From a virus (lineage: Duplodnaviria; Caudoviricetes), in the IMG/VR virus record IMGVR_UViG_2518645587_000001, positions 422 to 64,421 of that record: a DNA stretch of 64,000 bases. One strand, written 5' to 3'. The notes beneath the pieces were generated by a model. That model did no database searches. It had not been told where the DNA came from and saw only the letters and a list, made by a program, of their open reading frames with translations. This document shows positions 1 through 64,000 of this stretch, piece by piece. The translations under genes were made by a program, and so were the position numbers. The first letter of the stretch is position 1, and each line of letters opens with the position of its first letter.

Positions 1-596
1 AGCGCAGCCCAAATGGCAGCCTGCGCCGGCTTGCTGCAGTATTGAGCAATATCTCTTACCTCATCCACCGTCAAAAACACCTCTCGTTTATTGCTTACCC
101 TTACAGACTCGATACGTAGCCCGTGATTTTCGTGTGTGATCCGACGCTTCCATGCGAGAGTCAATCCTTTCTTGACGCAAGCCAGCGACCGGTTGATGGT
201 GGCTGGCGCGTACGCCGGCTTCATGGATTTTGTTTTCGGATCCTCGATCAACTTGCTCATGTCCCGGATAACCTTGTCCGCAAATTCCTGGGCTTGACTC
301 GCACGAAAGCTTGCTGCCCAGGGCTTCAGGCGCATGATATGGTGCTTGGATGAGTCAGCGCTGCGCAATTGAGAGGCGTGCTCTAAGTATATTTCCAAAA
401 TCTGCAGCATAGGCGGGTCACCTGGAATGGCTACTTGCTTGGCTTTTGGCGCGCGCGCCACTGCCGCGCGCAACTCAGCTTCAACTAGCTTGGCATCACG
501 CGCAGTTGCGCCTTCCGGCAGTATTCGGTGAACTCTTTTCCCGGCGACCATGATCCCGACGTGTTTGCGGCCGTTTTTGTCGTCCCAGATGGACAT
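1..596 (-). CDS. int: Tyrosine integrase, N-terminal part (3' end outside window; not in the ORF track)
   Basis: My translation from ATG 596: MSIWDDKNGRKHVGIMVAGKRVHRILPEG...PATINRSLACVKKGLTLAWK...KREVFLTVDEVRDIAQYC, open to base 1. 'TINR.L..L' and 'R.VFLT.DEV' match core-binding/pre-catalytic integrase motifs; lies next to xis. Confidence 0.8.
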   Translation of the reverse strand, partial: MSIWDDKNGRKHVGIMVAGKRVHRILPEGATARDAKLVEAELRAAVARAPKAKQVAIPGDPPMLQILEIYLEHASQLRSADSSKHHIMRLKPWAASFRASQAQEFADKVIRDMSKLIEDPKTKSMKPAYAPATINRSLACVKKGLTLAWKRRITHENHGLRIESVRVSNKREVFLTVDEVRDIAQYCSKPAQAAIWAA

Positions 597-823
597 AATT
601 GATTTTCCTTTAACCACTTCTTGCATTCCGCCAGGTCGTAGCGCTTCGATCTCGCGCCCACTGGCGTGTACGGCATTCCCTGTTGTTCGAGCCGCCGGAT
701 TGTAGACTCGCTCACGCTCAGCGCGGTGCAAATCTGTTGTCGATTAAGCTCGCCCATCGGGCTTTTGTTTTTGCTGGCCACCAACTCCGCAATGCGGGCC
801 AGTTCGTTTTCGTCGAATTTCAC
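485..823 (-). CDS. xis: Excisionase-like HTH protein
   Basis: GTG 823 with GGAG RBS, GTGA-coupled to the upstream ORF; LNRQQICTALSVSESTIRRLEQQGMP is a MerR/Xis-like HTH; overlaps the int start. Confidence 0.65.
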   Translation of the reverse strand: MKFDENELARIAELVASKNKSPMGELNRQQICTALSVSESTIRRLEQQGMPYTPVGARSKRYDLAECKKWLKENQLCPSGTTKTAANTSGSWSPGKEFTEYCRKAQLRVMPS

Positions 824-1191
824 GGTGGCGTCTCCAGGTTGGATGCCGCAGCTGGGCATGAACTGCGGGGCTGACCAGGCAAGTTGCTGCCCGTGCAGTC
901 GTGGCGGTGGTCGTTCGCGCGCGGGCAGCGTTTGTTGCCGCACGTGGGGCACAGCACCATGCGCGAGTCGAGCAGCGTCACCGGCCGGCAGGTGGTGCAC
1001 CAGCACGCTGACATCAGCTTGGCCGGCGCCAGTGCCGAGGCGGGCACCGGCGCCGCGCTTACCGCCGCATCCCACTCCTTGCGGCAATCGTCCAAGCTGG
1101 CGCGCAGTTCCACCGGCAAGGCGTCGCTTTGCGACAAGTTGTAGGCAAGGTTGGCCAGCTTGGCGCCGGCATTACGGATGGCGTCCATCAT
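820..1191 (-). CDS. Hypothetical protein with Cys/His-rich C-terminus
   Basis: CWCTTC...CPTCGNKRCPRANDHRHDC; coupled to both neighbours. Confidence 0.6.
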   Translation of the reverse strand: MMDAIRNAGAKLANLAYNLSQSDALPVELRASLDDCRKEWDAAVSAAPVPASALAPAKLMSACWCTTCRPVTLLDSRMVLCPTCGNKRCPRANDHRHDCTGSNLPGQPRSSCPAAASNLETPP

Positions 1192-2444
1192 GCATTGCCT
1201 TTCAGGTCGAATGCGAACCTGGCGCCCGCGCCAAAAGCTTTGCGGATCAGATCATCGACAGGGTCGTCGCTGGGGTAGCCTTCCTGATCGCAAAATGCGA
1301 CAAGCGCCGCATCGATGGTCGCTGCATAATTCGCAGGCGCTGGCAATGGCGAGTGCTTCGGCTTTGCCGCCTGCTTGGCGCGGATCGATTCCACCTTCGT
1401 CCAGATGCGCGCCAGTTCGACCTCGGCGGCTTGGTGCATGTCCAAGCCATTGGCAAGGCACAGCGCCGCCAGCGTGACCATCACGCCACCAACCTCCTGC
1501 GCCGGCTCGCCGACTGGCCGGCCATACACATAGTCCACCAACTGGTGCGCCTCGCTTGGCGTCATGCCGCAGGCCTGCACCAGTTCCGTAGATTCTTCGA
1601 AGAAGCGGTGGTTGCGCTCCTTCGTGTCGGCGGAAATCTCGGCGCCGAAGCACGCCATCATCCACGGCTGCACGCGCTGCTGGAAGGGCTGCACGCTGGT
1701 GGCAGGAGCAGTGGCGGCGAAGAGGGCGCGCCAATCTTCGACTTCCAGACGCATGCACTCGATTTTCGCCGGCGACCTAACTCCATGGTTGTAGCGGTCC
1801 TGCCACCGTTGTACGTGCGGCGCAGGCTGCTGCACTGGCTGAGCACCAGCTGGTGGCTGGGCGAACATGCGCTTAGCAATTTGCTCAACTTTGTATGCAA
1901 TGCGAAAGCGCGCATCAACTACCGGGCCGGTCTTATCGGCGCTACGCATGTTTTCCGCAGCACTGAAAAGAACCTGTGCATCCTCGATATCGAAGTCCTT
2001 CACTACAACAGCGGCGCCCGGCGCAGGCTGCTGAGCATGCGGAGCGCCGCGCAGTTGCTCGATGTACTCGATCAGGCTGTCCGTGGTCGGGCCGCCGCCT
2101 TTCATGTCGTCAATCCACTTCGGTAGCGGCTGCGTGCGCGCCAGCAGTTCCTCGCCGCTCACCAGCGGGATGGCCACGGTCTCGGCGCCGTATGCTTGGC
2201 GTGCGAGGGCGATGAGTTCGAGCACGGCAGACGGATTGGCGGCGGCGATATGCGCTGCGTTGCATGCCATTTCGTCGAGTCGCATCCAAACCGCGCCAGT
2301 CGCCATTGCCAACTGGTTCTGGCCCTTACCATTCGCGTACTGCTGAACTGGTCCTCCAATCACTGCCCCGTGGCGATTCAGTTCCCACGGCCCCGGCGTT
2401 GCCGCGCGCGCCAGCGCTTCCAATTCGTTCAGATCGATTTTCAT
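1188..2444 (-). CDS. Ead/Ea22-like N-terminus fused to a MazG-like (all-alpha NTP pyrophosphatase) domain
   Basis: AATPGPW...NAAHIAAANPSAVLELI (Ead/Ea22 pattern); FFEESTELVQA...QEVGGVMVTLAALC (MazG-like EExxE helix pair). Confidence 0.7.
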   Translation of the reverse strand: MKIDLNELEALARAATPGPWELNRHGAVIGGPVQQYANGKGQNQLAMATGAVWMRLDEMACNAAHIAAANPSAVLELIALARQAYGAETVAIPLVSGEELLARTQPLPKWIDDMKGGGPTTDSLIEYIEQLRGAPHAQQPAPGAAVVVKDFDIEDAQVLFSAAENMRSADKTGPVVDARFRIAYKVEQIAKRMFAQPPAGAQPVQQPAPHVQRWQDRYNHGVRSPAKIECMRLEVEDWRALFAATAPATSVQPFQQRVQPWMMACFGAEISADTKERNHRFFEESTELVQACGMTPSEAHQLVDYVYGRPVGEPAQEVGGVMVTLAALCLANGLDMHQAAEVELARIWTKVESIRAKQAAKPKHSPLPAPANYAATIDAALVAFCDQEGYPSDDPVDDLIRKAFGAGARFAFDLKGNA

Positions 2445-2683
2445 GTAGGTTGCTCCAATATCGTTATGTCACATGGCCGCACCGGCTCGGCGCGCCCCTT
2501 GAGGTAGATCAGCATTTCCGCATCACCATCGTGGTGGCAGTAGGTGCTGACGAAATGCTTTGCGCCGTTGATTCCCACCGCCTGGCATCGCTGCCGCGCG
2601 CGGATGATGCGCAGGTCGTGGTCGTCGGCCAGATCCTGCGCGGTCTTGACGCGCTCGGCCGGCACCTGGTCGCGCGCGCTCAC
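2441..2683 (-). CDS. Hypothetical protein
   Basis: 80 aa, 4-nt overlaps with neighbours. Confidence 0.6.
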   Translation of the reverse strand: MSARDQVPAERVKTAQDLADDHDLRIIRARQRCQAVGINGAKHFVSTYCHHDGDAEMLIYLKGRAEPVRPCDITILEQPT

Positions 2684-2781
2684 TTCGACATCCAGTCGCA
2701 GAGCAGGGCGGCCATCGCCAGGCCGTACAGCTTGAGGGCGCCGATGCAGACGACGCGGCGGGCGGTGGTACTGCTGATCAT
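2680..2781 (-). CDS. 33-aa hydrophobic peptide (not in the ORF track)
   Basis: MISSTTARRVVCIGALKLYGLAMAALLCDWMSK; fills the gap exactly, with ATGA and GTGA coupling. Confidence 0.5.
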   Translation of the reverse strand: MISSTTARRVVCIGALKLYGLAMAALLCDWMSK

Positions 2782-3098
2782 GACCGTCCTTTCTTCTTTT
2801 TCAGGTAGGGGCGCGCGCTGCCGAATGCCGGCGCACCGGCGCGCTGCATCGGGAACTCGACAGGTGCGACCTGGAACTTCGCCATTGCCGCCGCCAAGTC
2901 GCGAAACTTCGCCGCCGAGTTGATTGCGCTCAGTTCGAGCGCGGCAAGTTCCGCTTCAATGCGCCCGCGCACTGCCGCCTCCTCGTACTGCTTCGACGCC
3001 GCGATGAGCGCCTGGCCCAGGCTTGTGGCTGAAACGGCGAGCATCGCAGTCAGGCGGCGACCATCGCCGCTGCCGACGATCAGGATGCGGCCGGTCAC
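2778..3098 (-). CDS. Hypothetical protein
   Basis: 106 aa, coupled to both neighbours. Confidence 0.55.
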   Translation of the reverse strand: MTGRILIVGSGDGRRLTAMLAVSATSLGQALIAASKQYEEAAVRGRIEAELAALELSAINSAAKFRDLAAAMAKFQVAPVEFPMQRAGAPAFGSARPYLKKKKGRS

Positions 3099-3901
3099 GG
3101 CATCACCCGCTCAAATTCCACGCACCACACCCATGGGTTCGCATCCCAGCTGCCGACGCCGTTGATCGCTTCCCACAAGTGGCGGTACAACTTGAGGTGC
3201 GTATCGCAGTCCGTGCAATCCACGTCGAAGTTGACGCCGCCGCCGGCGCCCAGCGTGCTTCGCAGGCCGGTACCAGCACACGTCGAGCACAGGCTCCATC
3301 CGTCCTTGGTACGCGCCTCCGGGCGCGGGCTGTGGTCGGCATCCAACTGCATGACGCCTTCGGCCTTGGCGTCGGCCTCGCTGCAGTCGTTCAGCCGCTC
3401 CACGCGCACACTCACGATCTCCAGCAGGATCCGGCTGGCCGCGCGCGGCATGAAGATGGCTGGTCGCTTGTACCAGCCGGGCAACACGCCGCCATCGCGC
3501 TTCTTCGCCAGCGGCAAGTCGGGGGCGTCGGCGTCGTATTGGTAGGCGTGGCCGCACTCGACGGTCATGTCGATGAAGTGCCACTCGTCGCGCTTCTTCT
3601 TCTCGCTGTAGCGCGTTACCCACCGGCCGTAGGCGAAGAAGGTTTCACGGATCCAGATGCGACCACCTGGCCGGCCGTACGGGAACTTGCGGCCCATAGT
3701 TTCGTCCGACGCGCCAAATATTTCACGGCCCGGGGCGTCGTAGCCGCCGTTGTCGATGATGGTAGGGTTGTACGCGCCCACGAATGGATTCCAGTATGGG
3801 CCCGGGTCCGGCTTTACGATCCGGCGCGTCTGGCTTTTGGTGCCGGCCAGCGTGGAGCGGACCATGGCGCCATTCATGAGGATAGACCGTTCTTCGACCA
3901 T
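3095..3901 (-). CDS. ASCH/PUA-like phage protein with Zn-finger-like insert
   Basis: ERSILMNGAMVRSTLAGTKSQTRR, PYGRPGGRIWIRETF, IFMPRAASRILLEIVSVRVERL, WDANPWVWCVEF; insert CSTC...CTDC. Confidence 0.7.
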   Translation of the reverse strand: MVEERSILMNGAMVRSTLAGTKSQTRRIVKPDPGPYWNPFVGAYNPTIIDNGGYDAPGREIFGASDETMGRKFPYGRPGGRIWIRETFFAYGRWVTRYSEKKKRDEWHFIDMTVECGHAYQYDADAPDLPLAKKRDGGVLPGWYKRPAIFMPRAASRILLEIVSVRVERLNDCSEADAKAEGVMQLDADHSPRPEARTKDGWSLCSTCAGTGLRSTLGAGGGVNFDVDCTDCDTHLKLYRHLWEAINGVGSWDANPWVWCVEFERVMP

Positions 3902-3941
3902 GCTACTATTCCTTTCTATTAATATTTTTTACTGGCGACTT

Positions 3942-4586
3942 ATGGACTGGATGCAATTCGTTTCTAGCCTCGTTGGATCTCTGGCATGGCCTGTAGCGCT
4001 AGTCACTATCCTTTTCCTTTTCAAAGAAGAGGTAGCAAAACACCTCCCGCTGCTACAAAAACTCAAGCTGCCTGGCGGCATTGAGGCGGAGTTCAATAAA
4101 GACCTCGCTGAAGTCGCGGCAGCGATAGAAGATTCCGTCGCTGCCCCACCCGTAGTTGCTGCAAGCGACGAGCGCGAAACCACGAACCAAGAAATGCTTG
4201 GCGTCGATCCAGTAACCTTGTCCAACATCCTGAGCTTTATGCTTCCTGATGATGATCCAGTCGCACTTCGGGCGAATCCAACCGGGGTGGTGATGGAGGC
4301 ATGGAAGTCACTAGAGACCGTTCTTCGGGCTGCGACTAATCGCGCGAAAAAAAATGTTCACTTCTCAACGCGCATAGGATTCCCAAGCATCTTGCATTTC
4401 TTGGCGGACTCCAATTTCTTAACCAGCGAGGAAATTGATAGCCTTCGAAGATTGAAAAGCATGCGCGACCTTGCCGCCCACAGTAACGATCCAATTTCCG
4501 CCCAGAGCGCCACCGATTTCGCGGAATTGTCCGCCCGGATGGCGAAAAATTTAACTGTGCGAATGGGGCAAATGTTCCCTCAATAG
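3942..4586 (+). CDS. Antisense moron: N-terminal membrane helix plus HEPN-like C-terminal domain
   Basis: Lower GC; ATG 3942; hydrophobic LVGSLAWPVALVTILFLF; Rx4H motif RDLAAH at 4464-4481. Confidence 0.65.
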   Translation: MDWMQFVSSLVGSLAWPVALVTILFLFKEEVAKHLPLLQKLKLPGGIEAEFNKDLAEVAAAIEDSVAAPPVVAASDERETTNQEMLGVDPVTLSNILSFMLPDDDPVALRANPTGVVMEAWKSLETVLRAATNRAKKNVHFSTRIGFPSILHFLADSNFLTSEEIDSLRRLKSMRDLAAHSNDPISAQSATDFAELSARMAKNLTVRMGQMFPQ

Positions 4587-4601
4587 CGCGGGGTGTGGAC
4601 G

Positions 4602-6062
4602 TTAGGATTCGCAACTAAGTAGCTCACGATTGCCGTTCGACTGTATCGGTCCGACCACCGAGCCCTCCATCGCTTCCAGCAGGCGCGCCGCGCGGTTGTA
4701 GCCGATGCTCAGGTGGCGCTGGATCAGCGATAGCGAGGCGCGTTGGTTCGTGCGCACCACGGCCACGGCCTGGTCGTACAGCGGATCGGTGGCGCTGCCG
4801 TCGCCGGCTGGTACGTCGGCGCCCAGGCTCGTCACCACGCGCTGCTCGCGCACAGGCTCGTCGCCGGCTGCAGGGAGCGGGCTTGGTTCCACGATCTCGA
4901 CCGCCGCGACCAGGAACAGTTGGGCCGAAGTCGAGCCGGTGGCCTGCTCCTTCGCCAGTGCGATGGCTGCCTCGATGGCGCCACCGGCTTCATCCATGCG
5001 CTCCCGGACGCGCGCCATGTAAGGTTCGATCGTCTGCTCGTACAGCGCACCCAGCACATGGCGGTGGAGCGCGCGCTGTTTGTACAGCTCCGCCCCCAGG
5101 CGCACGGCCCGCTCGATCTTCGGCTGGCCGGCCGGTGCCGCGCGGGTATCTTCACCAGCCTCGCCCACCGTCGCTTCGCCGCCCAGCGCTTCCACCACGT
5201 CGGCCAGCATCTTCGCCAACTCGCCGGTCATGAGCATGAAGTCGCCGTCGAAGCGCTCGTCGTCGTTGCGGCTGGTGCCGCGCGTTTCCTCCGTCAGCAC
5301 GTCGAGCGTCTTGACCGACTTGATGGCCAGGGTCTCGTCCAGCACGAACGAAATTTTGCTGTCCCAGGTCATGGCCAGGCGCGTGCACTGTTTGCCGGCC
5401 TTGAAGTGACGGCGCAACTCGTCCGGTTCGAGCGTGTGGCGCTTCCACTGAACGGTGGCCTTGCTCTCGCCAGTGGCGCGCAGCGTCGCATCTTGGTCAA
5501 TGGTGAAGCCGGCAGGCGCCTCGTCGGTCGAGAGCCATTCGGTCATGACGCCCACCGGCGAGCGCTGCACGCGCAGGCTTTCTAGAGGCAAGCGGTCGAC
5601 GGCCTTGAGCAGCAACTTGATCACCTCGTCGGCCTTCGACGGGCTGGCCGCATCCACCACCAGCCAGCCGTTCACCGGATCGATCCAGGTCCAGATGTTC
5701 GATTCGATGCTGAAAGCGCGCGGCAGCAGTTCGTCGGCGACTCGCTCCTTCAATTCCTTCATCGCCTTCTTCCCCGGCGCGAAGCCTTGGGCTTCTTCCA
5801 TTTCGGCGGCGCGCGCCTTCGTCACCTGGTTGATGACGGTGGCTGGCAGCAGCTTCTTCTCGCCGCGCAGGCGTATCAGCATTTGCTTGTTCACGGCATG
5901 CACCAGGCCGCCTTCCTTGCGCGGCTCGTCCCAGCCTTGGCGAACCAACTCGCTGCTGCTGGCTGGTGTGAACTTGTTCGACGCCAGCGCCTCGGCCAGC
6001 GCCTCGGTGGTCATTTGCCAATTTTTCGGCAGTCGATAAATTTGGAGATTCTTAAACCACAT
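4602..6062 (-). CDS. rdgC: Recombination-associated protein RdgC with C-terminal FtsK-gamma-like winged helix
   Basis: MWFKNLQIYRL start and RdgC motifs (LAMTWDSKISFVLDETLAIKSVK); tail DPLYDQAVAVV...ASLSLIQRHLSIGYNRAARLLEAME. Confidence 0.9.
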   Translation of the reverse strand: MWFKNLQIYRLPKNWQMTTEALAEALASNKFTPASSSELVRQGWDEPRKEGGLVHAVNKQMLIRLRGEKKLLPATVINQVTKARAAEMEEAQGFAPGKKAMKELKERVADELLPRAFSIESNIWTWIDPVNGWLVVDAASPSKADEVIKLLLKAVDRLPLESLRVQRSPVGVMTEWLSTDEAPAGFTIDQDATLRATGESKATVQWKRHTLEPDELRRHFKAGKQCTRLAMTWDSKISFVLDETLAIKSVKTLDVLTEETRGTSRNDDERFDGDFMLMTGELAKMLADVVEALGGEATVGEAGEDTRAAPAGQPKIERAVRLGAELYKQRALHRHVLGALYEQTIEPYMARVRERMDEAGGAIEAAIALAKEQATGSTSAQLFLVAAVEIVEPSPLPAAGDEPVREQRVVTSLGADVPAGDGSATDPLYDQAVAVVRTNQRASLSLIQRHLSIGYNRAARLLEAMEGSVVGPIQSNGNRELLSCES

Positions 6063-6070
6063 GGCTGATC

Positions 6071-6484
6071 CTATTCTGAAAATACGACGCCGCGCGCGGT
6101 GCCGAAGGCATACAAAAATTCAATAAACTGCGCCGCTTCCTTCACGTAGAACTCGGCGGTCTGGATGCCGAGCTGTACGGTGCGGCGCCCGTCGAAGCTC
6201 ACGGTGACGCGGCCGTCGTGATGCAGCGGCGTGCAGGCCAGGCGCATCTCTTCGGCAAACTCGTCCACCAGCAGGCGCTTCATGTCGTCCGCGTCCCACT
6301 TGCGGCCGATGTGCTCAATCTGTTTCGCGATCTCGCCGATCATCGCGTGGTACTTTTCCTCCTGGGCGCGCTTCTTGCGGGGCTCCGAAAAGACGACCAT
6401 CCAGCCTTCCGGGGCCGTGCCGGCAAACGCGGCCGCGCGGCGCCGGGCCTCGGCGTGGACTAGGAAAAACGTCTGGCGCGTCAT
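6071..6484 (-). CDS. ninB: NinB-family recombination protein
   Basis: QTFFLVH...EPRKKRAQEEKYHAMIGEIAKQ...KEAAQFIEFLYAFG. Confidence 0.8.
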   Translation of the reverse strand: MTRQTFFLVHAEARRRAAAFAGTAPEGWMVVFSEPRKKRAQEEKYHAMIGEIAKQIEHIGRKWDADDMKRLLVDEFAEEMRLACTPLHHDGRVTVSFDGRRTVQLGIQTAEFYVKEAAQFIEFLYAFGTARGVVFSE

Positions 6485-6669
6485 GGCGGTGCTCCCGCAG
6501 CGATCGTGATTACTACCGACAGGAACAACCGCTGTGCCACCGCGCGCGTCTCGTCCAGCGTCAGGCCGGTGATGGTGATCAGCTCACCATTCGGGCGCTG
6601 CATCACTGCGCCCAGCGTGCCCTGGTCGTCAAGCTGGCCGACTTCGACCAGCGTGCCGGCGGCGATCAT
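6481..6669 (-). CDS. Hypothetical protein
   Basis: ATG 6669 coupled (ATGA) to the upstream stop; 62 aa. Confidence 0.55.
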   Translation of the reverse strand: MIAAGTLVEVGQLDDQGTLGAVMQRPNGELITITGLTLDETRAVAQRLFLSVVITIAAGAPP

Positions 6670-6887
6670 GGGCAGCACCTTGGCGAGCAGCCGCCCAGCT
6701 TTATTGCATTGGGGTGCGCGAAGTCTTCCGGCGTGCCGTACCACTCGCATACGCGCTCACAACCCTCACAGTCGTAGTAGAGCTTGCCCCGCCGCAGGGT
6801 CAGACCTTCCGGTAAGCTTGCCTCGAACACTTCTTCTGCCAGCGCGCGGGCGGTGGCGCGGTTCTGGTAGCGCTGCTGGGCGTTCAT
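6666..6887 (-). CDS. Hypothetical Cys-rich protein
   Basis: YDCEGCERVC...CSPRCCP; coupled. Confidence 0.55.
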   Translation of the reverse strand: MNAQQRYQNRATARALAEEVFEASLPEGLTLRRGKLYYDCEGCERVCEWYGTPEDFAHPNAIKLGGCSPRCCP

Positions 6888-7120
6888 GTAGCGACAGCCT
6901 TCACCGGTGTCACCCGGTCCAGGAGGTAGCAGCCACGAATGCCATCGAGCCAGATCACGGCGCTATGGCCGCTGAGCACCTGAGCTTCACTGGTGGTAAT
7001 GGTCTCGCGGACCTCGCCGCCGTCGAGCAGCACCGTGACGGCGGCACCGACCTGATTCGCAGCGTTGAACTTGTCGCACGCGGCCTGCAAGCTCGGGGCC
7101 GATGGAATGCGGCGGCTCAC
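6884..7120 (-). CDS. Hypothetical phage protein
   Basis: GTG 7120 coupled to the KTSC stop; ACDKFNAANQVGAAVTV...SGHSAVIWLDGIRGCYLLDRV. Confidence 0.6.
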   Translation of the reverse strand: MSRRIPSAPSLQAACDKFNAANQVGAAVTVLLDGGEVRETITTSEAQVLSGHSAVIWLDGIRGCYLLDRVTPVKAVAT

Positions 7121-7416
7121 GCCGCAACTCCTGGCGTCGCCGGCTCGGCTGCGACTGGCGCCGCTGGCACCCCCATGTTCTGGTACGGGTGCTTTTCCTT
7201 GTGCGGCTGAATGTGCTGGATGAAGTGCTTGCCGACCGACTCGGCGCTGGCGAATGCGGTGTACTCCTGCGCCGTGAAGTTGGCGTAGTGGTAGACGTTG
7301 CCGGGCGCGCCCTTGGCGAAGAACTGGATGGCCAGGGTCTGGCTGGCGGGGTCGTGGCCGATGGCGTGCAGTTTGCTGGACTTGACCGGGGTGAGCGGGA
7401 TGCTGTTTGCGTTCAT
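7117..7416 (-). CDS. KTSC-domain protein
   Basis: PVKSSKLHAIGHDPASQTLAIQF...YHY...YTAFASAESVGKHF. Confidence 0.85.
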   Translation of the reverse strand: MNANSIPLTPVKSSKLHAIGHDPASQTLAIQFFAKGAPGNVYHYANFTAQEYTAFASAESVGKHFIQHIQPHKEKHPYQNMGVPAAPVAAEPATPGVAA

Positions 7417-7440
7417 GGATGGCTCCTGATGGTGAACGGG

Positions 7441-9351
7441 TTAGACGGAAAACTTGGCCTGGACGGCGGCGATGTGGCGGCTCAGCGCAGCGCACATGCG
7501 CGGGAAATCTGCTTCGTGGTACAGCTTGGCGGCACGATCGGTGGCCACCGGCGCGAAGCCCAGCGAGGTCAGGAAGTCGGCCGTGAGGGAAATACCCAGG
7601 CGCTCGCCGATCTGACCCAGGCGCAGTGCCGGCGCCGTGGTGGCATCGCCTGCGCTGGCGGCGCTGCTGGCCGAGAACAGGTCATCGGCGACGGCAGTGC
7701 CGGCCTGTGCGTTGGCGAGGTCCGTGAGCTGGCCCTGGTCAGCCAGTGCGTCGGCCTTTTCCTGCGCCAGGCTCTGGTGGGCGGCGGCGAGGGCGCTTTC
7801 GCGGGTGGGTTGCGCGTCCTGGGCTACACGCTCGGCGGCCTGCTGTTCCATCTTCGCCTTCGTTTCGGCAGCCACGCGGTTGCGCTCGGCCTGGTCGGCG
7901 GCGGCTTGGCGCTCGGCAGCGGCTTTCGCCTCGGCCGCCTGGCGTTCGGCGTCGGCGCGGCGCTGGGCGGCCAGCTCGGCAGCGGCGGCTGCTTCCGCCT
8001 TGGCCTTTTCTTCGGCCGCGATCTTGGCGCGCAGCGCTTCCTGCTTGGTGGCCTCAGCGCGCTCGTGGTCGGCGATGCGCGTGCGCACCACCAGCTGAAA
8101 GTCGTCCATCGGCTTGGCGATGATCTGCGCCATGTCCATGAACAGGTGGCCGTAGCCGGCGGCGTTCTCTTTGCACCAGGCCTGCTTGATGCGGTAGTCG
8201 GCGGCCCGCTGGTTGGCTTCGATCTTGGCGTTCGCCAGTGTGGTGTTGACGGCATCGTGCAGGCTGGCCAGCGTGCGCTTGTTCTTCATGGCACCGGCGA
8301 AGTCGGGCGGCAGCAGCGCCAGGCGCAGCGGTACGATTTCTTTTTCCAGCGCTGCGATGTGGTCGACGTACTCGCGCTTGCCCTCATTGAGGATCGTTTC
8401 CTTGATCTGCTCCTTCCGGGTCTTGACCAGCTTTTCCAGATCCAGCCGCTTGGCGCGGAATTGGGCCTTGATGTGGTCGACCGTGCGCATCACCTCGTCG
8501 ATGGTCGAGGTCTGCGCCAACGCGGCAGCCTTCGCCAGCTCGAGCTTGTCCTCGGCCTCACCACAGAATTTGACGTTGTATTCGGCGTCCGCGAAATCTT
8601 GGTCATCCTGCAGGTCCGTCTTGATCGTCGAAAGGAACTTCTCGGCCGCTTTCTGATAGACCATCAGGTTGCTGCTGACCACCTTGCCCTCCGTGTGCAC
8701 GACCAGTGCAGGCAGCGCGGCGGCTGGCGCGGCCTCAGGCTTCACGGCGTGGTCCACCTGCTTGTAGTTGGCGACGTCGGCGTCGAACTGCTCCCAGCCG
8801 GCGCGGATCCGGTCGAACCAGGCGGCATCCGGGTACACCCACATCCAGACCATGTTTTCTTCGCTGCCGTCCGACACCATGAACATCCACTTCTCGGCGC
8901 CGGTCACCATCAGCTGCTGCTGGACCTGCGGCTTGTGGTCGTCGGGCAGGTCGTTGGCGGCAACGGCGGCGGCCAGCTCTTCGTTCCACTGCTTGTGCTC
9001 GAAGCCGATGGTCTCGTCCATGTTCAGGCCGTCGCAGGATGCGCTCTCGCGGCCCAGCGACAGCGTGACTGGGTAGAGTTCGTCAGCGAGGATCTTCTCG
9101 GCGTTGGGGCGCGCCAGCGCCTCCACCTCGTGGCCGTAGTCCAGGATGTTCTCCTGCACCCAGTCGCTGAATTCTTTGGCCAGGCCGGTGGCCTTCATGC
9201 GCACCAGTTCGGTACGGCTTACCTTCTTCGACAGGCCTAGCATGGCGGCGGCCTCGCTGGCGCCGTGGTGCGCGAAGCGGAAGGCGTGCCAGTCGTCGCT
9301 GCCTTGCAGCAGGTTGTGGATTTCACGGGTGAGGGTGTTCTCGCGTTGCAT
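7441..9351 (-). CDS. YqaJ/lambda-exonuclease-like nuclease with long coiled-coil C-terminus
   Basis: QGSDDWHAFR...GASEAAAMLG, SASCDG, FEHK, QVQQQLMV; adjacent to RecT. Confidence 0.85.
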   Translation of the reverse strand: MQRENTLTREIHNLLQGSDDWHAFRFAHHGASEAAAMLGLSKKVSRTELVRMKATGLAKEFSDWVQENILDYGHEVEALARPNAEKILADELYPVTLSLGRESASCDGLNMDETIGFEHKQWNEELAAAVAANDLPDDHKPQVQQQLMVTGAEKWMFMVSDGSEENMVWMWVYPDAAWFDRIRAGWEQFDADVANYKQVDHAVKPEAAPAAALPALVVHTEGKVVSSNLMVYQKAAEKFLSTIKTDLQDDQDFADAEYNVKFCGEAEDKLELAKAAALAQTSTIDEVMRTVDHIKAQFRAKRLDLEKLVKTRKEQIKETILNEGKREYVDHIAALEKEIVPLRLALLPPDFAGAMKNKRTLASLHDAVNTTLANAKIEANQRAADYRIKQAWCKENAAGYGHLFMDMAQIIAKPMDDFQLVVRTRIADHERAEATKQEALRAKIAAEEKAKAEAAAAAELAAQRRADAERQAAEAKAAAERQAAADQAERNRVAAETKAKMEQQAAERVAQDAQPTRESALAAAHQSLAQEKADALADQGQLTDLANAQAGTAVADDLFSASSAASAGDATTAPALRLGQIGERLGISLTADFLTSLGFAPVATDRAAKLYHEADFPRMCAALSRHIAAVQAKFSV

Positions 9352-9399
9352 GATGTGTCCTAGTAGTTTTCGTGGTTTGGTCGGTGGTTGCGCTGCGGA

Positions 9400-10329
9400 T
9401 TACTCTTGCTCGTGAGCCCAGCTGTCGATGGTCATCTTCTGGCTCTCTGTGAACGTGGCGCGGGTGCTCAACATGGCGATCAGCTGGGCCGGTGTCTTTT
9501 TCTTGCTCAAGATCATTTCGCGCCATGCCGGCGCTTTTTCCTTGAACAGCTCATCGGTACATTCGGGCAACTGGTCAATGGTGTGCGGTTCAGCGACAGC
9601 CTCGCGCGGCGCCGGCGTGATGTCGCGCATTTCCCGGCTCGATTCGTCGAGCTCGTCGGGGGTGTAGACGCCTAGGATTACGTCCGGTGCGTAAAGACGC
9701 GCCCAGCGCTTCACGGCCAGGTAGGCGAGTTGCTGCTTGGGATCGGTGGCCCACAGCGGCGAGTTGCGCACGCTGGCCTGCACCAGCAGCAGTTCGAGCA
9801 CGCGCGGCACCGACTCGCCGCGCAGCGTGGCCGAGATACGGATGCCCAGGCCAATCTCGGCGTTCAGGTCATAGTCGGGCGTGTGGAACTGATAGGCCTT
9901 CTTGTAGTCCTTGTCACCCTTCTTGCCTTTCTCCGGCACGGTCACCACACGCGTCTTGCCGATGATCTTTTCCCAGGCGCCGAACCACTCATAGTTGAAG
10001 CGGTCTTGCGTCACGCCGCTGGATACGATGGCCGCATTCACCAGTTGCCCTTCGTAGCCCAGCGCGCCGTTGACCACGTGCGTTTTTTGCGCAACGGCGA
10101 ACGGGTTCATTTGCCACTGCATGGCCTGCATAATCACGGCCGCGCAGTCGGATGCACTGCTCTTGAGGTGGTCGGGGATCGTCGCGCGGCCCTTGGCCAT
10201 GATGTCGGCCAGGCGCATGATGCTTTCCATGCTGGCGACGTCGAGGACGAGTGATGCGGTGCTGGCCGGCGCCATCGGCGTACTCGACAACTGCATGGCG
10301 GATTGGGACTCACGGGTAACTGCGTTCAT
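9400..10329 (-). CDS. recT: RecT-family single-strand annealing protein
   Basis: ATG 10329; DCAAVIMQAMQWQMNPFAVAQKTHVVNGALGYEGQLVNA; RLYAPDVILGVYTPDE. Confidence 0.8.
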   Translation of the reverse strand: MNAVTRESQSAMQLSSTPMAPASTASLVLDVASMESIMRLADIMAKGRATIPDHLKSSASDCAAVIMQAMQWQMNPFAVAQKTHVVNGALGYEGQLVNAAIVSSGVTQDRFNYEWFGAWEKIIGKTRVVTVPEKGKKGDKDYKKAYQFHTPDYDLNAEIGLGIRISATLRGESVPRVLELLLVQASVRNSPLWATDPKQQLAYLAVKRWARLYAPDVILGVYTPDELDESSREMRDITPAPREAVAEPHTIDQLPECTDELFKEKAPAWREMILSKKKTPAQLIAMLSTRATFTESQKMTIDSWAHEQE

Positions 10330-10396
10330 GCTTCTCTCCAGGTGGACTTCGTTGTTGCCGCCGGTGGCGGAAAAATTCGTGGTACTGCGGCGCCGG

Positions 10397-10531
10397 CTAC
10401 TTATCGACCTTGCCGGTCCAGATTTCTTGCTCGTGCTGCGCGGCGCGGGCGTCGGCTTGCTGCATGTAGCCGTAGGTGGCCGCAACCAACGTGAGCAGGG
10501 CGCCGATGGTCAGGATTTCACGCAGCTTCAT
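10397..10531 (-). CDS. 44-aa protein with N-terminal hydrophobic helix (not in the ORF track)
   Basis: MKLREILTIGALLTLVAATYGYMQQADARAAQHEQEIWTGKVDK. Confidence 0.5.
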   Translation of the reverse strand: MKLREILTIGALLTLVAATYGYMQQADARAAQHEQEIWTGKVDK

Positions 10532-10787
10532 GACCAACCCTCCCTTGCTCGGTGTATCGGGACATCACCCGGTTGCGCCGCAGCTGGATCGCCGCCTCGA
10601 TCGCCTGGCGCCGCTCGCTGGCCGGCGCGCCGAGGCCCTCCATCGCGATCTCCAGCACCCGCAGTTCGTGGCCGCTCATGTGAGCGTTGTCGGCGAACAG
10701 CGAGACGATCCTGCGCAGCGCCTTCTCAGCCGGCGCTGGCTCGGCGTCGAGCAACTGGGCCAGCAGGCCCGGCTCCAGGGCGCTCAC
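10518..10787 (-). CDS. Hypothetical protein
   Basis: 89 aa, GTG start coupled upstream. Confidence 0.55.
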   Translation of the reverse strand: MSALEPGLLAQLLDAEPAPAEKALRRIVSLFADNAHMSGHELRVLEIAMEGLGAPASERRQAIEAAIQLRRNRVMSRYTEQGRVGHEAA

Positions 10788-10918
10788 GTGCGCACCATGG
10801 CGGTTACGCCCAGCGCGCCAGCGTCGTACAGCGCGTCAACAATGGCGGCCAGCTTGCCGATGGCAGTGCGGCGTTCGGTGCTGCCGTCCGCGTGCTTGAT
10901 GGTGAGCTGGTAGATCAT
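10784..10918 (-). CDS. 44-aa protein (not in the ORF track)
   Basis: MIYQLTIKHADGSTERRTAIGKLAAIVDALYDAGALGVTAMVRT; coupled on both sides. Confidence 0.55.
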   Translation of the reverse strand: MIYQLTIKHADGSTERRTAIGKLAAIVDALYDAGALGVTAMVRT

Positions 10919-11031
10919 GGCAACACCACCGATTGCAGGACGCCGAACCAGAGCGCGCCGGCGACGGCGCTGCCGATCACAAAGCCACCGATCGAACCGA
11001 CCAGGATGGCGCGAAGAAAACGATATTTCAC
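10915..11031 (-). CDS. 38-aa single-pass membrane peptide (not in the ORF track)
   Basis: MKYRFLRAILVGSIGGFVIGSAVAGALWFGVLQSVVLP; coupled on both sides. Confidence 0.5.
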   Translation of the reverse strand: MKYRFLRAILVGSIGGFVIGSAVAGALWFGVLQSVVLP

Positions 11032-11249
11032 GAGGCGGCTCCTTCCCGGTCGGTCATTTGCAGGCGGATCGCGTTGCGGCCGGCCGTGGCGGGTGCGCTG
11101 CAGCAGCCGCCGGCGGGCACGTACTCAGCCGCGTCCAGGTTGCCGCTGGTGAGCGCATCCTCGAAACCGCTGTCCTGATAGTCGAATGCCAGGGCGCTGG
11201 AAACGGCGAGGCGCGAGGCGCGGCCGGCGGTGATGTGGCGGGCGATCAC
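11028..11249 (-). CDS. Hypothetical protein
   Basis: 73 aa, coupled. Confidence 0.5.
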   Translation of the reverse strand: MIARHITAGRASRLAVSSALAFDYQDSGFEDALTSGNLDAAEYVPAGGCCSAPATAGRNAIRLQMTDREGAAS

Positions 11250-11503
11250 TTGGCGCGCTCCACCAGCATGGCATCGGCAAACGCATATGCACGGGCGGCG
11301 ATCTCCTGCTCATTTCCGTATTGGCAGCTACCTTTGGTCTTGTTTTCGATCATCGGCGCCAACGACTGCGCCGCGAAGTAGTCGCGCAGCGACATGCCGC
11401 CGTGCGCCTCGGTATCAATCCGCTCTTGGCCGTCGCTGTCGATGCCGGTTATGGTCGCTTCAAGGCATGGGAATGCCGGGCCGCCGTTATTGGTGATGCT
11501 CAT
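11246..11503 (-). CDS. Conserved phage hypothetical protein
   Basis: ATG 11503 with RBS; GGPAFP...GMSLRDYFAAQ...AYAFADAML pattern. Confidence 0.7.
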   Translation of the reverse strand: MSITNNGGPAFPCLEATITGIDSDGQERIDTEAHGGMSLRDYFAAQSLAPMIENKTKGSCQYGNEQEIAARAYAFADAMLVERAK

Positions 11504-11590
11504 GCCACTCTCCCTGTTCGATTCGTTGTTGGGGACCGCGTTCGCCGGTCGCTGCGTGTGGTAAGTGCCGAAGCAGACCCTACCCACCCC

Positions 11591-11660
11591 TCTTGTGCAT
11601 GGATTCGAACCATGTTCCTTCCTGTCTGCCAGGCGTGCTGCCGGATACACCTTCACAAGT
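11591..11660 (-). ncRNA. tRNA-like cloverleaf (degenerate, no CCA)
   Basis: Minus strand: acceptor CTTGTG/CACAAG, D-like GGTGT/ACGCC, CCTG/CAGG arm with a 5-nt loop, perfect T arm CATGG-TTCGAAT-CCATG. Confidence 0.45.
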
Positions 11661-11822
11661 CGTCACCACATGGCTGCTGACTGCCCCACCAAATCCGCCC
11701 GCGCACTGCACCAGCTCTACCTGTGTGTGTGTTCCCGCTCCTCGGCAATCAGCAGCCACGTGGTTCCCGCGCTTGCCCGGCGCGGGACGGGTAGTGCTGG
11801 CGGCCTGCACGCCGCCGTTGTG

Positions 11823-12005
11823 TCACGCTGCCTGCACCTGCGAGGGGCGGTAGCTGCCGACCTTGTTGTCGCCCAGGTCGATGTCGTAGTAGCTGCCCTT
11901 CGAGCCCGGGCGCTCCTTGAGGAACTTGCCTTGCACGACCTTGCTGCGGGCGCGGACGGTGACCTTCTGGCCAGGTTTGAAAGTGGTCGGAGTAGCTGCT
12001 GCCAT
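11823..12005 (-). CDS. 60-aa basic small protein, possibly SH3/KOW-like
   Basis: MAAATPTTFKPGQKVTVRARSKVVQGKFLKERPGSKGSYYDIDLGD; AAAGG RBS. Confidence 0.65.
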   Translation of the reverse strand: MAAATPTTFKPGQKVTVRARSKVVQGKFLKERPGSKGSYYDIDLGDNKVGSYRPSQVQAA

Positions 12006-12154
12006 GTGATGCCTTTCTATGGTTGGTGGTGGCCGGATACGCCGGCCGGCGGCACGGGGCGAGTGCGACGCGGGCATGCTGATCCCACAGGGGCTATTTC
12101 TTCGCCTGCCAAGGCTGAGCCGGGTGGTAGCAGCGCCCGGCGACCGCATACGGA

Positions 12155-12508
12155 TCAGGGTGGCTCGAAGTTGCGTTCCCACTCGTGGCGCTCGATGCGC
12201 GCCTCGTCGATCGAGACCAGGCGCAGTTCGTGGGCGCTCGGCAGGTGGTCGTCGCACCAGTCGTCGAACTGCAGCAGCTGGTCGCGGGAGAAGAGGGCGG
12301 TCAGCGCCACCGTCTCGCCGGTCAGCGTCACGTCCGTCACGTCGTAGCCGGAGCCATCGAGCAGGCCGTGCAAGTCCAGCAGCAGGCCGTCGTGCTCGTG
12401 GCCTACGACCAGCACGCGGCTGTCGGGCGCCACGGTCGGCTGCTGGTCGCGCAGCACCACCGGCGCGGCGCAGGCTTTGAGCAGGGCGGGGTTGATCGGG
12501 GCATTCAT
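12155..12508 (-). CDS. Hypothetical protein
   Basis: 117 aa, coupled upstream. Confidence 0.6.
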   Translation of the reverse strand: MNAPINPALLKACAAPVVLRDQQPTVAPDSRVLVVGHEHDGLLLDLHGLLDGSGYDVTDVTLTGETVALTALFSRDQLLQFDDWCDDHLPSAHELRLVSIDEARIERHEWERNFEPP

Positions 12509-12843
12509 TGGGCGGCCTGGATCGCGTCGAAGGCCAGTGCAAGCACGTCGGCGTCGTATGTGTTGACCTCGCCGAACTGCTCCATGGCGCGGCCGATCAG
12601 CAGGCCGTCAGCGCGGCTCAGCGCTGCAGCTTTGCGACCAATGCGGCTCAGCGTAGCCAGCGGCAGGTCGGCGCCGCGTGTAGCGCAGAACTGGGCCACG
12701 GTGACCATTCCGGTGGCGGCAGGTGCCAGCTTCGGCACCAGGGCCAGCTTGCGCGCCGGCACCAGGTTGCGGATTGCGTCGCCGGCCAGCTCGGTGAAGT
12801 TGAAGGTGCTACCGGCGTGGACGCCCACGATCAGGGCGATCAT
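12505..12843 (-). CDS. Hypothetical protein
   Basis: 112 aa, coupled. Confidence 0.55.
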   Translation of the reverse strand: MIALIVGVHAGSTFNFTELAGDAIRNLVPARKLALVPKLAPAATGMVTVAQFCATRGADLPLATLSRIGRKAAALSRADGLLIGRAMEQFGEVNTYDADVLALAFDAIQAAQ

Positions 12844-12920
12844 TTCCGCACCTGGGCGGCGTGCGCGGCATCACCGCGGTGCTGGGCTTCTGCAAGTGCT
12901 GCAAGTTCGGCTGGTGACAT
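12840..12920 (-). CDS. 26-aa first ORF of the pL transcript (not in the ORF track)
   Basis: MSPAELAALAEAQHRGDAAHAAQVRK; GGAG RBS; ATGA-coupled downstream. Confidence 0.45.
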   Translation of the reverse strand: MSPAELAALAEAQHRGDAAHAAQVRK

Positions 12921-12957
12921 TTCGTTCTCCATCGCTGTTGGTGTGTCGATGAAGTGA

Positions 12958-13011
12958 ACTATAGCAATTTGCTTTTGCTTTTACAATAGCAAATTGCATT
13001 TAATTTGCTTT
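12958..13011 (-). promoter_or_regulatory. pL promoter with CI operators OL1-OL2 (OL3 partial)
   Basis: TTGTAA-N17-TATAGT (12986 to 12958); 15-bp palindromes ATAGCAATTTGCTTT (12961-12975) and ATAGCAAATTGCATT (12986-13000). Confidence 0.8.
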
Positions 13012-13081
13012 GGATGCGAACGCTGGGGGGGGGGCACGAAAAAAGATCCTAGAATCGGAGCTTTTCGTGACCTACGGTTGT

Positions 13082-13104
13082 AAAAAAGCCCGCTAGTGCG
13101 GGCT
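13082..13104 (-). terminator. Intrinsic terminator downstream of the KilA-N gene
   Basis: AGCCCGC-TAGT-GCGGGCT hairpin with a U-run on the minus strand. Confidence 0.65.
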
Positions 13105-13162
13105 AAGTTAGGGAGAGGGGGGACTCAAATGCGATTCCCGGATAAACGGGAATCCTCTGAAT

Positions 13163-13927
13163 TTAGGCCTTCGCGGGTGCCGTTAGCAATTTCGGTAAGT
13201 ACGTAAGGGCTACTGGGTCGCGTTCTTGGAAGTACTTCAGGGCCTTCTGCGGCAGCCATACGTTGTTGAAATGGGCCCGGAAATCGGCCAAATACTCATT
13301 TGGATAAAGTCGTGCATCAACCACCCTCCCATCCATATAGCGATGCTTGTAACTCGGGAACATAGACGGTTCAACCCCTTTTTCATCGCGTATCCACTTA
13401 GAAAACATTCGACCCTCTGAGATATCCGGCACCAATCCCTCGGGAAGGGTATAACCTTCCGATTCCATAGGCGCGATGAGGCCAAAAATAATTTCGTTCA
13501 GCATTGAAAAATGTGTTGCGGGAATCGCACCGCGATTTACCATGTATCGTTGAATATGAACTGGAAGATTTCCGCCGCCCGCCATACCGGGCACTCCCCC
13601 AGCCATCCATTCTGATACCCACTGCGTCACACGCACCGCGAATACCGGCGACAACCACTGTGCAAGGTGGATGGCGACTTGGGGGTGGACCCAAGTACCC
13701 GCGCCTTGCGCCGAAAATACAAGAGATTGGACTGGGATTTTGGTGTGGCGGCCCAGCTCCTCGAGGAACGCCTGCGTGTTGTCTGTAGAACGATAGTGAT
13801 TCCACTGCTTGTTCGCGGCTTTGCACATTGCGGTTGCGTTGATAAAACCGTCGACTGCGCGCTGGCCGATAGTTACGCCATCGGCCTCGTGCTGAATGAG
13901 CGCCAGTTCAAGTTGCGTGTTCTTCAT
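13163..13927 (-). CDS. KilA-N domain protein with uncharacterised C-terminal domain (immunity-region moron)
   Basis: DGFINATAMCKAANKQWNHY...GTWVHPQVAIHLAQWLSPVFAV. Confidence 0.8.
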   Translation of the reverse strand: MKNTQLELALIQHEADGVTIGQRAVDGFINATAMCKAANKQWNHYRSTDNTQAFLEELGRHTKIPVQSLVFSAQGAGTWVHPQVAIHLAQWLSPVFAVRVTQWVSEWMAGGVPGMAGGGNLPVHIQRYMVNRGAIPATHFSMLNEIIFGLIAPMESEGYTLPEGLVPDISEGRMFSKWIRDEKGVEPSMFPSYKHRYMDGRVVDARLYPNEYLADFRAHFNNVWLPQKALKYFQERDPVALTYLPKLLTAPAKA

Positions 13928-14191
13928 ATTTTTAGAATTCTATCTCGAGGAGTGAGTGGGCTGGAGTTGGTAAGATTTGACTATGCTGAGCGTTAAAAAT
14001 AAGGACCGAAAGATATTGGTCGCAGTGATCAGGATGACGAAGAACGCGACGATCACCACGTGCTGAAGTTGCTGGCGTTTTGCGCGAGCTGCGTGAACCG
14101 GGCTCGATATCATCGGCACAAATAGATAGTGATGAGCTGACACACAGGGGGGGGAGCCTTCCCCCTTCCAAGCTCCTAGCTCACCATCCAA

Positions 14192-14692
14192 CTAGTTGGC
14201 GCCGTTGACAATAGCCTGCTTGCTTTCACCTGCCTTTACCTCGACGATTCCGGTAACCAGTCCGCCTTGTGCTCCGTGGAATGGAACATCCCAAGTTATC
14301 TCGGTTCGGATGTAATAAGAGCCTGCGGGGATATTCGAGAACTTGAAGCGGCCGTCGGCATCGGCGGTGGTCGATCTGCGCGCGCTCACGAACTTGGGAA
14401 ATGGCGGTACGGTGCTCTTATAGCGCCACACTTTTCCCGCTTGGTACCACCATGCGCGACTGACTTCCGTAACTGGATCGATGGTTACTAGGCGGCCGGC
14501 TGCCTTGACGGTGCCGCCTCCTTTTTGCGCCAAGAAAGCCTGACCCACAATCTCCGAATTGCCATCTACAAGATAGGGCTCATACTCAGCCTCGGCGCTC
14601 GAACTGAACTGCTTGTACGTCGGAGCTGGAGGCCTGGAAGCGCACCCGGCGAGTGCCGCTATGGCGAGAGCTGCGATGATTGGTTTTTTCAT
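14192..14692 (-). CDS. Lipoprotein with carboxypeptidase-regulatory/transthyretin-like beta domain
   Basis: Lipobox MKKPIIAALAIAALAG-C; TADADGRFKFSNIPAGSYYI; upstream TATAAT at 14727-14732. Confidence 0.8.
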   Translation of the reverse strand: MKKPIIAALAIAALAGCASRPPAPTYKQFSSSAEAEYEPYLVDGNSEIVGQAFLAQKGGGTVKAAGRLVTIDPVTEVSRAWWYQAGKVWRYKSTVPPFPKFVSARRSTTADADGRFKFSNIPAGSYYIRTEITWDVPFHGAQGGLVTGIVEVKAGESKQAIVNGAN

Positions 14693-14768
14693 GATCCCTT
14701 TTTTTGTGGAAATTACAAATGAGAGGATTATATGAAAAATTGCTAATCGGAAATCTAACCAATTGTCA

Positions 14769-15509
14769 CTAAATGTGGTCAGTTTCTCGCTTTATTACTC
14801 TGCCGATGATGCCGCAGTCGCCACTTCGGCAGCCTTTGGGCCTGTGACGGGTTTGGTCCGGATTGTCCGAGAACAACCACCACTCGCCGCGCTCTTTCAC
14901 CAAGCGCTTGATCACCGATTCGCCGTCGTAGTTGAAAGCGTAGACAGCGCCGTCCTTCATGACCTTGTCGGCCGTATCGATAATCACCACGTCGCCCGCG
15001 TATAAATTCGGCTCCATGCTCTCGCCGGTGACGGTCAAGGCCATCAGCGTATTTGGATCTATGTCTCTGCGGTCCACCCAGTTCTTGGGCAGGCTGACCG
15101 TATCTCCGTCATAAATGTCAGGAATCGTTTGGAAGCCAGTAACGCCTGCGCGCAGTTGCAGCTTCACTTTCTTGATGAAGTAGAAATTCGGATCGCCTGT
15201 CTCAGCGATGACGACGCGCATCGCGCCAGGAAGGAGGGCTTGCGCTTGCTCAAACGTCAACGGTGTATCGACTTCGGTTCCGTGTGGGAGATCCAGCCAC
15301 CCGACTTCTTTCCCGCATCCAGCCTCTAATTTGCGTGCGAGCGCGTCACCGACTCCGCGCGGCGTGCCTGTCGATGACTTCGCACCGTTGAGGATCTGGC
15401 TGAGATACATCGGGGCGGTGCCGGCGAGCTGCGCTACAGCATCGGCCGTCTTGAACTCACGGACAAGGGCGCGAAGGTTTTCGATTCGTAATTCTTTGGA
15501 GGTAGCCAT
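14769..15509 (-). CDS. cI: CI-like repressor (HTH plus S24 autoprotease)
   Basis: ATG 15509; N-terminal HTH; AG cleavage site (LRAG), VTGESMEP and VIKRL catalytic motifs. Confidence 0.9.
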   Translation of the reverse strand: MATSKELRIENLRALVREFKTADAVAQLAGTAPMYLSQILNGAKSSTGTPRGVGDALARKLEAGCGKEVGWLDLPHGTEVDTPLTFEQAQALLPGAMRVVIAETGDPNFYFIKKVKLQLRAGVTGFQTIPDIYDGDTVSLPKNWVDRRDIDPNTLMALTVTGESMEPNLYAGDVVIIDTADKVMKDGAVYAFNYDGESVIKRLVKERGEWWLFSDNPDQTRHRPKGCRSGDCGIIGRVIKRETDHI

Positions 15510-15520
15510 CGGCGCATTTA

Positions 15521-15587
15521 ATAGCAAAGTGCTTTGGTTTGGAATACGCAATTTGCTATTGACGATGTAAAAGCAAATTGCTATAGT
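15521..15587 (+). promoter_or_regulatory. pR promoter with operators OR1-OR3
   Basis: TTGACG(15559)-N17-TATAGT(15582); operators at 15521-15535, 15545-15559 and 15570-15584; OR1 is the exact reverse complement of OL1. Confidence 0.85.
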
Positions 15588-15593
15588 GGGTTC

Positions 15594-15872
15594 ATGGAAC
15601 TCATAAACTTCGTTAAAGAGCGCGGCGCGCAGCGCGCGCTGGCCCAAAAATTGGCGATCACCCCCGTGCTTATCAGCCAGTGGGCCAATCGTTTGCGGCC
15701 AATTCCGCCTGAGCGCTGCGTCGAAATTGAGCGCGCCACCAATGGCCAAGTCACCCGCAAAGACCTGCGCCCAGACGACTGGCAGAACATCTGGCCGGAA
15801 CTCGCGCCATCGTGCGCCGCCAATGCGCCCAGCGCCGTGACCCAGCTCAATCCTGCCGGAGAAGCTGCATGA
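15594..15872 (+). CDS. cro: Cro/YdaS-family repressor
   Basis: GAQRALAQKLAITPVLISQWAN...IPPERCVEIERATNGQVTRKDLRPDDW; divergent from cI. Confidence 0.85.
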   Translation: MELINFVKERGAQRALAQKLAITPVLISQWANRLRPIPPERCVEIERATNGQVTRKDLRPDDWQNIWPELAPSCAANAPSAVTQLNPAGEAA

Positions 15873-16273
15873 AGGCCGCCCTCAATCGCATCGCTGCGAT
15901 GCTCGGCTACGTCCCGGCGCCCGCCAAGCTCGCGCCGAGCGTCATCACGATGGAGCTCAAGTACGAGATCGACGGCGCACCGGTGGATGCCGCAATAGCC
16001 AAGCTTGATCAACTGGCCGACGCCGCGCGCGGCGCCGAGGCCGCGATCAACGACGCGCTGCTTGCGCAAGAGGGCGAGTTCATCAGCGCTGAGCTGGTGG
16101 CTGATGACACCCAGGCGCTGATCCTCGACGAGTTGCGGAAGCTGGCCACGCTGGCGGAAGTGCTGGCAAAGCAGGGCGACATCACCGTCGCCGCGCGCAG
16201 CACCGCATGCGCCGATCTCTGCTCGGTCATTCGCCCCGCCACTGGCGCTGCCGCATCCGGCTTACCTGGCTGA
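15869..16273 (+). CDS. Hypothetical protein
   Basis: ATGA-coupled to cro; 134 aa. Confidence 0.6.
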   Translation: MKAALNRIAAMLGYVPAPAKLAPSVITMELKYEIDGAPVDAAIAKLDQLADAARGAEAAINDALLAQEGEFISAELVADDTQALILDELRKLATLAEVLAKQGDITVAARSTACADLCSVIRPATGAAASGLPG

Positions 16274-16361
16274 CGGCGCTCACCACCCCGAATTTGTAAC
16301 GTCGCCGGCCCTAGACCTGCCGGTTTAAATCCTGAAGTCCGCATCACTATAGGAGCAACAC

Positions 16362-16652
16362 ATGAGCACCACCCAACGCAAGCCGGATCCCCGCTTGAAC
16401 GTCGTCAAGGTCTACCTCGGCGACGAGGAGCAGGCCACTTTGCAGAGCCACTGCGCTGCCGCAGATATCAGCATCAGCGGTTTCCTCCGCCAGGCTGGCA
16501 TGCGCATCGCGACGGCACACCAGCAGGTTACCCGCTTCCCGAGCCGCCAAGAAGGGGCTGGTGTAGGCCTGCGCCGGGCCTTCTCGTTCCCGGGTCAGGC
16601 CCAGGGCGTGCGCCGCGTGTCGCGCGGTGCGCTGCGCCCGATGCGCTCCTGA
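16362..16652 (+). CDS. Putative ribbon-helix-helix regulator at the CII-like position
   Basis: VVKVYLGDEEQATLQSHCAAADISISGFLRQA; AGGAG RBS. Confidence 0.6.
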   Translation: MSTTQRKPDPRLNVVKVYLGDEEQATLQSHCAAADISISGFLRQAGMRIATAHQQVTRFPSRQEGAGVGLRRAFSFPGQAQGVRRVSRGALRPMRS

Positions 16653-16699
16653 ATCGCAACCAAGTCCCGCACCCGCCGGGCGCAACCAAAGGAAGAGCC

Positions 16700-17476
16700 G
16701 TGAACCACCTCAAAATCGCTGATATACCGATTCGTACCGATGAAGCAGGACGCTTCTCGCTGAACGACCTGCATAAGGCCGCCGGCGGCGAAGCCCGCCA
16801 TAAGCCGCACGACTTCCTTCGAAGTCAGCAGACGCAAGCATTGGTGAGCGAGCTCGCAGGAGAGGAAAGCGATACGGGAATTCCCGCATCGGTCGTCAGC
16901 ATCAAGGGCGGTCTCAACCAAGGCACCTACGCCGGGAAGGAACTGGTATACGCCTATGCGATGTGGATCAGTGCCAAGTTCCACCTGCAGGTTATCCGCA
17001 CGTTCGACGCGGTGGCCAACGGCGCGCTGCCGGCACCAGCTGCAAAGGCCGTGCGCGCGGCGCCCGTGAAGTCGCCAGTGATGGTTGCGGCCGGCATGAT
17101 GCCCGCCCTGGTGCGCGCGCTGCGTTGCTGCGGCATCGACAAGAACGCTGCCGCCATCGGCGCCAACCAGATCGCCACGGCGCAGACCGGCGTGAACCTG
17201 CTCGCGCTGGCCGGCCAGCAGCATCTGCCGACGCCTGATCAAGAAATCTGCTTCACGCCCACCGAGTTGGGACATCGCCGCTGCATCAGCGCCAAGACGT
17301 TCAACCGCACCCTTGCCGACGCCGGCCTGCAAGAACGCGTCGGCGAGCACTGGGTTCCGACCGCGAAGGGCCGGCCGCACGCTGTCGTCCTCGACACCGG
17401 CAAGGCGCACGGCAACGGCACCCCGATCCAGCAGGTGAAGTGGAAAGATTCAGTGCTGGCGGAGGTGGCATTGTGA
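16700..17476 (+). CDS. KilA-N domain antirepressor-like protein
   Basis: GRFSLNDLHKAAGG...GTYAGKELVYAYAMWISAKFHLQVI; C-terminal FTPTELG...AKTFNRTL. Confidence 0.8.
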   Translation: MNHLKIADIPIRTDEAGRFSLNDLHKAAGGEARHKPHDFLRSQQTQALVSELAGEESDTGIPASVVSIKGGLNQGTYAGKELVYAYAMWISAKFHLQVIRTFDAVANGALPAPAAKAVRAAPVKSPVMVAAGMMPALVRALRCCGIDKNAAAIGANQIATAQTGVNLLALAGQQHLPTPDQEICFTPTELGHRRCISAKTFNRTLADAGLQERVGEHWVPTAKGRPHAVVLDTGKAHGNGTPIQQVKWKDSVLAEVAL

Positions 17477-18060
17477 ATAGCCCGTCGAATAATCAGCCGC
17501 GCCCAGCAGCGGTAGAGCAGGGCGCGCTGCCAGCGTTGCCCGAGTGGGCCTACCGCGACGACCTGGGCGGCCTGGTGCCGAGCGAGATCCGCACGGCGCT
17601 GAACGAGCACGCCCGCGCCGCCTGGAACATGGGGCTGGACACTGGCCTGCTGCACGCGCCTGCCGTCACCGACACCGACTTGCCCGAGCTGCGAGACCAC
17701 CTGGCCACGGCCAAGGTCATGGACCGCTCGATCACTCTGTCGCCGGCTGCCGCTGACGCGTTGTACCTGGCGGCGACCACGCCGCCCACCGAGGCTAAAT
17801 CTGTCACCACCGCGCCGCAGGTGGCCGGCTACATCGAGCCGCAGGAAATTCCGTGCATCGGCCAGTGCCGCACCACGCTGTGGGCCACGAAGCAAAGCCC
17901 GGGCGCGATGGCCGTGTACTTGCCAGCGCCGGCCGCGCCCGCCACAACCGACGTGTGCGCCGAAATGCGCGCGCTGTGCAGCAGCTGCGGCGGCACCGGC
18001 GACGTCACCCGAATTGATGGCGAGTGGCTGGGTTACTGCAATTGCGGGAGCGCCAAGTGA
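17473..18060 (+). CDS. Hypothetical protein
   Basis: GTGA-coupled; C-terminal CSSCGGTG...CNC. Confidence 0.55.
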   Translation: MNSPSNNQPRPAAVEQGALPALPEWAYRDDLGGLVPSEIRTALNEHARAAWNMGLDTGLLHAPAVTDTDLPELRDHLATAKVMDRSITLSPAAADALYLAATTPPTEAKSVTTAPQVAGYIEPQEIPCIGQCRTTLWATKQSPGAMAVYLPAPAAPATTDVCAEMRALCSSCGGTGDVTRIDGEWLGYCNCGSAK

Positions 18061-18239
18061 GCCACCAAGACGAAGACAAAGGCCGGGTGAAGCTGGCCGT
18101 GCTGGTGCGTGAAATGCGCGAGAACCTGGCCGCCCACATCGAGATAGCGCAACTCAGCGCGAAGATCGGCCGCGCCAAGTATCTGGCGCTCGTGGCCGAA
18201 GGCTTCACTGAGCAGCAGGCGCTGGAGCTGTGCAAATGA
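18057..18239 (+). CDS. Hypothetical protein
   Basis: GTG 18057; AKYLALVAEGFTEQQALELC. Confidence 0.6.
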   Translation: MSHQDEDKGRVKLAVLVREMRENLAAHIEIAQLSAKIGRAKYLALVAEGFTEQQALELCK

Positions 18240-18526
18240 GCGCCGACCTCAACGGTTTGAGCCGCAATGCGCTGTCCGCAGCAATGCGCGGCGGAACTGC
18301 CGGCTGGGGCGAGATCGGTTCGTCACATCGCCATGTGCGCTACAGCGAACCACTGCCGCAACGGCCAGGCCGCAAGAGGAAATGCTGGTGCGGCTGTGGC
18401 GGCCCGCGCACCCATACGGGCATGGCGAACGGCTGCGCGCTCACCTCGGCGTGCGAGTTGGGCATCGCGCGCTGGGTGCGCACTGGCGACGTGAAGCCTC
18501 GCCGCACTGCCGGGGCACCGCCATGA
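18236..18526 (+). CDS. Hypothetical protein
   Basis: ATGA-coupled; CWCGC motif. Confidence 0.55.
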   Translation: MSADLNGLSRNALSAAMRGGTAGWGEIGSSHRHVRYSEPLPQRPGRKRKCWCGCGGPRTHTGMANGCALTSACELGIARWVRTGDVKPRRTAGAPP

Positions 18527-18756
18527 CACCAGGCCCCGTGCCGCCCAGCGTGCGCGCGCTGCTGGAATACCTGATTACCGAACACCGATTGAAAAATTAC
18601 GCCGAATTGGCGAGGGAAATGGAAGAGACGTCATCGACCATCAGCCGCCTGCTGCGCAGAGGGCAGCGCCTCTCGGCAAAACAGATTTTGCGCATCCATG
18701 AGTACTACGGCATGGGCGTGCAGGAAATCCGCGAAAGATCAGGGCAGATCGACTAA
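18523..18756 (+). CDS. XRE-type HTH protein
   Basis: NYAELAREMEETSSTISRLLRRGQRLSAKQILRI. Confidence 0.7.
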   Translation: MTPGPVPPSVRALLEYLITEHRLKNYAELAREMEETSSTISRLLRRGQRLSAKQILRIHEYYGMGVQEIRERSGQID

Positions 18757-18851
18757 TCGCGGAAATAGAAAAGCCGGCGTGCAGGCCGGCTTCGTACAAC
18801 AAACTACTTTGGAGTAGCGATGATATCACACAAGCAAGCGAGGTCCGAATC

Positions 18852-19043
18852 GTGACGACCTCGATCAACTACACCGAGAGCAAAACCTTGGCGGCCGTCA
18901 AGGATTGGCGGACCACTGACAAGGCCAAGATCGGCGCCGCGCCGGCCGAGAAGAGCACCGCTGTCAAAAAACACCGCCACAGCGAGCAGAAGCTGCGCGA
19001 CTGCGCCGACCAGCTGCTGAAAGGTGAGGGTGGCCGGCCATGA
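18852..19043 (+). CDS. Hypothetical protein
   Basis: 63 aa, coupled downstream. Confidence 0.55.
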   Translation: MTTSINYTESKTLAAVKDWRTTDKAKIGAAPAEKSTAVKKHRHSEQKLRDCADQLLKGEGGRP

Positions 19044-19360
19044 CGCATAAACGCGCACCCCACCACGGCAGCCGCACCTTGCTGCTGCTCGCGGCATTGA
19101 AGCAAGGCCCCGCCACTTTTTACCAGCTGTGCGAACGCGCCAACATCGAGATCGAGAAGGCCGCAGATGAGCACGCCGTTCGCAATATGGTCAGCAACAT
19201 GATCGGCCGCAACGTCAGTTTTGACGGTCTGCTCTACCGCTTGACCGATGCATCTCGCGATCCGACCGCCGCCGGCCAGGTCGCTGGCCCTGCGTACCGC
19301 GGCACGCCGTACCACGCGCCGGTTCGCATCGTCCGCCGCGCTGCCGGAGCGCGAGCATGA
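19040..19360 (+). CDS. Hypothetical protein, possibly winged helix
   Basis: LLLAALKQGPATFYQL...; coupled. Confidence 0.55.
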   Translation: MTHKRAPHHGSRTLLLLAALKQGPATFYQLCERANIEIEKAADEHAVRNMVSNMIGRNVSFDGLLYRLTDASRDPTAAGQVAGPAYRGTPYHAPVRIVRRAAGARA

Positions 19361-21390
19361 GGCGCGACGACCCTCCCGAAGAAATCACTTACGGCTCCGT
19401 ATGCAGCGGCATCGAAGCCGCCACCGAGGCTTGGCACCCGATGGGCTGGCGCGCGGCATGGTTGGCCGAGATCGAGCCGTTCCCGGCCCGGGTGTTGCAT
19501 CACCACTACGGCGCCGGTCGCCCTGTCCACATGCCGGATCCCGACGAGCTCAGCGACGACCTCTCTCAGGAAGATCGCGACGCGAGGCGCGCCGCAATCA
19601 AGGCCGTAAGCATGTTGCCGGCTGTGGCCACCGGGCCACAGAACTTGGGCGATATGACGAAGATCGCCGCCATGGTGCGCGCTCGCGCGGTGGCTGCACC
19701 GGCGGCACTCGTCGGTGGCACGCCTTGCCAAGCCTTCTCAATTGCCGGCCTACGCGAATCGCTTGGCGACGCGCGCGGCCAGCTCACACTTTCTTTTGTG
19801 GATTTAGCCAATGCAATCGACGCAGCTCGACATGTTCTCGACCTCCCCGAGTGCATCATCATCTGGGAAAATGTCCCCGGAGTTCTCAGCACCAGCGACA
19901 ACGCTTTCGGCTGCTTTTTGGCAGCGCTTGCCGGCGAGGATAGCCCACTGCTCCCACCAGGGGGCAAATGGCCGAACGCTGGTTGTGTCTTTGGACCCCA
20001 AAGGCGTATTGCCTGGAGAGTCCTTGATGCCCAATATTTCGGAGTGGCCCAACGACGCCGTCGTGTGTTCGTTGTCGCAAGTGCTCGAGACGGGTTTGAT
20101 CCCGCAGCGGTACTTTTTGAGCAAGATGGCGTGCGTCGGGATTCTCCGCCGAGCCGCGAAGCGAAAGAAGACGCTGCCGGAACAGTTAGAGCGAGCGCTG
20201 GCCGCCGTGGCGGAGTCCAGGATGAATGCGGCTTAGGGCTTCAAGCCGTTGCCACGCCGTCCCTCGCCCGCTGTGTCACAGCGGGCGAGGGACGGCGGCA
20301 GGACTACGAGACGTGCACCATCGTTCCAGTGCTGTCTGCACCGATAGCTCGCAGCGTTGAGCGCCGGCGCGGCGATGGCCTCGACACGCTGATCACCGGC
20401 ACGCTGCTTGCGAACGATAAGGCAGCAGGAAGCGCCACGCAACAGGATGCCGAGGCCGGCATGTTGGTGCCGATCGCGTTCAGCATGAAGGACTACGGCG
20501 GCGACGCGAGCTTTGATCTGGCGTCGACGCTCCGGGCTGGAAATCACGCAACTAGCCACGCCAACGGCGGCCAGCCGCCAGCGATAGCGTTTGCCGCTGA
20601 CGACTACAAGAACGGCACATTCTCTGCCGTGGATGTCTCTGGCGCGTTGACCACATCCGCTGACCGCACAAGGGCTGCCCCGATTGTTTGCGAGGGCAAC
20701 ACGAATTCCAGCAGCACGCCCGGCCTGGGTGCAATGCATGCCCAAGATTTCTGCTACGCAATTCAGGCCGGCGCACTCCGTACGAACCCGAATAGTGGCC
20801 CCGATGGCGTAGGCGTTCAGGCTCACATCGCCTACACGCTTGAGGCGCGTGCCGAGGTGCAAGCCGTGTGCATCACCGGCGAGGTCACCCATACGCTCAA
20901 GGCCGAAGGCTTCGACGCCAGCGAGGATGGCTCTGGGCGAGGGCAGCCGATAGCGGCCGCACCGCTGCCTATTGGTCTAGACGAAGAACAGAATGCGATG
21001 GTCGACGCGTTTGGTTGCCTAAAGGCACGCAGCAAGGGTGGGGGATTTGAAGGCTCCGTCATGCAGTCGGACATGGCCGTTCGTCGCCTCACTCCGCGCG
21101 AGTGCGAGCGTCTGCAGTCTTTCCCTGACTTCCACACCCTCATCCCTATGAAGATCGTTACGGCCAGTCGCGCAGAAACGATGTTGGTGAAAGGCGATCC
21201 AGTCATGGAGATTGCCGGCGTCTGGTGGGCCTTGTCCGCTGACGGACCGCGCTACAAGGCATTGGGCAATTCCATGTGCGTGTTCAACATGCGCTGGATC
21301 GGGCGCCGCGTGCATTTCGCCCTGACAGGCGCGTGGCCGGCGTGCGCGAACTTCATGCATGAGCGTGAAGTGGGTTGGGTGGCTGCGTGA
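19357..21390 (+). CDS. Orphan C5-cytosine DNA methyltransferase with long variable region
   Basis: SVCSGIE (motif I), GGTPCQAFS (IV), WENVPG (VI), QRRRRVF (VIII), RRLTPRECERLQ (IX), RYKALGNS (X). Confidence 0.9.
   Translation: MRRDDPPEEITYGSVCSGIEAATEAWHPMGWRAAWLAEIEPFPARVLHHHYGAGRPVHMPDPDELSDDLSQEDRDARRAAIKAVSMLPAVATGPQNLGDMTKIAAMVRARAVAAPAALVGGTPCQAFSIAGLRESLGDARGQLTLSFVDLANAIDAARHVLDLPECIIIWENVPGVLSTSDNAFGCFLAALAGEDSPLLPPGGKWPNAGCVFGPQRRIAWRVLDAQYFGVAQRRRRVFVVASARDGFDPAAVLFEQDGVRRDSPPSREAKEDAAGTVRASAGRRGGVQDECGLGLQAVATPSLARCVTAGEGRRQDYETCTIVPVLSAPIARSVERRRGDGLDTLITGTLLANDKAAGSATQQDAEAGMLVPIAFSMKDYGGDASFDLASTLRAGNHATSHANGGQPPAIAFAADDYKNGTFSAVDVSGALTTSADRTRAAPIVCEGNTNSSSTPGLGAMHAQDFCYAIQAGALRTNPNSGPDGVGVQAHIAYTLEARAEVQAVCITGEVTHTLKAEGFDASEDGSGRGQPIAAAPLPIGLDEEQNAMVDAFGCLKARSKGGGFEGSVMQSDMAVRRLTPRECERLQSFPDFHTLIPMKIVTASRAETMLVKGDPVMEIAGVWWALSADGPRYKALGNSMCVFNMRWIGRRVHFALTGAWPACANFMHEREVGWVAA
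19811..20236 (+). CDS. Alternative-frame ORF nested in the C5 methyltransferase (EcoHK31I beta-like)
   Basis: 141 aa in the +1 frame; SLSQVLETGLIPQRYFLSKMACVGILRRAAKRKKTLPEQLERAL. Confidence 0.6.
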   Translation: MQSTQLDMFSTSPSASSSGKMSPEFSAPATTLSAAFWQRLPARIAHCSHQGANGRTLVVSLDPKGVLPGESLMPNISEWPNDAVVCSLSQVLETGLIPQRYFLSKMACVGILRRAAKRKKTLPEQLERALAAVAESRMNAA

Positions 21391-21398
21391 TGAGAGAG

Positions 21399-22022
21399 TC
21401 AGTCCAGCAGCAACTGCTCACCCGCCTTAAAGCAGATCTCCGAAAGTTCATGCAAGGAAGCGTCGATTGCGTTAAGCATCTTGATGGAGTCAAAAATTGC
21501 AATTGCTCTGTCCGCAGGAACTGTGGATTTCAGTACCACCAGCCTGATGTGGGCGGGAAAATTAAGTGTGAGCGCCCCAGTCGTAAGCAATCCAGCCGCA
21601 GCCTTTTCTTTCAACGGGATTATGGGAATAAGATCATCAGCCTCCCACAACTCAATGCTTTTGATTTTATGTATGCAGCGCTCAATTGCAACATCGCCAC
21701 TGGCGATATCAATTGCGTCGAGGAGATCTTTGGCGGCCAACCCGATTACCTCCCTAATATCTTGCAGCTTGTATGTCAGGGCGCTGGCGTGAATTCGTGC
21801 TCGAACAAGCGCCTCTCGCTCCAGCCGACGTGTCTGGGCGGTAGCAAGCCACACGGTCCCTATCAATGCGCCGACTGTGCCGACGGCACCGACCCACATA
21901 GCCCAGTCACCGCTACTCATTTGAGCGCGCAGCCCAGTCAATATCAATGCCGCTAAAAGAGATCCAGCCAGCATCGGGTACTTCACAACCCGCGTTTTGA
22001 AATATTTGAGTTCGATTGCCAT
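21399..22022 (-). CDS. Antisense moron, two N-terminal membrane helices plus helical domain
   Basis: Lower GC; LAGSLLAALILTGL and WAMWVGAVGTVGALIGTVWLA. Confidence 0.7.
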   Translation of the reverse strand: MAIELKYFKTRVVKYPMLAGSLLAALILTGLRAQMSSGDWAMWVGAVGTVGALIGTVWLATAQTRRLEREALVRARIHASALTYKLQDIREVIGLAAKDLLDAIDIASGDVAIERCIHKIKSIELWEADDLIPIIPLKEKAAAGLLTTGALTLNFPAHIRLVVLKSTVPADRAIAIFDSIKMLNAIDASLHELSEICFKAGEQLLLD

Positions 22023-22036
22023 AAAGGAATCTTAGC

Positions 22037-22474
22037 ATGATCTACGACCTCTCCCGCGAAGAGCGCCGCCACCGCGCTATCGCTAATGAAAAGCCCGCGC
22101 CGGTTCTCAAGGCGCAGCGCTGCGCTTGCGGCAAGGCCTCGCCGGCCAAGCAGCTCGCGCAGCACGGCAAGTGCGTCGCCTGCCTGTTCGCTGCGCGCGT
22201 CGCGACATTGCAAGACAACGACCTGGACATCCTGCACCACATGCTGGGAGCCACGCTGCATCACCCGAAAGCGCACTGGGGCTTCCGCAACCAATACCTG
22301 GCCAACCGCCGCGACCTGGCCGCACTTGCCCGCCTGGTCGCTGGCGGCTTCGTGCGCGCCGGCGCCGCGCTGCTGGACCTGCGCTACTTCCACGCTACCT
22401 GTGATGGCTGCAAGCTAGCAGGATTAAACGCAATGGCAGCACGTCGTGCGTTGGAGCCAGTTCGTGATCAATAA
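22037..22474 (+). CDS. Hypothetical protein
   Basis: 145 aa, RBS, CACGK...CVAC. Confidence 0.6.
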   Translation: MIYDLSREERRHRAIANEKPAPVLKAQRCACGKASPAKQLAQHGKCVACLFAARVATLQDNDLDILHHMLGATLHHPKAHWGFRNQYLANRRDLAALARLVAGGFVRAGAALLDLRYFHATCDGCKLAGLNAMAARRALEPVRDQ

Positions 22475-22508
22475 AACGTGGCCCATCATTAGCGGCATTA
22501 AATCGCGC

Positions 22509-23165
22509 TCAAGCTTCTGGGGGCAGCAGATTCCGTGCACGATCAACTCCCTCGGACACGCGTTCCATGGCATCTTCGCTGGCCAGCCGGAACTCTTCTA
22601 CCTGAGCAAACCATTCGTCAATGTCGTGATTATCCAAGGAGGGATTCTCGCGACCAAACTCGGTGAGGCGATGTGCCGCAGTAAGGCAATTCTGCACGCC
22701 AAGCACTCCTTTGATCATTTCCGCCGAGCGCAGCTCATGCAAGGGGATCAACTCAAGAGCCCTTTTCCCTCCTTCGAAATCGAGATAGTAGGACGATACG
22801 AGAAAATAACCCATGAGAGATCCTTCTTTGCTCATATTGGTCAGTGCTTCGTCGATTATTTCCTTGGCGTGCGCGACCACGGCAAAGGCGGAGAGAAGCC
22901 GCTCAACGTCCTGTTCAAGCCTTTCTGTTTTTGCGAGTGCTGCTGCACTCTGAGCTTGTCGATTTGCGAGCGCAAAGCCCGAAGCGATGGCGATTACAGA
23001 GCCAAGCGCTTGAACCCAACCAGCTGCCTCACTCGATGCCAATCCCTTTTTCGGATCGTCGATGACAAGCCGAAGCGCAAACAACATAGAAGCGAATATT
23101 CCCAACATAAAAACGATGATTGCAATGTTCGTCATCGTGCGGAACGCAGCTCTCAATTTGGACAT
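22509..23165 (-). CDS. Antisense moron, two N-terminal membrane helices plus helical domain
   Basis: IAIIVFMLGIFASMLFAL and AAGWVQALGSVIAIASGFALA; lower GC. Confidence 0.7.
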   Translation of the reverse strand: MSKLRAAFRTMTNIAIIVFMLGIFASMLFALRLVIDDPKKGLASSEAAGWVQALGSVIAIASGFALANRQAQSAAALAKTERLEQDVERLLSAFAVVAHAKEIIDEALTNMSKEGSLMGYFLVSSYYLDFEGGKRALELIPLHELRSAEMIKGVLGVQNCLTAAHRLTEFGRENPSLDNHDIDEWFAQVEEFRLASEDAMERVSEGVDRARNLLPPEA

Positions 23166-23197
23166 TTAGCTTTCCCGAGGAAAAGCGGGATCGTAGC

Positions 23198-23890
23198 ATG
23201 ATGCGCCGCTCCCCCATGAAGCCCGGCACAGCGCCGATGAAGCGCCAGGCATTCGCGCGCGGCGAGCGCATCGAAGCCCGCGAGCTGACGAAGACCATCA
23301 CCAAGACCGCCCGCGAGAAGAAGCACAAATGCGCGGTCCGTACCTGCCGCGCCGAGTTCGTCCGGCCGCAGCCGTTCGTCACCTGGTGCTCGCCCGACTG
23401 CGGCACGGTGGTGGCGCTGGCCAAGGTTGCTAAGCAGAAGGCGGCCACCGCCAAGGCCGAGCGCAAGGACCGCCAGGAGAAGCTGGCCAAGTTCAAGCGC
23501 AAGGCCGACCACGTGGCCGACTGCCAGAAGGCTTTCAACGCTTGGGTACGGTTCCGCGACCGCTTCGAGCCTTGCATCGATTGCGGCAAGCATGCCAGCG
23601 ACGACGCCCTGACCGGCGGAGCTTACGACGCTGGCCACTACCTGTCGCGCGGCAGCCACCCGCACCTGCGCTTCGACGAACGCAACGTGTTCAAGCAGCT
23701 CAAGGGCTGCAACCGGCCGGGCGGCACCACGGCGGCATCGTTTCGCGCCGGCGTCGTTGCGCGCATCGGCCTGGCCGCCGTCGAGGCGCTCGAAGCCGAC
23801 AACGAACCGCGCCACTACACGGTCGACGAACTGATCGCCTTGACTGCGCACTACCGCAAACTTTTAAAAGAACTGAAGGCTGCGGCCTGA
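23198..23890 (+). CDS. ninG: NinG (Rap)-family junction endonuclease
   Basis: CSPDCG, QKAFNAWVRFRD..PCIDCG, YDAGHYLSRG..PHLRFDERN. Confidence 0.85.
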   Translation: MMRRSPMKPGTAPMKRQAFARGERIEARELTKTITKTAREKKHKCAVRTCRAEFVRPQPFVTWCSPDCGTVVALAKVAKQKAATAKAERKDRQEKLAKFKRKADHVADCQKAFNAWVRFRDRFEPCIDCGKHASDDALTGGAYDAGHYLSRGSHPHLRFDERNVFKQLKGCNRPGGTTAASFRAGVVARIGLAAVEALEADNEPRHYTVDELIALTAHYRKLLKELKAAA

Positions 23891-23924
23891 CGGCCGTTGC
23901 TCGACCAACCAAAACGGAAACACC

Positions 23925-24158
23925 ATGAGCCCGGAACAAGCATACGAAGAAATTTGCAGACTGGCGCGTGAGCACGCGCTGATTCTGTCTGCCGCCGGCG
24001 GCGTCACGACCATCGTCCACCCAGCAACTCAGCGCCGCGAGGGCCTGTTCGAACAGATCCAGCACATGCATGGCCTGGGTGCGCACCCCGACACGCTTGC
24101 GCGCGAGCGCGAAGCCGCGTTCAAAGCGCGCCAACTTCCGCTGCTGGGGGATGCATGA
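23925..24158 (+). CDS. Hypothetical protein
   Basis: 77 aa, coupled downstream. Confidence 0.55.
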   Translation: MSPEQAYEEICRLAREHALILSAAGGVTTIVHPATQRREGLFEQIQHMHGLGAHPDTLAREREAAFKARQLPLLGDA

Positions 24159-25303
24159 CGATCAAGATACTTATCGGCGACGTGCGCGAACAGCTGCGCA
24201 CGCTGGCCGCCGACAGCATTCACTGCTGCGTCACGTCCCCGCCTTACTGGGGGCTGCGCGACTACGGCGTCGAGGGCCAGATCGGCCTGGAGGCGAGCCC
24301 GGCGGAATTCATCGCCGTGATGGTCGACGTCTTCGAAGAGGTGCGCCGCGTACTGCGCCCCGATGGCACCTGCTGGATCAACATGGGCGACAGCTACGCA
24401 ACGGGCGCTGGCCGGGTGGGTAATCACCCTGGTGGTGGAGCGCAGGGTGAGGCCTGGCGTGGCTCGCGAGGCGGACACGAGGGCAAGCAAGCATACAGCG
24501 TCGGCGCGCGCGGTACTGGGCAACTCACCCAGCCCAACCGCATGCCGCAGCCAGGCCTCAAGGCCAAGGATCTTGTAATGATGCCGCACCGCCTGGCCAT
24601 CGCACTGCAGGACGCCGGCTGGTGGGTGCGCCAGGACATCGTATGGAGCAAACCCAACCCAATGCCGGAGTCGGTGCGTGACCGCTGCACGAAGTCGCAC
24701 GAGTACATCTTCTTACTCACCAAAAGCGAGAAGTATTTTTACGACGCCGAAGCTATCAAGGAACCTGCGGTGAGCGCCGCCGACCACCCGCGCAACAGCT
24801 TCGCCACGAAGGATTACGACGTGCCTGGACAGAAGCCCCAGAAACGCGTCGCGCGCGGCGTCGGCTTCGGGCATGGTACGGACGCCGAAACGCGCCAACG
24901 CGGCCGCGTTGAGGCGTCGTGCAGCAAGGACGAAGGTCGTGATGAGCAGGGCCTGCGCACGGCGTCTCGGATGGGCGGCGGCGCCGGCTTCCGTAGTGAC
25001 CGTGCCTCACGTCCGGACATGCGCAATAAGCGCAGCGTCTGGACCATGGCCACGCATTCGTTCGCCGAGGCGCACTTCGCCACGTTCCCGCCAGAGTTAC
25101 CCGAGAACTGCATCAATGCTGGCTGCCCAGTGGGCGGCGTCGTGTTGGATCCGTTCTTCGGCGCCGGCACCACCGGCCTGGTGGCTGACCGTCTCCAGCG
25201 CGATTGCATCGGCATCGAATTGAATCCCGCTTATGCCGAGATCGCGCGCAAGCGCATCCAAGGCGAATCTACACTTTTTGCTGAAATCGAGGTAGCCGCA
25301 TGA
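24155..25303 (+). CDS. Orphan beta-class amino-methyltransferase (probably N4-cytosine)
   Basis: VTSPPY (motif IV) precedes VLDPFFGAGTT (motif I); HFATFP. Confidence 0.9.
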   Translation: MTIKILIGDVREQLRTLAADSIHCCVTSPPYWGLRDYGVEGQIGLEASPAEFIAVMVDVFEEVRRVLRPDGTCWINMGDSYATGAGRVGNHPGGGAQGEAWRGSRGGHEGKQAYSVGARGTGQLTQPNRMPQPGLKAKDLVMMPHRLAIALQDAGWWVRQDIVWSKPNPMPESVRDRCTKSHEYIFLLTKSEKYFYDAEAIKEPAVSAADHPRNSFATKDYDVPGQKPQKRVARGVGFGHGTDAETRQRGRVEASCSKDEGRDEQGLRTASRMGGGAGFRSDRASRPDMRNKRSVWTMATHSFAEAHFATFPPELPENCINAGCPVGGVVLDPFFGAGTTGLVADRLQRDCIGIELNPAYAEIARKRIQGESTLFAEIEVAA

Positions 25304-25716
25304 AGGCCGATCACCCACTTACCGCCCATCGCATCGCGGCCATCACGGCCGTGCTGCAAGATGGCCCGCTGTGCGCTCACGACGTGGCGCCGAAAATCTT
25401 TCTCTGCTACGGCCACACCTGGCGCGTGCTCAAGTTCATGCACACCCTGGGCCTGGTGCACATCGCCAAGTGGCCTTTGCGCTGCACACCGCGCGCCACC
25501 CGCGTCTCGGCGTATGCGGTGGGCGCGGGCGTCGATGCCAAGAAGCCAAAGCGCCGCACCGGGCAGCAGCGCCAGGCCCGCGCCAAGTCGAAGCTGCGCC
25601 GCGACGCCGAGCGCTACGAGTTTCACCTCGCCAAGTGCCGAGCGCGCAAGCGCAAGCCGGCGCGCGATCCACTGGTAGCCGCGGTGTTCGGCGGAGCCGC
25701 GGAGGTTCGGCCGTGA
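25300..25716 (+). CDS. Hypothetical basic protein, possible HTH
   Basis: 138 aa, coupled on both sides. Confidence 0.6.
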   Translation: MKADHPLTAHRIAAITAVLQDGPLCAHDVAPKIFLCYGHTWRVLKFMHTLGLVHIAKWPLRCTPRATRVSAYAVGAGVDAKKPKRRTGQQRQARAKSKLRRDAERYEFHLAKCRARKRKPARDPLVAAVFGGAAEVRP

Positions 25717-26561
25717 ATTATTACCAGCACCACATCGGCGACTTCCGCGCCGGCACTTTCACCATGGGCCGCCTGGAGCGTTGGCTCTACCGCGACATGA
25801 TGGACATGTATTACGACACTGAAAAACCGCTGCCACTGGACCACGAAATGGTGTTCTACACCCTTGGAACGACCGATGAACAGGAGCGAACGGCCGTTGA
25901 ACGTCTGTTGAAATTTAAGTTCCAAAAGACAACAGAAGGATACGTCCACGAGCGCTGCGACAGCGAAATTCGGGCCTTCCACGACAAGGCGGAGAAAGCA
26001 TCGGCCGCTGGCAAGGCATCTGCTGCCAGTCGTACAACAAAAAAGCCAACGGACGTTGAACAGGGGGGCAACGTCGGTTCAACGGATGTTCAACGTCCGT
26101 CAACTAACCATAAACCATTAACCAATAACCATAAGAATAAAACCTTGTCGGCGCAAAGCCCCGACGCGCCGAGGGATACCGGCGAGCAGGGTGATGATGA
26201 GGACAAGGAGCGGCGCAAGCAACGCCGCAGCACGCCCGAGGACGAGGCGTGCGCGCGCTGGCTGTTCGGCCGCATCCTGGCGAACAATCCGGGCCACAAG
26301 CCGCCCAGCTTCGAGGCATGGTCGGAGGATGTGCGGCTGATGCGCGAGCGTGACCGCCGCACCCACCGCGAGATCTGCGAGCTGTTCAGCTGGGCGCAAG
26401 ACGACGAGTTTTGGAAGGCCAACGTGCTTTCGCCCTCGAAGCTGCGCGAAAAGTGGGACCAACTGACGATCAAACGCGGCACGCCGCAGAAAGGCACGAA
26501 ACATGGAAACTTCTCCGCGCAGGATTACCGGGCAGGGGTTAGCGCTGATGGCAAATTCTGA
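25713..26561 (+). CDS. Replication initiator (YdaU/DUF1376 N-terminus, O-like C-terminus)
   Basis: GTG 25713; NYYQHHIGDF...YRDMMDMYYDTEKPLP; EDVRLMRERD.RTHREICELF.WA..D.FW..NVLSP.KLREKW. Confidence 0.8.
   Translation: MNYYQHHIGDFRAGTFTMGRLERWLYRDMMDMYYDTEKPLPLDHEMVFYTLGTTDEQERTAVERLLKFKFQKTTEGYVHERCDSEIRAFHDKAEKASAAGKASAASRTTKKPTDVEQGGNVGSTDVQRPSTNHKPLTNNHKNKTLSAQSPDAPRDTGEQGDDEDKERRKQRRSTPEDEACARWLFGRILANNPGHKPPSFEAWSEDVRLMRERDRRTHREICELFSWAQDDEFWKANVLSPSKLREKWDQLTIKRGTPQKGTKHGNFSAQDYRAGVSADGKF
26045..26140. other. Putative replication origin (inverted iterons plus AACCAT-rich tract)
   Basis: AACGGACGTTGAAC (26048-26061) and near-complement GTTCAACGTCCGTC (26088-26101), followed by TAACCATAAACCATTAACCAATAACCAT. 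Confidence 0.55.
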
Positions 26562-27321
26562 GCGCCGCCCGCGCTTCATGAGCGCGATCCTCGAAACTTG
26601 CCAGCAGCACGGCGAGTACACCTCGCTGCTGCTCGCCGGCGGCTGGTCTGCCTGCGTGAAGTGCGAGCACGTGGCCGAGGCGGCGGCTACGGCAGCCGCA
26701 CAGGCCTCCTGGCAGGCCGAACTGCGCAACCGGGCATGGGAGGTGCGCCTGGGGCGCGCGGCGATCCCTGAGCGCTTCTCCGACCGCCGGCTGGGCACGT
26801 ACGAGCCGACCTGCGACGAAGCCGAGAAGGCGCTGCGCATGGTCACCCGCTACGCGGACAATTTCGCTGCCGTGCGCAAGGCCGGCGCCTGCCTGATCCT
26901 GTGCGGTGACGTCGGTACCGGGAAGACCCACCTGGCCGTCGGCGTCGCGCACGTGGTGCTGGAGCAGGGCGGTCAGGCCGTTTTCACGTCGGTGATGCGC
27001 GCGGTCCGGTCCGTGAAGGAGACCTATGCCAAGGGCAACTCGAAGACCGAAGCGCAGGCGATCGCCGACCTGGTCGAACCGGACCTTTTGATCCTCGACG
27101 AGGTGGGCGTGCAGCACGGCAGCGACACCGAAAAGCTGGTGCTGTTCGAGATCATCAACGGCCGCTACGAGGCAGGCCGGCCGACGATCGTGATCAGCAA
27201 CCTGGCGATCAAGCTGCTAGAGGAATACCTCGGCGCGCGCGCGTTCGACCGGCTGCGCGAAGGTGGCGGCCAGCTCGTGGTGTGCGATTGGGAATCGTAC
27301 CGGTCGCGGAGGGCGGCCTGA
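26548..27321 (+). CDS. DnaC/IstB-like AAA+ helicase loader
   Basis: Walker A GDVGTGKT, Walker B LLILDEVG, PTIVISN. Confidence 0.85.
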   Translation: MANSERRPRFMSAILETCQQHGEYTSLLLAGGWSACVKCEHVAEAAATAAAQASWQAELRNRAWEVRLGRAAIPERFSDRRLGTYEPTCDEAEKALRMVTRYADNFAAVRKAGACLILCGDVGTGKTHLAVGVAHVVLEQGGQAVFTSVMRAVRSVKETYAKGNSKTEAQAIADLVEPDLLILDEVGVQHGSDTEKLVLFEIINGRYEAGRPTIVISNLAIKLLEEYLGARAFDRLREGGGQLVVCDWESYRSRRAA

Positions 27322-27731
27322 TGGGCGCTCGCCAGACGCTTCTCGCCAACCCGCTCGACCTCCTGGCCGCCAAGCAAGTGGTGGGCCAGGAAGATGCCGA
27401 TGCCACGGCACTGGTCGTGCTGATCGCGCTCGACGCGGCCAAGCGCGGGCTGGCGCCGGCGTCGCTTGCCAACACGCTCACGGAGCACCTGCTGACCAGC
27501 GCGGCCGTCTGGTCGCAGCAGGGTAATCGCCGACTGTACGACAAGGCGGTGCTGGCCTGGGCAGCACTGCTGAAGGCCTGCGCGCGGCCTACGGCGCTGC
27601 TCGACCTCACTACCGGCGAGTACGCGGCGATTAGGTTGTCGATCGCGTACTACGTCCGGGCGCTGCCCAAGCTCGAGGTGGGCGTGCTGGCCGTAGCGCA
27701 CGAGAAAGCGCTGCGCCAGTTGCGCGACTGA
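27321..27731 (+). CDS. Hypothetical protein
   Basis: TGATG-coupled; 136 aa. Confidence 0.6.
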   Translation: MGARQTLLANPLDLLAAKQVVGQEDADATALVVLIALDAAKRGLAPASLANTLTEHLLTSAAVWSQQGNRRLYDKAVLAWAALLKACARPTALLDLTTGEYAAIRLSIAYYVRALPKLEVGVLAVAHEKALRQLRD

Positions 27732-27843
27732 AACTGCGGCCAACAGGAAAGACCTTGCCAAAATCTGCAACACTTTGCCTGTTGCCCTATTGTTTCCGGG
27801 TTTTCCGTGTGTTAACGTTCCGGCGTTGCCACGGGAGAACAAC

Positions 27844-28374
27844 ATGGGTTATGCAGATCGGTTCGTAATGAGTTTGGGCGCCAGCACGTTGCAGGACGAC
27901 GCGCAGCATCACGCGGCCGAACCGCTGGCGGCCGCTGCGCTGGCGGACCTGACCGGCGCCGGCTTCGGCGCGCTGCTGACCCGCGTGAAATACGCTGACG
28001 GCTCGATTAGCAAGACCTTCGAGTCCGGCACTCAGAATCTGGCGCAGCTGCTGCGCATTTGGACCAACCGCGTGACCGAGAAAGGCCGTGAGCGCAAGTG
28101 GGTGAAGGAGGGCACCGAGTGGGACGTGTGCGCCGCCATGACCCTGTACCGCCGCGTCGCCGAGCGCTCACTGGCCTACTGGCTCGACGGGAAGTGCGGC
28201 ACCTGCCACGGTACCGGCACGGCCAGCCGGATGATCTGCCAGCCGTGCAAAGGCAGCGGTCGAGGCGAGATCGGTGGCGGAGGTTTCGAACGCGAAAAGG
28301 CGCTCGACATGGTCAGCGAGCTGGAAGGCCTTCTCCAAGCACACAATGCTCGTTCAGCCGCCTTGCTCAGATAG
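27844..28374 (+). CDS. Q-like late antiterminator with Zn finger
   Basis: GGAG RBS; CGTCHGTG...CQPCKGSG; last early gene before pR'. Confidence 0.7.
   Translation: MGYADRFVMSLGASTLQDDAQHHAAEPLAAAALADLTGAGFGALLTRVKYADGSISKTFESGTQNLAQLLRIWTNRVTEKGRERKWVKEGTEWDVCAAMTLYRRVAERSLAYWLDGKCGTCHGTGTASRMICQPCKGSGRGEIGGGGFEREKALDMVSELEGLLQAHNARSAALLR
28282..28374 (+). repeat. Q C-terminal segment, copy 1 (in frame with Q)
   Basis: GFEREKALDMVSELEGLLQAHNARSAALLR*. Confidence 0.95.
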
Positions 28375-29910
28375 TTCGACCGGGTGTGGGAAAAAGTCGG
28401 CCAATTCAGGCCTGATGATATTCCCCAGACTGGCGCGGGTTAATTCGGTGAAAGAGATGTCTCGGTTTTCAAATTCGCGCGCCGACACCAACAGGTAGGC
28501 TTCAATTTTTTCATTTCGCTGATCCAGTACGGCAGCAATGAGAAAGTCGTAGCCGGTAGCGAGCCGCTTATTGATTCGCCACCGGTGGTTACCCCACTTA
28601 TTGTCCAGCGCGCAGCGCACCACGCGAATCGATGCGGTGACCGCGTCGTTTATACGAAGGGTGTGCGGCATGTTGGTTGCTTGCCAGGTGCCGCCTGCCT
28701 CAATAATGGCACATTTCACAATGTCGAGGAACCCGGCCTTTATCGAGTGCGTGCGGCGGCGAGTAATGATGGCCTCGGCATTGAATGGCCCCGGAATTTC
28801 TGCCAGTTCATACGCGGCGTATATGGACCCGAAGCGACGGCAGAAGAGCTGGCATGCAGGTCCGTCTGGATCCCGGTCAATCAAGGCGCTGGTTACCCTT
28901 CCGTGGGCTTTGTAAATTCGCTGCAGGGTCTGCATGAGCTCCTCGGTGGTGTATCGATAATTTCGATCACTCCGCTCTATGCGTGCGGCATGGAAGAGTT
29001 GCAAAGGCACAATTGGCGGGAAAGCTGCATCGCAGCGGACCCACAACGCCGCGGGATTCCTGACGGCGGTCTTTCGCAGCTTGTAGGATCCCTTGTTGAA
29101 TATAAGGTTGCCGATGTATTTTTCGTTGCGGATCATTCCTCGGATGAGTGCGCCTGTCCACGGCCTGCCAGATTCTGAAGCGACGTTCTGCTCGTTGAGC
29201 GCGATGGCGATACGTCGATCTCCAACTTTGTCTACGGCGTACCAGTGGAATATTAGATTAACAACCTCGATTTCGTGCTTGGGGCCAGGCACCAGGACGA
29301 CGCGGTGCGTCTGAACCGCCTTCCATTCGCCTTTTTCCATTATGCGGATGAAATCGCCATTCGAATCGAGTAGCGCTCGGCGCAGGCCGTATCCAGCCAT
29401 GCCACCCAGTTTGTATCCCATCTTGATGATGCGGCACTGGGCAATGAATACTTTGGAAGACAGCTCGCGGCTGTAATCCGCCGCTGCTATTCGCTTCATC
29501 GCTTTGATGATCGAGGTGTAGGGCGAATCATCATTCTGGAAGGCCTCGGTGCAGTAGGTGACCTGCACTCCGTTCAGCCGGCAGATGTACTCGTAATGGG
29601 CGCTCTCATCGACGTCTTGGAAGCGGCCCCAGCGGCTGACGTCGTACACGAGGATGCAGGTGAAATCGTCTTTCGTCTGCACGTCTGCAAGCAGCTGCTG
29701 CAGGCCGGGTCGCCCCCGCATGGTGAGCCCGCTTTTGCCCGCGTCTTCATAAACTGCCACGATCGTTATCTGCTGCTCCGCTGCATACTCCTGGATGCGC
29801 TGCATCTGGTTTGCCGTGGAGTAGGTCTGTCTCTCGGTTGACATTCGCACATAGGCCGCAGCTCGACGAAACGGCGACAGGATAGTAGTTTCCAGCAAAC
29901 CGCTCATCAT
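28354..29910 (-). CDS. Large serine recombinase A
   Basis: AAAYVRMSTERQ (catalytic Ser), DAGKSG, GRPGLQQL, VYDVSRWGR; recombinase domain IRNEKYIG; GGAG RBS. Confidence 0.9.
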   Translation of the reverse strand: MMSGLLETTILSPFRRAAAYVRMSTERQTYSTANQMQRIQEYAAEQQITIVAVYEDAGKSGLTMRGRPGLQQLLADVQTKDDFTCILVYDVSRWGRFQDVDESAHYEYICRLNGVQVTYCTEAFQNDDSPYTSIIKAMKRIAAADYSRELSSKVFIAQCRIIKMGYKLGGMAGYGLRRALLDSNGDFIRIMEKGEWKAVQTHRVVLVPGPKHEIEVVNLIFHWYAVDKVGDRRIAIALNEQNVASESGRPWTGALIRGMIRNEKYIGNLIFNKGSYKLRKTAVRNPAALWVRCDAAFPPIVPLQLFHAARIERSDRNYRYTTEELMQTLQRIYKAHGRVTSALIDRDPDGPACQLFCRRFGSIYAAYELAEIPGPFNAEAIITRRRTHSIKAGFLDIVKCAIIEAGGTWQATNMPHTLRINDAVTASIRVVRCALDNKWGNHRWRINKRLATGYDFLIAAVLDQRNEKIEAYLLVSAREFENRDISFTELTRASLGNIIRPELADFFPHPVELSEQGG

Positions 29911-30091
29911 TTTTCTCCGGTGGAATCATGGGATAGCAGCGACAGGATAACTCTTCCAGCGGACGCGTCAGGAATCTCAGCGCAAGCTCGATCGAAACGT
30001 CGTTGTCGGAGAGCAGTGCGGCGGCAAATTTGACGCCGTGGCTGGGCACCATGCCACGCGCGGCCAAGCAAAGGGGGATGGGATTTCTCAT
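29747..30091 (-). CDS. Small ORF upstream of recombinase A
   Basis: MRNPIPLCLAARGMVPSHGVKFAAALLSDNDVSIELALRFLT; homologous to 31630-31944. Confidence 0.7.
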   Translation of the reverse strand: MRNPIPLCLAARGMVPSHGVKFAAALLSDNDVSIELALRFLTRPLEELSCRCYPMIPPEKNDERFAGNYYPVAVSSSCGLCANVNRETDLLHGKPDAAHPGVCSGAADNDRGSL

Positions 30092-30143
30092 CCGATAACT
30101 TTACCGGGCGCTTGTCCTGCTGGCATTGAGAATTATCAACTTC
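30089..30143 (-). promoter_or_regulatory. Conserved arm A: ATGCCA-N17-TAAAGT promoter and TTGA-N6-TCAA dyad (attP-like arm)
   Basis: 47 of 55 bases identical to 31942-31996, no gaps. Confidence 0.65.
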
Positions 30144-30236
30144 GGCTTCGAACGCGAGAAGGCGCTCGATATGGTTAGCGAACTGGAAGGCCTGATCCAG
30201 TCGCATATTGCTCGATCGACTGCGTTACTTCGCTGA
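30144..30236 (+). repeat. Q C-terminal segment, copy 2 (no upstream Q body)
   Basis: GFEREKALDMVSELEGLIQSHIARSTALLR*. Confidence 0.95.
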
Positions 30237-31760
30237 GCTCGTCGGCAGGAAGAAGTCCGAGAGGTTCCATCGTTGGTTTGCCGAGTACCGTTTGATGCTG
30301 GATTCTGTAAATGCGATCGCCCGATGATCCAGGTCACCAGTCGGGAAGAGTAGGTATGAGGTGATATTTCTGTTCGTGCGGTCCAGTAATGCAACGAGCA
30401 AGAAGTCACACCCTTCAGCTAAACGAGCCGGTATCCGCCATCGGTAGTATCCATATTTTTTGTCGTGCGCACATCGGATGGCCCTCATCGATACCGTCAC
30501 ACTCCCGTTTAACCGCAGTGTATGGGGTGCATCCATTAGCTCTGCCGTTGCCCCGGCACCGATTGCCAGTGCTGTCGCCTCGGCCACCATGCGGTCACGA
30601 AACCCGTAGTTCTGATCGCGTGTGACCAAGAAGTCGTTGCTCCGAAGATTTGGGATGCCTGCCTGTGTGAACGCATCAAATAGCGTGCCGAAGTGGCGAG
30701 CAATCAGCCGTGCCGTAGGCAAATCCGGATCCGCATCAATCAGGGTGCTCGAAATGCGACCGTGCGCGTTGTAGATCCGCTGCATCGACGTAATCAACTC
30801 CTGGTCGGTGTATCTCCGGTGGCGGCGCGCTCGCTCTCGCGCGACGGCATTGAAAAGCTCTTGGGGCACGATGGGCGTAATCGCGCCGTCGCATCGAACC
30901 CACTCCTCCGGCGGGTTCCGCACCGCAGTCTTTCGCAACTTGAAGGATGCTTTGTTAAATATCAGATTGCCGATGTATTTTTCATTTTGGAGCATGCCCC
31001 GGATTATGTCGGGCGTCCAGGGGCCACCTGACTCCGTTGCGACAGATTGCTCATTTAGTACAGCAGCGATTTTTCTGTCGCCGACGCCATCCTCGGCGTA
31101 CCATTTGAAGACCTGGTTGACAATGGCAATCTCGGCCACCGGACCAGGCACAAGCACCACTCGGTGGGTCTGGACTGCTTTCCATTCGCCAGCCTTGAGG
31201 ATCTGAATAATCTTCCCGTCCGAGTCGAGTAGGGCGCGGCGTAATCCGTAGCCAGGTGGCCCGCCCGTTTTGTATCCCATCGAAATCATTCTGCACTGGC
31301 CGGCGAAGACCTTGGCAGAAAGCTCGCGGCTGTACTCGGCTGCCGCCGCGCGCTTGAGGGCCTTGATGATGGCTGTGAACGGCGTTCCATCGTTTTCGAA
31401 CACCTCGGCGCAGTAGGCGACGTTGACGCCGTTCAGGCGGCACAAGTACTCATAGTGGGCGCTCTCGTCCAAGTCCTGGAACCGTCCCCAGCGGCTGATA
31501 TCGTACACAAGAATCAATGCGAAGTCGTGGTTGCCCTGCACGTCCTCTATCATTTGAGTGAGGCCCGGACGACCCTTTTTCGTAAGGCCACTGCGCCCCG
31601 AATCTTCGTAGATGGTTACCACGTCGACGTCATGGCTCGCCGCGTATTGCCGAATCCGGTCCAGTTGGTTGGCCGTCGAGTAGATCTGGCGCTCCGTCGA
31701 CATACGGACATACGCTGCAGCGCGGAGGCGGACGGTTGATGGTGCTTGTGAGGACTTCAT
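30225..31760 (-). CDS. Large serine recombinase B
   Basis: ATG 31760 with AGGAG RBS; AAAYVRMSTERQ, DSGRSG, VYDISRWGR, LQNEKYIG. Confidence 0.9.
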   Translation of the reverse strand: MKSSQAPSTVRLRAAAYVRMSTERQIYSTANQLDRIRQYAASHDVDVVTIYEDSGRSGLTKKGRPGLTQMIEDVQGNHDFALILVYDISRWGRFQDLDESAHYEYLCRLNGVNVAYCAEVFENDGTPFTAIIKALKRAAAAEYSRELSAKVFAGQCRMISMGYKTGGPPGYGLRRALLDSDGKIIQILKAGEWKAVQTHRVVLVPGPVAEIAIVNQVFKWYAEDGVGDRKIAAVLNEQSVATESGGPWTPDIIRGMLQNEKYIGNLIFNKASFKLRKTAVRNPPEEWVRCDGAITPIVPQELFNAVARERARRHRRYTDQELITSMQRIYNAHGRISSTLIDADPDLPTARLIARHFGTLFDAFTQAGIPNLRSNDFLVTRDQNYGFRDRMVAEATALAIGAGATAELMDAPHTLRLNGSVTVSMRAIRCAHDKKYGYYRWRIPARLAEGCDFLLVALLDRTNRNITSYLLFPTGDLDHRAIAFTESSIKRYSANQRWNLSDFFLPTSSAK

Positions 31761-31944
31761 GTTCGTGCTCCTGGCATCGGTACGGCCAACAGGCACAGGA
31801 TAGCTGGTTTAGCGGCAGCGTTAGAAATCGCAGGGCAAGTTCGATGGGTACGGCGTGGTCACATAAGAGCGCAGCGGAAAAAGGGATGCCATGCGTGGGC
31901 GCTAAGCGGCGAGCGGCAAGACAAAGGGCGATGTAGTTTTTCAT
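31630..31944 (-). CDS. Small ORF upstream of recombinase B
   Basis: MKNYIALCLAARRLAPTHGIPFSAALLCDHAVPIELALRFLT. Confidence 0.7.
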   Translation of the reverse strand: MKNYIALCLAARRLAPTHGIPFSAALLCDHAVPIELALRFLTLPLNQLSCACWPYRCQEHEHEVLTSTINRPPPRCSVCPYVDGAPDLLDGQPTGPDSAIRGEP

Positions 31945-31996
31945 CTGATAACTTTACCTGCCGCTTATCCTTCTGGCATTGAGAAATATCAAGGTC
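31942..31996 (-). promoter_or_regulatory. Conserved arm B (same promoter and dyad as arm A)
   Basis: ATGCCA-N17-TAAAGT-N6-ATG; TTGAGAAATATCAA at 31979-31992. Confidence 0.65.
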
Positions 31997-32092
31997 GGCT
32001 TCGAGCGCGAGAAGGCGCTGGATATGGTCAGCGAGTTAGAAAGTTTGTTGCACGCCCGCAACGCGCGGGCTTCCAAGAGGTTACGACTCTAA
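31997..32092 (+). repeat. Q C-terminal segment, copy 3 (probably the ancestral tail)
   Basis: GFEREKALDMVSELESLLHARNARASKRLRL*. Confidence 0.95.
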
Positions 32093-33208
32093 CGAAGTAC
32101 CCTCTGCTTTTGCCGCCTTCCGGCCATTGATTCGATCGACCAAAGCCAGTACTAGTTCCTGCGTATTAATCGGATACGATTCCTTTGTCACATGATCGAA
32201 TGTTTTTGGTGCAAACATTCTCTGTGCAATTTCAGCCTTTAGAGTATCTTGTTGCTCCTTAGGTAAGGTCGCAATATATGGCCCAACTGCCTTCAAATCC
32301 AGAGATGTTTGTAAATGGGTGTATTGCTGCTGGCGGTGTTTAGCAGATTCTCTCGCGAGATATGCGGCGGGTACTGAGAATAATAGTGAGCATATAAGCT
32401 TTAAAGCCGACTTCTCCCACGAGAATTCACCTGTCGTGATGCCGTAAAAGGTAAAGCCGACAAATATCATAACGAGTACCATGAATACGATCGAAGCGAT
32501 TCGCAGTGCGTCGGCTGAAGTTTTCTCAATATCAGCACTTTTTTCATAGCTTCCCACGATGCTCTTAGCCGCGATTACCCCGACAACCTCATTGACTTCG
32601 GCTAACTTTCCTTCGAGATAGACAGATGTCTCTAAAAGCTTTTCGTCTATGCGGGATCTCAATTCTGAAGCACTTAAATTAGTGTCAGAAAGTGAGGACT
32701 GCAAGCTACGGATCGAATCTTCGATCACCCCTGTTTGCTTCAGCTGTTTAGATAATGAGTCTTCAGTTTGCGATATCCGGAGATTGAAAAAATCTAGCTG
32801 TGCGAGAAACTCTGGAGAATTTTTGTTTCTTGGATAGCTCATAATTTTTGAGTGCAGCGCGTAATTCTCAGCATGCTCTTGCACTAAGTTACGAAATCCT
32901 TTGAGAATTTCCTTGATTTTTCTCGCTTCTAAAGTGCCAGGTTTGCTATAACCAATCTTATCAAGAATAACTGCTGCAATCCCCTCAAATTTATTTGCAT
33001 TGTCGATAATTTCAGAAAATCCAATAGGTATACTTTTTAAAGTATTCGGTAAATCTATTAAGTTGGCCCATGCTGCATTCAGTTTTTCTCGAAGCTGAGG
33101 TGCGTCTGAAAAATCGTTACTTTCCAAAGTGCTGCTAATTAGAGAGTATAGATTATTTCCCGTTGAGATAATTTCCGCCAAACTACTATCAAGATCGAAG
33201 GGGTCCAC
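32081..33208 (-). CDS. Low-GC moron: coiled coil plus two C-terminal membrane helices
   Basis: Markedly AT-rich; IASIVFMVLVMIFVGFTFY and LICSLLFSVPAAYL, then RESAKHR...LDLKAVGPYI. Confidence 0.75.
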   Translation of the reverse strand: MDPFDLDSSLAEIISTGNNLYSLISSTLESNDFSDAPQLREKLNAAWANLIDLPNTLKSIPIGFSEIIDNANKFEGIAAVILDKIGYSKPGTLEARKIKEILKGFRNLVQEHAENYALHSKIMSYPRNKNSPEFLAQLDFFNLRISQTEDSLSKQLKQTGVIEDSIRSLQSSLSDTNLSASELRSRIDEKLLETSVYLEGKLAEVNEVVGVIAAKSIVGSYEKSADIEKTSADALRIASIVFMVLVMIFVGFTFYGITTGEFSWEKSALKLICSLLFSVPAAYLARESAKHRQQQYTHLQTSLDLKAVGPYIATLPKEQQDTLKAEIAQRMFAPKTFDHVTKESYPINTQELVLALVDRINGRKAAKAEGTSLES

Positions 33209-33312
33209 CGTATTTCCTTATAAGTTGTCTGTCGGGAATGATATACCACATTATTTTGGCATATCAAAATTTCAGTCTTTTTCTTTTTATTTCGATTTGG
33301 TCTGCATCCCAG

Positions 33313-33341
33313 TTGACATTTTGAATTTGCTTGGTTAAAGT
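33313..33341 (+). promoter_or_regulatory. Late promoter pR'
   Basis: TTGACA-N17-TAAAGT downstream of Q and upstream of all late genes. Confidence 0.75.
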
Positions 33342-33482
33342 GCAGCTACACACTAACCGCACTCGTAATGAAGGCTTCGGCCTCACCGATAGCGGTGATT
33401 CGAGGATTGCACCAACTTCGTTGATGCTTTCGCTCGCGTTTATATTACACTCACCGCGCAGATAGCACGGGAGCAAATCCTC

Positions 33483-33512
33483 AAGCCACCCATTGCGGTG
33501 GCTTTCTTATTT
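33483..33512 (+). terminator. tR'-like terminator
   Basis: AAGCCACC-CATTGC-GGTGGCTT-TCTTATTT, about 140-165 nt after pR'. Confidence 0.75.
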
Positions 33513-33536
33513 CCGCGTCCGAAAAGCGAGGCGGCC

Positions 33537-33701
33537 ATGCCAGATACCACCCGCCCGCCGAAGGAACTCGTTCGCGAGTACTTCGAGCGCCGCACGCACG
33601 CGCCATTGGATCCGCCGCCGACCCCGGAAGAGATCCGGCGTCTGCTGGGCTGGCATATGCTGCCTCCCGCGCGCCAGCCGGACCGCGACGAACGAGATTG
33701 A
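33537..33701 (+). CDS. 54-aa small protein, first late ORF
   Basis: MPDTTRPPKELVREYFERR...PPPTPEEIRRLLGW; GAGG RBS. Confidence 0.65.
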   Translation: MPDTTRPPKELVREYFERRTHAPLDPPPTPEEIRRLLGWHMLPPARQPDRDERD

Positions 33702-33721
33702 TTCGCCGCAGTTTGCTCGAG

Positions 33722-33934
33722 TTAGCCCGGCTTGCTGGCGTCCTCTATCGCCTTCGCGATGCCTGCCATGAGCTTGGAATCATATGAGTAAGGATTGTGC
33801 TGAGAGCGTCCCCGCAGGATTGCTACCACTTCCCTTTGTCTTTCCTGATATTGGTCGCTGGACGCGTATGCAGTCTGAAAGAACTCAAGTGTGTCCAAGG
33901 CTTCGTGAATCGTCTGAATAGCTGTTTTTGTCAT
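33722..33934 (-). CDS. Small antisense moron
   Basis: MTKTAIQTIHEALDTLEFFQ..., lower GC. Confidence 0.55.
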   Translation of the reverse strand: MTKTAIQTIHEALDTLEFFQTAYASSDQYQERQREVVAILRGRSQHNPYSYDSKLMAGIAKAIEDASKPG

Positions 33935-33956
33935 TCTTTTCTTCCAAAAGGAAAAC

Positions 33957-34154
33957 ATGAATATCATCACCCCAGTAGCACTGGTAAAGGCCGACTCGCA
34001 GGAGTATCAGGCAACCGGGAAGATCCTACGGGTCTTCGATACCAATGGCTCGGGTGAGCTTCTGCCTGTTCAACACAGGCAGCAGTCGGATGATAGCAAG
34101 TTTACATTGCAACATATGCCATTCGGCAAGATTTATGCCGAAGTAGCTCGCTAA
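33957..34154 (+). CDS. Hypothetical small protein
   Basis: AAGGA RBS; 65 aa. Confidence 0.55.
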   Translation: MNIITPVALVKADSQEYQATGKILRVFDTNGSGELLPVQHRQQSDDSKFTLQHMPFGKIYAEVAR

Positions 34155-34236
34155 ATAAATTAGCCCTGAGTCTCCCGTTGGACCTTCGCCGCCGGCCGCA
34201 TCACTGCGCTGGCGACTTTTTTTATTCGAGGTGGCT

Positions 34237-34482
34237 ATGGCCAAGTTCCGCGAGAAACCAGTCGTGATCGACGCGATTCGATGGGACGGCACCAACGTCA
34301 CCGAGGTGATGGATTTTATGAATTGGCGCAACGCCAGTCATGATGATCGCCAAGGGCTGGTCATCCACACGCTCGAAGGCAGCCACAGCGCGATGGTCGG
34401 CGACATGATCATTAAGGGCGTGGCCGGCGAGTTCTACCCGTGCAAACCCGACATCTTCGCCGCCACATACGAGGTAGCCTAA
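34237..34482 (+). CDS. Conserved phage protein
   Basis: KFREKPVVIDAIRW...IHTLEG...GDMIIKGVAGEFYPCKPDIF. Confidence 0.75.
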   Translation: MAKFREKPVVIDAIRWDGTNVTEVMDFMNWRNASHDDRQGLVIHTLEGSHSAMVGDMIIKGVAGEFYPCKPDIFAATYEVA

Positions 34483-34484
34483 TC

Positions 34485-34592
34485 ATGGAGTATCTCGCGT
34501 CATTCCATTTGCTGCCCGAGTTCATCGGGATGCTTGCCGGCGGCGTTCTCGCGGGCGTTGTAATTGTCGTGGTGCTGCGGGCCTGGGATTGA
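34485..34592 (+). CDS. 35-aa membrane peptide (not in the ORF track)
   Basis: MEYLASFHLLPEFIGMLAGGVLAGVVIVVVLRAWD. Confidence 0.45.
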   Translation: MEYLASFHLLPEFIGMLAGGVLAGVVIVVVLRAWD

Positions 34593-34752
34593 CCTGGATC
34601 GGATTTGAAACACGGGCGTACCTGCCATCGCACCCCAGCGGCAGGGCTTGCAAAAGCGGGTGCAGATCGCCGACGAAACATGACCAGGTGGGTCCGGCCG
34701 CCGGGTGCAGAACATCGCTCCCGGCGGTCCCAGCCAGGAGCGGGCGGCGACG

Positions 34753-35046
34753 CTAGTTATTTTTTCGGGACAGCGTTACGGGCTGTTTGCCTGCTACGCT
34801 GATTTCGAAGGAGTCACCCGGACCAAACTTAACAGTCCCTTCGTGAGAGGTAAGTGCCAAGCGTGTTGCATGCACCGTGCGAGTGCTACTACTTCCCATT
34901 GAATACCCAGATTTCTTTGTTTTGGTGACGTCTTCCGAAATCTCAATCGTGTATGCCTCAAATTCGCTGTCGCAAAGAGTCTCATACCTCACCTCGGTGA
35001 TGAACTCAAGTTGCTCTATCGGATCGCTGCTAGATGAATTAGTCAT
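34753..35046 (-). CDS. Antisense moron, hypothetical
   Basis: ATG 35046; lower GC; upstream TGcTATCCT extended -10 at 35093-35101. Confidence 0.55.
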   Translation of the reverse strand: MTNSSSSDPIEQLEFITEVRYETLCDSEFEAYTIEISEDVTKTKKSGYSMGSSSTRTVHATRLALTSHEGTVKFGPGDSFEISVAGKQPVTLSRKNN

Positions 35047-35115
35047 TTTTGCCCTTGAAAGAAGTGGTGGAGCGAAGTAGCTCCAGTGCAATAGGATAGC
35101 AGTGGAGGTGGTACT

Positions 35116-35754
35116 TTGGGCAAGAGATCATCTCCACCCTTTGGGCTCGGCAGGCCCACGCCCCCCGAAAGCTTCATAGACCTGATGACCGCCCGCTACC
35201 TGCCCGCGCCGGAAGTGCTCAGGTGGGCCCGGGCCGAGATCCTCACCGAGGGCGGCCAGCTGCACAATCCCGACTTCGCCCACCTGGAGTACGCGGACGT
35301 CCAGTTCCTCTGGGCTCCCGGCAGCTTCAACAAACAAGGCCGCACCGTGCTGGGTCAGTGCGAGGAAGTCATCTTCCGCTGCGGACCGTGGCAAAAGGGC
35401 CGCCAGCAACAGCAGATGGTCGACTGGTTCGGCGCCGTTCCCGATTACCTGATCACCCTGGACGCCGAACACTGCTTGAAGTGCAGCGACGCTGAGTTCT
35501 GCTCGCTGGTCGAACACGAGCTATATCACATCGGCCAGGAGTTCGATGAATTCGGATCGCCCGCCTTCACCAAGGATGGACTGCCGAAGCTCTGTATGCG
35601 CGGCCACGATGTCGAGGAGTTCGTCGGCGTGGTCCGCCGCTACGGCGCAAACAAAGACGTGCAGCGAATGATCGACGCCGCCAGGAGCGCGCCGGAGGTC
35701 TCCAAACTCAACATCGCGAGGGCGTGCGGAACCTGTCTGCTCAAGGTCGCATAG
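35116..35754 (+). CDS. Phage metallopeptidase-domain protein (start may be ATG 35185)
   Basis: LVEHELYH (HExxH) and GHDVEEF; usual position before terS. Confidence 0.8.
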   Translation: MGKRSSPPFGLGRPTPPESFIDLMTARYLPAPEVLRWARAEILTEGGQLHNPDFAHLEYADVQFLWAPGSFNKQGRTVLGQCEEVIFRCGPWQKGRQQQQMVDWFGAVPDYLITLDAEHCLKCSDAEFCSLVEHELYHIGQEFDEFGSPAFTKDGLPKLCMRGHDVEEFVGVVRRYGANKDVQRMIDAARSAPEVSKLNIARACGTCLLKVA

Positions 35755-35784
35755 TTTTACGCGGCTTTTACCGGATGGCAACTT

Positions 35785-36261
35785 ATGGCAGCACTACGAG
35801 ACGAGGTGAAGCTGTTCATCGTCCAAGCGCTGGCCTGTTTTGACACGCCGACGCAGGTGTCGAAGGCAGTAAAAGAGGAGTTCGGGCTCGACGTTATGCG
35901 GCAGCAGGTGGCCGCTTACGACCCGAACTGCTATGTAGGTCGCAACCTCAGCGAGAAGTGGCGCACGGTGTTCAACGACACGCGCGCCAAGTTCCGCGAA
36001 GAGGTCGCGGAGATTCCGATCGCCAGCCGAGCCTTCCGCCTTCGTGCGTTGGCCCGGATGGCGCAGCAGGCCGAGGGCATGCGCAATATCGCGCTGGCCG
36101 TGTCGGTTATCGAGCAGGCCGCCAAGGAAGTGGGCGACATGTACGTCAACCGCCGCCTCGATACGCCCAAAGCACCAGGCGACAACGGCGAGGGCATCCC
36201 GGCCGCGCCAGAATACATGTTGAAGCCCGATGAAGACCTCCCCGACAGCCCGATTCTCTGA
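35785..36261 (+). CDS. terS: Terminase small subunit (DUF2280-like)
   Basis: MAALRDEVKLFIVQALACFDTPTQV...QQVAAYDP; precedes terL. Confidence 0.8.
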   Translation: MAALRDEVKLFIVQALACFDTPTQVSKAVKEEFGLDVMRQQVAAYDPNCYVGRNLSEKWRTVFNDTRAKFREEVAEIPIASRAFRLRALARMAQQAEGMRNIALAVSVIEQAAKEVGDMYVNRRLDTPKAPGDNGEGIPAAPEYMLKPDEDLPDSPIL

Positions 36262-37555
36262 AGGTCCTGTCGCGCTCACGCCGAAACAGGCGAACATTTA
36301 CTGCTGGGGCTGGCAAAAGAAGGCCCGCTTCCGCGATGCGGTGTGCGGCCGTCGCTTCGGTAAGACGTTCCTGGGCAAAGCTGAGATTCGCCGAGCTGCG
36401 CGCCTGGCCGCTGAGTGGGGCGTCAGCACCGAGGATGAGATCTGGTACTGCGCGCCGACCTTCAAGCAGGCCAAGCGCGTGTTTTGGAAGCGCCTCAAGC
36501 AGGCGATCCCTCCCGGCTGGCGCGCCAGCAAGCCGAACGAAACCGAGTGCTCGATCACGACCAAGGCCGGCCACGTTATCCGTATCGTCGGCCTGGATGC
36601 CTACGACAACCTGCGCGGCTCCGGCTTGTTCTTTGCGCTGGTCGATGAATGGGCCGACTGCGTGTATGCGGCCTGGGAGGAGGTGCTCCGTCCGATGCTG
36701 TCCACCTGCAAATTCACCATTCAGGGTGAGCAGCGGGTTGGTGGCCACGCGCTGCGCATCGGCACGCCGAAAGGCTTCAACCACTGCTACGACAGCTACC
36801 TCGACGGCCGGGGCCGTGAGCCTGACCACAAGAGCTGGCTGTACACGTCGGTCGATGGTGGCAACGTGCCGCCGGAAGAGATCGAGGCGGCGCGCCGCAA
36901 GATGGATCCGCGCTCGTTCCGCCAAGAGTACCTGGCCAGCTTCGAGAACTATCAGGGCGTCATTTATTACTGCTTTGATCGCCGGAAGAGTCACACCGAC
37001 GAAACTGTGCGGCCCGGCGACGCCCTGCACATCGGCATGGACTTCAACGTGTCGCACATGGCTGCCGTGGTCTTCGTGATCCGCGACGACATGCCGCGCG
37101 CGGTGGACGAGTTCATGGAGGTGTTCGACACCCCGGCAATGATCGAGAAGATCAAGGCGAAGTATCAGCAGGCCGGCCAGCAGCACGCGATCTCGGTCTA
37201 CCCCGATGCATCCGGCCAAAACCGGAAGTCGAGTGGGGCGAGCGAATCGGACCTGACGCTGCTGCGCGCCGCTAAGTTCGCCGTGGTGGTGGACCATAGC
37301 AACCCGGCCGTCAAGGATCGGATCAATAGCGTGAACGCCATGCTGTGCAACACCTATGACGAGCGGCGCTTCCTGGTCAACACGGCGAAGTGCCCGAAAT
37401 ACACAATCAGCCTGGAGCGCCAGGTGTACGACGACAAAGGCCAGCCCGACAAGAAGGGTGGCTTCGACCACGGCAATGACGCCGGCGGCTACTTCATCAC
37501 GAAGCGCTGGCCGGTGACCAAGCGCGAGACCAGTGTGGCTCCGCTCCGCCTGTAA
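36230..37555 (+). CDS. terL: Terminase large subunit
   Basis: Walker A CGRRFGKT, Walker B ALVDEW, IGTPKG, nuclease IGMDFN...HGNDA. Confidence 0.9.
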   Translation: MKTSPTARFSEGPVALTPKQANIYCWGWQKKARFRDAVCGRRFGKTFLGKAEIRRAARLAAEWGVSTEDEIWYCAPTFKQAKRVFWKRLKQAIPPGWRASKPNETECSITTKAGHVIRIVGLDAYDNLRGSGLFFALVDEWADCVYAAWEEVLRPMLSTCKFTIQGEQRVGGHALRIGTPKGFNHCYDSYLDGRGREPDHKSWLYTSVDGGNVPPEEIEAARRKMDPRSFRQEYLASFENYQGVIYYCFDRRKSHTDETVRPGDALHIGMDFNVSHMAAVVFVIRDDMPRAVDEFMEVFDTPAMIEKIKAKYQQAGQQHAISVYPDASGQNRKSSGASESDLTLLRAAKFAVVVDHSNPAVKDRINSVNAMLCNTYDERRFLVNTAKCPKYTISLERQVYDDKGQPDKKGGFDHGNDAGGYFITKRWPVTKRETSVAPLRL

Positions 37556-37569
37556 CAGCAAGGATTCCC

Positions 37570-39000
37570 ATGACCCACCCAGTACGCAAACGCTCGCCCG
37601 AGGCCGAAGCGCTGAACGAGCATTGCGCCCTGATCGACGCGCTGCTGGGCGGCACGAAGGCCATGCGGGCCGCAGTCGAATACATGCCGCGCTGGCCGGC
37701 GGAAGATAAGGAATCGTACGAGACGCGCCTGAAGGTGGCGACGCTGTTCCCGGCGTACCAGCGCACGATCGAGGTACTGGGCGCCAAGCCGTTTAGCAAG
37801 CCTGTAACGCTGGGCAAGGACGTGCCGGCGAAGCTGCAGCAGTGGCTCGAAGACGTCGACCGCCAGGGCCGCAACCTGCATGCCTTCCTCGCTGAGGTCG
37901 GCCAGGAAGCGCTCGGCTACGGTTTCTCTGGCATTCTGGTGGACTACCCTCCGACCCAAGACAAGGACGGCAAGGCGCTGTACGTGACCAAGGCCGAGGA
38001 ACAGGCCGCTGCCGTACGGCCGTACTTCGTACAGATCCACCCCAAGAACATTCTGGGCTGGCTGACCGATAAGGATGGCCTCAAGCAGTTACGGCTACTG
38101 GAAACCGCAACCGAAGAAGACGGCGATTTCGCCACGAAAGAGGTCGAGCAGGTGCGCGTGCTGACGCGGGGCGCCTGGGTCACCTGGCGCAAGGTCGAGG
38201 GCGGCAACAAGCAAGACGACTGGGCACCGCACGACAGCGGCGTGACCACCATCAAAAGCATCCCGTTCGTGCCGGTTTATGGAAACCGCCTGGGCTTCAT
38301 GCGAGCCCGGCCGGCGTTGCTCGAGCTGGCCTACGCCAACGTTGAGCACTGGCAGAGCAAGAGCGACCAGCAGAACATCCTGCACGTCGCCCGCGTGCCG
38401 ATCCTGTTCGGCAAAGGGCTCGAATCGACCGACACCATTGCCGTTGGCGCCGGATCTATGATCAAGACAGATCGCGCTGACGCCGACCTCAAGTTCGTGG
38501 AGCACAGCGGCAAGGCGATCGATGCCGGCCGTTTGTCCATCCTCGACCTCGAGGACCGCATGCGCCAGGCCGGCGCCGAGCTGCTGGTGATCAAGCCCGG
38601 TAATGTGACCGAGACCCAAACGCTGGCCGACAACGAGCAGGGCGCCTGCGCGCTGCAGAAGGTGGCTGAGAACATCGAAGACTCGGGCGACCAGGCGCTG
38701 CAGTTCATGGCCGAATGGGTTGGCGAGGCCGAAGGCGGCCACATCACCGTGTTCAAAGACTTCGGCGCCGCCACCTTGGCAGAGGCCAGCGCGGAGCTGC
38801 TGCTCAAGGCCAACCAAGCCGGCAAGCTGTCCAACGAGTCGTTCTACGGTGAGTTGCAACGGCGCGGCATTGTCCGGCCGGACGCAACCTGGGCGGAGGA
38901 ACAAGAGAAGATCGACGCGCAGGGCCCGGCGCTGGGCAACATGCCGGACCCCGACGCGCCGCCGGCGCCACCACCGAAGGCCAAGCCTAAAGCACCATGA
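37570..39000 (+). CDS. Portal protein (DUF4055-like)
   Basis: LLGGTKAMR..YMPRWPAE...Y..RL..ATLFPAYQRT; follows terL. Confidence 0.85.
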   Translation: MTHPVRKRSPEAEALNEHCALIDALLGGTKAMRAAVEYMPRWPAEDKESYETRLKVATLFPAYQRTIEVLGAKPFSKPVTLGKDVPAKLQQWLEDVDRQGRNLHAFLAEVGQEALGYGFSGILVDYPPTQDKDGKALYVTKAEEQAAAVRPYFVQIHPKNILGWLTDKDGLKQLRLLETATEEDGDFATKEVEQVRVLTRGAWVTWRKVEGGNKQDDWAPHDSGVTTIKSIPFVPVYGNRLGFMRARPALLELAYANVEHWQSKSDQQNILHVARVPILFGKGLESTDTIAVGAGSMIKTDRADADLKFVEHSGKAIDAGRLSILDLEDRMRQAGAELLVIKPGNVTETQTLADNEQGACALQKVAENIEDSGDQALQFMAEWVGEAEGGHITVFKDFGAATLAEASAELLLKANQAGKLSNESFYGELQRRGIVRPDATWAEEQEKIDAQGPALGNMPDPDAPPAPPPKAKPKAP

Positions 39001-40058
39001 TCGATCCTCTGCTCGACCACACTGTCCGCCACCAGGTGAACATGACCCAGTACGGCAACTACGTGCTGGCGAAGATGATCCGGATCCTGAACCTGTCCGA
39101 TGCCGATCTGATTGGCGCCCTGAATGCGGCGCTGGAGGATATGGACGCGGACTCGTTCAAGGTCCAGCGCTTGGACAAGCTGCTGGCCAGCGTGCGGGAG
39201 GTGAACACCCAAGCCTACGCCGCGCTGTACGGCGGCATGACCGACGAGCTGGCCGCCTACGTGGAATACGAAGGCCAGTTCCAGTACGACCTGTACAAGC
39301 ACGTCGTGCCGGTCACGTTCAGCATCGCCAGCGTGGTACCGGAGCAGGTCTACGCGGCAGCCATGGCGCAGCCGATGCAGGGCCGCCTGCTCAAGGACTG
39401 GGCTGCCAACCTGTCGGCCAGCCGCCTGCAGCGCGTCAAGGACACTATCGCCGTGGGCTATACCCAGGGCAAAACCACGGGCGACATCGTGCGCGAGATT
39501 CGCGGCACGCGCGCCCTGAACTACGCCGACGGCCTGCTCGACACCAGTCGCCGGGAAGTCGACGCGGTGGTGCGCACGGCCCTGAGCCACACCGCGCAGA
39601 TCACGCGCAAGCGGTTCACGGAAGAGAACGACGACATTCTCGGCGACGAGATGTGGGTGAGCACCCTCGACGGCCGCACTAGCCCCGAGTGCCGCGCTCG
39701 CGACCACAAGCTGTATTCGAAGATCGAGCACAAGCCGGTGGGCCACGATCTGCCGTGGCGATCCGGTCCAGGCCGCATCCATTGGTGCTGCCGCTCGTCG
39801 TCGATCGCGCTTCTCAAGGGGCAGAAGACTCTTTACGGCTCGCGTGCTGCTGCCGGCGGACCGGTCGATGCGAACTTGACCTATGCGGACTGGTTCAAGC
39901 GGCAGAGCGCTGAGGTGCAGGACCATGTCATCGGCGCGGCGCGCGGTGACCTGTACCGCGCCGGCAAATTCGACGTGAAGGACTTCACGAACGACAAGGG
40001 CCGTATGGCATCGCTCAAGGAACTGCGAGAGCGTGATGCCAGCGCCTTTGCCCAGTGA
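38997..40058 (+). CDS. Minor head protein (Mu F/SPP1 gp7-like)
   Basis: WVSTLDGRTSPECRARD...P.....HWCCRS. Confidence 0.85.
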   Translation: MIDPLLDHTVRHQVNMTQYGNYVLAKMIRILNLSDADLIGALNAALEDMDADSFKVQRLDKLLASVREVNTQAYAALYGGMTDELAAYVEYEGQFQYDLYKHVVPVTFSIASVVPEQVYAAAMAQPMQGRLLKDWAANLSASRLQRVKDTIAVGYTQGKTTGDIVREIRGTRALNYADGLLDTSRREVDAVVRTALSHTAQITRKRFTEENDDILGDEMWVSTLDGRTSPECRARDHKLYSKIEHKPVGHDLPWRSGPGRIHWCCRSSSIALLKGQKTLYGSRAAAGGPVDANLTYADWFKRQSAEVQDHVIGAARGDLYRAGKFDVKDFTNDKGRMASLKELRERDASAFAQ

Positions 40059-40069
40059 TATCATGCGGA

Positions 40070-40297
40070 ATGACCTTACACCTCGTTCCAGCCGCGCCAG
40101 CACCTGATAAGCCAAAGTTGCGCAGCGCCCGCGCCAGCAAGCCGGCCGGCATGCTCCAGTGCCCGCGCTGCCATGGGCGCGAATTCATCGAGACGGTGAT
40201 CGGCGCCATGCTCCAGGCGCGAAAGCTAAAGGGCGGCACGCGGCAGGTCCTTTGTGTGGGCTGCCTGCTTAAAGGGCAGCGTGTCGTTATCTTATGA
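40070..40297 (+). CDS. Small Zn-finger protein
   Basis: QCPRCHG...LCVGC. Confidence 0.6.
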   Translation: MTLHLVPAAPAPDKPKLRSARASKPAGMLQCPRCHGREFIETVIGAMLQARKLKGGTRQVLCVGCLLKGQRVVIL

Positions 40298-40375
40298 GTA
40301 GCCAGCAAAAGGACTATCGCGCCCTCCTGTTATAGTTATAATAGTTGTTTCCTTAACTCACTCACGCATTCGCCG

Positions 40376-40825
40376 ATGAATGATTTAATCCTGGGACTAG
40401 GGCTTAAGAACTACGATTTGGCATTATTGATCTTTTGCCCCTTAGGAGCTGCGCTTGGCAGCTTCGCGCATGCAATCCTACTCACTATAAATCCTCACAA
40501 GATCCCAAGGGCTGGGAATGTCAGAATAGTCTCGCACTTGGAGGCGTTTGGACGGGGCACTTGGATTTTTCTCAGGATGGCGCTTGGCGCAATTCTCGGA
40601 CTGGTTGTTGCTCTCTATTTTATTGGAGCATTACAGGAGAACGTGTCCACCCTGGCGAAGGTTGTGGCGCTCTCCATCCTCTTGGGGTACGCTGCGCCGA
40701 AGTTATGGGTTGCGCAGGAAAATATTGTAGTGAGTGAGGGTTTGAAGCGCCTCCAGGACGCAATGTCGAGTCAAAGCCCCCCACCTAAGTCAACAACCGA
40801 CACCACTTCGACGCCAGTTCAGTGA
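40376..40825 (+). CDS. Moron: multi-pass membrane protein
   Basis: Lower GC; TATAAT upstream; three hydrophobic helices. Confidence 0.7.
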   Translation: MNDLILGLGLKNYDLALLIFCPLGAALGSFAHAILLTINPHKIPRAGNVRIVSHLEAFGRGTWIFLRMALGAILGLVVALYFIGALQENVSTLAKVVALSILLGYAAPKLWVAQENIVVSEGLKRLQDAMSSQSPPPKSTTDTTSTPVQ

Positions 40826-40889
40826 ACGAATGGTTACTTGAATGGCCGACAGATATTGCCTCAAGCGCCAAAATTTTCACACCATTTTA

Positions 40890-40913
40890 GACCGCCCTCG
40901 AGGCGGTTTTTTT
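40890..40913 (+). terminator. Intrinsic terminator
   Basis: ACCGCC-CTCGA-GGCGGT-T7. Confidence 0.7.
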
Positions 40914-40926
40914 ATGCCCGGGCCAT

Positions 40927-41331
40927 ATGCACATAGTCATCAACATCATCTGCTGGCTGTGGGTCGGCTGGGTCGGGTTCAACCTGTTCATGGTCGCACT
41001 GGCCGCCACCGTGCTGCCGGTGCATCAGGCGCACTTCGACGGCTTCCGCGCGCGGCTGCCGACCTGGTTGCCTGAGCTGCTGACCAGTGACGAAATAGCC
41101 GCGGTGATTTCGCACGAGCACGGCCACCGGCACCACCTGCACGTATGGACCAACCTGGCGCTGCGCTGCCTGTTCCTGAATCCCGGCGCGCGCCGCCGGC
41201 GCAGGCAGGAGATCGAGGCCGACGACTTCGCGGTCGCCCATGGGCACGGCCGCCACATGGCCAGCGCGCTGCGCAAGCTGTCCAGTCACCCTGATGACCT
41301 ATCCCGGGCCGAGCGCCTGGAGCAAATGTAA
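40927..41331 (+). CDS. M48-like membrane zinc metallopeptidase (moron)
   Basis: N-terminal TM helix; AAVISHEHGH (HExxH); QEIEADDFA. Confidence 0.75.
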   Translation: MHIVINIICWLWVGWVGFNLFMVALAATVLPVHQAHFDGFRARLPTWLPELLTSDEIAAVISHEHGHRHHLHVWTNLALRCLFLNPGARRRRRQEIEADDFAVAHGHGRHMASALRKLSSHPDDLSRAERLEQM

Positions 41332-41349
41332 CCAAACCCGAATTTCACC

Positions 41350-41374
41350 AAGCCGCCTTCGAGCGGCTTTTTTT
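41350..41374 (+). terminator. Intrinsic terminator
   Basis: AAGCCGC-CTTCGA-GCGGCTT-T-run. Confidence 0.7.
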
Positions 41375-41447
41375 ATGCCGCAAGCGGACGCGACGCGGTG
41401 CACGGCCGGAAGGCCATCGATAGGGCGGATGCCCGGAAAGTCAGACC

Positions 41448-42263
41448 ATGCCATTCAAATTTAATGCCGACGGCACCATCGCAATGGACGCCGAAAAGAA
41501 GATGCCGATCTTCATCCACGCGAACGGTACCGAGGCGCCCTTCGACGCTGACACGACCATCGCCAACATCGGCAAGCTGAACGGTGAAGCCAAAGGCCAT
41601 CGCGAGCGCGCCGAAGCAGCGGAAGCGAAGCTGAAGAGCTTCGACGGCATCGAAGACGGCGTGGCAGCGCTGGCCGCCCTGAACACCGTAAAGAGCCTGA
41701 GCTCCGGCGAACTGAAGACGGCAGCACAGGTCAAGGAAATCCAGGATGCCGCCGCCAAGACCGCGCAGGAGCAGGTTGCAGCGCAGGCCAAGGCCAGCGC
41801 CCAGCAATTGCAAGAATTGACCGCAACGCTGGAGAAGCGCACCAACGAATTGAATAACCACATGATCGGCGGCGGCTTCACGGGCTCGAAGCTGTTCAAT
41901 AAAGAAGCCAAGCACCCAAGCCAGTTGGCGATCCCGCCTGAGATGGCGCGCGCCTACTTCGGCAACAACTTCAAGGTTGAAGACGGCAAGATGGTTCCCT
42001 ACGACGCCGCTGGTAACAAGATTTTTTCGCCGACCCGCCCTGGTGAAATCGCCGACTTCGATGAAGGTCTCGCGCAGCTCGTCGCCGCCTGCCCGTTCAA
42101 GGATCAGATCCTCGCGGGCTCCGGCGCATCCGGTGGCGGCGCCCAAGGCAGCGGCGGCAAAACGCCGGACGGCAAGAAGCAGATCACCCGCGCAGCGTAC
42201 GACGCCATGGACCCCATGGCCCGTGCAGGCGCAATGAAGGAAGGCGCTGCGATCGTCGATTGA
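41448..42263 (+). CDS. Capsid scaffolding protein
   Basis: IGKLNGEAKGHRERAE coiled coil; GSGASGGGAQGSGG; RAAYDAM C-terminus; precedes capsid. Confidence 0.75.
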   Translation: MPFKFNADGTIAMDAEKKMPIFIHANGTEAPFDADTTIANIGKLNGEAKGHRERAEAAEAKLKSFDGIEDGVAALAALNTVKSLSSGELKTAAQVKEIQDAAAKTAQEQVAAQAKASAQQLQELTATLEKRTNELNNHMIGGGFTGSKLFNKEAKHPSQLAIPPEMARAYFGNNFKVEDGKMVPYDAAGNKIFSPTRPGEIADFDEGLAQLVAACPFKDQILAGSGASGGGAQGSGGKTPDGKKQITRAAYDAMDPMARAGAMKEGAAIVD

Positions 42264-42423
42264 TCGCCTTCCACGCAGTAATTGAGGCCCGCCGCGCGCG
42301 GGCTTCTTCGTTTTCAGCAGTACCGCAGTGCTTTGCCGGCGCCTGGATGGGCAAGTCGGTGCTTTTGGGCTGGATGGCCTCTCTGTTCAAAACCTCAAAC
42401 CACCAATTAAAGGCAATTCCACC

Positions 42424-43758
42424 ATGAAGAAAATGTTGATTTCCCTCGTAGCCCTGGCTGCGATGGCCATGTCCTCGACGGCACAGGGCGCCAGTGCCTG
42501 CGTCGATAAAGCTGCGTTCTGCGTCAAGGTCGTAGGCGAACTGGTCCAGGCCCACGTCTGGAACTACGCCGCAAAGACTGGCCTGGTGCTGGGCCCGAAT
42601 AACCTGACCGGCCTGATCACCACCTTGTACAACGCGATGGACGTGGTCTCGCGTGAGCAGGTCGGCATGATCCCGGCCGTGTCCGCTGACATGACGTTCG
42701 CCCGCGCTGCCGTCGGCCAAGTCGTGACGTCGCCTGTCGCTCCTGCCGCAACCGCAACCGACATCACGCCAGCCGTGACTCCACCGAACGACGGCGATCA
42801 GAACATCGGCAACAAGTCGGTGACCCTGACCAAGGCGCGCCGCGTGCCGATCCGCTGGAATGGCGAAGAAAAGCTGGCACTGGATAACAGCGGCAACAGC
42901 TACAACATCATCCTGCGCGACCAGTTCGCCCAGGCCATGCGCACGCTGTGCAATGAAGTCGAATCGGACCTGACCGCGCTGCACGTCAAGGCCTCGCGCG
43001 CTTACGGCACCCCGGGCACCGCGCCCTTCGGCATTGCCAACGACCTCGGCGACACCGCCGGTGCCCTGCGCATCTTGGAAGACAACGGCGCCCAAGGCCT
43101 CGACTTCCAGATGGTTCTGGGCTCGGCCGCGATGCAAAACATGCGCGGCAAGCAGTCGGGCCTCTTCAACGTGGAGAAGGCCGGCCGTGAAGACATGCTG
43201 CGCGACGGCATCACCGATCGCTTGCAGGGGCTGGCGCTGCGCCAGTCCGCGCAGATCAAGCGCCCAGCGAAGGGTACTGCTGCCGGCGCCACCACCAATG
43301 CAAACGGCTACGCCTTTGGCACCACGGTCATCACCTTGGCTGCCGCCGGTACCGGTTCGTTCGTTGCGGGCGACGTGATCAGCATCGCCGGCGACCCTGA
43401 AAACAAGTACGTGGTTTCGTCCGGCGACGCCAGCTCGGCGGATGGCGGCACCATCACCATCGCTGCGCCTGGTCTGCTGCAAGCGATCCCGGCCGCTGCT
43501 ACCGCGATCACCGTCGCCAACGTCGCGGCGCGCAACCTGTTCTTCGCCCGCTCGGCAATCGTGCTGGCGACCCGTGTTCCGGCGCTGCCAGCGCAGGGCG
43601 ACTCGGCCGCTGACCGTACCATCATCACCGATCCGGTTTCCGGCCTGTCCTTCGAGGTCAGCATGTACATGCAGTACCGCCAGGTGCAGTACGAGATCGC
43701 GCTGGTCTGGGGTGTAGGCGCCGCGAAAGACGAGCACATCGGCATCCTGCTGGGCTAA
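42424..43758 (+). CDS. Major capsid protein (P22 coat-like family) with N-terminal extension
   Basis: NNLTGLITTLYNAMDVVSRE..., QFAQAMRTLCNEVESDL, GTPGTAPF, YMQYRQVQYEIALVWGV; ATG 42424. Confidence 0.85.
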   Translation: MKKMLISLVALAAMAMSSTAQGASACVDKAAFCVKVVGELVQAHVWNYAAKTGLVLGPNNLTGLITTLYNAMDVVSREQVGMIPAVSADMTFARAAVGQVVTSPVAPAATATDITPAVTPPNDGDQNIGNKSVTLTKARRVPIRWNGEEKLALDNSGNSYNIILRDQFAQAMRTLCNEVESDLTALHVKASRAYGTPGTAPFGIANDLGDTAGALRILEDNGAQGLDFQMVLGSAAMQNMRGKQSGLFNVEKAGREDMLRDGITDRLQGLALRQSAQIKRPAKGTAAGATTNANGYAFGTTVITLAAAGTGSFVAGDVISIAGDPENKYVVSSGDASSADGGTITIAAPGLLQAIPAAATAITVANVAARNLFFARSAIVLATRVPALPAQGDSAADRTIITDPVSGLSFEVSMYMQYRQVQYEIALVWGVGAAKDEHIGILLG

Positions 43759-43812
43759 TCCTTCAACATCACCCGGCGGCCGCCAAGGCGCCGGGCAACC
43801 TGCGAGAACGCA

Positions 43813-44184
43813 ATGCCAACCATCAAAGTCAAATCCACCCATCCGGCCACCCAGGGCGCTTTTGTCGTCATCGACAAGGCCGACTTCAATCCCGACGTGC
43901 ACGAGCTGTACGACGACGGCACCGACCAGGGCATGGGCGTCGTCGAGCGCGCGCCCCCCGTCGCCGAGCTGCAAGCCGCTCACGAGCGCCTGCTGGCGCG
44001 CGAACGCGAAATGGACGCCGAGCGCGACCGTCTGGCCGACCAAGCGCGCGCCAACGAAGCCGAAGCTCTGCGCCTGGCCGACGAGCGCGTCGCTGCCGAG
44101 AAGGCCGCAGCGGACAAGGTTGCCGCCGACAAGGCTGCTGCCAAGGCGGCCGAAAAGGCCGCAGCGGAATCCGCGAAGAAGTAA
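43813..44184 (+). CDS. Hypothetical head-associated protein with Ala/Lys-rich tail
   Basis: MPTIKVKSTHPATQGAFVVIDKADFNPDVHELY; AADK/AAEK repeats. Confidence 0.65.
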   Translation: MPTIKVKSTHPATQGAFVVIDKADFNPDVHELYDDGTDQGMGVVERAPPVAELQAAHERLLAREREMDAERDRLADQARANEAEALRLADERVAAEKAAADKVAADKAAAKAAEKAAAESAKK

Positions 44185-44251
44185 AGCACCACCAGCATCA
44201 CGACCAGCCCGCCGCGCGCGGGCTTTTTCAATTTCGCCACCGAGATAGCCA

Positions 44252-45130
44252 ATGTCCAACACCACCACGATCAAAGTAGGCGAGTCCGCCAAGACCATCA
44301 TGCTGTCCGAGGGCAAAGCGCTGGTCCTGACCGGCGCGCCAGGCACCTCCGGTGTGGCCTACCTGCTGGACCAGGCGCTCGGCGGTACCAACTCGCTGCG
44401 GTCGTGGACCGTCGGCGCGGGCGCTCTCGCGGCCATTGGCCCGTACGAAAATACCCAGAAAATCCACATTACCTGTTCGGCCGGCTCGATCGCCGCCACG
44501 GTGAAGGAAGCGGTGTTGACGATCTCGGCCACGCCGGCACCAACCGCGCCCGGACAGCCCGCCAAGCCCGTGCTGACCGCGATGGCCGGCGCCGTGAGCT
44601 TGGCCTGGACGCCCGGTGCCGCAGGCAGTACCGCGACCACCGGCAACATCTGGACCGACATCAACGGCAACGTGACGCAGTTGACCGCGAATCCACAGGT
44701 CATCACCGCGCCGGCTGGCACGCCGTACACCGGCACGGTGACCACGCTGAACGCGCAGGGCGCCGGCCTGGCATCGGTTCAGGCGGATGCGGTGACGCCG
44801 ACGGCCGCACCAGCTACGCTGCGCACGTTCGAGACATTCGATGTCGCTGGCAACAACACCAACACGTTCAACCGCGTGGCGGTGGCCGAGCTGGGGCGTG
44901 CCAGCCTGATTATCCGCAGCCCTGCCAGCAACACGGCACAGATCGCGCTGGGTTACCGCGATGCCGACAACCTCAACAATCCTAACCCCGATTTCAGCGC
45001 GCCCGTCCTGATCAACCCCGGCGAGGAAATGTTCAGTGACAACGACCAGATGCAGTACTACGCACGACAGAACGCCGCTACCGCCGTGACCGGCCAATTT
45101 GTAGAAGTCGAGAGAGTGATCACGCTATGA
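44252..45130 (+). CDS. Putative head decoration/fibre protein with FN3-like domain
   Basis: PTAPGQPAKPVLTAMAGAVSLAWTP...YTGTVTTLNAQGAG. Confidence 0.65.
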   Translation: MSNTTTIKVGESAKTIMLSEGKALVLTGAPGTSGVAYLLDQALGGTNSLRSWTVGAGALAAIGPYENTQKIHITCSAGSIAATVKEAVLTISATPAPTAPGQPAKPVLTAMAGAVSLAWTPGAAGSTATTGNIWTDINGNVTQLTANPQVITAPAGTPYTGTVTTLNAQGAGLASVQADAVTPTAAPATLRTFETFDVAGNNTNTFNRVAVAELGRASLIIRSPASNTAQIALGYRDADNLNNPNPDFSAPVLINPGEEMFSDNDQMQYYARQNAATAVTGQFVEVERVITL

Positions 45131-46377
45131 CCCGCACCGTCCGCGCAGCAACCCCCCGCGCCAATCCTCAGTACACGATGACCGGTGTCGAATACATCGC
45201 ACCGGGCGCATCTGTGATTGGCATTTCTAAAAACGGCGCTCGATTTTACGGCTCGACTGGCAACATCCTCAAAATGTGCCTGGATCTGGCCACAGCCAGT
45301 ACGCCGACGTGGACCAACGTTCATGATTTCACGGCCGAGGGCGTCACCAACCACACGGTGGGCGGCATCCACGAGATGTTCAACGGCGAGGTGCTGGTTG
45401 CCTGTACCAACGGCAGCGGTTTCTCGGCGCTGTACCTGTCCCTGGGCTGGTCAGCAAATCCTGCCACGGCCACGTGGACCAAGGTGCTGACCGCAACGAA
45501 CGGCATATTCAGCCCGCAATACTCGCTGACCGATTTCTGCTCGGGCACCAACGGCGTGGTGTACCTGATCGACTCCAATACCGCGCAGACGCTGGGCGGC
45601 GAGTCGAACGCAGCTACCGACGCAACGCGCGGCGGCTTCGGTATGCTCTCGACCGATTTCGGCAAGACCTGGACCAAGGTCTTCGACCTGGTGGCCTATG
45701 CGACGTCGCGGGGATTTCCGTACGCGTCCGGCCTGCACACCCACGGGAGTTGCTACGACGAGGTGGATGATCGCATCTACCAGATGTACGGCGATAACAC
45801 CGGCCAAGGCAAAGACGTAGCAGGCATTAGCTTTGCGCAGGTCGTGTACAGCGACGATCGTGGCGTTACGTGGAACCGACTGCCCAACCCCGCGAAATAC
45901 GACACCAATGCACCCAGCTCAGCGAGCACCATCCAGTACATCAGCGTGGCGCCTCTCGAAACCTGCGTACTGTTCAGCCCTGACGTCAACCAGCCAACCG
46001 CTGCCGTGATGTACCCGCGAGCAGGCTACCGGCAGTTGGGGGTAGCGCACATCAGCACCACGATTTATTACGGCGGTGTGAATGGCTACATGCAGCGCAC
46101 TGGCGTCGGCATTGACAAGCCGTTGTTCGTCGGCGGTACTGTCGTGCAGACTCAAACTGGCAGTCGCAAGGTGCAAATTCCGATGCTCCACCCAGGGCAA
46201 TCTGCATGGTCGCGCCTGGACTACGATATCCCGGTGCAGTCTCCCAACATTACCGGCTACGGGTTTGGCCGCGTGTTTGGCCCGTTTGCCAACAATCGAA
46301 TCGTAGCAACTTGCCGCCACAGCGTCGGCGGATCCGGTAGCACGTTGATGCGCGCAACGCTGGTAAACCCTACGTAA
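45127..46377 (+). CDS. Asp-box (BNR) beta-propeller protein, sialidase/glycosidase-like
   Basis: Asp-boxes STDFGKTW and SDDRGVTW; LHTHG motif. Confidence 0.7.
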   Translation: MTRTVRAATPRANPQYTMTGVEYIAPGASVIGISKNGARFYGSTGNILKMCLDLATASTPTWTNVHDFTAEGVTNHTVGGIHEMFNGEVLVACTNGSGFSALYLSLGWSANPATATWTKVLTATNGIFSPQYSLTDFCSGTNGVVYLIDSNTAQTLGGESNAATDATRGGFGMLSTDFGKTWTKVFDLVAYATSRGFPYASGLHTHGSCYDEVDDRIYQMYGDNTGQGKDVAGISFAQVVYSDDRGVTWNRLPNPAKYDTNAPSSASTIQYISVAPLETCVLFSPDVNQPTAAVMYPRAGYRQLGVAHISTTIYYGGVNGYMQRTGVGIDKPLFVGGTVVQTQTGSRKVQIPMLHPGQSAWSRLDYDIPVQSPNITGYGFGRVFGPFANNRIVATCRHSVGGSGSTLMRATLVNPT

Positions 46378-46386
46378 GGAACGCAG

Positions 46387-46905
46387 ATGCCCCTCATCAT
46401 CGAAACCGGCGCCGGCCTGCCGGATGCTGACAGCTATGCCAGCGTGGCCGAGGCTGATCGCCAGCTGGCCGCCTTGGGCGTGACCTACTGGGCGCCGCTG
46501 GATGAGTCCGACAAAGAAGTCGCGCTCCGCAACGCGACCCGGTTCATGCGTACGAACTACCGCCTGCGCTGGGCCGGCCAGCGCGTCCACCAGACCCAAG
46601 CGCTGGACTGGCCGCGCTACGACGTCTGCGTTGACGGGTGGCCTGTCCGCAGCGACGTCGTGCCGACTGAGGTTGTCAGCGCCTGCATCGACCTGGCGGC
46701 GCGGGCAGGGCGCGGCGAGCAGCTGATGCCCGATCTCGACACCGGCTCGAACGTCGTGAAGCGCGACAAGACCGGTCCGCTGGAGACGGAATACTTCCAG
46801 AACACGACCGAGGCGCGCGAGCGCTTCGTGGCCGTGGATGCCGCGCTGGCGCCGTTCTTCGGCGCGACCGGTGGCGCGGGCATGATCAAGTTGGTGCGCG
46901 GATGA
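46387..46905 (+). CDS. Head-tail adaptor (DnaT-like family)
   Basis: MPLIIETGAGLPDADSYASVAEAD...QALDWPR...VKRDKTGPLETEY. Confidence 0.8.
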   Translation: MPLIIETGAGLPDADSYASVAEADRQLAALGVTYWAPLDESDKEVALRNATRFMRTNYRLRWAGQRVHQTQALDWPRYDVCVDGWPVRSDVVPTEVVSACIDLAARAGRGEQLMPDLDTGSNVVKRDKTGPLETEYFQNTTEARERFVAVDAALAPFFGATGGAGMIKLVRG

Positions 46906-47276
46906 GCAAATACCCTGTGGTGCACATCGAAGGCTGCGCTGTGCACGAAAATACCTACACTTCCGGCGGCAAGGTTTGGACTGTCACCAACCTGGTGGCG
47001 CGCGCCAAGGACATCGAACCTTTCGATTTGCCGCTGGCGGCGATCTATGCGGGTGTCGATGTCTGGACGCCGACGGGTTCCGCCTACGGCATGGCCTTCC
47101 ACATGCGCCGCGCGCTGGACGTGGACACCAGTTACCCGATCATCCTCTGCGAAGAGGGCTTCATCATGGACGGGTGGCACCGCGTGCTGCGCGCGTTGAT
47201 CGACGGCAAGGCCACCATCAAGGCTGTGCGCTTCCCGAAGACGCCGCCGCATGATTACCTCCAGGCGACCACATGA
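46902..47276 (+). CDS. ParB/Srx-like small protein
   Basis: YPIILCEEGFIMDGWHRVLRA. Confidence 0.7.
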   Translation: MSKYPVVHIEGCAVHENTYTSGGKVWTVTNLVARAKDIEPFDLPLAAIYAGVDVWTPTGSAYGMAFHMRRALDVDTSYPIILCEEGFIMDGWHRVLRALIDGKATIKAVRFPKTPPHDYLQATT

Positions 47277-47647
47277 CCGACTACGCCAAGAAAGCGCGCG
47301 AGACCGACGGCAAGCTGCGCAAGAAGGGCGGCACGGTCACACTGCGCCGGATCGTGCTGGGCGACGACGATCCTGACACGGGCAAGCCCGAACAGACGAT
47401 CACCGACTTCGCGGCCGCCGGCGTCAAGTTCGGCTATGTGGCCGAGCGCATCGACGGCAAACTGATCCAGTCCGGTGACCAGGAGCTGTTGTTGTCGCCG
47501 CTGCAACTGACCGGCCAGCCGCTGCCGGAGCCGTCCACCGGCGACCTGGTGCTGATCAACGGCGCCAGGTTCGCCATCCACAACGTCGCCAAGCTCGAGC
47601 CGACCGACGTCGTGATCCTCTACACCCTGCAACTGCGAGGCAACTGA
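47273..47647 (+). CDS. Head closure/joining protein
   Basis: IDGKLIQSGDQELL; position. Confidence 0.7.
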   Translation: MTDYAKKARETDGKLRKKGGTVTLRRIVLGDDDPDTGKPEQTITDFAAAGVKFGYVAERIDGKLIQSGDQELLLSPLQLTGQPLPEPSTGDLVLINGARFAIHNVAKLEPTDVVILYTLQLRGN

Positions 47648-48045
47648 TGGCTGGATCCTTCAGCGCTGACCTGACCAACTTTATCCGCCACACTGGCGGC
47701 AACATCGACAAGGCGCACCGCATGGCCATCGTGCTGGTGGCGCAGGGCGTGGTGATGGGTTCGCCCGTGGACACCGGGCGCTTCCGTGGGAACTGGCAGT
47801 TCGGCAAGGTGCTGCCGCAGGGCACACTACCCACGCTCGACACCTCTGGCGCCGCCGCGATCGCGCGCATCGCCGGCCAGACGGTCGGCGTGAAAGCCGG
47901 CGGCGAGGTTTGGGTCGTCAATAACCTGCCGTACGCGGGCAAGCTCGAATACGGCTACAGTCAGCAAGCGCCCAGCGGCATGGTGCGCGTCACCCTGTCC
48001 AACCTGCCGGCGGCGCTGGAAAACTACGTCCGAGGCCTGCAATGA
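47647..48045 (+). CDS. HK97 gp10-like tail completion protein
   Basis: SPVDTGRFRGNWQ...NNLPYAGKLEYGYSQQAPSGMV. Confidence 0.85.
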   Translation: MAGSFSADLTNFIRHTGGNIDKAHRMAIVLVAQGVVMGSPVDTGRFRGNWQFGKVLPQGTLPTLDTSGAAAIARIAGQTVGVKAGGEVWVVNNLPYAGKLEYGYSQQAPSGMVRVTLSNLPAALENYVRGLQ

Positions 48046-48464
48046 GCAACAAGATCATCCGCTCCGCGCTCGAAGGTCACCTCAAGGCTTGGGCCGCCGC
48101 GCAGGTGCCGCCGCTGCCGGTGTTCCTTGAGAACCGGAGCAAGGTGCCGGCCACGGGCGAGCGCCACCTGCGTGCCGACCTGATGCCGGCGGAAACACTC
48201 GACCCCAGCCAAGGCGCGCAGCACCGGCGCTACCACGGCATGTATCAGGTGGGCGTGTTCCTGCCTGAGAACGAGGGCACCGGCGACGCCGACGATTTGG
48301 CTAAAGCCATCGAGGTGCTGTTCAAGTGTCCGACCGTTATCGCCAAGCTGGGCCTCAACGTCCGCATCATGCAGACGCCATCGATTGTCGCCTCGCGGCC
48401 CGACGGCGCCGGCTTCTGGATGACACCCATCACCATCAAATACTCGGCTGACGACTTCAGCTAA
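48042..48464 (+). CDS. Tail terminator protein
   Basis: YHGMYQVGVFLPENEGTG; position. Confidence 0.75.
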   Translation: MSNKIIRSALEGHLKAWAAAQVPPLPVFLENRSKVPATGERHLRADLMPAETLDPSQGAQHRRYHGMYQVGVFLPENEGTGDADDLAKAIEVLFKCPTVIAKLGLNVRIMQTPSIVASRPDGAGFWMTPITIKYSADDFS

Positions 48465-48530
48465 ACCGCCGCACATCGCACCATCCACCAGCGCCTTCGG
48501 GCGCTTTTTTTTCGTCCGAAAGGTTCTACC

Positions 48531-49709
48531 ATGCCTATTCAAACCCAAGTTCTGACCAAGGTCATCCGCAAGAAGGAGGCCGTGTTCGGCACGCTGGCCG
48601 GCGCCACCGGCGCGCGCGAGTTCCGCAAAGTCAGCGACAGCATCGCGCTGAAGAAGAACAAAATCCAGTCCGCCGCAATCCAGACCAACGCGCAGCGGCC
48701 GATGGCGCGCCACGGCGGCCGCACCGTCGACGGCAACATCGGCGTCGAGCTGGCCCTGGGCCTGATCGATTCCGAGCTCGCTTCGGTAGTGCGTCGGGAC
48801 TGGACGGCTGTGGGGCCGCTCACCAACCTGACCGTGACGGCCTCGGCCGCCGCGCCACACTTCGTCCGCGCCGCTGGCTCGTGGGTCACCGACGGCCTTG
48901 CCCTGGGCATGCTGGTCAAATTCAGCGGCTTCACCGCCGGCGCCGCTGCGAACAACGGCAAGCTGTACACGATCATCGCGCTCACCGCCACCGAGATCAC
49001 CGTGGCCGAGACGGTCGTGGCCGCCGCCAGCGCCGCGGCCATCGGCCTGACCGTACCTGGCAAGATTACCTACATCCCTGAGACCGGTCACACCAACGAC
49101 AGCTACACCATCGAGAAATGGTACAGCGCCGTGGGAGAATCCTACCGCTTCACTGGCCAGCGCGTGGCCTCTATCAACATCGGACTGGCTGCCGATGATA
49201 AAGTCTCGGCCGAAATCGCGTATATGGGCCAAGACCGCAAAAAAGATGTGGCACAGTACTTCACCAACCCCGCCGCTCCTGGCGGTGGCGACATGCTGGT
49301 CACGCCTTCTGGCCTGGCGATCATCAACGGCAAGGCCACCAAGGTCTGCACCAACTTCAGCCTCGACATCAACGGCAATGCGTCAGTTGGCAAGGTGGTT
49401 GGCGCGAACGTCACGCCGGACGTCTTCATGGACATGATCGATGTCAGCGGCCAGATCAGCGTGTACTACGAGAACGGCGAAATGGATGACTACTTCGACC
49501 AGGAGCAGGCCATCTCGCTGATCAACCGCCTCGACGATGGTATCGGCGGCGCGTTCGTCATCGCCATGCCGTACGTGAAAGTATTCGGCGGCGGCGAGTC
49601 GGGCGACAAGGAGATTATCCGCCAGTACGACTACACGGCGGGCCCGAATGCCGCTGGCACCGGCGCCGGCAAATCGACCATCCTGCTTCAGGATACCACC
49701 CTGGTGTAG
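48531..49709 (+). CDS. Major tail (tube) protein
   Basis: 392 aa; YTIEKWY, MIDVSGQISVYY; position before chaperone. Confidence 0.8.
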   Translation: MPIQTQVLTKVIRKKEAVFGTLAGATGAREFRKVSDSIALKKNKIQSAAIQTNAQRPMARHGGRTVDGNIGVELALGLIDSELASVVRRDWTAVGPLTNLTVTASAAAPHFVRAAGSWVTDGLALGMLVKFSGFTAGAAANNGKLYTIIALTATEITVAETVVAAASAAAIGLTVPGKITYIPETGHTNDSYTIEKWYSAVGESYRFTGQRVASINIGLAADDKVSAEIAYMGQDRKKDVAQYFTNPAAPGGGDMLVTPSGLAIINGKATKVCTNFSLDINGNASVGKVVGANVTPDVFMDMIDVSGQISVYYENGEMDDYFDQEQAISLINRLDDGIGGAFVIAMPYVKVFGGGESGDKEIIRQYDYTAGPNAAGTGAGKSTILLQDTTLV

Positions 49710-49839
49710 CCCATCCGACCCGGCCGCGCGCCGGGTTTTCATTTCGGCGCAAGCCACCCCAGCACGGACCGGACGCTGTCGCCTTCGTCGGCGCAGCGGC
49801 CGGCACCGGCACCTATTCATCCGACGAAAGGTTTTATCC

Positions 49840-50340
49840 ATGAACACCATCACCAACACCGAAACCACCGCAGTCGCTACCGCTCACAACGCCGCCACCA
49901 AGATCCTTGACGCTGGCTTCGATATCGCCCTGCTGCTGGCGCCCGATGCCAAGTCGATCGAGAAAACCTTCACGGTCAGCGTGCTGTTCGATGATGACGG
50001 TAATCACAAGGCCGGCTTCGAGATCGTGAGCAAGAACTCTACCCAATATCGCGATGTGATCCGCGCCACCTCGGTCAGCGCGATCAAGCGCAGCCAGACG
50101 AAAAAGGAGCAGATCGACGCCAAGACGGATGTTGGCGCCGGCACTCTGTTCGACCTGGGCGAAGACCGCAACCAGAAAATCGCTATGGCCGTGGTCGTCG
50201 GCCTGCCTGGCTTCGTAAGTGCTGGCCAGCCGGTACCGGTGACCGGCGAATTCCTCAAGGCCGTCTTCGACAAGTTCCCGACCTGGCAAGACGCCATCAT
50301 CGCCGCACTGGAAAAGGACGCCAATTTTTTGGCGATCTAA
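49840..50340 (+). CDS. Tail assembly chaperone G
   Basis: ATG 49840; ends WQDAIIAALEKDANFLAI with a slippery site. Confidence 0.75.
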   Translation: MNTITNTETTAVATAHNAATKILDAGFDIALLLAPDAKSIEKTFTVSVLFDDDGNHKAGFEIVSKNSTQYRDVIRATSVSAIKRSQTKKEQIDAKTDVGAGTLFDLGEDRNQKIAMAVVVGLPGFVSAGQPVPVTGEFLKAVFDKFPTWQDAIIAALEKDANFLAI

Positions 50341-50672
50341 AGCGGCAGCTGCTTGAGCACGCCGAGGCGTCGCTCAAGCTTTCGGCCAAGCAGAAAGACG
50401 GCAAGACATTGCGCTGGCACCTGGAGAAGGTGCTGGAGCAGACCGGCATCACGCCGCCGCAGCTCGACACCCCACCGATCCCGCATGAGTTGGTGCACGT
50501 CTGGGAATACTTCTGCCAGATGAGCGCCAAGCGCACTTGCGGCGCCATGGCAGCCAATCCCATTTCCGACGAGCAGGTGATGGCCTGGGAGCGGCGGCAT
50601 GGCATCCGCCTGTCGCCGTTCGAGGGCGAATGCGTCGACGCGCTGGACCAGGTTTTCCTGACTAGCGAGTAG
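50325..50672 (+). CDS. Tail chaperone GT extension via -1 frameshift
   Basis: T TTT TTG at 50325-50331; -1 frame open to 50672 (PPIPHELVHVWEYF). Confidence 0.75.
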   Translation, partial: FFGDLKRQLLEHAEASLKLSAKQKDGKTLRWHLEKVLEQTGITPPQLDTPPIPHELVHVWEYFCQMSAKRTCGAMAANPISDEQVMAWERRHGIRLSPFEGECVDALDQVFLTSE

Positions 50673-50739
50673 GGCGGCCGCGTGCCGCCTACACCGAATT
50701 ACCAGCCGCCCGCGAGGCGGCATTTTTATTGGGCCTCCC

Positions 50740-53700
50740 ATGACCGTTGATGTCGCCACCCTCGCAATCCGCATCAATTCGCTGGAAGCGCGCAATGCCG
50801 CCCGCGATATGGACCGCATGCGTGACTCCGGCGGCCGGGCCGAGCAGCAGACCAACGCGCTCGAATCGGCGAGTCGCAAGCTGGCGGGCGCGCTCGCACT
50901 ACTGGGTATTGGTGCCGGCATCGGTAGCATCATTAAGATGGCAGACGAGTACACGAAGTTCAGTGCGCAAATCAGGTTGGCGACCCGCTCACAAACTGAA
51001 TACAACCAAGCAATGGAAGATGTGCGCCGAATTTCCACGGCGGCGCAGCAGGACTTGGGCTCGACCGGTACGCTCTATGCCCGAATCGCAAATAGCCTAC
51101 GCGAGATGGGAAAATCGCAGAAGCAGGTTTCCGACATTACTGAGACAGTCAATCTGGCGCTGGCGGTGTCAGGCGCAACTGCTTCGGAGGCGGCGTCTGC
51201 GCAGCTCCAACTTTCCCAGGCATTTGCATCTGGCGTACTTCGCGGCGAAGAATTCAACGCGGTGAATGAGGCCGCGCCACGCCTTATGAAAGCGTTAGCC
51301 GATGGCATGGGTGTTCCGATCGGCGCACTGCGCAACATGGCAACCGAGGGGAAAATCACGTCGCAGATCATGGCCGAGGTTTTGCCAAATGCACTGGAAA
51401 AAGTCCGCGAAGAAGCGAAGAAAGTTCAGACCATCGGGGGCTCATTCACGGTATTTAGAAACAGTATTGTTGAGCTTGTCGGCGTACAGGCTCAGGCCAG
51501 CGGCGCCGTGTCGAATATCAACACAGTGTTGACGACGCTCGCCGCAAACATGCGCACTATCGTTGAGGTTGCCTTGCTCGCGGCTGCCGCGTATGGCGGC
51601 AAGATGGTCGCCGCATTAGTCGAGTCCACCAAGAAAAAAATTCAGGATGCCGCCGCAAGCATCGAGCAGAGTAAGGCAAACCAGTTGGCCGCTCAGTCTG
51701 CGGCAAGCCGTGCCGCTGCCGAGCAGCAGGCCGCGCTTATTGGGCAAAGCAATGCCCGGGCAAGAACGGTGCAAGTCCGCGCTGAGGTTGCGGACGAGCG
51801 TTTGCGTGCTGTTGCTGCCGCCACAGCTTCCGAGCAGGCAGTTGCAGCTCGCCAGGCCCTGTACGTCGCCACCGCTCAGATCATTCGCCAAGAAATGGCT
51901 CTTGAGCAAGTACGCCTTGCTGCGCAAATCAATAGCATCGGGCGCGCTCAGCGCCTTGCGGAAATGCAAAAGCTCGGCTCTCAGATTGTGGCTATTGATC
52001 GCGCAGTTGCGACCCAAAACGCCGCGCTGACAGCAACTCGCGTCGCCAACGAGCAGGCGGCTGCAACGGCCGCAACCGCCGGCGCGGCGCGGATCATTGC
52101 CGCGCGTGAGGCTGAGACCGCCGCTACAGGCGCCGCCGCTGCGGCAACCATGGGGCTGCGCTCCGCCAACGCCGCGCTAGCGACCGCCACCGGTGCTGCT
52201 TCCGTGGCTGGTCGCATCGGTGCTGGCATTCTTGCTGCGCTTGGCGGCCCCATCGGCGCGGTGATCACCGCGCTGACCTTGGGTGCCACAGCTTGGATGC
52301 TTTGGGGTAACAAGGCGAAAGAGGGCAGTGAAAAAGCCGCGAACTCGTTCCGCGAGAATCAGGACAAGGTGCTTAAAGGGCTTGATGAAGAACTTGAGAA
52401 GCAACGTGCTCTGCTAAAACTCAAAGGCCAAGGCGTTCCGGTTGCCCAAGCCAATAAAGAACTTCCAGTTACTCAGCAAATTGACGCTACGAAATCGGCC
52501 CTTGGTGTGCTTGGCGATACTTTTAAAGGCGGCACTCGGGCAGATATGGTCGCTTACTACAAAGAGCGGGCCAAATTGACTGCCGAACTGAAATTCCTTG
52601 AGGGCGGCCTTGTTGAGAGCCGACAAAATGAAGTGGCTATCAACAAGCAAAGCATAGACGAGCGCGTCAAGGGATTGAGGAAGGAAATGGCGACCAACAA
52701 TGAAAAGAGATTGGCCGAGCTGAAGGCTATCGAAGATCTGAAGGGGAAGACTGCCGATTATGACGACCTTGTCGCACGCATCAACAAGAAGTACGAGGAA
52801 AAGGGGGCAACTTCGGCGCTAACCCAGGAAGAAAACGCTTACAAGACGCTGATCTCCAACATTAAGGAAAAGATCGCCGCGAACGAACTCGAAATGGCTG
52901 GCTATAACCAGTTGTCCGAATCGCAAAAGTTGACCATCAAACTCGACGCCGAAGTGGCAACCGGCAAGACGAAGCTGAACGCCGGCGACATTGAGCGCGC
53001 ACGCGCCCTGATTGCTGTAGTTGCGACCACTGATGGCGTGATCGCCGCTAACAAGGCGGCAGCCGAAGGCCTGGCCGGCTTCACGAAAATGCAAAAGGAC
53101 CACGAAGATCAGGTGGCGAAGACCCTCTTGGTCGCACAAGACGAAGCAGCCAAGAACGAAGAACTGGTGCTCACCTACGGGATGTCGAAAGCGGCCATCG
53201 AACAGATGGAACTGGCGCGCTTGGAAAGCCAGTACGCGCAGCGGGTTTCCAGTGCGCTGACCCTACAGGAAATTGCTGACCTTGAGGCGCTGATCGCGGC
53301 CAAGCGGCGCAACGTCGCTGCCGTGACCAAGATCGAAGCGCTCGATACCGGCTCCGACGTCGCCAAAGCCAAGGAACTGTTGGATATCCTGGTCGCCGTG
53401 GACAACGCGGCCAAGTCGGCCGCCCAAGGTATGGCCGCTTCGTTCGGCACTGTGGGTGCCGCCATCGGGGGCCTGACCACGGCGCTGACCGACTACGCCG
53501 TGCAGCAGCAGGCGGTGGCCGCGCAGTTGGCAGCGGTGAGGGCTGATCCGAAGAGCAGCGCCGAAAAGATCGCCAAGGCAGAAATGGCTGCGTCGAAGGC
53601 AAGCGCCCAGGCGCAGATCAAATCGTACGGCGATATGGCGGCGGCGTCGAAAGGCTTCTTCAAAGAGAACTCGAAGGGGTACAAAGCGTTGGAAGCGACC

Positions 53701-56157
53701 GAGCGCGCATTCCGTGCGTTCGAAATGGCGATGGCCATTGAGTCCATGGTGAAGAAGCTGTTCACTATCGGCGCGGTCACCACTGCAACCGTTGCTGGCG
53801 AGGGCGCCAAGACCGCAGCAGTTGCAGCCGGCACCGCTGCGCAGGTGGCTGCTGACACGGTGAAGGGCACATCCGCTGCGGCCGTCGCCGTAGCAACGCA
53901 GGCACAGGGTGACCCGTATTCGGCGTGGGCGCGCATGGCCGCCATGGTGGCGGCGATGGCGGCTCTCGGCTTTGCAGTCGCTGGTGGTGGCGGTGGCGGT
54001 AAATCCGTCTCGCAGCAGCGCCAAGAGACCCAGGGCACCGGCTCTGTATTCGGCGACAGCACCGCGAAATCGGATTCGATCAAACGGTCGTTGGAGCTTG
54101 TGGCCGGCAACAGCAATATCGAACTGAGCTACACGCAGGGCATGCTGGCCGCCCTGCGGGGGATTCAGTCGTCGCTGTCGGGCCTCGGTAACGTACTGGT
54201 GCGCAACGCTGGGCTGACCGGAGACACTGCGGCCGGCAGCAAGAGTTCGGCAGAGAACCTGGTCAACAACTCGACTTTTCAGCTGGTATTCGGTGGTGTG
54301 TTCGGTTTGGCGCTGAACAAGCTCGATCAGGCGCTCGGAGGGTGGGGCGGGAAGCTGGCCAGCTCGGTCTTCGGTGGAAAGACTTCGGTGGAAGACACCG
54401 GGTTCAAAATCGATCCGAAGACGCTCGGCGCCGCGCTGGACGGCGGTGTCGCCTCGTTCCAGTACACCGATATCAAAAAGTCTGGCGGCCTCCTGGGCAG
54501 TACGAAACGGGATACGGATTGGCGCGGGTTGGGCAGTGAGGCAAATGCTCAGTTCACCATGGTTATCTCGAGCATCGCCGCCAGTGTCGAGACTGCAACC
54601 GCTCTGTTGGGTCTGGGTGGTGACGAGTTCACGAAGCGACTCAATGGTTTCGTGATCGACATCGGCAAGATCAGCTTGAAGGGGATGAATACCGAGGAAA
54701 TTCAGAAAACGTTGGAATCGGTGTTTTCGAAATTGGGTGATGACCTGGCCAGCTACGCTGTTTCGGGTCTGGATGCATTCGCCAAAATTGGGGAAGGGCC
54801 GCTTGAGACGCTTACGCGTATCGCATCGAACTACGCCAACCTCGATTCCATCCTGGCGTCGAGTAGCACGTCTTTCGGCCAGGTGGGCATGGCCAGCATC
54901 ATGGCGCGGGAGCGCCTGATTGAGTTCGCCGGCGGTATCGACGAGTTGGCCAGCAAGCAGTCGAGTTTCAACGACAACTTCCTGACTGAAGCGGAACGGC
55001 TGGCGCCGGTACAGAAGTATGTAACGGACCAGTTGACCGCGATGGGCTATGCCGGCATCGACACCCGCGACAAGTTCAAGGATGTCGTGCTTGGCCTCGC
55101 CAACAGCGGCGCACTGGCAACTGCGGCCGGCGCTGACACCTACGCGAGCCTCCTGGCCCTGGCCGACGCGTTCGCAAAAACGCACGCGGCAACCGAGGAT
55201 CTGACCAAATCGGAGCAGGAAATTGCAGACGAGCGCAAGGACCTGCTGCAGCAACTCGATGAGATCACGAAAAGCGAAGCGGAGCTGCTGGTCATCCAGC
55301 GCGCCGGCATCGCCGACGTCAACAAAGCCCTGTTCGACCACGTGCAGGCAGCCAAGGCGGTGGTGTCGGCCAAGGATGCACTGTCTGCGGCTTACGACCG
55401 TGAATCGTCGGCGGCCAAGACCGCGCTCGATCGCTCGAAAGCGTGGGTCACCACGCTGAACGGCCTGAACGGCAATCTTGCGCTGAGCAACCAGTCCACC
55501 CTCACGCCGGAGCAGAAATACGCCGAGGCACGGGCGCAGTTCGAGAAAACACTGGCAGCCGCGAACGCCGGCGACACGACGGCGCAGTCCGGGCTGTCGG
55601 CAGCCGAGCAGGCGTTCCTGACGGCCTCGCAGGTGGTCAACGCGTCGGACGCCAAATATGCGGCGGACTACGCGCGCGTGGTCGCAGCCAACCAGGAGGC
55701 GGTCAAGTGGGCGAGCCAGCAGGTGGACCTGCAGCAGGCCAGCTACGATGCGCTCGAGGCGCAGGTCAAGGGCCTTATCACCATCAACGACAGCGTGCTG
55801 ACGGTGGCCCAGGCCATCGCCAACCTGCAAACCGCGATGGGCGTCACCGACAGCATGGGCGGGAAATTCACGAATGCCCCAGCCGTCACGGCGATGGCTG
55901 TCGCTGCCGCGCCGGCGATCGATTTCAGCCGGTACCAGGCCGGGTCGAATGCTGGCACGGAGGTGATGGCTGCGGCGATCAAGGAGCTGCAGGAAGAAGT
56001 GAAGGGCTTGCGCGCCGACCAGGCAAAACAAACTGGCGCCATGATCCAGTCGAACGAGCGTGCGAACGCCCAGGCGGCTGACAAGGTGGTCGATGGCGTC
56101 GAGAAGTCGGCCAAGGTCTCGGCCTGGACATCTACTGTGAAAGGAGAATACGCATGA
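50740..56157 (+). CDS. Tape measure protein
   Basis: 1805 aa, Ala-rich helical; QLSQAFASGVLRGEEFNAV domain. Confidence 0.9.
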   Translation: MTVDVATLAIRINSLEARNAARDMDRMRDSGGRAEQQTNALESASRKLAGALALLGIGAGIGSIIKMADEYTKFSAQIRLATRSQTEYNQAMEDVRRISTAAQQDLGSTGTLYARIANSLREMGKSQKQVSDITETVNLALAVSGATASEAASAQLQLSQAFASGVLRGEEFNAVNEAAPRLMKALADGMGVPIGALRNMATEGKITSQIMAEVLPNALEKVREEAKKVQTIGGSFTVFRNSIVELVGVQAQASGAVSNINTVLTTLAANMRTIVEVALLAAAAYGGKMVAALVESTKKKIQDAAASIEQSKANQLAAQSAASRAAAEQQAALIGQSNARARTVQVRAEVADERLRAVAAATASEQAVAARQALYVATAQIIRQEMALEQVRLAAQINSIGRAQRLAEMQKLGSQIVAIDRAVATQNAALTATRVANEQAAATAATAGAARIIAAREAETAATGAAAAATMGLRSANAALATATGAASVAGRIGAGILAALGGPIGAVITALTLGATAWMLWGNKAKEGSEKAANSFRENQDKVLKGLDEELEKQRALLKLKGQGVPVAQANKELPVTQQIDATKSALGVLGDTFKGGTRADMVAYYKERAKLTAELKFLEGGLVESRQNEVAINKQSIDERVKGLRKEMATNNEKRLAELKAIEDLKGKTADYDDLVARINKKYEEKGATSALTQEENAYKTLISNIKEKIAANELEMAGYNQLSESQKLTIKLDAEVATGKTKLNAGDIERARALIAVVATTDGVIAANKAAAEGLAGFTKMQKDHEDQVAKTLLVAQDEAAKNEELVLTYGMSKAAIEQMELARLESQYAQRVSSALTLQEIADLEALIAAKRRNVAAVTKIEALDTGSDVAKAKELLDILVAVDNAAKSAAQGMAASFGTVGAAIGGLTTALTDYAVQQQAVAAQLAAVRADPKSSAEKIAKAEMAASKASAQAQIKSYGDMAAASKGFFKENSKGYKALEATERAFRAFEMAMAIESMVKKLFTIGAVTTATVAGEGAKTAAVAAGTAAQVAADTVKGTSAAAVAVATQAQGDPYSAWARMAAMVAAMAALGFAVAGGGGGGKSVSQQRQETQGTGSVFGDSTAKSDSIKRSLELVAGNSNIELSYTQGMLAALRGIQSSLSGLGNVLVRNAGLTGDTAAGSKSSAENLVNNSTFQLVFGGVFGLALNKLDQALGGWGGKLASSVFGGKTSVEDTGFKIDPKTLGAALDGGVASFQYTDIKKSGGLLGSTKRDTDWRGLGSEANAQFTMVISSIAASVETATALLGLGGDEFTKRLNGFVIDIGKISLKGMNTEEIQKTLESVFSKLGDDLASYAVSGLDAFAKIGEGPLETLTRIASNYANLDSILASSSTSFGQVGMASIMARERLIEFAGGIDELASKQSSFNDNFLTEAERLAPVQKYVTDQLTAMGYAGIDTRDKFKDVVLGLANSGALATAAGADTYASLLALADAFAKTHAATEDLTKSEQEIADERKDLLQQLDEITKSEAELLVIQRAGIADVNKALFDHVQAAKAVVSAKDALSAAYDRESSAAKTALDRSKAWVTTLNGLNGNLALSNQSTLTPEQKYAEARAQFEKTLAAANAGDTTAQSGLSAAEQAFLTASQVVNASDAKYAADYARVVAANQEAVKWASQQVDLQQASYDALEAQVKGLITINDSVLTVAQAIANLQTAMGVTDSMGGKFTNAPAVTAMAVAAAPAIDFSRYQAGSNAGTEVMAAAIKELQEEVKGLRADQAKQTGAMIQSNERANAQAADKVVDGVEKSAKVSAWTSTVKGEYA

Positions 56158-57644
56158 CCGATGAGCAATTCATGGCCTGGCTGAAAAACCCAGCCGCAGT
56201 GCGCATGGTGCTGATCGAGGCGGAGGTGAATGTGGCCGGCGCCGAGGTGACGCGCTACATCGCCTCGCGTGAGTACGTCACCGGACCGGCCGACTTGCCG
56301 GCCAACACGGTCTATCTGCCCCTTGCAAAGGGCGGCCTAGCGTTCACCGAGCAGGTCAGCCTGACCGGTGAGGCCTCGCTGTCGAGCGGCGACATCGAGC
56401 TGGACAACGGCGACGGCGCGCTCGACAGCTGGCTGGGCGACGTGTGGCGCAACCGCCGCATTCGCGCATGGTCCGGCGACCCGGCCTGGCCGCGCGCGGA
56501 ATTTCGGCTGGTGTTCGACGGCATCGTCGACGACGTGGGCAGTTCGAGCCGCGACACGGTGAACCTGGTGCTGCGCGACAAATTGCAGCGCCTGAATACG
56601 CCAATCAGTGAGGCCAAGCTGGGCGGCACATCGCCCAATAAGGACGCGGTGCTGCCGATTCCGTTCGGCGCGTGTTCCAACGTCACGCCATTGTTGAAGA
56701 ATCCCGGGACACTCGAATATGGTTTCGGCTGTCAAGTCGAAGGAATTATGGGTGGGATTGAATACGGCAGCGAGGCCCGCTACAACGGAAAGCCTGTCGC
56801 AATCGATGCCAATTTCGCTGCAGGCAGTTTCAAGCTCCTGCTCAATCCGAACGGGAACACCATCACGTGTAGCGTGTTGGGGGACAACGGCAGCGGGTAT
56901 GCGCCCCGCATCGCGCCGCTGGTACGCCGCATCGCCACGGCGTACGGCAAGCCGGGCGACCGGTTCACCGACGCCGACTTGGATCTGACCAATCTCGCCG
57001 CGTTCGATGCCGCCCACACGCAGCCGGTCGGCCTGTATGTGGCCGATCGTATCAATCAAGCGCTGGCCATCCAGCAGTTGGCCGCCAGCGTCGGTGCGCA
57101 AGCGGTCATGTCGGCCACTGGGCAGCTGCGCCTGATTCAGATCGCGCTGCCGGCGCGGGGCGTGCCCGTAGAGATCGGTCCCGACCAGATGCTGGCGAAC
57201 TCACTACGTCCGGCCGAGCGTCTGCCGGTGGTAGCCGCGGTAAAAATTGCTTTCGACCGAAACTACACGGTGCAGACTGGGTTGGCCGCAGGCTTGCTCC
57301 CGTGGCACGCCGACCTGTACGCCACCGAGTGGCTGACCGAGACGGTGGTGGACGAGGCGGTGCAGGCGCGGTACCGGCTGACGGACGATCCGGTGCAGAT
57401 CGAAACATGCCTGAAAACCCGGGCCGACGCGCGCGGCGAGGCTCAGCGGCGCCTGGCGCTGCGCAGCGTGCCGCGCACCATTTATGAGTTGGACGGAGAG
57501 CCAGAGCTGGCCGTGCTTCAGCTGGGCGCGCCGGTAGTGCTACGTGACGACCGCTGGGGCCTGGCTGCTGGCGCGCCGGGTGTGGTGGTGATGATGCAAC
57601 GAAACTGGCTGACCGGCCGTGTAACTGTAGGAGTAATGGTATGA
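56154..57644 (+). CDS. Tail tip/hub protein
   Basis: Coupled after the tape measure gene; PIPFGACSNVTP. Confidence 0.65.
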   Translation: MTDEQFMAWLKNPAAVRMVLIEAEVNVAGAEVTRYIASREYVTGPADLPANTVYLPLAKGGLAFTEQVSLTGEASLSSGDIELDNGDGALDSWLGDVWRNRRIRAWSGDPAWPRAEFRLVFDGIVDDVGSSSRDTVNLVLRDKLQRLNTPISEAKLGGTSPNKDAVLPIPFGACSNVTPLLKNPGTLEYGFGCQVEGIMGGIEYGSEARYNGKPVAIDANFAAGSFKLLLNPNGNTITCSVLGDNGSGYAPRIAPLVRRIATAYGKPGDRFTDADLDLTNLAAFDAAHTQPVGLYVADRINQALAIQQLAASVGAQAVMSATGQLRLIQIALPARGVPVEIGPDQMLANSLRPAERLPVVAAVKIAFDRNYTVQTGLAAGLLPWHADLYATEWLTETVVDEAVQARYRLTDDPVQIETCLKTRADARGEAQRRLALRSVPRTIYELDGEPELAVLQLGAPVVLRDDRWGLAAGAPGVVVMMQRNWLTGRVTVGVMV

Positions 57645-60130
57645 CGGCAATCGTAGGCGAACGCGACAACTTGATCATGAACACCGTGCCGCGCTACGCC
57701 GCGCCCATTGATCGCGCGCTGCGGATCACGGCCAGTTCGACCACGTTCGAGGTGTCGCTGACCGGACAGCCAGCGCCGGCGACGATCACGTTCTCCGCGC
57801 TGATGCTGGGCGCCGTCGGCGAGATCATGTTCTCGTCGGAGCCACCGGTGGCGCTGGCTGTGACCAATGGCGACGCGGTACTCAAATTCGAGGACATGAC
57901 CTCAAGCATCGTGACGGTCACGGCCACCACGGTCATCGACGGCCTGACCTATTTCGATCGCCAGACCGTGGATAAACGCCAGGCGCTCGACCTGCGCCCG
58001 CCGCCGGCGCCGACTGGCCTGGCCACCACCGGCCAGCCGGCCGCGATTCGCCTGAATTGGGCCGCTGCGCCGGCCAATTACGCTAACCTCGACTACACCG
58101 AGATCTGGCGCGCGCCCGTCAACGACATTGCCCAGGCCGCGCCGGTGGCGCGCGCGGACGCGCGCGAATTCACCGATCCAGTGGGGCCGGGCAAAACGCT
58201 CTACTACTGGATCCGGTACGTCTCGCGCGCGTCGATCCCGGGGCCGTTCAACAACAGCACCGGTACAGTAGGCGCTTCGGCCATCGAGGTCGAGCACCTG
58301 CTCCAGGTGTTGACAGGGCAGATCACCGAGTCGCAGCTGTACGCCGACCTGGGAGCGAAAATTGACAAGATCGAACAGCTTGAGGATGTTTTCGGTGATG
58401 CTGTCAGCGCCGCCCAGTCAGCGGCTGCTGCTGAACTCGCGCGTGCTGCTGCGGACCAGGCCGCCGGCCTGGCTGTCCAGTATCGCGACGCGTCCGCGCA
58501 GTCAGCGATCTCAGCCGAGACGGATGCCGCCAAGGCCACGTCGCAAGCTGCCGAATCGGCGCAGTCGTCAACAAACGCGGGTACCTCGGCAGCGGCTGCA
58601 TCGAGATCGAAAGACCTGGCCGTGCAGGCTGCAAACGGTGCTGGGCAGAGCGCTGTCGGTGCAGCACAAAGTAGCAGCAGCGCATCGGGCTTTGCGAATG
58701 CGGCCGGCCAGTCGGCGACGGCGGCCAGCGGCTCGGCCACCATGGCGAACACGAATGCCGGCCAGGCCGGCACCTACGCGGGACAGGCCGCCAGTTCGGC
58801 CACCGCCGCTAACGGCAGTGCTACGGCGGCGGCCTCATTTCTCCAGCAGGCGCAGGCAATCCTCAACGATCCAATCACAGGTCTGGTCGATAAATATGCA
58901 GCCGTGAAAGTGCTGGCCGACGCCACGGCCAGCGCGCTCGATGGTGCGCGGGCGCGGTATGCCGTGCAACTCGATGCGGATGGTGTGGCTGGCGGGTTTG
59001 AGCTGATCGGCGGCGGCGGACGCATCGATTTTGGCGTGCGCGCCACGTCGTTTTTCATCGCTGGTCCTTCTGGTGGCCCGGTGGCGCCCTCGGTGCCGTT
59101 CATCGTGCGCACCACGGAAACGGTGATCGATGGCGTCACCATCCCGATCGGCACCTACATCGCCAACGCATTCATCCAGAACGCTTCGATCACCAACGCC
59201 AAAATTGCCGGCGACATCTGGTCGAGCAACTGGGCGCCAGGCGCCAATGGCAGCGGCTGGTATCTGCAGCGCAGTGGGGATTTCTATGCCAACAGCGTGC
59301 GCCTGCGCGGCAACATCGCCGGTGGCGCGTACACCGGCTACTCCTGGCCGGCCAACAACGGTACCGGCTACTACCTGGGTCCTGAGGGGCTGTTGCTGGG
59401 CAACCCTAGCACCGGGCGATATCTCCAGGTGGAAGGGGACGGGACCCTGCACGCTCCTGGGTTCTCGATAGAGAACGGCCGCGCCAATTTCTCCGGCAAC
59501 GTGAACACCGGCATAGGAGCGGGTTTTCGCATCGAGATGGGGCCTGACGATCCGGTGTACGCAATGTGGGCCGGCGCCGGAACAAAAAACGATACGAATG
59601 CCATTTTTTACCTGAAGCGCAGCGGTGCCGGCTATTTTGGAGGCGCACTGTCGGCGGGCACCTTGCGCACGGCGGTGACCAATCCATCCATTTCTGCGAA
59701 CGTTGAACTGGTGGACGGTCCGTTCGGCACCAACGGCGGCGCGATTGCGGTCGTATGTAGCTACAACTACCTGGAATTTAGGGGGCGTGATGGGGGCAGT
59801 TATTCAGTATCCGGGCCTGAGTCCAGCGCGACCGTGAGGCTGTATCGCACCATCGGGACGGCCGCAGAAACGCTCGTTCAAACATTCATCATCACAGGCT
59901 CGACAACAGTGACTAACTCAGGGATAGCCTCGGAATTGTCATTCTACCAGCGCGAGATGGGTGGTTCATTCACCTACACCGACAATGCCGGCAGTAGCGA
60001 AAATCGAACCTATCGCGCAGTGCTGTCGGATCGGAACCTGAAAACGGTGACATTCAATCCAGTTTCCGGGGGGCTCGGAGCAAGCGTCTCGACCCTCAAT
60101 CAAACCCTGACGATAGTGACCACGGAATGA
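57641..60130 (+). CDS. Host-specificity/central tail fibre (TipJ-like C-terminus, FN3, Ala-Ser repeats)
   Basis: PPAPTGL...YYWIRYV..; VPFIVRTT...GTYIANAFIQNASITNAKI. Confidence 0.75.
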   Translation: MTAIVGERDNLIMNTVPRYAAPIDRALRITASSTTFEVSLTGQPAPATITFSALMLGAVGEIMFSSEPPVALAVTNGDAVLKFEDMTSSIVTVTATTVIDGLTYFDRQTVDKRQALDLRPPPAPTGLATTGQPAAIRLNWAAAPANYANLDYTEIWRAPVNDIAQAAPVARADAREFTDPVGPGKTLYYWIRYVSRASIPGPFNNSTGTVGASAIEVEHLLQVLTGQITESQLYADLGAKIDKIEQLEDVFGDAVSAAQSAAAAELARAAADQAAGLAVQYRDASAQSAISAETDAAKATSQAAESAQSSTNAGTSAAAASRSKDLAVQAANGAGQSAVGAAQSSSSASGFANAAGQSATAASGSATMANTNAGQAGTYAGQAASSATAANGSATAAASFLQQAQAILNDPITGLVDKYAAVKVLADATASALDGARARYAVQLDADGVAGGFELIGGGGRIDFGVRATSFFIAGPSGGPVAPSVPFIVRTTETVIDGVTIPIGTYIANAFIQNASITNAKIAGDIWSSNWAPGANGSGWYLQRSGDFYANSVRLRGNIAGGAYTGYSWPANNGTGYYLGPEGLLLGNPSTGRYLQVEGDGTLHAPGFSIENGRANFSGNVNTGIGAGFRIEMGPDDPVYAMWAGAGTKNDTNAIFYLKRSGAGYFGGALSAGTLRTAVTNPSISANVELVDGPFGTNGGAIAVVCSYNYLEFRGRDGGSYSVSGPESSATVRLYRTIGTAAETLVQTFIITGSTTVTNSGIASELSFYQREMGGSFTYTDNAGSSENRTYRAVLSDRNLKTVTFNPVSGGLGASVSTLNQTLTIVTTE

Positions 60131-60981
60131 ACAATCTACGAATCCTGCACGACAACGCCGTCGACCGCGCGGTGCTGACGGCATCGAGTCAGGCCGGCGC
60201 GCTCGGCCCCGCGAACCTGCAGCGCGACGAGCGGTCGGCGGTGCTGCGCGCGGTCGGCACCAGCGTCATGATCACGGCCACGTGGCCGACGCAGGAACTC
60301 ATCGCTTGCGTGGCACCGATCCGCACGAACATGAACAGTTCGGCGCGCATGCGCGTGCGGGGGTATGAGCGCGTCGGCGACGCCGTGCCGGTGATCGATA
60401 CCGGCGTGATGCTCCCATGCCCCGAGGCGCCGCTGGGGGACTCACCATTCGGCTACTTGCCGCTGGGTTGGAACGGCTACACATGGGGCGGTGTGAATAC
60501 CTGGGCGCGCGGGGGCGGCTCGGACGGCGTGGCCTGGTTCGAGCCGGTCAGCGTGCGGCAGCTGGTGATCGAGCTGTCGTCGGTGGACAACCCGGATGGG
60601 TACATCGAGATCTCGCGCCTGGTTGCCGGCATGTACTGGGCGCCGGAATACAACCCCAGCTACGGCGCCAGCCTGACGGCAGTGGACACCAGCGAGGGGT
60701 ATCGAACTGCTGCCGGTGCCGCCAAAACGAATGTCGGTACCCGGCACCGGCTGCTCAACATAAACCTGGAATTCCTGACGCGGCACGACCGCGCGCGCCT
60801 GGCTCGCATCGTGGACGAATGCGGAACAGTGCGCCCACTGCTGTGCAGCTTGTTCCCCGAACACGCCGACCCGGTGCTCGAACAGCAGCACATGGTCTAT
60901 GGCCGCGTTGCAAATATCGACGCCATCAGCGCATCGAGTTTCGACATCTATTCCGCTCCACTCCAAATCGAAGGGTATTAA
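60127..60981 (+). CDS. Minor tail protein
   Basis: MNNLRILHDNAVDRA..., GYIEISRL; coupled. Confidence 0.65.
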   Translation: MNNLRILHDNAVDRAVLTASSQAGALGPANLQRDERSAVLRAVGTSVMITATWPTQELIACVAPIRTNMNSSARMRVRGYERVGDAVPVIDTGVMLPCPEAPLGDSPFGYLPLGWNGYTWGGVNTWARGGGSDGVAWFEPVSVRQLVIELSSVDNPDGYIEISRLVAGMYWAPEYNPSYGASLTAVDTSEGYRTAAGAAKTNVGTRHRLLNINLEFLTRHDRARLARIVDECGTVRPLLCSLFPEHADPVLEQQHMVYGRVANIDAISASSFDIYSAPLQIEGY

Positions 60982-60982
60982 C

Positions 60983-61906
60983 GTGGCAAATATATTCAAA
61001 CCTGGCATGACCAATTTTGTCGAGGTGCTGAACCAGATGTGGGCAGCTTTCGTGGTCGGTCCATATAACGCACTGTCCCTCGCCGGCGGCACCATGACCG
61101 GACCGCTCGCCAGCATCAGCACGATTGGCGCGGAAGGCGAGGTAACGTCGCGACACCGATTGCTCTCTCCCAAGCTTCACATCGGCGTGGTCGGTGCTGA
61201 CCCGGATATCAGCGTCATCGCGCGCATCGGTTCGATAGAGGGAGCAGAGGTTCTCGCCCTGGCAAACGTGGGATCGTTTTTCCACGGGGACGGTGGGCTG
61301 GGCAACGGGCTGCCTACATGCCTCAACATCTCGCGTAATGGCCCTACGGGGCGAGGCGTCACGTCGAAGGGCACGTTCAACGGCAATGGCGCCGACTACG
61401 CCGAGTACCTGATCAAGGGGCTCCTGTGCGGCACCATCGTGCCCGGGCAGATTATCGGCATCGACGCCGACGGCCGCCTCACCGATAAATGGGATCTGGC
61501 GATCTCGTTCGCCGTCAAATCGACCAATCCGTGCATGGTGGGCGGCGATACCTGGGCGGCTCACCTCGGGCCGCGCCCGATCGCGCCAGTGCGCCAGGAC
61601 GGCGATACCGACGAACAGTGGGTCGATGCGCTGGCCGCCGCGCAGGTGGGCCAGCAGGTTTTCGACGCTGAGCTCGAGCAGGCGCGCCGGCAGGTGGACC
61701 GCATCGCGTTCGCCGGCCAGGTTCCGGTCAACCTGCAGGGGGCCGCGCCCGGCCAGTTCATCGTGCCGGTGCAGGATGGCGACGGCATCGGCGGCCTGGC
61801 CATCGACGAGGCCGATATCACCCTTCGCCAATATATGCGCGCCCTCGGCCGCGTGATCGCTATTGAGGACGACGGCCGAGCGCGGATCATCGTCAAGGTC
61901 GCATAG
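60983..61906 (+). CDS. Tail fibre/spike with peptidase G2-like autocleaving chaperone domain
   Basis: GTG 60983; NGADYAEY, RIAFAGQVPVN. Confidence 0.7.
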   Translation: MANIFKPGMTNFVEVLNQMWAAFVVGPYNALSLAGGTMTGPLASISTIGAEGEVTSRHRLLSPKLHIGVVGADPDISVIARIGSIEGAEVLALANVGSFFHGDGGLGNGLPTCLNISRNGPTGRGVTSKGTFNGNGADYAEYLIKGLLCGTIVPGQIIGIDADGRLTDKWDLAISFAVKSTNPCMVGGDTWAAHLGPRPIAPVRQDGDTDEQWVDALAAAQVGQQVFDAELEQARRQVDRIAFAGQVPVNLQGAAPGQFIVPVQDGDGIGGLAIDEADITLRQYMRALGRVIAIEDDGRARIIVKVA

Positions 61907-61925
61907 GCACCACCCATACCATCAC

Positions 61926-61948
61926 AACCCGCTCCGGCGGGTTTTTTT
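61926..61948 (+). terminator. Intrinsic terminator before the lysis cassette
   Basis: AACCCGC-TCCG-GCGGGTT-T-run. Confidence 0.7.
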
Positions 61949-61969
61949 ACGTCCCACGAAAGGGGAAAC

Positions 61970-62290
61970 ATGCCAGCAGATGAGGCAGTAGAAGACGCGC
62001 GCCACGCGGACAACCAGCATCGAATCAAAGCGCTGGAGGAAGAGTTGGCAGCGGCTGTAGCAACGATTAATCGCCTGGACGCGCGCGCACAAGAGACGCT
62101 GGACGTGCTTGGCGCCATCAAGGGTCTGATCGACCAGCTGGACGTTCCGGCGCTGCGCGAGATGGCCGACGCGATGAACACGATGAAGGGCGGGGTCCGG
62201 GTGCTGGGCTGGCTCGAACGGCCAGCCAAGTGGCTGACGGTAATGGCGGCTCTGGCCGCTTCAATTTATGGACTGTGGAAACTCAAATGA
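61970..62290 (+). CDS. Lysis-region coiled-coil protein with C-terminal membrane helix
   Basis: Heptads, then WLTVMAALAASIYGLW. Confidence 0.65.
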   Translation: MPADEAVEDARHADNQHRIKALEEELAAAVATINRLDARAQETLDVLGAIKGLIDQLDVPALREMADAMNTMKGGVRVLGWLERPAKWLTVMAALAASIYGLWKLK

Positions 62291-62526
62291 AAAAACTCGA
62301 ACTGATCGAAGACTGGCGGGCGGTGCTTACGCGCGCCTGGTCGATGAAATTCAGCATCCTGGCCGCCATCCTCGGCGGCCTGGAGGTGGGCGTCCAGTAT
62401 GTGCAGCCGGCCGGCATCCCGAACGGCGTGTTCGCAGGAATCGCCTCGGCCGTGTCGCTGTCCGCCGCCGTGGCGCGCCTGGTGGCGCAGCGTGAACTGT
62501 CGGGAGGCGCCAATGGCAACGCCTAA
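62287..62526 (+). CDS. Holin
   Basis: LIEDWRAVLTRAWSMKF plus two hydrophobic segments; precedes lysozyme. Confidence 0.7.
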   Translation: MKKLELIEDWRAVLTRAWSMKFSILAAILGGLEVGVQYVQPAGIPNGVFAGIASAVSLSAAVARLVAQRELSGGANGNA

Positions 62527-62992
62527 ACAACGTGCAGCGGCCGCTGCGGTGCTGGCCACGATCATCGCCGTACCTGCCGAGGGCATCCGTCAGATCGCCT
62601 ACTACGACCCGCCCGGCATCCTGACCGTGTGCTACGGACACACCGGCGCCGACGTGGTGGCGAAGCGCCTGTACTCGATGGACGAATGCCGCGCGCTGCT
62701 GACGGCCGACATGCAGAAGGCGGTGGCCACAGTCGAGCGCTGCGTGCCAGGCCTGCCGGTACCGGTGCTGGCTGCCTTCGCCGACGCGGTATTCAATCTG
62801 GGCCCGACGCTGGTTTGCAGCCGCGCCAGCTCGACGGCCGCGCGCATGCTGTACGCCGGCGACCTGGTCGGCGCGTGCAACCAGCTGCCGCGCTGGGACA
62901 AGGCGCGCGTGCTGGGCGCCATGGTGGCTTTGCCGGGGCTGACCAAGCGCCGCGCCGCTGAGCGCAGCCTGTGCCTGACGGGGACGACATGA
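62513..62992 (+). CDS. GH24 lysozyme endolysin (SAR-type)
   Basis: Ala-rich N-terminal anchor; E-8x-D-5x-T triad (EGIRQIAYYDPPGILT); LPGLTKRR. Confidence 0.9.
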   Translation: MATPKQRAAAAAVLATIIAVPAEGIRQIAYYDPPGILTVCYGHTGADVVAKRLYSMDECRALLTADMQKAVATVERCVPGLPVPVLAAFADAVFNLGPTLVCSRASSTAARMLYAGDLVGACNQLPRWDKARVLGAMVALPGLTKRRAAERSLCLTGTT

Positions 62993-63354
62993 GCGCCGGC
63001 ATCAAGGCCGCGCCGATGAGCGACAACCAGGTGGCGTTCGATTGCCCCGGTTGCGGCGAGGTGCACGTGCTGCCGGTCGGCCCTGCCGCCGACGGCCACC
63101 AGCGGCCTATCTGGGGCTACAACGGCGACCCGGTGCGGCCGACATTCACGCCGTCGGTACTGGCACGCAACGGGCACCACATGGACGGCGACAAACAGGA
63201 GTGTTGGTGCAACTACGAGGCCCGCACCTGCCGCAAGTCGCCGTTCAAGTGCGGCGTGTGCCATTCGTTCGTCACCGACGGCCAGATCCAGTTCCTCAGC
63301 GATTGCACGCACGCGCTGGCCGGCCAGACCGTTCCTCTACCTGATTGGAGTTGA
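62989..63354 (+). CDS. Cys/His-rich conserved protein (DUF6527-like)
   Basis: FDCPGCGEVH, WGYNGD..RPTFTPS, CHSFVTDGQIQFLSDCTHALAG. Confidence 0.7.
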   Translation: MSAGIKAAPMSDNQVAFDCPGCGEVHVLPVGPAADGHQRPIWGYNGDPVRPTFTPSVLARNGHHMDGDKQECWCNYEARTCRKSPFKCGVCHSFVTDGQIQFLSDCTHALAGQTVPLPDWS

Positions 63355-63356
63355 CC

Positions 63357-63752
63357 ATGGATGCATTTAGCCTGGCCGGTGGCGCCGTCGTCGCCGGCAT
63401 ATGGAAAATCGCGGCGGTGGTGCTGGCCATCCTGCTGCTGGTAGTGATCACCGGCGCCGGTATGGGCTGGTGGCTGGCGGCCGCCGCGCGCGACCAGGCG
63501 CTGGCCAAGCTGGTGACGGAGCAGGGCGCCAGCGCCGCGCTGCGCGCCTCGATCGGCGTCCAAAACGAGGCGGTGGAATCGATGCAGCGCGCCACCGCCC
63601 AGGCCCAAGCGCGCGGCGCGGCTGCTCGAGCAGCGGCAGTGGCCGCCGCCCGGCGGTACGACGCCGCGCAGGCCAAACTGGCTGGAGTGCGCGCCACCAC
63701 CTGCGACGAGGCCATGCCGTTTGTCGATCAGCTACTGAAGGACGTCAAATGA
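63357..63752 (+). CDS. Inner-membrane spanin (Rz-like)
   Basis: N-terminal TM helix plus Ala-rich coiled coil. Confidence 0.75.
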   Translation: MDAFSLAGGAVVAGIWKIAAVVLAILLLVVITGAGMGWWLAAAARDQALAKLVTEQGASAALRASIGVQNEAVESMQRATAQAQARGAAARAAAVAAARRYDAAQAKLAGVRATTCDEAMPFVDQLLKDVK

Positions 63753-64000
63753 AAATCGCAATCATCTTGGGTACGCTGCTCCTGTCGGGCTGCGGCAGCG
63801 CGCCGCCGGTCACGCAAACCGTCTACGTGCCGTTGCACACGCCGTGCGTGAAGGACGTGCCGGCGCGGCCGGACTACGAATTCGACAAGCTGGCACTTGA
63901 CTCGTCGGCTGGTGAGAAGGTTCTGGCGCTGGCGCGAGACTGGACATCCGGGCGAAAATACCTGGAATTGCTTGAAGCAGTAGTCGCTGGTTGTTTATAG
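63749..64000 (+). CDS. Outer-membrane spanin lipoprotein (Rz1-like)
   Basis: Lipobox LLLSG-C; Pro-rich; coupled to the i-spanin. Confidence 0.8.
   Translation: MKIAIILGTLLLSGCGSAPPVTQTVYVPLHTPCVKDVPARPDYEFDKLALDSSAGEKVLALARDWTSGRKYLELLEAVVAGCL

What the first reader, a model, noticed from the sequence alone, without database searches (positions are those of the whole stretch)
27844..32092. Tandem minimal serine-recombinase elements that integrate into the phage Q antiterminator gene and each bring a replacement Q tail
Seen: the last ~30 codons of Q occur three times in direct orientation (28282-28374, 30144-30236, 31997-32092). Similarity begins abruptly at the same Gly codon (GFEREKALDMVSELE). 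Between the copies lie two same-architecture units of 1862 and 1853 bp: [Q tail][<- large serine recombinase][<- small ORF][55-bp arm]. The two recombinases have intact YVRMST motifs but are clearly diverged (roughly two-thirds identical over the catalytic domain by eye), so they are related acquisitions rather than a fresh duplication. Established: integrative elements that insert inside genes carry a replacement 3' end in attP, and a restored gene can be targeted again. Inference: B-P'(A)...P(A)-P'(B)...P(B)-B', i.e. two cargo-free ~1.85-kb elements parasitising an essential late regulator and hitchhiking in the virion. I know of no described element of this kind.
Basis: partly seen in the sequence, partly recalled or inferred. 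Interest (0 to 1): 0.92.

Follow-up and report, generated by a model that had tools for sequence, protein, structure and literature searches.

The report
Mini recombinase elements stacked in phage Q
Two tiny (about 1.85 kb) mobile-element-like units, each only a serine recombinase, a small partner gene and a spare copy of the last 30 codons of a prophage's probable late-gene antiterminator, sit one behind the other inside that gene, and related phages carry none, one or two of them.

Summary
Three direct copies of a ~93-nt Q tail lie at 28282, 30144 and 31997. They bound two same-architecture units of 1862 and 1853 bp: tail, large serine recombinase, small ORF, 55-nt arm.

The target gene matches no Q family by sequence. 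Its model matches only Qλ strongly (Z 10.2), and a promoter-plus-terminator pair follows it, so "Q" is probable.

- empty sites (G243, L087, L088);
- single B with arm and displaced tail (L114, L117);
- single A with arm and displaced tail (L086);
- singles with no displaced tail;
- A–B doublets in at least four assemblies.

Q-fused tails show 0–2 nonsynonymous against 2–22 synonymous codon changes. Displaced tails carry stops and frameshifts. All recombinase genes are intact (dN/dS 0.06–0.24).

Best reading: site-specific integrative mini-elements that restore the gene they split, stacked B first and then A. Excision or circles could not be tested, because only contigs were available. Much of the variation among relatives is homologous-recombination mosaicism.

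The logic is known (SCC cassettes at rlmH, tDNA islands). The niche, the size and an atypical recombinase C-terminus are new. I call it a new variant of a known kind. The scan had no note of it on other DNA.

The parts
27844..28374 (+). Target gene (176 aa), probable Q-type antiterminator with a CxxCxGxG...CxxCKGxG zinc finger. Residues 147-176 are encoded by tail 1.
   Evidence: No Pfam or PHROG Q hit. 277 homologues, all 'hypothetical', in Duganella/Janthinobacterium-type prophages. The AF2 model's best PDB matches are all Qlambda: Z 10.2, rmsd 2.7, 124 aa; the next non-Q hit has Z 4.9.
28282..28374 (+). Tail 1: the functional Q C-terminus, read as element A's replacement tail (attL side).
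   Evidence: In relatives it shows 0-2 nonsynonymous against 2-22 synonymous codon changes. The stop codon of recombinase A lies 21 nt inside it.
28354..29910 (-). Recombinase A (518 aa).
   Evidence: Pfam Resolvase 7.8e-24 and Recombinase 4.6e-20. Model residues 11-317 match the SPbeta integrase, Z 19.1; residues 381-508 match I-Ssp6803I, Z 9.0. dN/dS is 0.11-0.24 against relatives.
29747..30091 (-). Small ORF A (114 aa open frame). Only the first ~48 residues are conserved; the rest overlaps the recombinase start in another frame.
   Evidence: It precedes every recombinase of this clade, including those outside phages. No Pfam, PHROG or Atlas match.
30089..30143 (.). Arm A (55 nt), holding the small ORF's start codon and the dyad TTGAGAATTATCAA. 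It ends 4 nt after the dyad, exactly at the tail junction.
30144..30236 (+). Tail 2: displaced pseudo-tail, read as element B's own tail that served Q until A arrived.
   Evidence: Open frame with 4 nonsynonymous changes against tail 1. Its second half is closest to the Q-fused tails next to B-type recombinases in L114 and L106 (37 and 34 of 48 matches, against 30 for tail 1). Recombinase B's stop lies 12 nt inside it.
30225..31796 (-). Recombinase B (523 aa from GTG).
   Evidence: Pfam hits. 59% identical to A. dN/dS is 0.06-0.10 against L113, L114, L106 and L117.
31630..31944 (-). Small ORF B (104 aa open frame).
31942..31996 (.). Arm B (55 nt), with the dyad TTGAGAAATATCAA.
31997..32092 (+). 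Tail 3: the displaced original Q tail (B' side), contiguous with the downstream AT-rich gene exactly as in the empty site of G243.
   Evidence: High identity to other doublets ends at 32034-32041, inside it.
32081..33208 (-). AT-rich 375-aa gene (moron) convergent on Q. It is part of the original phage context, not of the elements.
   Evidence: GC 0.37-0.45. Homologues follow Q directly in G243 and follow the single B unit in L114. Hits phrog_29215, unknown function.
33313..33514 (+). Promoter-like site (TTGACA-17-TAAAGT) and an intrinsic-terminator-like hairpin about 150 nt downstream. This is a candidate late promoter plus terminator on which a Q protein would act.
   Evidence: The block from 33336/33348 to about 33512 is where homology resumes in every relative.

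Best explanation
Units A (28282-30143) and B (30144-31996) are two diverged members of one family of cargo-free site-specific integrative elements.

Proposed mechanism (inferred):
- In circular form each element would read arm, Q tail, recombinase, small ORF.
- Its attP is the arm-tail junction.
- Its attB lies in the phage's Q-type gene, at or just after codon 147.
- Recombination fuses the Q body to the element's tail, so Q stays whole.
- The phage's own tail is pushed behind the arm, where it decays.
- The rebuilt Q is again a target, so B went in first and A went in later, in front of it.
- The 48-residue core of the small ORF is probably a cofactor or regulator.

Shown here: the anatomy, empty, single and double states in relatives, coding selection on fused tails, decay of displaced tails, and purifying selection on both recombinases.

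Inferred, not shown: the crossover point (somewhere from the junction to about 40 nt into the tail), present-day excision and integration, and spread between phage genomes.
For: 1. Anatomy.

2. Empty site: G243 has a 95% identical Q whose tail runs straight into a homologue of the gene behind tail 3. L087 and L088 are also empty.

3. The predicted intermediate exists. L114 reads Q, B-type unit, arm, wrecked tail, same moron. L117 is a second single B with an arm and a frameshifted tail. L086 is a single A with an arm and a frameshifted B-type tail.

4. A-B doublets occur in G401/L095, L112 and X3/X7.

5. Every arm|tail junction is at the same nucleotide.

6. Fused tails show 0-2 nonsynonymous against 2-22 synonymous codon changes. 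Displaced tails have stops or frameshifts in G401, L086, L114 and L117.

7. Tail 2 is still open although A and B are saturated at synonymous sites. The doublet is therefore not an old duplication.

8. Tail 3's first 45 nt are intact, although the window's B and the L114/L117 B differ by dS ~1.5 and their displaced tails are wrecked. This points to separate or recent junctions, or to selection on attR.

9. All ten recombinase ORFs examined are intact, with dN/dS 0.06-0.24 in the pairs where dS is not saturated.

10. The prophage has its own tyrosine integrase at the window's left edge, so these are not the phage's integrases.
Against: - No excision product, circle or empty-site read could be looked for; all runs were available as contigs only.
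- Six relatives have a unit with no displaced tail: L084, L085, L115, G097, L106 and L113. These cannot excise by attL x attR, yet they keep intact recombinases.
- A is only ever seen in front of a B-type tail or with no displaced tail, so A may have inserted only once.
- The window-L115 high-identity block (about 28231-29839) does not follow the element's borders. Homologous recombination therefore explains part of the patchy distribution.
- No clear dyad symmetry marks a crossover site.
- The recombinase shows no zinc ribbon or coiled coil, so the rules known for canonical large serine integrases may not apply.
Confidence: 0.72

Rival explanations
1. Fixed relics or a domesticated module. 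The units entered once (or a few times) long ago and are now inherited with the Q region as an ordinary moron. The recombinases are kept because they do something for the phage, for example another site-specific reaction. Presence or absence among relatives comes from deletions and homologous module exchange.
For: - Units co-diverge roughly with their flanks: a single 78-81% identity block in G097 and a 91% block in L084.
- Six relatives lack a displaced tail yet keep intact recombinases under purifying selection.
- Mosaic blocks ignore element borders.
- Displaced tails are wrecked in L086, L114 and L117.
Against: - Two diverged units sit at exactly the same nucleotide, each with its own tail.
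- Tail 2 and tail 3 in the window are far fresher than the A/B or B/B' divergence allows.
- No phage-side function is evident.
- Empty sites are precise.
Confidence: 0.2
2. One composite 3.7-kb element with two cooperating recombinases, as CcrA/CcrB in SCCmec. The middle tail would be a relic.
For: - The A-B order recurs in at least four assemblies.
- More distant family members (40-44% identity) occur as adjacent pairs about 1.5 kb apart in G077, G323, G110, G345 and G296.
Against: - Single B units with their own arm and displaced tail exist (L114, L117), as does a single A (L086).
- Each unit has a complete arm, small ORF and tail.
- The distant pairs have no tail repeats and no room for a small ORF.
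Confidence: 0.05

Closest known systems
SCC / SCCmec cassettes (CcrAB or CcrC large serine recombinases) at the 3' end of rlmH (orfX) in staphylococci
   Same: Serine-recombinase-driven insertion next to or into the 3' end of one conserved gene. The gene stays functional and each cassette is bounded by repeats of the site. The regenerated site is reused, so cassettes stack in tandem (PMC11470126; the rest is from general knowledge of SCC).
   Different: SCC cassettes are 20-60 kb with cargo, sit in the chromosome and replace only a few codons. Here the units are 1.85 kb without cargo, sit in a phage regulatory gene and bring 30 codons. The recombinase shows no detectable zinc ribbon or coiled coil.
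Genomic islands and prophages that integrate into tRNA/tmRNA or protein-gene 3' ends and regenerate the target (Islander-type islands; phage 21 and e14 in icd)
   Same: The element carries a replacement 3' end, and the displaced fragment marks the far border (PMC4383910). Tandem arrays at one target are known.
   Different: Those mostly use tyrosine integrases, carry many genes and target host genes, not a gene of another mobile element.
Gene-intervening elements with serine recombinases (skin in sigK, SPbeta in spsM, gin in gerE)
   Same: A large serine recombinase plus a small directionality factor, inserted inside a coding region (PMC5595907, PMC4191935, PMC5499854).
   Different: Those split and inactivate the gene until they excise, and they are large (gin has 31 genes). 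Here the gene is restored on insertion.
Homing endonuclease genes and mobile introns in phage genomes
   Same: Minimal selfish DNA that lives inside conserved phage genes without destroying them and would spread between co-resident phage genomes. The recombinase's C-terminal domain resembles the homing endonuclease I-Ssp6803I (Z 9.0).
   Different: The chemistry differs: conservative site-specific recombination rather than double-strand break and repair. There is no splicing.
IS607-family and other serine-recombinase transposons (TnpX/TndX)
   Same: A small element whose only enzyme is a serine recombinase and which moves via a circle.
   Different: Those have loose target choice and do not rebuild a target gene. 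Their domain order and size differ.

Membership tests
Large serine recombinase / integrase | N-terminal resolvase-type catalytic domain with the nucleophilic Ser in a YxRxS(T) motif | tested here: met
   Pfam Resolvase 7.8e-24 and 1.4e-22. AAYVRMSTERQ is present in both. The column is nearly invariant in 40 homologues. The model matches catalytic domains with Z 14-19.
Large serine recombinase / integrase | Recombinase domain (RD) after the long alpha-E helix | tested here: met
   Pfam Recombinase 4.6e-20 and 5.9e-23. Model residues 11-317 align to SPbeta, Bxb1 and phiC31 integrases through the RD.
Large serine recombinase / integrase | Zinc-ribbon domain with an embedded coiled coil that sets attP/attB discrimination and RDF control | tested here: inconclusive
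   No Pfam Zn_ribbon_recom hit. I saw no CxxC pairs in the C-terminal 200 residues. Fold alignments to integrases stop near residue 320-364. Residues 381-508 instead align to I-Ssp6803I, Z 9.0. The C-terminus was not folded alone.
Site-specific integrative element that regenerates its target gene | Empty target site in relatives, colinear with both flanks | tested here: met
   G243 (L035), L087 and L088.
Site-specific integrative element that regenerates its target gene | Replacement gene end inside the element and a displaced original fragment at the far border | tested here: met
Site-specific integrative element that regenerates its target gene | Excision to a circle and re-integration | not testable with these tools
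   All 24 runs were held as contigs. No joint matching a circle or an empty site was seen in the four runs laid.
Q-type transcription antiterminator (lambda Q family) | Sequence membership (Pfam or PHROG Q families) | tested here: not met
   No Q family hit. Only a sub-threshold DnaJ zinc-finger match.
Q-type transcription antiterminator (lambda Q family) | Qlambda fold with a zinc-binding element | tested here: met
   Z 10.2 (rmsd 2.7, 124 aa) and Z 10.1 (136 aa) to Qlambda in its loading complexes. The six best rows are all Qlambda and the next row has Z 4.9. Foldseek probability 1.00 and 0.96, TM 0.52-0.58. Model confidence is only moderate (pLDDT 68).
Q-type transcription antiterminator (lambda Q family) | Position at the end of the early-right operon, followed by a late promoter and a terminator ahead of the structural genes | tested here: met
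   Gene order is DUF1376 replication gene, DnaC-like gene, 136-aa ORF, target gene. A promoter-like site at 33313-33341 and a terminator-like site at 33483-33504 follow. Terminase lies at 36230. These are consensus scans only.
Q-type transcription antiterminator (lambda Q family) | Antitermination activity | not testable with these tools
   Needs a reporter assay.

The most novel reading that the evidence does not exclude
These are active hyperparasites of temperate phages: a family of the smallest known serine-recombinase integrative elements. They 'home' into the antiterminator gene of related phages during co-residence and ride in their capsids. They use a new recombinase architecture, in which a homing-endonuclease-like (I-Ssp6803I-type) DNA-binding domain replaces the zinc ribbon and coiled coil, together with a 48-residue cofactor.
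Probability: 0.4. Interest if true: 0.85.

Novelty: new variant of a known kind. Interest (0 to 1): 0.68.

Why it matters
If active, these elements show that conservative site-specific integration with target repair can support a cargo-free parasite of under 2 kb that lives on a virus rather than a cell. That would be a recombinase counterpart of homing endonuclease genes.

The recombinase clade has thousands of relatives in Betaproteobacteria. It shows no canonical zinc ribbon or coiled coil, so its site recognition and directionality control would be new biology and a possible source of compact integration tools.

The locus also gives a natural series (empty, B, A+B) for studying how stacked elements and their displaced gene ends age.

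Tried and rejected
- **Read-level test for circles and empty junctions.** All 24 runs were Logan contigs. The four runs laid (X3, X7, X9, X19) showed only another doublet variant with an A-like patch in the start of recombinase B. No joint matched a circle or an empty site. This is no evidence either way.
- **Dyad-symmetry scan** of the presumed attP, attB, attL and attR. The best centres had 10-12 of 22 matches and were inconsistent between sites, so the scan was uninformative.
- **Arm pattern search.** In GTDB genomes it gave only two chance archaeal hits. In IMG/VR and JGI metagenomes it found only the G401/L095 doublet plus unrelated hits.
- **Phage GenBank tblastn with Q:** no match.
- **Sequence searches of Q against PDB:** only weak DnaJ zinc-finger hits.
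- **Protein Atlas for the small ORF:** scores 0.76-0.77, no lead.
- **Crossover at the 3' end of the tail** (each tail belonging to the unit on its left): rejected. It would leave each recombinase's last 4-7 codons outside its own element. It would also make tails 2 and 3 never-coding, although they show a synonymous-only pattern, and tail 2 groups with the tails fused next to B-type recombinases.
- **Old tandem duplication followed by divergence:** rejected, because tail 2 is still open while A and B are saturated at synonymous sites.
- **The recombinases as the prophage's own integrase:** rejected. A tyrosine integrase sits at the prophage's left end, and the units lie mid-genome.
- **Literature.** Five full-text searches found no description of such elements in phage Q genes. 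The library is incomplete.
Full report
**1. The observation**

The repeat finder gives a three-copy direct family at 28282, 30144 and 31997, spaced 1862 and 1853 nt. A three-way alignment shows that similarity starts at the same GG(T/C)TTCGA. Upstream of copy 1 lies the body of a 176-aa gene (27844-28374). Upstream of copies 2 and 3 lies a shared 55-nt arm.

The tails translate to GFEREKALDMVSELE plus 15-16 variable residues and a stop. All nine differences in the first 45 nt are synonymous.

Between the copies lie two units with the same layout:
- a large serine recombinase on the minus strand (518 and 523 aa, 59% identical, Pfam Resolvase plus Recombinase);
- a small ORF;
- the arm.

Each recombinase's stop codon lies 21 or 12 nt inside the tail to its left. 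GC is 0.55-0.59 in the units, 0.63-0.70 in the early genes and 0.37-0.45 in the gene behind tail 3.

**2. Is the target gene Q?**

No Pfam, PHROG or PDB sequence search calls it Q. Its 277 homologues are unnamed proteins of Duganella, Janthinobacterium and related prophages.

An AlphaFold model built on 42 sequences (pLDDT 68) finds Qλ as its best matches:
- Foldseek probability 1.00 and 0.96, TM 0.52-0.58.
- VIA-align Z 10.2 (rmsd 2.7, 124 residues) and Z 10.1. The six best rows are all Qλ, and the next has Z 4.9.

The gene closes the replication block (DUF1376, DnaC-like). After the insert and a moron come a σ70-like promoter (33313-33341) and an intrinsic-terminator-like hairpin (33483-33504), ahead of the terminase. 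That promoter-terminator block is where homology resumes in every relative. I therefore treat "Q-type antiterminator" as probable but untested.

**3. Relatives**

| State | Where |
|---|---|
| Empty site | G243 (same genus, Q 95% identical, tail runs directly into a homologue of the AT-rich gene behind tail 3); L087; L088 |
| Single B-type unit with arm and displaced tail | L114 (followed by the same moron); L117 |
| Single A-type unit with arm and a frameshifted B-type tail | L086 |
| Single unit with an arm but no displaced tail | L084, L085, L115, G097 (A-type); L106 (B-type). L113 (B-type) also has an arm and no displaced tail on its right, but the decayed tail on its left suggests another unit lies off the contig. 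|
| A-B doublet | G401/L095, L112, contigs of runs X3 and X7 |

G243, L114 and the window form the series that the insertion model predicts: empty, then B, then A plus B. The window's own genome holds only these two recombinases of the clade. The prophage has a tyrosine integrase at its left end.

**4. Which tail belongs to what**

Q-fused tails are under strong coding selection. Against tail 1 they show 0-2 nonsynonymous but 2-22 synonymous codon changes, in occupied and empty sites alike.

Arm-adjacent tails decay:
- a premature stop in G401 tail 3;
- frameshifts or stops in L086, L114 and L117;
- 3-4 nonsynonymous changes in tail 2.

Tail 2's second half is closest to the Q-fused tails that sit next to B-type recombinases (37 and 34 of 48 matches, against 30 for tail 1). 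Together with the recombinase stops lying inside the tail on their left, this favours a crossover near the start of the tail, so that each tail travels with the unit on its right. The exact crossover is unknown. A dyad scan was uninformative.

**5. Age and activity**

A and B are saturated at synonymous sites (dN 0.35), yet tail 2 is still an open frame. The doublet therefore arose by a late arrival of A next to B, not by an ancient duplication.

The window's B differs from the B of L114/L117 by dS ~1.5. Those lineages' displaced tails are wrecked, while the window's tail 3 keeps its first 15 codons. This means either separate insertions at the same nucleotide or selection on attR.

All ten recombinase ORFs examined are intact, with dN/dS 0.06-0.24. 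This argues that the enzyme is in use.

Several things argue against simple, ongoing mobility:
- Some units lack a displaced tail.
- A was never seen in front of anything other than a B-type tail.
- Clear homologous-recombination mosaics occur. The window-L115 high-identity block runs about 28231-29839, which is not the element's borders (LSR dS 0.11 against Q body 0.38).
- X3 and X7 carry an A-like patch in B's start, and identity to other doublets ends at 32034-32041 inside tail 3.

**6. The enzyme and its partner**

Model residues 11-317 match the catalytic and recombinase domains of the SPβ, Bxb1 and φC31 integrases (Z up to 19.1). No zinc ribbon or coiled coil was found. Residues 381-508 align instead to the homing endonuclease I-Ssp6803I (Z 9.0, rmsd 3.5, 112 residues). 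Pfam gives a sub-threshold homing-endonuclease-associated repeat at 320-370.

The small ORF's 48-residue core precedes the recombinase throughout the clade, including in non-phage contexts (L069, L107-L111). It has no family match. A role as cofactor or regulator is inference only.

In a quick tree, the A and B clades fall in one 15-row clade (SH-aLRT 94). That clade also holds a group from a non-phage context, the P0126 group. This tree is not the finished careful search.

**7. Comparison and verdict**

The logic is that of SCC cassettes stacked at rlmH (PMC11470126) and of tDNA islands that regenerate their target (PMC4383910). It contrasts with gene-intervening elements such as gin (31 genes, PMC5595907), which split their gene.

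What is unusual here:
- the host is another mobile element;
- the target is its late regulator;
- the unit is 1.85 kb and cargo-free;
- the replacement is 30 codons long;
- the recombinase has an atypical C-terminus.

I found no description of this in five full-text searches. I rate it a new variant of a known kind, with 0.72 confidence that these are, or recently were, active integrative elements.

Noticed in passing
window 28354-29910 (model residues 381-508); same region of 30225-31796: The recombinase's C-terminal domain aligns to the PD-(D/E)xK homing endonuclease I-Ssp6803I (Z 9.0, rmsd 3.5, 112 aa) rather than to a zinc ribbon or coiled coil. Conserved D455, D463 and N466 do not form an obvious D...ExK motif.
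   Followed up: partly
window 33313-33514: A promoter-like site (TTGACA-17-TAAAGT) followed about 150 nt later by a terminator-like hairpin. This block is conserved in all relatives. It is a candidate late promoter with a short terminated leader, as in lambda.
   Followed up: partly
window 27757-27800; L084 about 10300-10350; L006 about 3260-3310: A terminator-like hairpin motif (AATCTGCAA...TTGC plus a T run) lies just upstream of Q. A similar sequence lies right of the arm in relatives that lack a displaced tail.
   Followed up: no
L074 (G396:C1) 2965-4412: In another genus a Q homologue is split at about residue 131 by a ~900-bp insertion sequence encoding a 275-aa transposase. This looks like an ordinary disruptive insertion, in contrast to the gene-restoring units here.
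   Followed up: partly
L064-L068, L080 (G077, G323, G110, G345, G296): More distant recombinases of the family (40-44% identity) occur as adjacent gene pairs about 1.5 kb apart, without tail repeats or small ORFs. These may be CcrAB-like two-recombinase elements.
   Followed up: partly
L113 1498-3676: Behind a B-type unit (88% identical), the space to the right of the arm holds PLD-family and endonuclease/exonuclease/phosphatase-family genes. This could be cargo or a different moron.
   Followed up: no
window 32081-33208: An AT-rich (GC ~0.40) 375-aa gene convergent on Q overlaps tail 3 by 12 nt. Homologues sit in the same place in G243 and L114. It matches only phrog_29215 (unknown function).
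   Followed up: partly
window 1-731 (minus strand) and upstream in the genome: The prophage's tyrosine integrase straddles the left edge of the window (G000:C1:2485778-2486206). A lysozyme gene lies at 62399-62992, so the prophage fills almost the whole window.
   Followed up: partly
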